Positions 1-36,058 of a DNA stretch of 36,058 nt are shown piece by piece (the stretch's first letter is position 1; each line of letters starts with the position of its first letter). Source of the DNA: a virus. Taxonomy: Duplodnaviria; Caudoviricetes. A program made the position numbers and the translations under genes. Location of the stretch: positions 1 through 36,058 of IMG/VR virus record IMGVR_UViG_3300016662_000121. One strand, written 5' to 3'. The notes under the pieces are model-generated. The model had not been told where the DNA came from and made no database searches. It worked only from the letters and a program-made list of their open reading frames with translations.

Positions 1-2583
1 TTAGATCCGGTTCTTAAGTGCATATAACATTTCGAGTGCCCGACGCGGCGTCACGTCATCGAGATCCAGTTTGGCCAGTTCGTCCAGTACCGGGTGCGGC
101 AGGCTGGCAAACATGTCGCTTTGCTGCGGTGTCGCCGGTTTGCCTTTGGCGGCAGGCTTTGGCGCCTCATGGGGCAGTGCGGTGTCTTCCAGTCGGCTCA
201 GATGCTCGCGTGCGCGCACGATGACTTCGCTCGGTACACCGGCCAGTTGTGCCACCGCCAGGCCATAACTTTGGCTGGCAGGCCCCGGTAACACATGGTG
301 CAGGAACACGATGCGTTCGTTGTGCTCGGTGGCGTTGAGGTGCACGTTGGCCACCAGAGGCTCGGCTTCCGGCAATACGGTCAGTTCGAAATAGTGCGTT
401 GCAAATAGAGTATAGGCACGCAAATGTGCCAGTCGCTCAGCCGCCGCCCATGCCAGCGACAAACCGTCGAAGGTGCTGGTGCCGCGACCGACTTCGTCCA
501 TCAGCACCAGGCTGCGCTCGGTGGCGTTGTGCAGGATGTTGGCGGTTTCGCTCATTTCCACCATGAAGGTCGAGCGGCCGCCGGCCAGGTCATCGCTGGA
601 GCCGATCCGGGTGAAAATCCGGTCCACCAGCGACAGTTCGCAGCTGGCTGCCGGCACGAAGCTGCCGATATGCGCCAGCAGCACGATCAATGCAGTCTGG
701 CGCATATAGGTGGATTTACCGCCCATGTTCGGACCGGTGATCACCAGCATCCGGGTGTTGTCGTCCAGGCTCAGATCGTTGGCCACGAACGGCGTGGTCA
801 GTACTTGCTCGACCACCGGGTGACGGCCCTGGGTGATGCGCATGCACGGTTCGCTGACGAAGGTCGGGCAGTTCAGGTCGAGATTCAGAGCACGCTCGGC
901 GAGGTTGCTCAGCACATCCAGTTCAGCCAGTGCGCCAGCGGTGTCCTGCAGCGGTGGCAACTGGCTGATCAGATCTTCCAGAAGCGCTTCGTAAAGCATC
1001 TTCTCGCGAGCCAGGGCACGGCTCTTGGCCGACAGCGCCTTGTCTTCGAATTCTTTCAACTCAGGGGTGATAAAGCGCTCGGCACCCTTGAGGGTCTGAC
1101 GGCGAATGTAGTCTGCCGGTGCCGATTCGGCCTGCTTGCTCGGCAGTTCGATGAAGTAGCCGTGGATACGGTTGTAGCCGACTTTCAGGTTGGCCAGGCC
1201 GGTACGGGCCTTTTCCCGGGCTTCCAGATCGATCAGGAACTGACCGGCGTTTTCGCTCAGCGATTGCAGCTCGTCGAGCTCGCTGTCGTAGCCGGTTTTC
1301 AGTACGCCACCGTCACGGATCACTGCCGGTGGGTTGTCGATAATGGCTCTTTCCAGCAGCGCCGCCAGTTCCGGGTAAGTGCTGGTGGTGGTGGCCAGGC
1401 GTTGCAGGTGTGGCGCTTCCAGGTCGGTCATCGCCACTTGCAGTTCAGGCAGGGCGCCGAGTGCATCACGCAGGCGAGCGAGGTCGCGAGGGCGGGCATT
1501 GCGCAGACCGATCCGCGCCAGAATCCGCTCGATGTCGCCGATTTCCTTGAGCTGCGGTTGCAGGCTTTCAAAGCGATAGCGGTCGAGCAGGCAAGTGATC
1601 GAGCTCTGGCGAGCCAGCAGCACGGTCAGGTCGCGCAACGGGCGGTTCAGCCAGCGGGTCAGCAAGCGGCTGCCCATGGCGGTCTGGCAACGGTCGACCA
1701 CCGATTGCAGGGTGTTGTCGCGGCCACCGGCCAGGTTGGTATCGAGTTCCAGGTTGCGGCGGCTGGCGCCGTCCAGCACCACGGTATCGTCCAGCCGTTC
1801 ATGCCGCAGGCTGCGCAGATGGGGCAGGGCGGTACGCTGGGTTTCCTTGGCGTACGCCAGCAGGCAACCGGCGGCGCCGATGGCCAGGGTCAATGTTTCG
1901 CAGCCGAAGCCTTTGAGGTCCTGGGTCGAAAACTGCTGGCAAAGACTTTTCAGCGCCGAGTCCCGCTCGAAATCCCACGGCGCACGACGACGAACGCCAC
2001 GGCGCTTTTCCGCCGGCAGATCCTTCGGCCAGTCATCCGGGATCAGCAACTCGACCGGGTTGACCCGCTCCAGCTCCGCCAGCAGGTTCTCCCAACCCTT
2101 GATCTCGAGCACGGTGAAGTTGCCGCTGGTGATGTCCAGCACCGCCAGACCGAACAGGCGCTCATCGCCCAGCACCGCCGCAATAAGATTGTCGCGACGT
2201 TCATCGAGCAGTGCCTCGTCGCTGACCGTGCCCGGGGTGATGATCCGCACCACCTGACGCTCGACCGGGCCCTTGCTGGTGGCCGGGTCGCCGACCTGCT
2301 CGCAGATCACGACCGACTCGCCCAGCTTGACCAGCTTCGCCAGATAGCCTTCCGCCGCGTGATACGGAATCCCGCACATCGGAATCGCCTGGCCCGCCGA
2401 CTGCCCGCGAGCGGTCAGGGTGATGTCCAGCAACTTGGCCGCCTTCTTCGCGTCTTCGTAGAAGATCTCGTAGAAGTCGCCCATGCGGTAGAACATCAGC
2501 TGGTCCGGGTGCTGATTCTTCAGGCGCCAGTACTGCTGCATCATCGGGGTGTGGGAGGACAGGTCGGAGACGGCTTTATTCAT
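1..2583 (-). CDS. mutS: DNA mismatch repair protein MutS (860 aa from MNKAVSDL)
   Basis: TPMMQQY and [11 protein letters not shown] mismatch-binding motifs, Walker [34 protein letters not shown]. Start moved to the ATG at 2583. Confidence 0.98.
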
Positions 2584-2743
2584 CGGATTGTCAGGTAACT
2601 CGTTGGAAGGTGTGGGGCAAAAGCGGGGCAATCGCCGGGCTTTTCCGCGATGGGCGCAAGGTTACCATGGGCAGTCTGTCGGACGCAGGCATCGCGGCCG
2701 GGTGACATCTATCTGGCGCAAAAAGGTCGACTATGCACGATTT

Positions 2744-2757
2744 ATGCAAATCAGCAT
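2744..2757. promoter_or_regulatory. Putative repressor operator ATGC-N6-GCAT upstream of prtR
   Basis: ATGCaaatcaGCAT; same dyad recurs at 3645-3658 and 3668-3681. Confidence 0.55.
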
Positions 2758-2786
2758 TTGTCTTCGCGAAAAACTTCAAGCACTAT
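2758..2786 (+). promoter_or_regulatory. Putative sigma70 promoter of prtR
   Basis: TTGTCT (2758-2763), 17 bp spacer, CACTAT (2781-2786); predicted +1 near the ATG at 2794. Confidence 0.5.
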
Positions 2787-2793
2787 GCGCGTT

Positions 2794-3528
2794 ATGCAAA
2801 AACGCAACGTATCCTCCGTCTTAAGAGCACTGCTCGATCAGCACGGGATCTCCCCCACGGAGCTCCACCGTCGCACCGGCGTGCCTCAATCCACTCTCTC
2901 GCGGATTCTCAGCGGGAAGATCGTCGATCCTTCGGATAAACACATCTCGAAGATCGCCGAGTACTTCGCCGTGAGTACCGATCAGTTGCGCGGGCGCGCG
3001 GATGTTGCGCCGGTCGCGGGCGGCGGGCGCGAGGAGTTGCATTCCGAACTCAAGGACATAAGCCTGTGGGACGATGACACGCCCGTCGATGACGACGAGG
3101 TGTCGGTGCCCTTCCTTCGCGAGGTTGAATTGGCTGCTGGATCAGGAAGATTCGTCATCGAAGAGAGCGAACGCTCTAGCCTGCGCTTCGGCAAGCGCAG
3201 CCTGCGCCATAACGGCGTGCAGTTCGACCAGGCCAAATGCGTGACCGTACGGGGCAACAGCATGTTGCCGGTGCTGCGTGACGGTGCCACCGTCGGTGTG
3301 AACGCGGGCAAGTGCGGGATCGGCGATATCATTGATGGCGACCTTTATGCGATCAACCACAACGGTCAGTTGCGGGTGAAGCAGCTCTATCGCCTGCCAA
3401 CCGGTATTCGCCTGCGCAGCTTCAATCGCGACGAGCATCCGGACGAGGACTACAGCTTCCAGGATATGCAGGAAGAGCAGATCGTCATCCTTGGTCACGT
3501 CTTCTGGTGGGGCATGTACGCCCGGTAA
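2794..3528 (+). CDS. prtR: PrtR-like XRE-family repressor with C-terminal S24 autopeptidase (RecA*-cleavable tailocin repressor)
   Basis: N-terminal HTH (ISPTELHRRTGVPQSTLSRIL), AAG cleavage motif (ELAAGSG), catalytic Ser (GNSMLP) and Lys (VKQL); position next to mutS. Confidence 0.9.
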   Translation: MQKRNVSSVLRALLDQHGISPTELHRRTGVPQSTLSRILSGKIVDPSDKHISKIAEYFAVSTDQLRGRADVAPVAGGGREELHSELKDISLWDDDTPVDDDEVSVPFLREVELAAGSGRFVIEESERSSLRFGKRSLRHNGVQFDQAKCVTVRGNSMLPVLRDGATVGVNAGKCGIGDIIDGDLYAINHNGQLRVKQLYRLPTGIRLRSFNRDEHPDEDYSFQDMQEEQIVILGHVFWWGMYAR

Positions 3529-3545
3529 CGATCCCTCTCTCAGAT

Positions 3546-3571
3546 AAAACCCGCCACGGCGGGTTTTTTTT
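3546..3571 (+). terminator. Intrinsic terminator after prtR
   Basis: AAAACCCGCCACGGCGGGTTTTTTTT: GC stem plus long U tract. Confidence 0.85.
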
Positions 3572-3613
3572 CGCCTGTAGAAAACCGGACAACCCTTGAT
3601 TGGCAGGGCTTCC

Positions 3614-3686
3614 ATGCATCCGCGCAATTCTCGTGCATAAATAAATGCATTTACGCATTGACTGGATATGCATGAATGCATATTCT
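3614..3686 (+). promoter_or_regulatory. Main tailocin operon promoter overlapped by ATGC-N6-GCAW operators
   Basis: TTGACT (3658-3663), 17 bp, TATTCT (3681-3686); dyads at 3614-3627 (GCAA variant), 3645-3658 and 3668-3681. Confidence 0.75.
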
Positions 3687-3692
3687 TGCCAC

Positions 3693-3988
3693 CAAGCCGC
3701 TCGACAAAGCGGCTGGCAACAACAGCTCTTTAGTTCCACAAGAACAGGCAGCGATGAACCGGCCTCAACGGTTCAGAGGGTTGGCAACTGACCCGGGTGT
3801 GCAGCGTAAAGCACCAGAAGCAGTTATCCGGCGGGCAGGGACCGCGGTCGGAAAAACAATTTGAACGGACTCGTACCGCGCCAGTAGCGCCGAAAAGTCA
3901 GCTTCCTTCACGTACACAGGATTGAAGGAAGGCGAAGGAGCGCATTACTGAAAAGCCCGGTGAAATGCCGGGCTTTTTGGAATGCCTG
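3693..3988 (+). ncRNA. Putative structured leader RNA ending in a terminator
   Basis: Hairpins 3695-3714, 3755-3775, 3778-3794 (GCAA loop), 3843-3880, 3902-3931; boxA-like GCTCTTTA 3725-3732; no convincing ORF. Confidence 0.5.
3941..3988 (+). terminator. Terminator-like element, copy 1 of a direct repeat
   Basis: CGCATTACTGAAAAGCCCGG-tgaaatg-CCGGGCTTTTTGGAATGCCTG. Confidence 0.8.
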
Positions 3989-4088
3989 TCCTGGGCGCCA
4001 ACATCGAAACTCATTGTGCCCGCGAGTGCGGGTGGGCAATGGACGTCGATAAACCACCTATCAGACGACACTGAAAAAAGGAAAAAAC

Positions 4089-4511
4089 ATGCGCCGATAT
4101 GGACGTGTTGATCAGGATCGAATTGTCGAGTTTTTTGAAACCGACGGTGATATCACACAAATTTTTCACCCAAGCATTATCTGGGCAGAAGTGACCGATC
4201 ACCCCGAAGTACAACTGGGCTGGGTCGCCACCAAAACCGACGGTGTCTGGACCTTCGCCGCCTATGTGCCGCCACCGCCGACCGAAGAGGAACTCATCGC
4301 TCAGGCGCAACTGAACAAATGGCAACTGTTGAACGTGGCCGCCAACTGGCTGCTGCTCAACTCCCTGCAGTTCAAGGTCGACACCGGTGTGGCCACCCCT
4401 GACGAACAGGCTCTGTTGCTGGCTCACAAGATGTACTCCATCGCTGTCAGCGACATCGACAAACAATCGGGTTACCCGGCAAACATTGTCTGGCCGGTGG
4501 CTCCGTACTGA
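4089..4511 (+). CDS. Orphan tail fibre assembly (Tfa) protein
   Basis: C-terminal Tfa-type signature LQFKVDTGVATPDEQALLLAHKMY...YPANIVWPVAP; AAGGA RBS. Confidence 0.75.
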   Translation: MRRYGRVDQDRIVEFFETDGDITQIFHPSIIWAEVTDHPEVQLGWVATKTDGVWTFAAYVPPPPTEEELIAQAQLNKWQLLNVAANWLLLNSLQFKVDTGVATPDEQALLLAHKMYSIAVSDIDKQSGYPANIVWPVAPY

Positions 4512-4560
4512 CGGTGTTTGAAAGACAGCACTGACGACTATCAAATCAAAGGAAGCAAGA

Positions 4561-4980
4561 ATGAATCGCTACATACTGATGACCGCGGCCAACTCCTACA
4601 ACCTTGTCCTCGACGTGGTGGATACCGACGGGCCGATCCCTGAGGTGCCGGCAGATGAGCCCTTTTCGAGCTGGCAGGACTATACCGGTAACACTACTGC
4701 AGAGCCGGGTATGAAAATGGTATGGAACGGGCTACCGAGTTTTGTTCCGACAACCGCAACTGAGCGGGAGGCCATGAAACAGGGACGCATTCAAACGCGG
4801 CTTCAGGCTGCCCAAAGCTGGTTGATGTTCAATCCCGTGCAATACAAATCGGATCTGGGGACTGCCTCTCCAGCCGAGGAGGCCGCATTGCTTGCCTACA
4901 AGCAGTACTTCGTTGCGGTCGCCGAAGTGAAAAATCAAACCACCTTTCCGAAGCTCAACTGGCCGGTCGCACCGTTCTGA
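4561..4980 (+). CDS. Second orphan tail fibre assembly (Tfa) protein
   Basis: VQYKSDLGTASPAEEAALLAYKQY...FPKLNWPVAP; C-terminal half is paralogous to 4089-4511, N-terminal half differs. Confidence 0.75.
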   Translation: MNRYILMTAANSYNLVLDVVDTDGPIPEVPADEPFSSWQDYTGNTTAEPGMKMVWNGLPSFVPTTATEREAMKQGRIQTRLQAAQSWLMFNPVQYKSDLGTASPAEEAALLAYKQYFVAVAEVKNQTTFPKLNWPVAPF

Positions 4981-5010
4981 TCCAGCGAGCTTCAAACTCG
5001 ACATCGAGAA

Positions 5011-5059
5011 CGCATTACTGAAAAGCCCGGCCCTTGTGCCGGGCTTTTTGGAATGCCTG
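5011..5059 (+). terminator. Terminator-like element, copy 2 of the direct repeat
   Basis: CGCATTACTGAAAAGCCCGG-cccttgtg-CCGGGCTTTTTGGAATGCCTG; only the loop differs from 3941-3988. Confidence 0.8.
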
Positions 5060-5121
5060 CCTCGAGAGAAAACGTTTGAACCCGACACACACCATTCATC
5101 CATCACACCAGGAGGCGTGAC

Positions 5122-5469
5122 ATGACAAACGAGCAACAAGCGTTGGCGGACATGCCGATCTGGCTGGTCATCCTGCTTGCCGTGGCGGGCGGGGTCTCCG
5201 GCGAAATGTGGCGCGCCGACAAGGACGGCGCCCGCGGCTGGCCGTTGCTGCGCCGGCTGGCCCTGCGCTCCGGCGCCTGCATGATCTGCGGCGTCTCGGC
5301 GATCATGCTGCTGTACGCCGCCGGCATGTCGATCTGGGCCGCCGGCGCTTTTGGCTGCCTTACCGCAATGGCCGGTGCCGACGTGGCCATCGGTCTGTAT
5401 GAACGCTGGGCCGCCAAACGCATCGGCGTCTGCGAAGTTCCGCCCGCCAATACGAATAAGGAGCAATGA
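5122..5469 (+). CDS. Phage-type holin of the tailocin lysis system
   Basis: 115 aa with several hydrophobic helices; AGGAGG RBS; typical position upstream of the tail genes. Confidence 0.85.
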   Translation: MTNEQQALADMPIWLVILLAVAGGVSGEMWRADKDGARGWPLLRRLALRSGACMICGVSAIMLLYAAGMSIWAAGAFGCLTAMAGADVAIGLYERWAAKRIGVCEVPPANTNKEQ

Positions 5470-5504
5470 AAAAATACAGCGGTATTTGAAAAGGAGTTCA
5501 TTTC

Positions 5505-5663
5505 ATGTTGAGCGATTTTCGTTGTGGAAAATGCAATCGGTTACTCGCAAAAGTAGATCCACTTCATCAAGTGCAAATCAAATGCCCTAGATGCAGGACG
5601 TTGAATTACGCGAAAACGGGATGCTTTAAAAAATCGCCTGTGAGCGAACCAGGGCAGCATTGA
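5505..5663 (+). CDS. Mu Com-family zinc-finger protein (52 aa, not in ORF track)
   Basis: Hand translation MLSDFRCGKCNRLLAKVDPLHQVQIKCPRCRTLNYAKTGCFKKSPVSEPGQH; RCxxCNRLL...IKCPRCxxxN signature; AAGGAG RBS at 5491-5496. Confidence 0.85.
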   Translation: MLSDFRCGKCNRLLAKVDPLHQVQIKCPRCRTLNYAKTGCFKKSPVSEPGQH

Positions 5664-5700
5664 CTGCTAATAATAAATAATCGACTTATAGGTGATATAT

Positions 5701-6552
5701 ATGGCTACATTGCCGCGTTACCCCTTTACAACCGACGGCAGTTCGATTCTGTTGCCGCTGCATGAAATGTCTGCTGGACAATATCTTCAGTCGCCAGACA
5801 AGCGTTTTAAATTGATTGTTCAACCCGATGGCAATCTGGCGATTTACGAAGGAGCAAATACAGTTTGGGTGGCGATTGCCGGTCAACCCTATACAAGCTC
5901 CGGGAAGCAGATAGACAACTCAAAAATTTACTTTTATCTGATGTATTACGCGTTCCTCAACGATCCAACGCGTGGCCGTATGTGGGGCACTGCTAACAGC
6001 ACGCCTCTCAATTCTGATATCTGGGCGGCTTACAATCGTGCCTATCTATCTCTGCAGAATGATGGAAACCTTGTAGTGGTCGACTCGATTCCCGTCTGGT
6101 CAAGCAACTCTGCCATTCCTATCAGTCCATCTGTGGAGTCCGTATATATTCCGGCGGGTACAACGCTTGAGGTTGACCGTCGGTATGTTGTGGGAGGGAC
6201 GACTCTGGTCTTCCAGTCGGATGGAAATCTGGTGGTTTCAAACGGACCACTTGGAGTCCTGTGGGCGAGCTGGACCCAGAACAAAGGTGCCACTCGTGCA
6301 GTCATGCAAGAAGATGGAAATTTTGTGATCTATGGACAAAACAATACACCGCTCTGGTTTACCGGAACTGCCGGTCAGCCAGGTGCAATGGCGAAAGTTC
6401 AGGCAAATGGCAGTTTCTCTATTGTCAGTGAAAAGCCGGTTTGGGCTCGATTTGGTTTCACGCCAACTATTTTGCCAAAACGCGTATTCCAGTGGGACAA
6501 CGGACCATGGAAACCGCTAATCGAAATTCCTTTGTGGCGTTTTAAAGATTAA
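5701..6552 (+). CDS. llpA: LlpA / L-type lectin-like bacteriocin (tandem monocot mannose-binding lectin domains)
   Basis: QxDxNxVxY-type motifs QPDGNLAIY, QNDGNLVVV, QSDGNLVVS, QEDGNFVIY; LQSPDKRFKL and PVWARFGFTP signatures; 283 aa; AT-richer than flanks. Confidence 0.9.
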   Translation: MATLPRYPFTTDGSSILLPLHEMSAGQYLQSPDKRFKLIVQPDGNLAIYEGANTVWVAIAGQPYTSSGKQIDNSKIYFYLMYYAFLNDPTRGRMWGTANSTPLNSDIWAAYNRAYLSLQNDGNLVVVDSIPVWSSNSAIPISPSVESVYIPAGTTLEVDRRYVVGGTTLVFQSDGNLVVSNGPLGVLWASWTQNKGATRAVMQEDGNFVIYGQNNTPLWFTGTAGQPGAMAKVQANGSFSIVSEKPVWARFGFTPTILPKRVFQWDNGPWKPLIEIPLWRFKD

Positions 6553-6560
6553 TTATTTTG

Positions 6561-6589
6561 AAATTTGCCTCCCGCTTGGGAGGCATTTT
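6561..6589 (+). terminator. Terminator after llpA
   Basis: TGCCTCCC-GCTT-GGGAGGCA followed by TTTT. Confidence 0.7.
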
Positions 6590-6732
6590 CATAATGCTTC
6601 CATCCGATGTTTTATGCGTGCTTCACGAAGTTTCAATTTGAATTTATCGTTTTTTAGCTGAAACCCGATATTTCGCCTCGCTGCATGTTCTGCGGCGGGA
6701 CTGCGCGTGGACATTCAAAAAGGAGGTCATGC

Positions 6733-7254
6733 ATGCCTGCACCGATCCGACAGCCTTCGCAGCTGTTCACGGCAATGGCGACAGCCTTGCGCAATAACGC
6801 CGACCTGAACGTGCAGGTCGGCGATCACGATGACTTCACGGTACCCGGCGACAAAGCCTGGGTGTTGATCGACATCGAACGAAATGCACCGGGAGAGCGC
6901 GCGGCCAATGGGCGCATTGCCCACGCATTGACGCTGTCCCTTCAAGTCATTCCGGCCATTTCCGCAACGGCGTTTGCCGCGTGCGATCTGATCGCCGCCC
7001 TGAAAAACCTGATCACCGACAACCGCTGGGGCCTGCCCGGCGATCAGTGCGATCTGCCGATGAACATCGATGGTTTGCCGTCGCTGGCGATTCGCGCCGA
7101 TCAGCCTAACAAGGCGTGGACCCTGACATTCAACCAGACCCTCTACCTGGGCCCGACCTTGCTCGACGACCCGCTCGGCACACCGAAATTCGCCCGCACC
7201 TGGGAAGTCAGCGACATCGACGACCCCGACCAATACACCTCGCTGGAGGCTTGA
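6733..7254 (+). CDS. Tailocin 1 first gene, probable tail completion/terminator protein
   Basis: AGGAGG RBS before ATG 6733 (MPAPIRQ); precedes the spike gene; function from position only. Confidence 0.55.
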   Translation: MPAPIRQPSQLFTAMATALRNNADLNVQVGDHDDFTVPGDKAWVLIDIERNAPGERAANGRIAHALTLSLQVIPAISATAFAACDLIAALKNLITDNRWGLPGDQCDLPMNIDGLPSLAIRADQPNKAWTLTFNQTLYLGPTLLDDPLGTPKFARTWEVSDIDDPDQYTSLEA

Positions 7255-7257
7255 CCG

Positions 7258-7866
7258 ATGTTCGACGCATTACTGCGTATGCAACTGGGCCCGATCATCG
7301 AGCGCCTCACGGAAATGGAAGCGGAGATCGAAGACTTGCACCGACGCGCCGAAAGCTATTGCCGCATCGGCATTTGTCAGGAAGTCGACGCTGCGAGCAA
7401 CACCTGCAAGGTCAGTCACGGTGGATTGCTCACCCCGGCGATCAAGTTCTTCAACCCGAGCGCCGGCGCCCAGAGCGAATCGCGGATTCCCAGCGTGGGT
7501 GAACAGTGTCTGCTGTTCAACTACGGCAGCGGCGAAAGCAGTGCGCAAAGCGTGGCGTTGTTCGGCTTGAACAGTGACCGCTTTCCACCCGTTGCGACCG
7601 TCCCCACGCTGACGCGACGGGTGCATGCCGATGGCAGCGAAAGCGGCTACGACGACGCCACGCACACCCTGCACTGGCAAAACGGCCCGGCCGCGTTCAG
7701 CGGCTCTCGCGAAGCGCTTGAACTGAGCATCGGCCCCGCGCGGCTGGCGATGACGCCGCAAGCGATCAACCTGCAACTGGGCGCCACCGGCCTGACCATC
7801 GACGCCTCGGGCGTGCACTTCAGCGGCCCGTTGGTGGATCACCAGGGTCGCGTCATCAGCCCCTGA
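7258..7866 (+). CDS. Baseplate spike, P2 gpV-like
   Basis: PSVGEQCLL motif, DGSESGYD beta-repeat region. Confidence 0.85.
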   Translation: MFDALLRMQLGPIIERLTEMEAEIEDLHRRAESYCRIGICQEVDAASNTCKVSHGGLLTPAIKFFNPSAGAQSESRIPSVGEQCLLFNYGSGESSAQSVALFGLNSDRFPPVATVPTLTRRVHADGSESGYDDATHTLHWQNGPAAFSGSREALELSIGPARLAMTPQAINLQLGATGLTIDASGVHFSGPLVDHQGRVISP

Positions 7867-7880
7867 ATCAAGAGCCTCCC

Positions 7881-8213
7881 ATGATCGGAATCGACAGAGA
7901 CACCGGGGCCACGGTCGACGACTGGCTGCAATTCGTGCAGCGCGCGACACGAGCCCTGACCACGCCGCTGGGCACCCGGCAAAAAAGGCCCCTTTATGGT
8001 TCGTTGATCCCCACGCTGCTGGGGCAAAACCTCGGCGATGACGTCCTGCTTCTGGCCCAGAGCCACGCTGCGCAGGCGTTCTACAACCCGCAGAACGGTA
8101 TCGGCGATTTCCAGCCTGGCGTGATCGTCGCCACCCGTCAGGGCGCCGGCCTGCTGCTGCGTTTTGCCGGCACCTGGAAAAACCGCCAACAGACTTTCGA
8201 GGTCGTGACATGA
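7881..8213 (+). CDS. Baseplate wedge, P2 gpW / gp25-like
   Basis: MIGIDRDTG, LTTPLGTRQKRPLYGS. Confidence 0.85.
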   Translation: MIGIDRDTGATVDDWLQFVQRATRALTTPLGTRQKRPLYGSLIPTLLGQNLGDDVLLLAQSHAAQAFYNPQNGIGDFQPGVIVATRQGAGLLLRFAGTWKNRQQTFEVVT

Positions 8214-9205
8214 GCATGTTGATCCCTGGCCAGAACCAACTGGCCGAACCTTCGCTGATCAAGGTCGAGGCCTTCGAGGATTTGCTGGCCGAGTTCAAGA
8301 CCTTCGTCCTGGAATACGTCGGATCCCGCTCGCCGCAGAGCGCTGCGAAACTCAAGACCAGCCTGGAAAACGAAAGCGAACTGCTGACGATGGCGCTCGA
8401 AGCGTTTTGCGTTCGCCTGCAAACCCACGAACGCAAATACAACGCCCGGATCAAGCAGATGCTGGCGTGGTGGGCCACCGGCAGCAACCTTGATGCGCGG
8501 CTGGCGGACATGGGCCTGGAGCGGCAGTTGCTCGACCCGGGCGACCCGGCGGCATTCCCGCCAGTGCCGGCGATTTACGAAAGCGACGATGACGCCCGGT
8601 TGCGCTACTACCTGGCGCCCCATGCGCCGGCGGCGGGTTCGCGGATGCAGTACCGCCGCGAGGTGTTCACCCTCGGCGAGCGGCCGGCGGTGAAAGTCGA
8701 ATCCAGCGATGCCGGCGTCGTCGACGTCACCTACACCTTCGCCCCGGACGGCCTCGCCGCACAGGTCAAGGATGGCAATGGCCGTCGCACGGCCCCCGGA
8801 GAAGTACAGGTGACTGTGCTGTCCCGCGATGCCGACGGCACACCGTCCGCCGCGTTGCTCGACGGCGTGCGCCAACACTTCGCCCGGCCGGATGTCTGCC
8901 CGGAAACCGACAAGGTCATCGTCAAAGCTGCTGATATTCAGCGCTACAAGATCCGTGTTGTGGCGAAGATCAATTCCGGCCCGGATTCTGGCCTGACCAA
9001 AGTCGCCGCCGAGCAACATCTGCAAGCCTACGCCGACAGTTGTCATCGCCTGGAAGGCCGGGTCGATCCGAGCTGGATCGACTACACGCTGCACAGCGCC
9101 GGCGCCGTGCAGCTGGAGATTCTTGAACCGCTGACACCGATTGTGTGCTCCGCGTTTCAAGCGCCGTTCTGCACGGCGGTCGAGGTCGAGGTACAGACGC
9201 TATGA
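8210..9205 (+). CDS. Baseplate J-like protein
   Basis: WATGSNLD, ESDDDARLR, AAGS, PGEVQVTVLS motifs; V-W-J-I order. Confidence 0.88.
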   Translation: MSMLIPGQNQLAEPSLIKVEAFEDLLAEFKTFVLEYVGSRSPQSAAKLKTSLENESELLTMALEAFCVRLQTHERKYNARIKQMLAWWATGSNLDARLADMGLERQLLDPGDPAAFPPVPAIYESDDDARLRYYLAPHAPAAGSRMQYRREVFTLGERPAVKVESSDAGVVDVTYTFAPDGLAAQVKDGNGRRTAPGEVQVTVLSRDADGTPSAALLDGVRQHFARPDVCPETDKVIVKAADIQRYKIRVVAKINSGPDSGLTKVAAEQHLQAYADSCHRLEGRVDPSWIDYTLHSAGAVQLEILEPLTPIVCSAFQAPFCTAVEVEVQTL

Positions 9206-9837
9206 CGGACCAGACACCGCGTCCGACCCTGTTGCCGGCCAACAGCTCGGCGCTGGAACGGGCGCTCGATATCGGCTTCGGCACCTTGCTTGACCGCATC
9301 GTGCCGCCGTTTCCCGAACTGATGAACCCGAGCGAAACACCGGTCGCGTTCCTGCCGTATCTCGCAGCGGATCGCGGCGTGGCCGAATGGAGCACCGACG
9401 CACCGGAGGCGGAAAAGCGCCTGACCGTCGAACTGGCGTGGCCCACTGCGCGTCAGGCCGGTACCCGCAAGGCGCTGGAAAACGCCGCCAAGGGATTGCA
9501 ACTGAGGCCTGAAGTCCGCGCCTGGTACGAACAGACACCGCCCGGCGAACCCTACAGTTTTTCCGTGCGGGCCTTCAGCGAACAACCCTACAGCGAAGAA
9601 ATCGACGCCCGTCTCGACCGACGCCTGGCCGATGCCAAGAGCGAACGGGACGTGCTGTCGGTGTCGGTCGGCCTCAGCGCCTTCGGCTCTCATGTGATTG
9701 GTGCCGCGACTTTTTGCGGCGAACTGACCACGGTCTATCCGGTGTTCCTCGAAGGCCTCGAAACCTCCGGTGAAGCCTTCATGGCGGCCGGTTTCTACAC
9801 CGTCGAAACATCCACTATTTATCCTCAGGGGGCCTGA
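9202..9837 (+). CDS. Phage tail protein I
   Basis: LLPANSSALERAL, FLPYLA, GTRKAL; ATGA overlap with the J gene. Confidence 0.88.
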   Translation: MTDQTPRPTLLPANSSALERALDIGFGTLLDRIVPPFPELMNPSETPVAFLPYLAADRGVAEWSTDAPEAEKRLTVELAWPTARQAGTRKALENAAKGLQLRPEVRAWYEQTPPGEPYSFSVRAFSEQPYSEEIDARLDRRLADAKSERDVLSVSVGLSAFGSHVIGAATFCGELTTVYPVFLEGLETSGEAFMAAGFYTVETSTIYPQGA

Positions 9838-12800
9838 ATGGCTGACTATTACACCCTGCTCACCAACGCAGGGATTGCCTACGAAACGGCGTGCAAGGCC
9901 GCGGGCGTGCCGATCAAGCTGACGCAGATTTCCGTCGGCGACGGCGGCGGCGCGGTCTACAACCCGGCCGCGACAGCTACCGCGCTGAAACGCGAAGTCT
10001 GGCGCGGACCGCTTAACGCGCTGTTCCAGGACGAGAAAAATCCGAGCTGGCTGCTCGCCGAAGTCACCATTCCGCCGGACGTCGGCGGCTGGTACGTGCG
10101 GGAAGCCGGGCTGTGGACCGACACCGGCATTCTCTACGCCATCGTCAAATACCCGGAGTCGTTCAAACCGGTGCTGGCCACGTCCGGCTCGGGCAAAGAG
10201 TTCTACATCCGCTCGATTTTCGAGACCAGCAATGCCTCGCTGGTGACGCTGCTGATCGATGACACGGTGGTCAAGGCCACCCGTGCCTGGGTCATGAGCT
10301 ACCTCGCCGAAGAACTCGGCAAACTTGATGGCAAGCAATCTGTGCGCGTCGCTGCCACCGCCAACGTGGTGTTGAACGGTGCGCAGCAGATCGACGGTGT
10401 GGCGGTGATTGCCGGAGACCGCGTATTGCTGCCGAACCAGACCCTGGCCAAGGACAACGGCCTGTGGATCGTCGCCAACGGTGACTGGGTGCGGGCCAAC
10501 GATGCCAATGTCAGCGCCAAGGTCACACCGGGCCTGACGGTGATGGTGGAAGAGGGCACGCTCAACGGCGATTCGCTGTGGCACCTGACCACCAACACGC
10601 CGATCACCCTCGGCACTACTGCGCTGACATTCAAGATGCTCGCAGGGCGCACCGGGATTGCCGCCGGGACTTACAAGAGTCTGAGCGTCGACGAGTATGG
10701 CCGCGCGACGGCCGGCTCGAATCCAGACACGCTGGCCGGTTTCGGCATCAAGGATTCCTACACCAAGGCTGAAGTCGAAGCGCTGATTGCCAAGGCCTCG
10801 GCATTGCCGGTGGGTTCGATTGTGGCGTTCCCCGTTGATACGCCGCCACCGGGTTTCCTGGAGCTGGACAACAGCGTCAAGAGCAGCGCGACCTACCCGG
10901 ACTTGAGCGCCTATCTGGGTGGCAAGTTCAACAAGGGCGATGAGGGTGTCGGGAATTTCCGCTTGCCTGAAGCGCGTGGGGAGTTTTTGCGCGGTTGGGA
11001 TCATGGGCGTGGAGTGGATGCCGGGCGTGGTGTAGGCAGTCGGCAGAAAGGTTCGCTCTCTGGTTATGACGCGGATTCGAACGGTCTCAGTGCCGCGATG
11101 GGGATGGGTGCAGCAAGTGGTAGCAAGGCTGACGATTTTGGGCTGGATGCATATTCAGCATCAGGGAATGCGTACTCCGTAACGATGGGTTACGCCACTT
11201 TGATTGGTTCCAGTACACCGAGCGATCTGTACGCTGGCATTGTCAGACCACGCAACATCGCCGTCATGTGGTGCATCAAAGCCTGGAACGCCCCGGTCAA
11301 TCAGGGAAACATTGATGTAGCAGCACTGGTCAAGGAAGTCTCTCGGTTGGGATCTGCCGTTCCGGTGGGCGCTGTCATGGCGTTCCCGACGGGGATCGTG
11401 CCTCCGGGGTTTCTTGAGCTGGATGGCAGTGTGCAGAGCACTGCGACTTATCCGGATCTGGCGACTTACCTCGGCACAACATTCAACAGGGGCGATGAAG
11501 GAGTTGGTAACTTTCGGCTGCCGGAGTCGCGTGGTGAGTTCCTGCGTGGCTGGGATCATGGTCGTGGTGTGGATAGCGGGCGAAATTTTGGCACGTATCA
11601 GGCTGACGATTTCAAGGCGCACAATCATCCGCCGGCAAATAATCGTCCGGGCTTCATGACTAATGAGTTTCCAACGGTTCAGGCATATCACGCAGCCGCT
11701 TCGGGGGGACCTCAATCCTACTCGGGTGAAGGGCAACAGATTGCTACGACGGGTAACCGGGGAGGCACGGAAACCCGCCCCCGCAACCTCGCCGTCATGT
11801 GGTGCATCAAGGCCTGGAACGCGCCGATCAATCAGGGGAACATCGACGTAGCAGCACTGGCCAAGGAAGTCTCGCAGCTCAAATCGTCTGTTCCGGTCGG
11901 CGCTGTCCTGTCGTTTCCAATGGGTGTCGTGCCTGCCGGTTATCTGGAGCTGGATGGCAGTGTGCAGAGCATTGCGACCTATCCGGATCTGGCGGCGTAT
12001 CTCGGGACAAAATTCAACAAGGGGGACGAAGGCGCGGGCAATTTCCGCCTGCCAGAGTCTCGCGGTGAGTTTCTGCGTGGTTGGGATCATGGACGGGGTG
12101 TGGACGCTGGACGGGAGCTGGGAAGTTTCCAGAAAGCAACGCTGCTAGCGTGTGACGCAATTACTCCTGACCTTCTAGCAAAACAAGACACCACCGTAGC
12201 TTTCAAGCTTGGCATGACTCTTTCCGAGAATAGCCATTCGTACATTGGTGGGGATGTTGTCAACAAGACTGCTTATCCTGAAACGGGAATCACCATCAGC
12301 ACGAGCGATAATTCTGGAACGCTGTATCTGGATACGCCGGCTATTTTTGATCGTGGCAATCTGGTTGGCACCCGCCCGCGCAACCTGGCGGTGATGTGGT
12401 GCATCAAAGCCTGGAACGCACCGGTCAATCAGGGAAGCATTGATGTCGCAGCGCTGGCCCCTTTGGCCCAGCAAGCGACTGAAATAAAGCAGGGTACGGC
12501 CAAGGTCGCCACTCAGACTCAGGTTGAGTCCGGCATGGATGACGCAACAATCGTCACGCCGAAAAAGATGCGCTGGGGTTTTGCCAGCCTTTTTGCGAAC
12601 AACGGGTATGTCGTCTTTCCGTCATGGATGGGTGGGTTGATCATTCAATGGATCGGCAGCACGACGTTGGGTGTACAGGGGGCAGGTTCGAGCTTTCCAC
12701 TGGCGTTCCCCACAGCGTTGTTCGGAGTTTGGGTCACGGCGGTCAACGGACCGGCCACAGCTGACGTTTCTTTGGGAGCCAAGAGTTTGACCGGTTTCAC

Positions 12801-12855
12801 CGCTTACTCGTCGATCCTTCCGTTCGGCTTCGGCGCCATCGCAATCGGCCGATAA
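9838..12855 (+). CDS. Tailocin 1 tail fibre (1005 aa) with three tandem collar+tip modules
   Basis: P2 gpH-like N-terminus (YYTLLTNAG, IPPDVGGWYVREAGL, YPESFKP); three PVG...GEFLRGWDHGRGVD...RPRN.AVMWCIKAWNAP modules; C-terminal GLIIQW...FPLAFP domain. Confidence 0.92.
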   Translation: MADYYTLLTNAGIAYETACKAAGVPIKLTQISVGDGGGAVYNPAATATALKREVWRGPLNALFQDEKNPSWLLAEVTIPPDVGGWYVREAGLWTDTGILYAIVKYPESFKPVLATSGSGKEFYIRSIFETSNASLVTLLIDDTVVKATRAWVMSYLAEELGKLDGKQSVRVAATANVVLNGAQQIDGVAVIAGDRVLLPNQTLAKDNGLWIVANGDWVRANDANVSAKVTPGLTVMVEEGTLNGDSLWHLTTNTPITLGTTALTFKMLAGRTGIAAGTYKSLSVDEYGRATAGSNPDTLAGFGIKDSYTKAEVEALIAKASALPVGSIVAFPVDTPPPGFLELDNSVKSSATYPDLSAYLGGKFNKGDEGVGNFRLPEARGEFLRGWDHGRGVDAGRGVGSRQKGSLSGYDADSNGLSAAMGMGAASGSKADDFGLDAYSASGNAYSVTMGYATLIGSSTPSDLYAGIVRPRNIAVMWCIKAWNAPVNQGNIDVAALVKEVSRLGSAVPVGAVMAFPTGIVPPGFLELDGSVQSTATYPDLATYLGTTFNRGDEGVGNFRLPESRGEFLRGWDHGRGVDSGRNFGTYQADDFKAHNHPPANNRPGFMTNEFPTVQAYHAAASGGPQSYSGEGQQIATTGNRGGTETRPRNLAVMWCIKAWNAPINQGNIDVAALAKEVSQLKSSVPVGAVLSFPMGVVPAGYLELDGSVQSIATYPDLAAYLGTKFNKGDEGAGNFRLPESRGEFLRGWDHGRGVDAGRELGSFQKATLLACDAITPDLLAKQDTTVAFKLGMTLSENSHSYIGGDVVNKTAYPETGITISTSDNSGTLYLDTPAIFDRGNLVGTRPRNLAVMWCIKAWNAPVNQGSIDVAALAPLAQQATEIKQGTAKVATQTQVESGMDDATIVTPKKMRWGFASLFANNGYVVFPSWMGGLIIQWIGSTTLGVQGAGSSFPLAFPTALFGVWVTAVNGPATADVSLGAKSLTGFTAYSSILPFGFGAIAIGR
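10807..12456 (+). repeat. Three intragenic direct repeats with variable cores
   Basis: Units start at 10807, 11362 and 11893; conserved flanks, unrelated central segments. Confidence 0.9.
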
Positions 12856-12865
12856 GGAGTCCTTC

Positions 12866-13288
12866 ATGAAAATGTTCTATAGCCAGTCCACTGGCTGCAC
12901 CTACCTGGAAGGGCTGCATGCCCTGATCCCGGAGGATGCTGTTGCAATATCTCAAGATCGAGTACTGAGCGTTATCGGTAACCCCGAGCCCGGCAAGGTT
13001 CGAGCTCACGATGACTCTGGTCTGCCAATCTTGAGCGAGCCACCGGCTGACAGGCTGGAAAGCGCCGAACGCAGCTGGCGCGATGCTGAAATCATGCACG
13101 TGCAGTGGCTGCGTGACCGTCATCGGGATCAACTCGACCTGGAGCAGCCCCCAACTCTCTCGACGGAGCAGTTCAGCGAACTGCTGACCTACATCCGAAG
13201 TCTGCGGGACTGGCCGCAATCGCCAGAGTTTCCCGCGATCGAGTCGCGGCCCAAAGAGCCCTCCTGGATCACTGACCAAACTTCCTGA
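12866..13288 (+). CDS. Tail fibre chaperone of tailocin 1
   Basis: FYSQST...IPEDAVAI, ERSWRD, YIRSLRDWPQSPEFP; directly follows the fibre. Confidence 0.85.
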   Translation: MKMFYSQSTGCTYLEGLHALIPEDAVAISQDRVLSVIGNPEPGKVRAHDDSGLPILSEPPADRLESAERSWRDAEIMHVQWLRDRHRDQLDLEQPPTLSTEQFSELLTYIRSLRDWPQSPEFPAIESRPKEPSWITDQTS

Positions 13289-13368
13289 ACGCCCCGCACC
13301 CCGGGGCGTTTTCTTATCCGCCAAAAATATCCAACACCCGCCAAGCCCCTCCCTTTGAGGGGCTTTCC
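13288..13368 (+). terminator. Two tandem hairpins / terminators between chaperone and sheath module
   Basis: AACGCCCCG-caccc-CGGGGCGTT+TTCTT (13288-13315) and AAGCCCCTC-ccttt-GAGGGGCTT (13343-13365). Confidence 0.65.
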
Positions 13369-13388
13369 CGTTTATGGAGAAACGAAAA

Positions 13389-13574
13389 ATGGCAACCCGC
13401 CAAACCTACACCGTGCTCGTTCCATTCCCCACCGGCGGTGGGCACTGGTCGAGCGTCGGCCAGGAACTCGATCTGCTCGACGTCGAGGCCAGTGCCCTGC
13501 ACAGCGCCGGTCGACTGGAGCTGAAAACACCTACCACCAAGGCCGTGAAGGCCGCTGCCAAGAAGGCTGACTGA
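13389..13574 (+). CDS. Small hypothetical protein preceding the sheath gene
   Basis: GGAGA RBS, 61 aa, K/A-rich tail, positional equivalent of the small gene before sheath 2. Confidence 0.65.
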   Translation: MATRQTYTVLVPFPTGGGHWSSVGQELDLLDVEASALHSAGRLELKTPTTKAVKAAAKKAD

Positions 13575-13576
13575 AT

Positions 13577-14743
13577 ATGGCTGAGGTTCTGAACTTCGAG
13601 CACAACGGCATTACCGTCAATGCCACCGAATCCCCCGAGGCCATGGGTGGCCTGGGTGACAACGTCATCGGTCTGGTCGGCACTGCGCCGAAAGCCGATC
13701 CGCTGATTCCGCGCAACGCACCGTTTCGCATCAACAGCTTCACCACCCACGCGCTGCTCGATCCGACCGGTGCGGAAGAGGGCACGCTGTACCACGCGGT
13801 CTACCAGATCCTCAAAGTGGTCAAGGTGCCGGTGTACGTGGTGATCGTCGAGGCGGGCGCGACCCCGGCCGACACCGTCAACGCAGTGATCGGCGGCATC
13901 GAGCCAGTGACCGGTCGCAAGCTTGGTCTGGCGGCACTGGGCAGCGTCCCGGAAGACCTGACCATCATCGGCGCGCCGGGCTTCACCGGCACCAAGGCTG
14001 TAGCCAGTGAGTTCGCCTCGTTCGGCAAGCGCATCAAGGCCCGTGTGGTGCTGGACGGCAAGGATGCCTCGGTCGCTGACCAGGTGACCTACAGCCAGGA
14101 ACTGGGCGGCGCCGACCTCGGTTTCGACCGTTGCCTGGTGGTGCACAACATGCCCGCCGTGTACTCGAAAGCGGCGAAGAAAAACGTCTTCCTCGCGCCG
14201 TCGAGCCTGGCGATTGCCGCACTGGCCAAGGTCAAGCAATGGGAAAGCCCGGGCAACCAGGTGACCTACGCCGAAGACGTATCCCGCGTCGTTGAATACA
14301 ACATCCTCGACACTTCCACCGAAGGCGATCTGCTCAACCGCTACGGCGTCAGCTACTACGCCCGCACCATCCTTGGCGGCTTCTCGCTGCTGGGCAACCG
14401 CTCGATCACCGGCAAGTTCATCAGCTACGTCGGTCTGGAAGACGCCATCAGCCGCAAGCTGGTGAAGGCCGGCCAGAAAGCCATGGCAAAGAACCTGACC
14501 AAGTCGTTCATGGATCAGGAAGTCAAACGCATCAACGACTGGCTGCAGACCCTGGTCGCCGACGAAACCATTCCTGGCGGCAGCGTGTACCTGCACCCGG
14601 AACTCAACAGCGTCGAGAAGTACAAGAACGGCACCTGGTACGTGGTCATCGACTACGGCCGCTACGCGCCGAACGAACACATGGTTTATCAACTCAACGC
14701 CCGCGATGAAATCATCGAGCAGTTCCTGGAGGACGTTCTCTAA
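13577..14743 (+). CDS. Contractile tail sheath (P2 FI-like), tailocin 1
   Basis: HNGITV, IGLVGTAP, IIGAPGF, WESPGN, GFSLLGNR; 388 aa. Confidence 0.92.
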   Translation: MAEVLNFEHNGITVNATESPEAMGGLGDNVIGLVGTAPKADPLIPRNAPFRINSFTTHALLDPTGAEEGTLYHAVYQILKVVKVPVYVVIVEAGATPADTVNAVIGGIEPVTGRKLGLAALGSVPEDLTIIGAPGFTGTKAVASEFASFGKRIKARVVLDGKDASVADQVTYSQELGGADLGFDRCLVVHNMPAVYSKAAKKNVFLAPSSLAIAALAKVKQWESPGNQVTYAEDVSRVVEYNILDTSTEGDLLNRYGVSYYARTILGGFSLLGNRSITGKFISYVGLEDAISRKLVKAGQKAMAKNLTKSFMDQEVKRINDWLQTLVADETIPGGSVYLHPELNSVEKYKNGTWYVVIDYGRYAPNEHMVYQLNARDEIIEQFLEDVL

Positions 14744-15249
14744 TGTTTACCAACCGTAATCGCCAGGCCATCGCGGCCACCCTGCAAGGCCTGCCGTTGT
14801 CGGCGACCGTGGAGGAATTCACTCCGCCGAAGATCGAATTCGACGTGGAAGAGATGCGTGGCGGCCGCTTCATCGTTGAAGAAATGGTCAAGGGCGGCAA
14901 AGCGCTCAACGCCAAGTTGACCCTGCAAGGCATGGGCACCGAGGTCATGCTTGCACTGGGTGTGAAGCTGGGCGACGACATCCTGCTGAACGTGCGTGAA
15001 GCCGGTCAGGACCAGGACGGCAACACCTGGTTCACCTACCACACCGTCGGCGGCAAGCTGAAATCCCTGGAGGAAACCGCGGTGAAAATGGGTGAAAAAC
15101 CCAAGACCAACCTGGAGCTCTCCTGCCGTACCTACAACCGTCTGGAAAATGGCGTGCCGGTGATCGACATCGACGTGCGCACCCAGAAGTTCGTACTCAA
15201 CGGCGTAGACATCCTCGGTGATGCGCGTCGTGCGGTGCTGATGCCATAA
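14743..15249 (+). CDS. Major tail tube (P2 FII-like), tailocin 1
   Basis: EEFTPPKI, EMRGG, IDIDV...NGVD; follows sheath. Confidence 0.9.
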   Translation: MFTNRNRQAIAATLQGLPLSATVEEFTPPKIEFDVEEMRGGRFIVEEMVKGGKALNAKLTLQGMGTEVMLALGVKLGDDILLNVREAGQDQDGNTWFTYHTVGGKLKSLEETAVKMGEKPKTNLELSCRTYNRLENGVPVIDIDVRTQKFVLNGVDILGDARRAVLMP

Positions 15250-15271
15250 GCCTTTCGGCGCATCAAGCACA

Positions 15272-15297
15272 CCCTGTGGGCGCTTATGCCCACAGGG
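15272..15297. repeat. Perfect 10-bp inverted repeat between tube and chaperone genes
   Basis: CCCTGTGGGC-gcttat-GCCCACAGGG; no U tract. Confidence 0.6.
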
Positions 15298-15327
15298 ATC
15301 TTCAAGAACACCCAAGGAATTCCTTTC

Positions 15328-15909
15328 ATGTCGTGGATGCCACCCAAGCATGACCTGTTGTCGCCGATCACCGGCGACGACGGCTCGCAGATCGAATCGA
15401 TCCAGCTCAAGACCCTGTTCTACGCCGCCCAGAAAGAAGCGCTGGAACGCGCCGGCGACGATGAGGACGATCAGTTCTTCGAACTGGCGCTGCTGGCCAC
15501 CGGGCTGTCGGTCAAGGAGCTCGACCAGCTCAAGCGTCCGGACTACGTGACCATCGCGCAGTACGTACACGAGATGTCGACCCGTCCGGCGTCGTACTTT
15601 CTCGACCAGGTCGAAGACGCGGAAAAGTCCGACGATCCCGACCAGGTGCAACTGCTGCAACCGCTCGCCGTCACCGGCCGCACCGTGACCTCGTTGAGCC
15701 TGGAAATGCCGGCGCTGCGGGCCACCAAAGTGATGAAGAAACTGAAAACGGCCAAGGAACGCGCCGAGTTCATCACCGCCCATTGCACCGGCCTGATGAT
15801 CCCCGATCTGGCCCTGATGAGCGTCCCTGACTGGACGCAATTGCAGGTGCGCATCGACGATTTTTTAAACCAGCCGGCGGCCTTCTTTCAGAACGCGACA
15901 TCGAAGTAA
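15328..15909 (+). CDS. Tail assembly chaperone (gpE-like, apparently two tandem domains)
   Basis: Between tube and tape measure; twice L.xP(I/L)...I/V.S(I/L).L...TGL....L..(L/M)..PD. Confidence 0.8.
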   Translation: MSWMPPKHDLLSPITGDDGSQIESIQLKTLFYAAQKEALERAGDDEDDQFFELALLATGLSVKELDQLKRPDYVTIAQYVHEMSTRPASYFLDQVEDAEKSDDPDQVQLLQPLAVTGRTVTSLSLEMPALRATKVMKKLKTAKERAEFITAHCTGLMIPDLALMSVPDWTQLQVRIDDFLNQPAAFFQNATSK

Positions 15910-16031
15910 TCCTCGATATCGTGCCGCTCATTTACCCGGTAAGTGAAGCGGAAATTCTGGAGTGGGACGCCGAAAAGGCGTTGCGCCGCTACGACATAGC
16001 GATCACTCGCCTTGGCGTGAAACAGGAGTAG
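15861..16031 (+). CDS. -1 frameshift extension of the tail chaperone (gpE+E'-like)
   Basis: Slippery T TTT TTA AAC at 15861-15870; -1 frame open to TAG 16029-16031 (KPAGGLLSERDIEVILDIVPLIYPVSEAEILEWDAEKALRRYDIAITRLGVKQE). Confidence 0.8.
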   Translation, partial: FFKPAGGLLSERDIEVILDIVPLIYPVSEAEILEWDAEKALRRYDIAITRLGVKQE

Positions 16032-16037
16032 AGCGGC

Positions 16038-18329
16038 ATGGCAGACGGTAGCTATTCGCTGACATTCACCGAGGTCGACCAACAAGCCCGGGCGTTGAAC
16101 ACGGCCAGTAAAATGGCCAGCCTGATGTCCCCCGCATCGAGCATGCAGGGCGCCGATTCGGCATCGGCCAATATTGTGTCGGACTTGAGTCTTTCAGGCG
16201 CCTTCGCAGGCCTGGGTCTGGCACTGGCGGATTCCACCGCCGAGCTTCGCCGATTGACGAGCGAACAGGTTCAGCTCAGAGATGTGTTGAGCACGATCCA
16301 CGGTGTGCTGGTATCGCAGCGCTCATTGCAACAAGCCATGAATGATCGACAGGCGCAGCCCGGCCCTGTTGCCGGTATGGGGGCTGGAGTGCCCTCAGCG
16401 AATCCTGACAAGGATGCGCTGAAGGATCTTCGGCCCGCCATCAACTTTGATACCGCGATGGCAAAGCTGGAAACGGTCGTCGGGTTCAAAGGCGATGACC
16501 GTCGAACATTTGGCATTGCGCTGGAGCAAATGGCCACCGAGTCGAAGGTGGCTGCCGGTGGCAGCACCATGCTTGATCTTGCAGGTGTCGGTTACACCGC
16601 CGTCAAGGCCGGGGTCGGCAATGATCATGTAAATGACAAAGGCGAACTGGATAACGGCGCCAGACAAAAAGATGTGCTGGAGTTCACCCGAGACACGGGC
16701 GTCACGGCGACAGCGTTTGGAATGAAGGCTGCAGATACGGCCGATCTATTGATCGGCTGGCGCACTTCGATGAGTCTCAATCGCGCGCAAACCCTCGATC
16801 TCGCTGATGCAACCAGCCTGCTCGGAAGCCGGTTGAGTGCTTCGGAGGCTGACATCGGCTCGATTCTCAGCAACTACGGTGCTTCTGCAAAAGGTGCCGG
16901 GATGACTCCCGAGCAGGCAGCGGCGTTTTCTGCGGCGTTGCTCAATGCGGGTGTCAACCGGGCGGATGCCGGTGTGGCCTTCGAGAAAATCTCCACGACG
17001 CTGGCGCTGGGAGACAAAGCTTCGCCCAGTCAACGAGCCGCAATCGTTGACCTGAAGCTGAACCCTCAAGCGCTTGCCGGGCAGATGAAAGTGGATGCCC
17101 CGGGCGCCATTCTCAAAGTGCTGGAGGCGTTGAAGAAACAACCGCCTGATCGGCAGTCCGAGTTGGCCATGACGCTGTTTTCGGTCGACCAGCCCGTGAT
17201 CAAAATGCTGCAGAACACCGGGGATGTGAAACGCTCCTTCGATCTGGTGGCTGATAAAAAACAGTACGCCAGTTCCGAGCTTGGCGAAGGCGCCAGTGCG
17301 GTCAATGAGACTGCCCGTATTCAATCGCAGACATCGCAAGCGCACATCAACGGTTTCAATGCGCAAAAGGATCGCCTCTATACCTCCGCAGGCGATACGG
17401 TGTTGCCATCCTTCAATGCTGTTGCCGACACCGCAGCCAAGGCCGCCGGTGGTTTGAGCGGGCTGGCGGAACAGTATCCAACACTCACGGCCGCGCTGGT
17501 CCTGAGTATTGCCGGGATCAGGTCCATTGCACCGCTGGGCAAGATGTACGCCGGTGCTGCGGGCTGGGTGAAGGATACCGTTGGTACGCTACAGGGGGCG
17601 TACGGCAAAGCGGTCAGCGTAGCCGGCAGTATCCGAACGGGAGCCGGCACCCTGGCCGGCAATATCAGAACGGGAGTTGGCACCCTGGCCACCAGGACCG
17701 AGCCGCTGAGAGCAGCGGCTGCCAGCCGGATCGGTTACATGAGATCCGCTGCCGGCCGCAGCATGATCAGTCGAGGTGCCCGATTCGGTCGGATCGCAGG
17801 TCCCCTGGCCATGCCTCTGACGATGCTCGAGGCTGGTATGAAAGTCGTCGAGGGCGTGGCCGAGAACGATACAAAAAAAGTCGCCGGAGGCGTAGGCATG
17901 GCGGCGGGAGGCCTGGCTGGCGGATATGCCGGCGCGAGCATCGGCGCCACGATCGGTACCTTCATCCTTCCCGGCGTCGGTACGCTGATTGGCGGTGCCC
18001 TGGGTGGTGCCATCGGGAGTTTTTACGGCAGTCAGGAAGGGGAGGCGCTGGGTGAAAAGCTTGCGACACCGGCCCCTGACAAGTTGGCACCCCCTGCAGA
18101 AGTCAGCGCAGGCCTGAGCAGTGTGCAAGCACAAAATCAATCCAGCGCGAATGTCACCTACGCCCCGGCGTTCCACTTCAGCGGCGGCGATCTGGCCAGC
18201 GTTGAAAAGGTGAGTGCCATGGTCGCGCAGGTCATGCAGACGCACTTCACCTCAGACTTCACACCGTTGATGAGTACCAATCCACTCGGCACACGCCGTG
18301 ACGCAGCCCTGACTGATGGAGTCGCCTGA
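16038..18329 (+). CDS. Tape measure protein, tailocin 1 (763 aa)
   Basis: AINFDTAMAKL core, Ala/Gly-rich, GG(L/Y)AGA.IGA.IG C-terminal stretch; synteny. Confidence 0.9.
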   Translation: MADGSYSLTFTEVDQQARALNTASKMASLMSPASSMQGADSASANIVSDLSLSGAFAGLGLALADSTAELRRLTSEQVQLRDVLSTIHGVLVSQRSLQQAMNDRQAQPGPVAGMGAGVPSANPDKDALKDLRPAINFDTAMAKLETVVGFKGDDRRTFGIALEQMATESKVAAGGSTMLDLAGVGYTAVKAGVGNDHVNDKGELDNGARQKDVLEFTRDTGVTATAFGMKAADTADLLIGWRTSMSLNRAQTLDLADATSLLGSRLSASEADIGSILSNYGASAKGAGMTPEQAAAFSAALLNAGVNRADAGVAFEKISTTLALGDKASPSQRAAIVDLKLNPQALAGQMKVDAPGAILKVLEALKKQPPDRQSELAMTLFSVDQPVIKMLQNTGDVKRSFDLVADKKQYASSELGEGASAVNETARIQSQTSQAHINGFNAQKDRLYTSAGDTVLPSFNAVADTAAKAAGGLSGLAEQYPTLTAALVLSIAGIRSIAPLGKMYAGAAGWVKDTVGTLQGAYGKAVSVAGSIRTGAGTLAGNIRTGVGTLATRTEPLRAAAASRIGYMRSAAGRSMISRGARFGRIAGPLAMPLTMLEAGMKVVEGVAENDTKKVAGGVGMAAGGLAGGYAGASIGATIGTFILPGVGTLIGGALGGAIGSFYGSQEGEALGEKLATPAPDKLAPPAEVSAGLSSVQAQNQSSANVTYAPAFHFSGGDLASVEKVSAMVAQVMQTHFTSDFTPLMSTNPLGTRRDAALTDGVA

Positions 18330-18712
18330 TGAAACAACAAATGGCACTGGGCAGTTTCATCTTTGGCCTGTCCCGCGGTTTTGCCTACAGCAGTTTTCTG
18401 CGCAAGTCCGACGGCGGCTGGACAGAACTGCAGATTCTCACCAGCAAACCCAAGTCCCACCAGACGGGGCAGAAGCCCGAAACCCTGACCATCACTGGCA
18501 AATCAATGTACGCGGTGGCCATGGATCGGCTGGATGAGCTGCGGGCACTGCAAGCCCTTCGTGTACCGCTGCCGCTGATTGATGGCATCGGCCGCAACTG
18601 GGGTTTGTGGCGGATTACCACGGTTCAGGAAACCCAGACCTGCATCATCGATGATGGTACGGCGATGGTGGTCGACTGGACCCTCGAATTGGCGGAGTTC
18701 AACAATGCGTAA
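18329..18712 (+). CDS. P2 gpU-like tail protein
   Basis: MALGSFIF, LIDGIGRNWGLW. Confidence 0.88.
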   Translation: MKQQMALGSFIFGLSRGFAYSSFLRKSDGGWTELQILTSKPKSHQTGQKPETLTITGKSMYAVAMDRLDELRALQALRVPLPLIDGIGRNWGLWRITTVQETQTCIIDDGTAMVVDWTLELAEFNNA

Positions 18713-18917
18713 GGTACGAAGCGTGGCCGGCGATTCGGTGAATCTGTTGCTGTACCGCGAAACCGGTCGCAGCGATGACAGCGCCGAAGAAGCCCTGTGG
18801 AAACTCAATCCGATCCTGGCCGAACACGGCCCGGTTCTGACGGCAGGTGTCTGGGTGACACTGCCGGAACTCGATAGCAAACCGGCCGCGATCAAACCGG
18901 TTCTGGCCTGGGATTAA
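18705..18917 (+). CDS. P2 gpX-like tail protein (LysM-like)
   Basis: GDSVNLLLYR, LNPILA, GVWVTLP, terminal WD; start at ATG 18705. Confidence 0.88.
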   Translation: MRKVRSVAGDSVNLLLYRETGRSDDSAEEALWKLNPILAEHGPVLTAGVWVTLPELDSKPAAIKPVLAWD

Positions 18918-18926
18918 GGAGGCTGC

Positions 18927-19955
18927 ATGGCACAGGGATTTACGCCCGCGATCGAAATCTACGGCGCCAACAAGGACCTGCTGAACCAGCGCCTGATCAG
19001 TTGGGAGCACATCGATGCCGCCGGGATGGAGTCCGATCAACTGACGCTGGTGCTCGACCTGGAAGGCCTTGAAGGCTTGCCAACCCTGGGCGGAATCATC
19101 GGCCTGCGGGTGGGGTATCTGGAGACCGGGCTGGTCGAAAAAGGCCAGTTCCGGGTGACTCGATTGACACCGACGCTGTTCCCGCTGCGTCTGACGCTGG
19201 TCGCGACCGCCGCGCCTTTCAGCGGCAAGGACGAAACCGGATTCAAGGAACGACGCACGGCCAGTCATGGCCCCACGACGCTTGGCGGGCTGTTTCGCAA
19301 ACTGGTCGAGCCGCACGGTTTCTCGCCGCGCGTCGATCCCGAACTGGCGCTGATCAGGATCGCTCATGTCGACCAGTCGAACGAAACCGACATGGGTTTC
19401 ATCACGCGACTGGCGAAAAAGTACGACGCGGTGGCCAAACCGTTCAACGACCTCTACGTGCTGGCGAAACGGGCGCAGCTCAAAACCCTGTCGGGTCAGG
19501 TGATTCCGAACGTCAGGCTGTCGGTGACCCACAACAATCGGCCGGGCGATCACGCCTTCATCAGCGCCACGCTGGAAGAGACCGCCCGCACCCAGAATCA
19601 GGGTTGCAAAGTCTGCTGTTGGGACACCAATGCCGGCAAGCAGGTGGAGGTGAAAACCGGCAAGGCGCCCTACAAGATCGTTCGTCAGAAAACGGCCAGT
19701 GTGGAAGAAGCCAAAGCCATCGGCGAAGCCGAAGTGCGCAAGATGCTGCGCGAGAAATACACGCTGAAAGTTACTTGCCCGGGTGATCCGCTGCTGGTGG
19801 CCGAAGGTCTGCTGGTGCTCGATGACACTTGGCCCGACTTCATGCGCGGTCGCTGGTCGATCGAGAAGGTGACTGCCAGCGGCAAGCCTGAAGAAAGCTA
19901 TCGCTGCCTGATCGAAGCGAACGGTCGGGATCCCGAGGCAATAGCCAAAGACTGA
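18927..19955 (+). CDS. P2 gpD-like baseplate hub
   Basis: DAAGMESDQLTL, HVDQSNETDMGFITRLA. Confidence 0.9.
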   Translation: MAQGFTPAIEIYGANKDLLNQRLISWEHIDAAGMESDQLTLVLDLEGLEGLPTLGGIIGLRVGYLETGLVEKGQFRVTRLTPTLFPLRLTLVATAAPFSGKDETGFKERRTASHGPTTLGGLFRKLVEPHGFSPRVDPELALIRIAHVDQSNETDMGFITRLAKKYDAVAKPFNDLYVLAKRAQLKTLSGQVIPNVRLSVTHNNRPGDHAFISATLEETARTQNQGCKVCCWDTNAGKQVEVKTGKAPYKIVRQKTASVEEAKAIGEAEVRKMLREKYTLKVTCPGDPLLVAEGLLVLDDTWPDFMRGRWSIEKVTASGKPEESYRCLIEANGRDPEAIAKD

Positions 19956-20016
19956 TCCCCCGGTCTCACCGCCACACGCATCACTGTGGCTACTCACACA
20001 TCCTGGAACGCTCCCC

Positions 20017-20601
20017 ATGAAGATCTCCCCGATCCTCACGCAGCTGCGTGCGCAATGCCCAAGCCTTGCCGGCCATATCGCGACAGGTGTCGACCTGGCG
20101 CTTTTGCAAGGCAACTCGAATCTGCCGACCCCGTCGGCCCATGTTTTACCGCTGGCCGACCTGGCCAGCGCCAGTACCGCACAGAACTCCGCCAGCCAAC
20201 CGATCCGCGACCGCTTCGAAATAATCCTGGTACTTGATGCCACGGACGCCACAAAAGCGCTGGATCTGTTGCACGACCTGCGCGCCGAAGTGTGGCGTGC
20301 GCTGGTGGGGTTCAAGCCCGGTTCGGACTACAGCGCCATCGTTTATGACGGTGGCGAAACGGTCTCGATCAACAGCAGCCGCGCGTTCTACCGGCTGCGC
20401 TTTTTTGCCGAGTTCCAGCTGGGCCGCAATCTGCCAAGTCAGCCTGCGGAGAGTTGGCACGAACGTGAACTGGACGGTTTGTCGTCCTTTACCGGGGTCA
20501 CCGTGCGGGTCGATGCGATCGACCCGGCCGACCCCAATCTGAAACACCCCGGCCCTGACGGGCGCGTGGAAATGACTTTCTCTGGAGACGTAACCCCATG
20601 A
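20017..20601 (+). CDS. Tailocin 2 tail terminator-like protein
   Basis: LRAEVWRALVGFKP, YDGG, GPDGRVE; first gene of the Mu/SfV-like block. Confidence 0.7.
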   Translation: MKISPILTQLRAQCPSLAGHIATGVDLALLQGNSNLPTPSAHVLPLADLASASTAQNSASQPIRDRFEIILVLDATDATKALDLLHDLRAEVWRALVGFKPGSDYSAIVYDGGETVSINSSRAFYRLRFFAEFQLGRNLPSQPAESWHERELDGLSSFTGVTVRVDAIDPADPNLKHPGPDGRVEMTFSGDVTP

Positions 20602-20777
20602 GCAACCGCATCACCGTAGTGCCGGCCGCCGGCCGTGCCGTGCCGGACCCGGAAGCAGGCGACCTGCTGCCACTGGAAGGCCGTGAAGTGCTGGACAGCG
20701 CCTGGTGGCGCCGGCGTCTGGCCGACGGCGATATCACCCTCAAAACCGCAACAGCTAAACAAAAGGGAGCCAAATAA
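20598..20777 (+). CDS. DUF2635-like small tail protein (59 aa, not in ORF track)
   Basis: Hand translation MSNRITVVPAAGRAVPDPEAGDLLPLEGREVLDSAWWRRRLADGDITLKTATAKQKGAK; overlaps both neighbours. Confidence 0.85.
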   Translation: MSNRITVVPAAGRAVPDPEAGDLLPLEGREVLDSAWWRRRLADGDITLKTATAKQKGAK

Positions 20778-22273
20778 TGGCGATCGGATTCAGCAACATT
20801 CCTGCGGACATTCGTGTACCGCTGTTCTATGCCGAAATGGACAACTCGGCCGCCAATAGCGCGTCCTCGTCCATGCGCCGCCTGATCGTGGCACAGGTCA
20901 ACGACAACATCGCCCCGAGCGAAGTCGGCAAACTGGTGCTGGTCTCCAGCTTGGCGCTGGCCAAGAGCATTGGCGGCCAGGGCTCGATGCTCGCCTCGAT
21001 GTACGAGACCTTCCGCAAGGCCGACCCGATCGGTGAGATCTGGTGCCTGCCGCTGCACAACGCCACCGGCGCCATCGCCAAAGGCGTGCTGACCCTGACC
21101 GGCACCGCGACTCAGGCTGGCATTCTCAACCTGTATGTCGGCGGCGTCCGTGTGCAGGCCACCGTGGTCAACGGCGCCACCGCTGCCCAGGCGGCCACCG
21201 CCCTGGCACAGAAAATCAACGCCATCGCCGATCTGCCGGTGAGCGCTGCGGCTGCCGAAGGCGTCGTTACTCTGAACGCCAAATGGACCGGCGAGAGCGG
21301 CAACGACATCAGCCTGCAATTCAATCGCCTGGGCAAGAGCAATGGCGAAGAAACTCCGGCTGGCCTGACCACTGCCGTCACCGCCATGACCGGCGGCGTC
21401 GGTGTACCGGATCAAGTGGCGGCCGTTGCCGCACTGGGTGATGAACCGTTCGAATTCATCGCGCTGCCTTGGTCCGACCTGGCCACCCTCAACACCTGGC
21501 AAGCGGTGATGGACGACAGCACCGGTCGCTGGTCGTGGGCCAAGCAACTGTTCGGTCACGTCTACAGCGCCAAGCGCGGCACCGTCGGCACTCTGGTGGC
21601 GGCCGGTCAGGCGCGCAACGACCAGCACATGACCATTCAGGCGCTGGAGCCGGGCGTTCCGCAACCGGTGTGGGTACAAGCCGCGGCACTGGCTGCACGT
21701 ACTTCGGTGTTCATCTCGGCAGACGCTAGCCGTCCGACCCAGAGCGGCAGCCTGCCAGGCGTTGATCCGGCTCCGGCCAGCGAGCGCTTCACCCTGACCG
21801 AGCGTCAGTCGCTGCTCAACTACGGCATCGCCACCGCGTACTACGAAGGCGGTTACGTGCGCATCCAGCGCTCGATCACCACCTACCAGAAGAACGCTTA
21901 CGGCCAGGCCGACAACTCGTACCTGGACAGTGAAACCATGCACCAGTCGGCGTTCATCGTGCGTCGTCTGCAAAGCGTGATCACCAGCAAGTACGGTCGC
22001 CACAAACTGGCCTCCGACGGCACCCGTTTTGGCGCCGGTCAGCCGATCGTTACCCCGGCGACCATTCGCGGTGAACTGATCGCCCAGTACGCCAAGCTCG
22101 AACTGGAAGGCCACGTGGAAAACGCCGAGCTGTTCGCCGAGCACCTGATCGTCGAGCGCGACGTGCAGGACCCGAGCCGCGTGAACGTGCTGTTCCCGCC
22201 TGATTACATCAACGGTCTGCGCGTGTTCGCACTGCTCAACCAGTTCCGTCTGCAGTACGACGACGTCGCCTGA
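20777..22273 (+). CDS. Contractile tail sheath (Mu gpL-like), tailocin 2
   Basis: IPADIRVPLFYAEMDNS, ITTYQKNAYG.ADNSYLD, KYGRHKLA; 498 aa. Confidence 0.93.
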   Translation: MAIGFSNIPADIRVPLFYAEMDNSAANSASSSMRRLIVAQVNDNIAPSEVGKLVLVSSLALAKSIGGQGSMLASMYETFRKADPIGEIWCLPLHNATGAIAKGVLTLTGTATQAGILNLYVGGVRVQATVVNGATAAQAATALAQKINAIADLPVSAAAAEGVVTLNAKWTGESGNDISLQFNRLGKSNGEETPAGLTTAVTAMTGGVGVPDQVAAVAALGDEPFEFIALPWSDLATLNTWQAVMDDSTGRWSWAKQLFGHVYSAKRGTVGTLVAAGQARNDQHMTIQALEPGVPQPVWVQAAALAARTSVFISADASRPTQSGSLPGVDPAPASERFTLTERQSLLNYGIATAYYEGGYVRIQRSITTYQKNAYGQADNSYLDSETMHQSAFIVRRLQSVITSKYGRHKLASDGTRFGAGQPIVTPATIRGELIAQYAKLELEGHVENAELFAEHLIVERDVQDPSRVNVLFPPDYINGLRVFALLNQFRLQYDDVA

Positions 22274-22298
22274 TCGGCCCGTTTGACACTGTGATTTC

Positions 22299-22325
22299 AG
22301 CCCACCTCGCGTGGGCTTTTTATTT
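22299..22325 (+). terminator. Intrinsic terminator between sheath 2 and tube 2
   Basis: AGCCCAC-ctcgc-GTGGGCT+TTTTATTT. Confidence 0.7.
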
Positions 22326-22340
22326 GAAGGGAGTAACACC

Positions 22341-22688
22341 ATGGGTCAACTGATTGCAGGCACCTGCTACGTCAAGGTCGACGGTGCACAACTGACCATC
22401 AACGGCGGCTGCGAAGCCCCGCTGATGGCCGTCAAACGCGAAACCGTCGTACCGGGTTTCTACAAGGAAACCGACATTGCGCCGTCGTTCAAAGTAACTG
22501 CGCTGCACACCGCCGACTTCCCGCTGAAGAAGCTGATCGAAGGCACCGACATCACCGTCACCTGCGAATTCAGCAACGGCAAAGTCTACGTACTGGCCGG
22601 TGCCTACCTGGTCGAAGAGCCAGTCTCCAAAGGCGATGACGCCACCATCGAACTGAAATTCGAAGGCATCAAGGGGACCTGGCAATGA
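22341..22688 (+). CDS. Tail tube (Mu gpM-like), tailocin 2
   Basis: IAGTCYVKVDG, follows sheath, GGAG RBS. Confidence 0.88.
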   Translation: MGQLIAGTCYVKVDGAQLTINGGCEAPLMAVKRETVVPGFYKETDIAPSFKVTALHTADFPLKKLIEGTDITVTCEFSNGKVYVLAGAYLVEEPVSKGDDATIELKFEGIKGTWQ

Positions 22689-22981
22689 GCGGCGCCGTGA
22701 AGCTTCAAGTTGCGATCGAAGCTCACGGCGAGCCCCTGACCGAACTCGTCCTGCGCCGTCCGACGGTGCAGGAGGTGCGAGCGATCAAGGCGCTGCCGTA
22801 CAAGATCGACAAGAGCGAAGAAGTCAGCCTCGACATGGACGTGGCGGCCAAATACATCGCCGTGTGCGCCGGCATTCCGCCGTCGTCGGTCAACCAGCTG
22901 GACCTGGCTGACCTCAACGCGTTGAGCTGGGCCGTTGCGAGTTTTTTCATGAGTGCGGCGTCGGAGCCATCACCGACCTGA
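22685..22981 (+). CDS. Tail assembly chaperone, tailocin 2
   Basis: ELVLRRPTV, GIPPSSVNQLDLAD. Confidence 0.85.
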   Translation: MSGAVKLQVAIEAHGEPLTELVLRRPTVQEVRAIKALPYKIDKSEEVSLDMDVAAKYIAVCAGIPPSSVNQLDLADLNALSWAVASFFMSAASEPSPT

Positions 22982-23112
22982 TTTCGGTCGCCTATGACCT
23001 GGCCTGGTTCTGGAAGGTTGACCCCGAACAGATGATGGCCAGGCCACTGGATGTGCTTCGCGAATCGCTGGAGCACGCGCAACGGATCAATGCGATGCAG
23101 CAGGTGCAGTGA
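22942..23112 (+). CDS. -1 frameshift extension of chaperone 2
   Basis: Slippery T TTT TTC at 22942-22948; -1 frame open to TGA 23110-23112 (HECGVGAITDLISVAYDLAWFWKVDPEQMMARPLDVLRESLEHAQRINAMQQVQ). Confidence 0.8.
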   Translation, partial: FFHECGVGAITDLISVAYDLAWFWKVDPEQMMARPLDVLRESLEHAQRINAMQQVQ

Positions 23113-25220
23113 TGGCTAATACACAATTGAGCCTGATCCCGCAGAATTTCCCCGTCACGGTCAACATGCTCGTGGTGCTCAAGGGCGCCGAGAAAATGGA
23201 GGCCGAGATGAAGGGGCTGCGCGGCAAGGTCGCAGCATTCAAGAAAAGCATGGAAGACAGCGGCCTCGAGCCGCTGGACGTCGCCGGTTTCATCGCCGAA
23301 GGTGGCCTGCTCAAGCCGTTTCAGGACGGCATCAAAAAGGCCATCGAAGCGCAGGATGCACTGGCGAAAAAAGTCCGGGCGAACAAGGGGCTGAAAGTCC
23401 CCAAGGTCGTCCAGGGCGAAACCTCCGCCAACCTCAAGAAGTTCAACGAGGCGCTGGACAAGGTTTCGCTGAATATCGGTCAGGCGCTGCTGCCGGCCGT
23501 CAACGGCATCGTCACGGCGTTGACGCCTGTGATCACCTCGGTTGGCCAGTTCGTCGCGAACAACCCGTACCTCGTCGAGGGACTGGCGGCAGCGGCGGTG
23601 GCGTTCACGGTGGTGACGGTCGGGGCGATGGGGCTGGTCGCGGTGTTGGGGATCCTGACGTCACCGATCGGCCTGATTGCTGCGGCCATTGCGGCGGCGG
23701 TGGCGCTGATCGTGATTGGCGCGCGTCTGATTACCGACAACTGGGCGTCGATCAGCGGATTCTTCAGCGAGACCTGGCAGTCGGTCAGCGATGCAACCCA
23801 TCGCGGTATCGACAAGGTTCAGAAGGGCTGGGACGAGATGGCAACGGGGGCGAAGCTGAAATTCGACTCGATGCAAGCCTCGGCCAAACAGAAGTGGCAA
23901 GAAATGAAGGCTGACGCCGTTGCCGGTGCCAGTCGTCTTGCCGAGGGCGCGTCCGCACGCCTGGATGCATTCGGGGCGAAGATGGGCGAGCTGTGGGATT
24001 CCGCTGGCGCTGTCATCAAGGATTACTGGAACGACGCAGTCGCCGGTAGCGTTGCCGGTCTGGAAGCGCTGAAGGCCAATCTGTACACCTCGCCGAAGGC
24101 GAAACTGGCCGAGGTCTGGGGTGCGACTCAAACGGTATTCGGTGAGTTCTGGGACAGCGCGGCAGCAAAAGCCGCGACTGGCATGGAAGCGCTGAAGGCC
24201 AATCTGTACACCTCGCCGAAGGCGAAACTGGCCGAGGTCTGGGGTGCGACTCAAGCGGTGTTCAGCGAATTCTGGGACAGTGCGGCAGCCAAAGCCGCGA
24301 CGGGCATGGAAGCGCTGAAGGCCAATCTGTACACCTCGCCGAAGGCGAAACTGGCCGAGGTCTGGGATTCCACGCAAACGGTGTTCAGCGGATTCTGGAA
24401 TCGTGCAGCCACCAATGCGACCACCGGCTGGGCCACGCTCAAGGCAACGTTCGACGGCTCGCTGGCGGAGAGATTTGCCGGCGTGTGGGGTTCGGCTCAG
24501 GGGATATTCACCGGTGTACTGGACAACCTGAAAGCCACCGCTTCAGCCGGGTGGGAGCAACTGAAGTCAACGTTCTCCTGGTCGCCGTTTGCCCTGATTC
24601 AAAGCAACTGGCAACCGCTGGGCGAGGTCTTTTCCGCGCTCTGGGATGTGTTGCGGGCGAGTGCGCTGACGCTGAAAAGCGAGTTCCAGAACCTGTTCAA
24701 CTTCTCGCCGATGGAGTCGGCGATGGCGCAGTGGGATGGTTTGAAGGGTTACTTTTCCGGTTTGTGGGCATCGTTGACCACGGATGCACTATCGGTCGCG
24801 AACGCCTTCGGCACATTGTTCAGTCAATCGCCGATGGAGTCGATCAAGCAAGCCTGGGAGCCGGTCCTCGGCTGGTTCAGCGAGTTGTGGGCAAAACTGC
24901 AAAGTGTCGTCGCACCGATCCGGGAATTGCTCAATGGCAATCTTTCCGGCGTTGTGGCGACGATCACCGGGCAATCCCCGGCGGCTGCTTCCGGCTCGTC
25001 AGCCATGGCCAGTCCGTTGCCGCAATCCTCCAGCGCCCTGATCCAGCAAAGCGCTGCCAACAACCGTACGCAACTCGAAGGCGGCCTGACGGTCCGCTTC
25101 GAAAACGCGCCGGCGGGGCTGCGCACTGATCAACCGCAAACCAATCAACCGGGGCTGGCGCTCAGTTCGCGCATCGGCTATCGCTCGCTATCGGCAGGAG
25201 GTTCCAATGAACTGGCGTGA
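23112..25220 (+). CDS. Tape measure protein, tailocin 2 (~702 aa)
   Basis: IGQALLP, hydrophobic segment, Trp-periodic repeats, VRFENAPAG; synteny. Confidence 0.88.
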   Translation: MANTQLSLIPQNFPVTVNMLVVLKGAEKMEAEMKGLRGKVAAFKKSMEDSGLEPLDVAGFIAEGGLLKPFQDGIKKAIEAQDALAKKVRANKGLKVPKVVQGETSANLKKFNEALDKVSLNIGQALLPAVNGIVTALTPVITSVGQFVANNPYLVEGLAAAAVAFTVVTVGAMGLVAVLGILTSPIGLIAAAIAAAVALIVIGARLITDNWASISGFFSETWQSVSDATHRGIDKVQKGWDEMATGAKLKFDSMQASAKQKWQEMKADAVAGASRLAEGASARLDAFGAKMGELWDSAGAVIKDYWNDAVAGSVAGLEALKANLYTSPKAKLAEVWGATQTVFGEFWDSAAAKAATGMEALKANLYTSPKAKLAEVWGATQAVFSEFWDSAAAKAATGMEALKANLYTSPKAKLAEVWDSTQTVFSGFWNRAATNATTGWATLKATFDGSLAERFAGVWGSAQGIFTGVLDNLKATASAGWEQLKSTFSWSPFALIQSNWQPLGEVFSALWDVLRASALTLKSEFQNLFNFSPMESAMAQWDGLKGYFSGLWASLTTDALSVANAFGTLFSQSPMESIKQAWEPVLGWFSELWAKLQSVVAPIRELLNGNLSGVVATITGQSPAAASGSSAMASPLPQSSSALIQQSAANNRTQLEGGLTVRFENAPAGLRTDQPQTNQPGLALSSRIGYRSLSAGGSNELA
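24061..24429 (+). repeat. 3 x 123-bp (41 aa) tandem repeat in tape measure 2
   Basis: Identical 60-nt core TGGAAGCGCTGAAGGCC...GAGGTCTGGG at 24061, 24184 and 24307. Confidence 0.95.
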
Positions 25221-26442
25221 CCGTTTGTTGCCGGCATCCTTTCGCGGTGTCGGTTTCTGGATCGACCAGGCGAAAACCCCGGTCGGCCGCAAGGGGCAGT
25301 TGCACGAATACCCGCAACGCGACCTGCCGTTTTTCGAGGATCTCGGCCAGCAGGCCAAGACCCACGACCTGACGGCGTTCATCATCGGTGCCGATTGCCT
25401 GGAGCAGCGCGACAAGCTGCTCCAGGCCCTGGAGCAGGGCAGCGGCGAGCTGGTGCATCCGTGGCTGGGGCGCTTGCAGGTCAAGGTCGGCGAGTGCGAC
25501 ATGACCCACACCCGCCAGGACGGCGGGATGGTGACCTTCACCCTGAAGTTCTACCCGGACCGGCCGCTGCCGTTTCCGACGGCGACGGTCAGCACGCAAA
25601 AAGTCCTGCTGATCAAGGCCGACGGTTTGCTCGGGTCGGCAGTGGCGCGCTTCGAACAGGCGATGACCCTGATCAAGGCGGCGCGGATCGGCATCGCCAA
25701 CCTGCGCAACAGCCTCACCGGTGTGTACGACGTGATCAAGGAGCAGCTCAAGCCGCTGATCGCGCAATACAAGCAGATCACCGAACTGGTCAGGGCCGTC
25801 AAGGAACTGCCCAAGGAGGTGGCGGCGGAGTTCAAGGGCTTGCTCGGCGATATCAAGGAGCTGAAGGCGTTCGCGAAGGAGGGCTACCGTGGCGTGATTG
25901 CCGACGTGTCCCAACAGATTGAAGCCATCCGCAAGGCCGACGCACCGAAAATCACCACCGGCAAGGACACTACGGCTGCGGCGCAGGCCCTGGCCAATCT
26001 GGTGCAGGACACCCTGATCGTCAAAGCGGCGCAATGGGTAGCCTCGATGCCGGTGGCCTCGACGCCGGTGAAACTGTCGTCGACGCCTTCGCTGGATCAG
26101 CAGTCGAAACAGCCGGTCAGCCGTCAGGAAGTACCGGTCACCGATGACCTGCAAGCGTTGCAAAAAGAGCTGATCGACGCGCTGCAAAAGGCCCAGGACA
26201 AGGCCGATCCCGCGCACTACCAGGCCATCGCCGATGTGAAGGAAGCGCTGATCGCGCACCTCAAGGCTGTGGCTTCGTCCGGTGTGCGGCTGGTCAGCAA
26301 AACCTTCCAGGAAACCTTTCCGGCGCTGGTCGTGGCCTACAAGCAGTTTGGCGATGCCACTCGGGTGACCGAGGTCATTCAGCGCAACGGTCTGTCTCAT
26401 CCGAGCTTCTCACCCAACGAAGTCAAGGTTTCCAGGGAGTGA
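25207..26442 (+). CDS. Mu gpN-like 'DNA circularisation' / tube-initiator protein
   Basis: WRDRLLPASFRGV, HEYPQRD, GELVHPWLG, C-terminal PALVVAY...RNG..HP. Confidence 0.9.
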   Translation: MNWRDRLLPASFRGVGFWIDQAKTPVGRKGQLHEYPQRDLPFFEDLGQQAKTHDLTAFIIGADCLEQRDKLLQALEQGSGELVHPWLGRLQVKVGECDMTHTRQDGGMVTFTLKFYPDRPLPFPTATVSTQKVLLIKADGLLGSAVARFEQAMTLIKAARIGIANLRNSLTGVYDVIKEQLKPLIAQYKQITELVRAVKELPKEVAAEFKGLLGDIKELKAFAKEGYRGVIADVSQQIEAIRKADAPKITTGKDTTAAAQALANLVQDTLIVKAAQWVASMPVASTPVKLSSTPSLDQQSKQPVSRQEVPVTDDLQALQKELIDALQKAQDKADPAHYQAIADVKEALIAHLKAVASSGVRLVSKTFQETFPALVVAYKQFGDATRVTEVIQRNGLSHPSFSPNEVKVSRE

Positions 26443-26445
26443 GTC

Positions 26446-27489
26446 ATGAACGAGACTGACAACCGCGTGACGCTGACCGTCAACAGCATGGAATACGGCG
26501 GCTGGAAAAGCGTGGAAATCACCGCGGACCTGGAGCGCCAGTTCCGCACCTTCAAACTCGACATCACCTGGCAATGGCCAGGGCAGACCGTGGATCAGCG
26601 GATCAAGGCCGGCGACCCGTGCGAAGTGCGGATCGGCCAGGATCTGGTGCTCACCGGTTATGTGTTCAAGGCCCCGATCAGTTATGACGGGCGGCAGATC
26701 AGCCTGAGCATCGAAGGCAGTTCCAAGACCCAGGATCTGGTGGATTGTGCGGCGCGAAACATCCCTGGCCAATGGCAGGATCAATCGCTGTTGAACATCG
26801 TCCAGGCCCTGGCCGGGGAATACTCGCAGTTTGTGGTCAACGAAATTCCCGAGACTGCACGTCTGAGCAAACACACGATCGTCCCGGGTGAAACGGTGTT
26901 TCAGTCGATCGATCGTCTGCTCTCGCTGTACCGGGTGTTCTCCACCGATGACGCCGAAGGCCGGCTGGTCCTCGCCAAACCCGGCAGTGCTGGCCGCGCC
27001 AGTGACGCGCTGGAACTGGGCAAGAACATTCTTTCGGCCAATGCGCCGATGGATTTCAGCCAGGTGTTTTCCGAGTACCGGGTGATCGGTCAGCAGAAGG
27101 GCAACGACAAGAAGAGCGGGGCGGCGGTCAGCGAAGTTGAATCGACGGCGGCCGACCTGAGCTTCAAGCGTCGGCGCACCACGATCATCAACGAAGGCTC
27201 GCAACTGACGTTCGAACTGGCCCAGCAACGGGCGCAATGGGAAAGCGCGACGCGTATGGGCCGTGCTCTGACCACTACCTATCAGGTACAGGGCTGGCGT
27301 CAGTCCAACGGAGACCTGTGGCGTCACAACACCCTGGTGCGGGTCAAGGATCCGGTGCTTGGCTTCGATGAAGACATGCTGATTTCCAAGGTGACGTATT
27401 CGCTGTCGGCGCAAGGTTCGGTGACCACCCTGCAAGTGGCGCCGCCGCACACCTTCGACGCGAACCCGACTCCCCCGAAAAAAACCTGA
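26446..27489 (+). CDS. Baseplate hub (Mu gpP-like)
   Basis: YGGWKSVEI, SKTQDLVDCAA, PGETVF, VQGWRQ..G.LW. Confidence 0.9.
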   Translation: MNETDNRVTLTVNSMEYGGWKSVEITADLERQFRTFKLDITWQWPGQTVDQRIKAGDPCEVRIGQDLVLTGYVFKAPISYDGRQISLSIEGSSKTQDLVDCAARNIPGQWQDQSLLNIVQALAGEYSQFVVNEIPETARLSKHTIVPGETVFQSIDRLLSLYRVFSTDDAEGRLVLAKPGSAGRASDALELGKNILSANAPMDFSQVFSEYRVIGQQKGNDKKSGAAVSEVESTAADLSFKRRRTTIINEGSQLTFELAQQRAQWESATRMGRALTTTYQVQGWRQSNGDLWRHNTLVRVKDPVLGFDEDMLISKVTYSLSAQGSVTTLQVAPPHTFDANPTPPKKT

Positions 27490-27518
27490 GCCCGACACCG
27501 CTCTCCAAGGAAACCCCT

Positions 27519-28028
27519 ATGAGCCTACTGACACGCCTGCTGGCGCGCGGCACTGTCGTGCTCGCCAGTTCGGCCTCCAAGCTGCAATCGCTGCAAATGC
27601 GCCTCACCGCCGGTGAAGTGAACGACGACATGGAGCACTTCGAACCCTACGGGTTCACCAGCCATCCGCTGGCCGGTGCCGAAGGCGTCGTCACCTTTCT
27701 CGGCGGCGACCGTTCCCACGCCATCGCGCTGGTGGTCGCTGACCGCCGTTATCGCCTGCAATCGCTGGCGGCCGGCGAAGTGGCGATCTACACCGACGAA
27801 GGCGACAAGATCCACTTCAAGCGCGGGCGGATCATCGACATCGAAACCGCCACGCTGAATATCCGCGCCAGTACGGCGGTGAACTTCGACACGCCGGTGA
27901 TCAACCAGACCGGCAAGATCGTTTCCAAGGGCGATCAGCTGGCCGGCGGCATCAGTCAGATCAAGCACGTGCATGGCGGCGTGCAGGGCGGCAGTGGCCA
28001 GACCGGCGTGCCGGCGGGAGGTCAGTGA
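27519..28028 (+). CDS. Baseplate spike (Mu gp45-like)
   Basis: EHFEPYGFTS, GGDRSH, DRRYR, C-terminal HVH metal motif. Confidence 0.9.
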   Translation: MSLLTRLLARGTVVLASSASKLQSLQMRLTAGEVNDDMEHFEPYGFTSHPLAGAEGVVTFLGGDRSHAIALVVADRRYRLQSLAAGEVAIYTDEGDKIHFKRGRIIDIETATLNIRASTAVNFDTPVINQTGKIVSKGDQLAGGISQIKHVHGGVQGGSGQTGVPAGGQ

Positions 28029-28426
28029 TGCTTTTCAGCCAGAACCTTCACGCCGCGCTGACTCGTTCAGTGCTGATCAGCCTGTTCACCTGGCGCCGCG
28101 CCGCCGACGACGATGCCCTCGATGACGAGGAGCGTTACGGCTGGTGGGGCGACACCTTTCCCACCGTGGCCGACGACCGCATCGGCTCGCGGCTGTGGCT
28201 GCTACGGCGGGTCAAACTGACCCGGCAGACCCAGATGGACGCCGAGTTCTATGCCCGCGAAGCCCTGCAATGGCTGATCGACGACGGCCATTGCAGCGCC
28301 ATCGACATCATCAGCGAACGCCTCGACGCCCAGCGCCTTAACCTGCGTACGGTCCTGACCCTGGCCGACGGCGAACGCCTGGACATCAACCCCGATAACA
28401 GTTGGCAGGTGATCTATGCCGTTTGA
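28028..28426 (+). CDS. Mu gp46-like baseplate protein
   Basis: ISLFTWRRA, GWWGD, GSRLWLL.R, YAREALQWLIDDG. Confidence 0.9.
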   Translation: MLFSQNLHAALTRSVLISLFTWRRAADDDALDDEERYGWWGDTFPTVADDRIGSRLWLLRRVKLTRQTQMDAEFYAREALQWLIDDGHCSAIDIISERLDAQRLNLRTVLTLADGERLDINPDNSWQVIYAV

Positions 28427-29462
28427 AACCCCTTCGCTGCCGGTGCTGATCAAGCGCACCCAAAGCGACCTGGCCGGCGATTCGCTGCGCCAGTCCGATG
28501 CGCAAGTCCTGGCCCGCACTGTCGGTGGTGCCGCTTACGGTCTGTATGGCTACCTTGACTGGATTGCCGAGCAGATCCTGCCCGACACCGCCGACGAATC
28601 GACTCTGGAACGCATCGCCGCGCTGCGCCTGAACCAGCCGCGCAAACCGGCGCAAGTCGCCACCGGCAGCGTCAGTTTTACCGCGACCGCGGGCGCGGTG
28701 CTGGACGTTGATACGCTGCTGCAATCGAGCGATGGCCGTACCTACAAAGTCACCACCGCGCGCACCACCGTCAATGGCAGCAACACCACCACCCTCGCGG
28801 CGCTGGAGGCCGGCAGCCTCGGCAATGCCGACGCCGGACTGGCGCTGACCCCGGTGCAGCCGATCACCGGCGTGGTCGGCAACAGCTTTATCGTGCTGGC
28901 GCCAGGCCTCAGCGGCGGCGTGGCACGGGAGAGTCTGGAATCGTTGCGCTCGCGGGTGATTCGTTCCTATCGCGTCATCCCCCACGGCGGTTCGGCCAGC
29001 GACTACGAAACCTGGGCGCTGGAAGTGCCGGGCGTAACTCGCGCCTGGTGCCGAGGCGGCCTGCTCGGCCCGGGCACGGTGACGGTGTTCATCATGCGTG
29101 ATGAAGATCCGCAACCGGTGCCCAATGACGAGCAACTGGCGGAGGTTCAGGACTACATCGAACCACTGCGACCGGTGACGGCGGAAGTGCATGTACAGCG
29201 ACCGATTCAAGTGCCGGTGGTGTACCGCTTCAAGAGCGTCAATCCGGACACCACCGCCGTGCGCGCCGCCGTTGAAGCGCAGCTGCGCGACCTGCACAAC
29301 CGTGAAGCCGATCTCGGCGTGCCGTTGCTGATCAGCCATATCCGCGAAGCCATCAGCAGCGCCGGTGGTGAGTACGATCACACCTTGACCGCGCCGGCCG
29401 CTGACGTGCCTGCCGGTCAAAGCGAACTGCTCACCTTCGGAGGTTGCGTATGGGGGGCATAA
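28416..29462 (+). CDS. Baseplate J / Mu gp47-like protein
   Basis: QILPDTAD, GGSASDYETWALEVPGVTRAW, RPVTA. Confidence 0.9.
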   Translation: MPFETPSLPVLIKRTQSDLAGDSLRQSDAQVLARTVGGAAYGLYGYLDWIAEQILPDTADESTLERIAALRLNQPRKPAQVATGSVSFTATAGAVLDVDTLLQSSDGRTYKVTTARTTVNGSNTTTLAALEAGSLGNADAGLALTPVQPITGVVGNSFIVLAPGLSGGVARESLESLRSRVIRSYRVIPHGGSASDYETWALEVPGVTRAWCRGGLLGPGTVTVFIMRDEDPQPVPNDEQLAEVQDYIEPLRPVTAEVHVQRPIQVPVVYRFKSVNPDTTAVRAAVEAQLRDLHNREADLGVPLLISHIREAISSAGGEYDHTLTAPAADVPAGQSELLTFGGCVWGA

Positions 29463-30049
29463 GAACCGCTGCGCAATATCAGGCGCAGCTTCGCGCACTG
29501 CTGCCCAGCGGCCCGGCGTGGGACCCGGAGCGGGTGCCGGAACTCGATGAAGTGCTGCAAGGCGTTGCCGTCGAACTGGCGCGTCTCGATGCCCGCGCCG
29601 CCGACCTGCTCAACGAGATGGACCCGGCCGGCGTCAGCGAACTGGTGCCGGACTGGGAACAGGTGATGAACCTGCCCGATCCGTGCCTCGGCGCCACACC
29701 GCTGTTCGACGACCGTCGCCTCGCCGTGCGCCGCCGCTTGCTCGCGGTTGGCAGTCAGGCCGTCGGCTACTACCTGGAAATCGCCAAAAGCCAGGGTTAC
29801 CCCAACGCCACCATCACCGAACTCGAAGCCCCGCGCATGGGCCGCTCGCGCTTTGGCGCGGCGCATTGGGGCACCTGGGAAGCGCAGTTCATGTGGACGC
29901 TGAACACCGGCGGCCGGCTGCTGCTCGGCCGGCGTTTCGGCGCGAGTTACTGGGGCGAGCGCTTCGGCGTTAATCCGGGCTCGGCGCTTGAATGCCTGAT
30001 CCATAGAGCGGCGCCGGCGCATACCAAGGTGCACATCAATTATGACTAG
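29450..30049 (+). CDS. Mu gp48 / YmfQ-like baseplate protein
   Basis: LLPSGPAW, DWEQVMNLPD, LEC....APAHT. Confidence 0.88.
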   Translation: MGGIRTAAQYQAQLRALLPSGPAWDPERVPELDEVLQGVAVELARLDARAADLLNEMDPAGVSELVPDWEQVMNLPDPCLGATPLFDDRRLAVRRRLLAVGSQAVGYYLEIAKSQGYPNATITELEAPRMGRSRFGAAHWGTWEAQFMWTLNTGGRLLLGRRFGASYWGERFGVNPGSALECLIHRAAPAHTKVHINYD

Positions 30050-30060
30050 GGAATAACGCA

Positions 30061-31212
30061 ATGGATTATCCGAAGAGTGTGCCCAGCGCCGGTCTGGTGA
30101 ATGGGAAATTTATCGATGAAAACCCGCTGACCGGAACGCCGGGATCGTTGATCCCGGCTGACTGGGGCAACGGCGTCACGCAAGAAATCATCAATGTGAT
30201 CAAGGCCGGGGATCTGACCCCGGACGAGAAGAAATACGATCAGTTGTTGCAGGCGATTCAGAGCGTTTCGGCCAAGGGCTGGAATCTGGATACGGCATTG
30301 CCGATCGGTGCCTTGCCGCTACCGACGGTCGCAAGTGCTGACGGACGCTTGCCAATTACCGCGACTGCGCTATCGACCAGTGGCGGCCGGGTGTCGATTC
30401 CTGCGGGTGTTCTCGTCAGCCTGGGTCAGGAAGTGCTGGCCGGGCAGTTGGGGCGTTCGCGCACCTTTACCACCCAACTCTGGAGCAGTAGCGATCTGCT
30501 GCCCAACGCCGGCTATTTCCTGCGTGCACAGGTGGTCGGTGGCGTGCTGACGTTCTACATGCAACAAGGCCTGCCTAATGATGCGACTCCCGACAGCCTG
30601 AAGGGGACGGCCAATGGTTCCTCCGGTGGCGGTTTTCCTTCGACGTCAATGGATATTTGTCTGGCCTGGGTTGTCACGGCAGCGCCGGGCTCTGTGCCAG
30701 TAATCAGAGCTATTTACAACCGAAGCCGCTTGTCGTGGACGAAAACGCTCAATGGCAACGGTGTGATTTATCTTCCACTGGATCCGCATGCCCGGGCCGC
30801 AAGGCTGATCTTCGGCAACCCGACGCCTTCGTCGACTGCGGTTTCCGCGCTGGCCTTTGCGGCAAGCGACTGGATTGGCGGCAACTACAGTCTGCTTTGC
30901 CCCACCAGTACCACCGTAGCCAGTGAGTACAGAGGATGGAGCAGTGCCATGCCCTGCATCATCAACACCAACAACGTGATCAATGATGTGACCGTTACGA
31001 CGCTTACTGCCAGTTTCGACCATACCCAGTTGCGCTCGCTCTGGCAGTCGTATCAGGCAGAACACCTGCTTGGCGCGACAACTTCGGAGAGCGATGAATT
31101 GCTGTTCAGTATGGGGATCAAAAACCATCCCGTGACAGATTATGCGACCGGTATAGGGATCAACTTCACTGCCGCAGTCAATATCAATCTCACATGGGAG
31201 TTGATCAGATGA
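30061..31212 (+). CDS. Tailocin 2 tail fibre A
   Basis: MDYPKSVPSAGLV...PGSLIPADWGNGVTQEI anchor; follows the gp48-like gene. Confidence 0.85.
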   Translation: MDYPKSVPSAGLVNGKFIDENPLTGTPGSLIPADWGNGVTQEIINVIKAGDLTPDEKKYDQLLQAIQSVSAKGWNLDTALPIGALPLPTVASADGRLPITATALSTSGGRVSIPAGVLVSLGQEVLAGQLGRSRTFTTQLWSSSDLLPNAGYFLRAQVVGGVLTFYMQQGLPNDATPDSLKGTANGSSGGGFPSTSMDICLAWVVTAAPGSVPVIRAIYNRSRLSWTKTLNGNGVIYLPLDPHARAARLIFGNPTPSSTAVSALAFAASDWIGGNYSLLCPTSTTVASEYRGWSSAMPCIINTNNVINDVTVTTLTASFDHTQLRSLWQSYQAEHLLGATTSESDELLFSMGIKNHPVTDYATGIGINFTAAVNINLTWELIR

Positions 31213-31724
31213 AAATCATTCACGAGCTGCACCATTTTCCGGACGGCCTTCGGCCCGTGCCGCCCTCACTTGCTCATGTGTGGGATGGCGAAACCTGGAG
31301 ACTGGACGCGGAGAAAGCGGCACTGCTGGATCAGCAGGTTACAGAACGCCTCTGCAATAACGTCGATGCTGCTGCCGATAAGGCTCGCATTACGTTGGCC
31401 GGCGATCCTCTTAAAGCGATGGAATACGCCCAGGCTGCTGCCGACGCACAGGCCTATCAAGATGCCGGTTACCCGAAAAAAGAGGTGCCGTTGTCTATTG
31501 CTGCCTGGGTCGCCAAGGGGCGCTCTGCGAAACAGGCTGCCGAGCAGATACTTGGTAAAGCTGACCAGCTCACCGATCACCTGTTGACCCTGCGCACCTT
31601 GCGCCTGAAGGCCAAGACCCGGATCCGTTCTTACGCCAGCAAAAGCCAGATGGAGCAGGCCCGCGCTGCTGCTGACGAGGCGCTGCTGGCCATTCGTGGA
31701 CTGACGGACAACACCAACCCGTAG
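31209..31724 (+). CDS. Chaperone / accessory protein of fibre A
   Basis: ATGA overlap with fibre A; HVWDGETW, VDAAADKAR, EYAQA. Confidence 0.7.
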   Translation: MKIIHELHHFPDGLRPVPPSLAHVWDGETWRLDAEKAALLDQQVTERLCNNVDAAADKARITLAGDPLKAMEYAQAAADAQAYQDAGYPKKEVPLSIAAWVAKGRSAKQAAEQILGKADQLTDHLLTLRTLRLKAKTRIRSYASKSQMEQARAAADEALLAIRGLTDNTNP

Positions 31725-31742
31725 TCGCGTCCTGCCTCACCC

Positions 31743-31773
31743 AAGCCCACGTCACCGTGGGCTTTTTTATTTT
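31743..31773 (+). terminator. Intrinsic terminator after the fibre A module
   Basis: AAGCCCAC-gtcacc-GTGGGCTT+TTTTATTTT. Confidence 0.8.
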
Positions 31774-31854
31774 CAGGAACAGAAGCGTTTGCGCTGCTGC
31801 GAAAACCTTCGCGCTGCCACGTTTCATTTGTCATGACAGAGGAACGAATATCCC

Positions 31855-32949
31855 ATGGATTATCCAAAAAGCGTCCCCAGCGTCGGCCTGGTCGACGGCC
31901 GCTTCGTCGATGAAAACCCGGTGGCAGGCACGCCGGGTTCTTTGATTCCGGCGGTGTGGGGCAACAGCGTTACACAAGAAATTCTCAACGTGATCACGGG
32001 CGCTGGAATGACGGCCAACGAGGCGGATACCGGCCAGTTGTTCAAAGCCATTCAATCGATCATCGGTGCCGCCAGCCCAATGCGTTCGGTGGTGACACGG
32101 CTTGCCGCTTCGAAGGCACTGAGTGATCAGGAACTCGGTCTGGTATTGATCGATGGCAGCCCCGGTGCCACGACGATCACCTTGCCCGGCGCCACTGTTG
32201 GACTGGGTGTGCGCGACGTGATTGTTCGTCGTGTCGACAACGGCGGCAATCGAATGGTGGTGCAGGCATCCGGAACCGACCGGATCCGTTTTCACACGCA
32301 TTTGTCTGCGAGCGGTTACCCGTTTCTGGTGCTGATGGGCGGCGGTGACTGGTGGCATTTGCGCAGCGACGGCGCTGGCAGTTGGTGGCCCGTCGGTCGC
32401 TTCGACAACACCCCCCTTGGCCGGCCGTTTTTCGAGACGACCATGTCGCTCAGCCCCGGTGGTTACGGTGCGCTCAACGGCACGGTCATGAAGCGTACCG
32501 AGTGGCCGTGGCTGTGGGATCACGCCCAGCTCTCCGGAATGCTGGGTACTGAAGCGGCGCGAGCCGGCAACGAAGGTAAATGGACCTCGGGCGACGGCGC
32601 GGCGACCTTCCGTGGCCCGGAAGGGCGAGGCGAGTTTCTGCGGGTGCTGGACGAGGGCCGGGGCGTGGATGCGGCACGGGCCATGGGCTCCTTTCAGGTG
32701 GGCTCGACGCATTCGTATGCCATGGGCGCCAATGGTGCCGGTGCGGTGGGCGCGTGGTGGTCGGACAGCCTGACGAGTTTCGGTGCCGATACTCGTGAAG
32801 AACCGCAATACGTGTCCGGGCTGTACAACGGTGGCCCTGTCTTCCCTGCCGGTACGAGTTATCAGCGGGATGCCGCCAACGCCCTGTTGCTGGCATTCAA
32901 ATCCCGCCCGCGCAACATCGCCTATCCCGGCCGTATCAAACTCATCTGA
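31855..32949 (+). CDS. Tailocin 2 tail fibre B
   Basis: Same MDYPKSVPS anchor; collar-like GEFLRVLDEGRGVD; terminal RPRNIAY. Confidence 0.85.
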   Translation: MDYPKSVPSVGLVDGRFVDENPVAGTPGSLIPAVWGNSVTQEILNVITGAGMTANEADTGQLFKAIQSIIGAASPMRSVVTRLAASKALSDQELGLVLIDGSPGATTITLPGATVGLGVRDVIVRRVDNGGNRMVVQASGTDRIRFHTHLSASGYPFLVLMGGGDWWHLRSDGAGSWWPVGRFDNTPLGRPFFETTMSLSPGGYGALNGTVMKRTEWPWLWDHAQLSGMLGTEAARAGNEGKWTSGDGAATFRGPEGRGEFLRVLDEGRGVDAARAMGSFQVGSTHSYAMGANGAGAVGAWWSDSLTSFGADTREEPQYVSGLYNGGPVFPAGTSYQRDAANALLLAFKSRPRNIAYPGRIKLI

Positions 32950-32956
32950 GGTGCCT

Positions 32957-33523
32957 ATGTTCAATTATCTGTTTGATGGCTCGGGCGCCTTGTCCGGACC
33001 TGTCGAGTTTTTCGTGACGCCAGGTATCGGTATTCAACTGCCCAGTAATGCGGTCCAGTTGTCGTTCGAATTGCCTGAACTGGAAAGCGGTCACGCCTGG
33101 GCGTTGATCAATGGAGTACCGCGAGAAGTGATTGACCGACGTGGGCTGGTCTATCGCAAGGACGGCGGCGCGCAACAGATCTGGAATGAGTTGGGCGAGT
33201 TGCCCGATACCCTGACGGCGCAAGCCTGGCCCGGAGAGTTCCATGTGTGGCGCGACAACGCCTGGCAACTGGATGCGCAAGTCCGTCTGGCCAGTATCAG
33301 CCAACAGGCTCGGGAGAAACGCGACGCGCTGCTGCGTGACGCTGTCCTGCGCATCGCCCCCCTGCAGTACGCCGAAGACATCGGCGATGCCAGCCATGAG
33401 GAGCAACTCCAGTTGCTCGAATGGAAGCTCTACAGCGTCGAGCTGAACCGTATCGAAAAACAGACTGGTTTCCCCGAGGAAATCACCTGGCCCGTTGTGC
33501 CCGGCACAGCGGTGAACATCTGA
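32957..33523 (+). CDS. Tail fibre assembly protein (Tfa) of fibre B
   Basis: IAPLQYAEDIG.A..EE...L.EWK.Y...L.RI....FP..I.WP; GAGG RBS before ATG 32957. Confidence 0.85.
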   Translation: MFNYLFDGSGALSGPVEFFVTPGIGIQLPSNAVQLSFELPELESGHAWALINGVPREVIDRRGLVYRKDGGAQQIWNELGELPDTLTAQAWPGEFHVWRDNAWQLDAQVRLASISQQAREKRDALLRDAVLRIAPLQYAEDIGDASHEEQLQLLEWKLYSVELNRIEKQTGFPEEITWPVVPGTAVNI

Positions 33524-33545
33524 TTTCCACACAGGGAGAAGTGCA

Positions 33546-34433
33546 ATGGACTATCCAAACAGCGTCCCGAGCGCCGGCCTGGTCAATGGCCGGTTTGTTG
33601 ATGAAGACCTGATTACAGGTAAACCGGGATCGTTGATTCCAGCCAGTTGGGGCAACGGTGTTACACAGGAAATTCTGGGTGTTGTGCGTGCCGGCGGCCT
33701 GACGCCAAGCGAGGCGTCAAATACTCAATTGCTGGGAGCTCTTCGCAGTTCTCAACTGTTCCAGACGGCTGCGCCATTCGATGTCAGTCGTTCGGCGGCG
33801 ACATCCGAGTTTGTCCAGCGCGCACTTGGCAACTACGCCGGCGCGCGCGGTGTGTCTGCAGCCACGCAACTGACGGCCGCCGATATCGGGTGTTCAATCG
33901 GCCTGGGCGGCAACTCGGCATACACGGTGACCTTGCCGGACATCCTCAATTTGCCCAACGGCGCGACGATCGGCTTTCACTGTCGCAGCAACGCAGCGAT
34001 CACCATTGCCTGCATGGGCAACACGCAAATAAGTCCGCAAGGCGCCTATCTGAGCTCGATTGTGATGAACAGCGGCGAGAGTGCCAACGTTGTCAAAGAA
34101 AACGGTATCTGGACGGTTTACGGCACGGCCAGTCTGAAATATGCCCCACTGATTTCCGGCCTGGTGGCCAATCCCGGTTATCAAAAGCACCTCAGTGGGA
34201 ATATCGATCAGTGGGGCTCAGGTATGTCGAATGCCGGCGGGAATGTCGTGGTGACGTTTCCGATCTCGTTTCCCAGGGGATTCTTTTCGCTCGTGGCCAC
34301 TCACGCCGGAGGTGATGCAGCGATGCTCGCGTTGATTGCAGTCAACCAACAGGGCTGCACGCTGAGAATCCGTGACGCGGCCGGCAGCCTCGCCGCCAAT
34401 TGTTCCGTGAGCTATTTTGCAAAGGGCTATTGA
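33546..34433 (+). CDS. Tailocin 2 tail fibre C
   Basis: MDYPNSVPS anchor; ATSEFVQRALGN; C-terminal GYQK...QWG...FPISFP domain. Confidence 0.85.
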   Translation: MDYPNSVPSAGLVNGRFVDEDLITGKPGSLIPASWGNGVTQEILGVVRAGGLTPSEASNTQLLGALRSSQLFQTAAPFDVSRSAATSEFVQRALGNYAGARGVSAATQLTAADIGCSIGLGGNSAYTVTLPDILNLPNGATIGFHCRSNAAITIACMGNTQISPQGAYLSSIVMNSGESANVVKENGIWTVYGTASLKYAPLISGLVANPGYQKHLSGNIDQWGSGMSNAGGNVVVTFPISFPRGFFSLVATHAGGDAAMLALIAVNQQGCTLRIRDAAGSLAANCSVSYFAKGY

Positions 34434-34880
34434 ATGAACCCCTTCAACGTGTTGTTCAGCGCCAGTACCCGGGGCGCCTATGTACCGGGTATCAATTCGT
34501 CGGATATTCCCGATGATGTCATCGAAATTCCTCAGGCCTATTGGACTTCGCTCCTGCAAGAGTTGGCAGTCACTCCGAAGGTGATTGGCGTGCGGGCCGA
34601 TAACGGTTTTCCGATCCTGGTTGATCCGCCACCTCCGACGGCGGATGAAGCGGCGGATATCGAGCGTCGCTGGCGAACCGCACAACTGGCAGCCACCGAT
34701 GGCCTGGTGGCCCGCGACCGCGATGAGCTGGAGGACGGCGGCGGCACCACGCTGACCACCGAGCAATATGCCGAACTGCAAGCGTTTCGGCGCGCGCTGC
34801 GGGACTGGCCACAGGCTTCGTTTTTCCCGTTCAGCGAGCATCGTCCGGTGGCGCCGCGCTGGTTGGCAACGGCACTTTGA
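34434..34880 (+). CDS. Chaperone of fibre C
   Basis: IPDDVIEI, ERRWR, RALRDWPQ..FFP; homologous to 12866-13288. Confidence 0.85.
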   Translation: MNPFNVLFSASTRGAYVPGINSSDIPDDVIEIPQAYWTSLLQELAVTPKVIGVRADNGFPILVDPPPPTADEAADIERRWRTAQLAATDGLVARDRDELEDGGGTTLTTEQYAELQAFRRALRDWPQASFFPFSEHRPVAPRWLATAL

Positions 34881-34994
34881 GTCCGCTGTATTTCACAAGG
34901 ATGCTGGCGCGGAAAACTCCGGAAAGAAATGGCTGGCAGGCCCTGGTCTCCAGTCATGCTTCAATCGCAGCACATCCAGGGAGGATCAAGCATT

Positions 34995-35561
34995 ATGCAA
35001 ATCACTGAAAACAACCTCAGCAACATCATGCCCAACGCCCGCTCCCAAGCGGGCGTTTTTGTTTCACCGCTCAACGACGCCATGGCGCGTCATCGCATCG
35101 ATACGCCCAAGCGCGTCGCTGCGTTTCTCGCCCAGGTCGGCCATGAGTCCGGGCAACTGCGCTACGTGCGCGAACTGGGCAACAACCAATACCTGAGCAA
35201 ATACGACACCGGCACGCTGGCCCTGCGCTTGGGCAACACGCCGGAAGCCGATGGTGACGGACAGAAGTATCGCGGTCGCGGTCTGATCCAGATCACCGGC
35301 CGCACCAACTATCGCCAGTGCAGTCTCGGGCTGTTCGGCGATGAGCGTCTGCTGTCGTTGCCTGAATTGCTCGAGCAACCACAGTGGGCGGCGGAGTCCG
35401 CCGCGTGGTTCTGGGAGCAGAACGGTTTGAACGAACTGGCGGACCGCGATCAGTTCAACACCATCACCCGTCGAATCAACGGCGGGTTGAACGGCTTGCA
35501 GGATCGCCTGGATCTCTGGGCTCGGGCGAGGGCGGTGCTATGTCCATCTCCTGGCGTGTAA
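34995..35561 (+). CDS. Glycoside hydrolase family 19 endolysin
   Basis: AAFLAQVGHESG, YRGRGLIQITG..NY, SAAWFW, TRRINGG.NG..DR; start at ATG 34995. Confidence 0.93.
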   Translation: MQITENNLSNIMPNARSQAGVFVSPLNDAMARHRIDTPKRVAAFLAQVGHESGQLRYVRELGNNQYLSKYDTGTLALRLGNTPEADGDGQKYRGRGLIQITGRTNYRQCSLGLFGDERLLSLPELLEQPQWAAESAAWFWEQNGLNELADRDQFNTITRRINGGLNGLQDRLDLWARARAVLCPSPGV

Positions 35562-36058
35562 CCGGTGTTGTATTGCTGGTTCTGGGGGCTGCCGCGCTGG
35601 CATGGCAATTCCAGGACTGGCGCTACGGTCGCCAACTGGCCGAGCAGGCCCGACAGCATGCCGAAACCCTCAACCAACTGACTCAGGCTGCTGCCTCGGC
35701 GCAGCAGGCCGAGCAGGACAAGCGTCTGGCCCTGGAGCAACGGCTCGCGGCCAGTGAACAAACCCACTATCGAGCACTCAGCGATGCCCAACGTGATCAG
35801 GATCGCCTGCGCGATCGTCTTGCCACTGCTGATCTGCGCCTGTCAGTCCTCATCGACGCAGGCGACGCTGCCCAAGGCTGCGGCGTGCCAGCCGCCTCCG
35901 GCACCGGCGGCGTGGATCATGCAACCGTACGCGCCCGACTTGACCCGGCGCATGCTCAACGAATTGTCGCCATCACCGGCGAAGGCGATCGCGGACTGAT
36001 TGCCCTGCAGGCCTGTCAGGCCTATATCAGAGCGCTGGCGCCTGCACATTTTGAATGA
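35540..36058 (+). CDS. Rz-like inner-membrane spanin
   Basis: N-terminal TM helix, coiled coil, RLSV, LQACQAYI; overlaps the endolysin end. Confidence 0.88.
   Translation: MSISWRVTGVVLLVLGAAALAWQFQDWRYGRQLAEQARQHAETLNQLTQAAASAQQAEQDKRLALEQRLAASEQTHYRALSDAQRDQDRLRDRLATADLRLSVLIDAGDAAQGCGVPAASGTGGVDHATVRARLDPAHAQRIVAITGEGDRGLIALQACQAYIRALAPAHFE
35784..35999 (+). CDS. Rz1-like outer-membrane lipoprotein spanin embedded in Rz
   Basis: Alternative frame: MPNVIRIACAIVLPLLICA-C lipobox, Pro-rich CQPPPAPAAWIM. Confidence 0.82.
   Translation: MPNVIRIACAIVLPLLICACQSSSTQATLPKAAACQPPPAPAAWIMQPYAPDLTRRMLNELSPSPAKAIAD

Follow-up and report, generated by a model that had tools for sequence, protein, structure and literature searches.

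Locus and control region

Here, we analysed a window of 36,058 nt (IMG/VR record IMGVR_UViG_3300016662_000121, positions 1 to 36,058), which contains a mutS-linked Pseudomonas tailocin locus of the PtbA-type mutS-cinA kind. As judged from the sequence and from neighbouring relatives, mutS occupies positions 1-2631 on the minus strand. It is followed by a gene for a CI-like repressor, the holin gene, P2-type and Mu-type contractile tails, fibre modules, endolysin and spanin. None of the 39 window ORFs scanned matched a capsid or terminase gene, and one short ORF among them matches a family labelled portal. Two of the tail genes are repetitive: the Mu-type tape measure gene carries a 123-nt tandem repeat in three copies (24061-24429), and the long tail fibre gene contains repeats of 531-597 nt (10845-12459).

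The repressor (2794-3528, plus strand, with a predicted start codon) is of the PrtR/PtbA type with an HTH and an S24 peptidase domain and shares 90-100% identity with its relatives; a terminator-like hairpin lies 3' of its gene (3546-3571, plus strand). Further downstream we found a sigma70-type promoter equivalent to pL (TTGACT-17-TATTCT; 3658-3686, plus strand) with a predicted start site near 3693, which is the sole sigma70-like plus-strand match within 3500-36058. Over this promoter lie three ATGCAT-N2-ATGCAT-like palindromes (3637-3681), three of only five such matches in the window, which we regard as candidate repressor operators. The arrangement resembles that of the PtbA-type mutS-cinA R tailocins as far as the available text of PMC4684702 describes them: the repressor lies on the strand of the tail genes and is like those of lambdoid prophages (the best match of the ptbA tailocin repressor is a lambdoid prophage), prtN is missing and cargo bacteriocins are present. 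A leader RNA is not mentioned in the text of that paper available to us, and 'antiterm' and 'noncoding' are absent from its main text.

The leader RNA and its conserved core

The leader downstream of the promoter is composed, from 5' to 3', of a hairpin, a boxA, a 107-nt core, two accessory hairpins and a long 3' helix. An initial annotation of this DNA had proposed a structured leader RNA here; the hairpins, the boxA-like motif and the 3' hairpin it had listed are all present at the positions it gave, and the 296-nt leader folds better than 200 of 200 dinucleotide shuffles (z -4.04). The 5' hairpin (3695-3714, plus strand) varies between elements.

The conserved core (3746-3852, plus strand) comprises four stems and two pseudoknots, which are backed by covariation. 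Its stems are P2 (3755-3761/3769-3775), P3 (3778-3781/3791-3794; 4 bp), P4 with a conserved loop (3796-3800/3811-3815) and P5 (3827-3832/3847-3852; a continuous stem of 6 bp, which replaced an earlier version with a 3-nt bulge). Pseudoknot 1 is formed between the 5' strand of the core and the P2 loop (3746-3749/3762-3765), pseudoknot 2 between the P3 loop and the linker 5' of P5 (3786-3789/3822-3825). The 'GCAA-tetraloop stem' formerly assigned to 3778-3794 is thus the 4-bp stem P3 with a loop that takes part in a pseudoknot with 3822-3825.

In 36 diverse sequences, 96.6% of the cells are paired, compared to 31-48% with slid partners; since the structure was derived from the same sequences, this percentage is partly circular, which does not apply to compensatory changes in members found later. 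Both sides were changed in 18 of the 32 core pairs. When the tree was taken into account, 26 pairs showed 60 changes on the same branch, compared to 10.5 +/- 2.8 and at most 19 for 200 permuted partner sets; the core thus covaries strongly. Both pseudoknots keep pairing while their sequence changes: pseudoknot 1 reads AGGC/GCCU in the window and GGGU/ACCC, UGGC/GCCA or GGGC/GCCC elsewhere, and pseudoknot 2 reads AACU/AGUU in the window and CACU/AGUG, AACG/CGUU or CUCC/GGAG elsewhere, with four pairs in 29 of the 36 rows and three in the remaining seven. The core also has invariant unpaired loops and junctions, which suggest tertiary structure.

Not every pairing survived the comparison. A third pseudoknot between the P4 and P5 loops was rejected: 99% of its cells pair, two-sided changes are lacking and it is broken in distant members. 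The stem CGCGGT/ACCGCG (3843-3880), part of the initial annotation, overlaps the covarying P5. Energy folding favours it, and 224 of 235 tailocin copies could form it, compared to just 13 of 87 other copies. We likewise rejected the core as a leader peptide or small ORF, as no reading frame is conserved. Among 168 cores, 155 contain an ATG-led frame of anything from 4 to 113 aa and 13 contain no ATG; of 64 codon variants, 12 are synonymous and five create stops. The record of phage PseuP_224 annotates the RNA core as a hypothetical protein (L081:4009-4134), with a frame that is not conserved. One prophage copy ends in the P4 loop and thus comes without P5 and pseudoknot 2, a natural partial deletion (L423:1500-1570).

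The Rfam search suggested for the leader returned no family for the core: at Rfam 15, the window had no match at gathering score, the core none at E <= 10, and six distant loci none at E <= 0.05. Our literature search found no description of this RNA, although supplementary motif catalogues (e.g. of PMC5737381) may still list it, and the available text of a 2026 preprint on ncRNA mining (bioRxiv 10.64898/2026.09.22.753630) contains no mention of tailocin, pyocin or antitermination. The RNA family is new to Rfam and strongly covarying.

Optional and accessory modules

For counts across the family, 508 profile hits were reduced to 331 distinct loci with full flanks, comprising 235 tailocin-class and 96 other loci, a crude split in which L207 and L263 are prophage-type yet counted as tailocin and L252 and L512 are the reverse. 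A promoter consensus was recovered 5' of the core for 231 of the 235 tailocin-class loci and for 61 of the 96 others (shuffles: 159/6,620, 2.4%), and in one locus (L534) the core begins nearly at the promoter.

The boxA-like motif GCTCTTTAG (3725-3733, plus strand) is an optional module. Its resemblance to rrn boxA, pointed out before for 3725-3732, lies in the first eight letters: GCTCTTTA is identical to the start of GCTCTTTAACA, which lies about 150 nt before the 16S rRNA in three related genomes. Compared to this host-type boxA, 8 of 11 letters are identical, and the ninth is G, not A. Among the distinct loci, 210 of the 235 of tailocin class and 36 of the 96 others have a boxA 5' of the core (shuffles: 12/16,550), at a spacing of about 20 to 60 nt. 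It is absent from 60 of the 96 copies outside tailocins and also from a subgroup of tailocins (L518, L520, L524, L525, L527, L528), which makes the pseudoknotted core, and not boxA, the probable functional unit. A subgroup of tailocin leaders (L438, L522) carries an insert of about 110 nt rich in GGA hairpins upstream of boxA, which is absent from the window.

Two accessory hairpins follow the core. The stem at 3868-3899 (plus strand) carries a conserved CCAGTAGCG-type loop and is shared by 234 of the 235 copies of tailocin class and by 54 of the 96 others. The hairpin at 3902-3931 (plus strand), which had been listed among the leader hairpins, is indeed present, but is restricted to a lineage (101 of 235 tailocin-class copies, one of 96 others).

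At the 3' end of the leader lies a long helix with a lower stem, an internal ACUGA/UUGG motif and an upper stem (3943-3984, plus strand). It is kept in 229 of 235 tailocin-class and 59 of 96 other loci (shuffles: 9/705 and 7/288, respectively), and its lower stem covaries. Of the 229 tailocin helices, 225 have a T5 tract, while 57 of the 59 other helices have a T-run of at most three. The 'strong terminator' that the initial annotation saw before the first gene is thus a conserved long helix, whose phage and plasmid homologues lack the U-tract. Further helix copies were found downstream of non-tailocin cores, in sense direction in 16 of 61 cases and in antisense direction in none of 61, and tailocins have extra copies before cargo or holin, such as the one at 5013-5055 (plus strand) ahead of the holin gene of the window. 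The helix has the form of an RNase III site, being long, mostly paired, strand-specific, with covarying arms and ahead of ribosome-binding sites. Such sites have no reliable sequence consensus, according to the part of PMC5371410 available to us. Given its size, its place before the ribosome-binding site and the analogy to the lambda N leader, the helix is likely an RNase III-type processing site and/or a terminator. In many prophage left operons (L081, L206, L228, L231, L521, L085, L457), a AAGCCCGG...CCGGGCTTTTTT-type terminator lies 0.4-1.8 kb behind the core, with a stem like the upper one in the helix of tailocins; the latter helix may be a fusion of a processing helix and this prophage terminator.

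Downstream genes, terminators and transcription

Between the two helix copies of the window lie two tail-fibre-assembly-like cargo genes (4089-4980, plus strand), an orphan pair that opens the operon far from any fibre gene. Relatives join position 3965 to 5037 with 23 shared letters located at the helix copies (3943-3984 and 5013-5055); cargo may therefore be gained or lost by recombination between them. The first conserved gene of the operon encodes the holin (5122-5469, plus strand), which directly follows the leader in 61 of 180 tailocins. An ORF for a zinc finger similar to Com of phage Mu (5505-5663, plus strand), missed by the initial annotation, stands directly 5' of a lectin-type (B_lectin) bacteriocin cargo gene (5692-6552, plus strand). 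Of 185 tailocin loci, 27 have Com as the first gene behind the leader; as a partner of the leader it was rejected, since it occurs in 42 of 185 tailocin but in none of 61 other loci.

The claim that no N, Q, AlpA or PrtN gene is visible stands, as there was no hit among the 39 + 13 window ORFs scanned. Behind non-tailocin copies, 138 first or second ORFs fall into 83 clusters, the commonest first gene in prophages being a small LuxR-type HTH gene (15 of 138 ORFs). An N-type annotation did not appear among the matches listed for the 64 first or second ORFs of non-tailocin copies scanned, although N diverges fast and profiles may miss it. In five leader-bearing genomes, PrtN was not found in three, and homologues lie on other contigs in two. 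Behind a distant prophage member of the family, the first gene is CsrA-like (L434:1146-1334, minus strand; the same element as L453). No protein gene travels with the RNA core.

At least five more terminator-like sites had been reported downstream of the leader, and five intergenic ones were recovered on the plus strand. Besides the second helix copy at 5013-5055, these lie after the lectin-type bacteriocin gene (6566-6593), before the first sheath gene (13289-13316), between the second sheath and the tube genes (22299-22324) and between the fibre modules (31743-31770), the latter three at the same places in a further tailocin operon (G001). An additional site lies inside the endolysin ORF. 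A stop at 22299-22324, between the Mu-type sheath and tube genes, would be oddly placed, except if polymerase reads through it or if it serves to adjust stoichiometry. In a strict scan of six other tailocin operons, the number of intergenic terminator-like sites ranged from 0 to 5; G003 had none, and the leader helix was the sole site in G344. Within 2.8 kb behind non-tailocin copies, no terminator enrichment was found (sense 27/61, antisense 25/61).

Eight metatranscriptome assemblies were compared with the window. In four of them (X8, X9, X11, X14), a contig starts at 3700, 3710, 3714 or 3723 and runs on through the T5 helix; these soil contigs of 717 nt (X8), 5,836 nt (X9), 919 nt (X11) and 1,968 nt (X14) reach the holin of a relative that has no cargo, with the limit that these four runs may be one campaign. 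Positions 3592-3655 are without RNA contig cover in X4, X9, X11 and X14. A contig of X4 covers 3714-3943 only and one of X12 covers 3676-3940, a weak hint at a stop at the foot of the helix; the end of another X4 contig at 5005 is a similarly weak hint. In X13, one contig crosses the helix to 3990 and another begins 5' of the promoter, at 3634; in X5, the leader is not covered by any contig. Contigs carry no strand or single-molecule information, may include DNA and derive from related strains, so that they show only that the leader is not always a closed transcript. A contig of X14 (record 9) joins the end of the repressor gene (3529) to the holin (5110) with 167 other letters between, and some relatives thus seem to lack the leader altogether.

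Distribution of the RNA family

The leader was found in 80 of 80 viral loci fetched by the repressor, and a pattern scan puts the number of stretches in the viral collection at an estimated 900 or so. In a relaxed version of the scan, 10 loci were confirmed by the model among 80 tested of 120; three loci (L181, L222, L224) were left out of alignment A1 as chance matches of the pattern scan. The core matches the temperate phages PseuP_224, Orimi01, Orisa01-03, Medea1 and Aurca01, and covariance models recover distant members, including P. aeruginosa phage F116 and its relatives. It lies 3' of cI- or cro-side promoters in PseuP_224, Orimi01, Medea1, Aurca01 and F116; in the four annotated phage records inspected, it stands behind the promoter of the cI-side early operon. 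All six phage records with a match have a single copy, on the left side only. No second copy behind the rightward early promoter was found in these six records, where a very diverged copy could escape.

Matches on plasmids amount to 27 of 72,556, all from Pseudomonas. Three plasmid copies were inspected; two lead into a lytic transglycosylase/virB run and one into an insertion sequence. Among 20 hand-picked genome contexts, seven were tailocins, 11 had phage early-region genes and two gave no informative hit. In the contexts seen, the core stands at the extreme 5' end of a long operon and is never free-standing.

Model R2 matched 78 of 121 genomes at the level of the genus and 16 of 151 at that of the family. 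In the wider searches, with 23 candidates scored per genome, a setting in which distant members can escape, R2 matched 2 of 151 genomes at order level and model R1 one of 151 at class level, namely the centre genome. Model R2 found no match in phages D3 and phiAH14a, chance-level hits only in YA3 and phiPSA1, nothing in HK022 (E <= 1) or lambda, and just two hits near E 0.5 in E. coli K-12. A blastn search for enteric homologues of the leader gave no match in E. coli genomes.

Discussion

A conserved structured RNA in the position of nutL or putL is strongly supported. The interpretation of the initial annotation is thus partly supported: the structured RNA holds up and antitermination in cis is also our preferred reading, but the 3' hairpin is no conserved terminator. 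Since a compact fold stands at the 5' end of repressor-controlled operons in three kinds of mobile elements, in the place of nutL or putL, often with boxA and without a partner gene, we suggest antitermination in cis. By analogy, the leader is a candidate cis-acting RNA antiterminator, put-like in action and not a member of put, a reading to which we give an even chance. A further-reaching proposal, which we hold somewhat more doubtful than that, is that the RNA constitutes a new class of antiterminator, a double pseudoknot that modifies Pseudomonas RNA polymerase without any element-encoded protein, stands in for N in Pseudomonas lambdoid phages like F116 and for PrtN in the tailocin locus most common in the genus, and was adopted in the virB operons of conjugative plasmids.

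How might such an element work? The tailocin may have taken a block of cI, pL and leader from a lambdoid Pseudomonas phage and placed lysis and tail genes behind it. DNA damage would lead to cleavage of the repressor, as is known for PrtR of P. aeruginosa. The nascent core would then fold at about 30-160 nt from the start, bind the transcribing RNA polymerase in cis and modify the elongation complex such that terminators are read through, as with HK022 put. Nus factors may add protection where boxA is present, as at nut and rrn sites. The lambda N leader is processed by RNase III, and the same enzyme is proposed to cut the 3' helix here, upstream of the first ribosome-binding site; in tailocins, the helix may double as a first, leaky terminator. 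Antitermination driven by RNA would explain why these tailocins have no need for PrtN, Q or N.

The comparison with known systems shows where this analogy ends. HK022 put brings about antitermination independent of factors via the zinc-binding domain of the beta-prime subunit. Like putL and putR, the core is a structured nascent RNA directly behind an early lambdoid promoter with no recognisable N gene. The put RNA is a V-shaped structure of 73 nt with two stems and a triplex (in stem I), according to the parts of PMC9378689 and PMC8632103 available to us; the core, in contrast, has about 107 nt, four stems and two pseudoknots, and no rightward copy was found in six phage records. With the lambda pL leader, the window shares operators over the promoter, a 5' hairpin, a boxA at nearly the same distance from the start (about 32 nt here, about 33 nt in lambda) and a long imperfect helix before the first ribosome-binding site. 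It differs in that the core stands where boxB and N are, that boxA is optional and that no conserved hairpin follows closely after boxA in the leader family. The likeness to rrn antitermination lies in the eight boxA letters shared with the pre-16S boxA of related genomes; the differing ninth letter, the absence of the motif from many family members and the lack of any boxC-like element noted in the leader set it apart. As RNA elements that head long operons of mobile elements, with plasmid cores preceding virB, conAn and the Bacillus EAR RNA are similar, as far as the available texts of PMC8191782 and PMC8632103 go. The former source describes conAn as a bipartite element of Gram-positive conjugation operons whose processivity needs the protein ConAn1, and no conserved protein gene adjoins the core RNA. 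The core is thus neither a nut site, having no boxB and no N, nor a conAn, having no conserved protein.

Several observations count against antitermination in cis. Each phage has a single, left-side copy, while HK022 and lambda signal on both early operons, and the fold is unlike put. D3, YA3, phiPSA1 and phiAH14a are without a match, YA3 being also without N. Non-tailocin copies show no sense-strand excess of terminators (27 vs 25 of 61), some tailocins have few intergenic terminators or, like G003, none, and two of five leader-bearing genomes have PrtN homologues elsewhere.

Alternative readings start from the same evidence. As in lambda N/nut or conAn, the core could be a landing site of the nut kind whose antitermination depends on a protein, either a host factor of the Nus type or one encoded by the phage or tailocin that has escaped recognition. 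This would fit with the boxA of most tailocins, which is near to that of the host rrn, with the LuxR-type HTH gene that leads the list of first genes in prophages (15 of 138 ORFs) and with the Com-like zinc finger of the window. Nevertheless, we consider this unlikely, given that no element-encoded protein accompanies the RNA (Com is found in 42 of 185 tailocin loci and in none of the 61 others, and the holin comes first in 61 of 180 tailocins) and that boxA is dispensable in many copies. Alternatively, RNase III or termination at the 3' helix might release the leader as a stable trans-acting RNA of 250-290 nt, e.g. a protein decoy or an anti-defence RNA expressed first upon induction or infection. 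We hold such a release to be rather unlikely: the compact, self-contained fold between promoter and conserved helix, the extra GGA-rich block of some tailocin leaders (L438, L522) and, weakly, the leader-only contigs of X4 and X12 (3714-3943 and 3676-3940) agree with it, but the core is never free-standing and heads a long operon in the contexts seen, contigs of four runs extend into the holin, and a tailocin would seem to have no evident need for an anti-defence RNA.

It is improbable, though in line with invariant unpaired loops and junctions that point to tertiary structure, that the core senses a ligand or protein and switches local termination at the 3' helix in the manner of a riboswitch or attenuator. 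Tailocins can form the alternative stem 3843-3880 overlapping P5, and their helix carries the T5 tract; outside tailocins, however, this stem is rare (13 of 87) and 57 of 59 helices have T-runs of at most three and hence no terminator to control. A possible pairing between the P3-P4 junction and a helix arm is without clear covariation, and the downstream genes have no common function. Very improbable, finally, appears a processing or stabilising device, i.e. a self-cleaving ribozyme or a nuclease-resistant fold that guards the 5' end of the long transcript. Double pseudoknots occur in small ribozymes, and the core lies at the 5' end beside a likely processing helix; yet neither the window nor six distant members match an Rfam ribozyme, and cutting the downstream helix would part the core from the mRNA to be protected.

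Whatever its function, this RNA belongs to a family that is common in the genus (78 of 121 sampled genomes) and absent from Rfam. To our knowledge, few RNA-only antiterminators have been described. If antitermination in cis holds true, the core would provide a second fold of this kind, and its deep covarying alignment could lead into structural work on the control of RNA polymerase by nascent RNA; the core might also serve as a compact tool for the expression of long operons in Pseudomonas. In the text of PMC7326022 available to us, Pseudomonas lambdoid phages can lack an N homologue, e.g. YA3. The 107-nt element makes two gaps testable: that of lambdoid phages without N (PMC7326022), although YA3 itself is without a match, and that of mutS-cinA tailocins without PrtN, as far as the latter are covered by the available text of PMC4684702.
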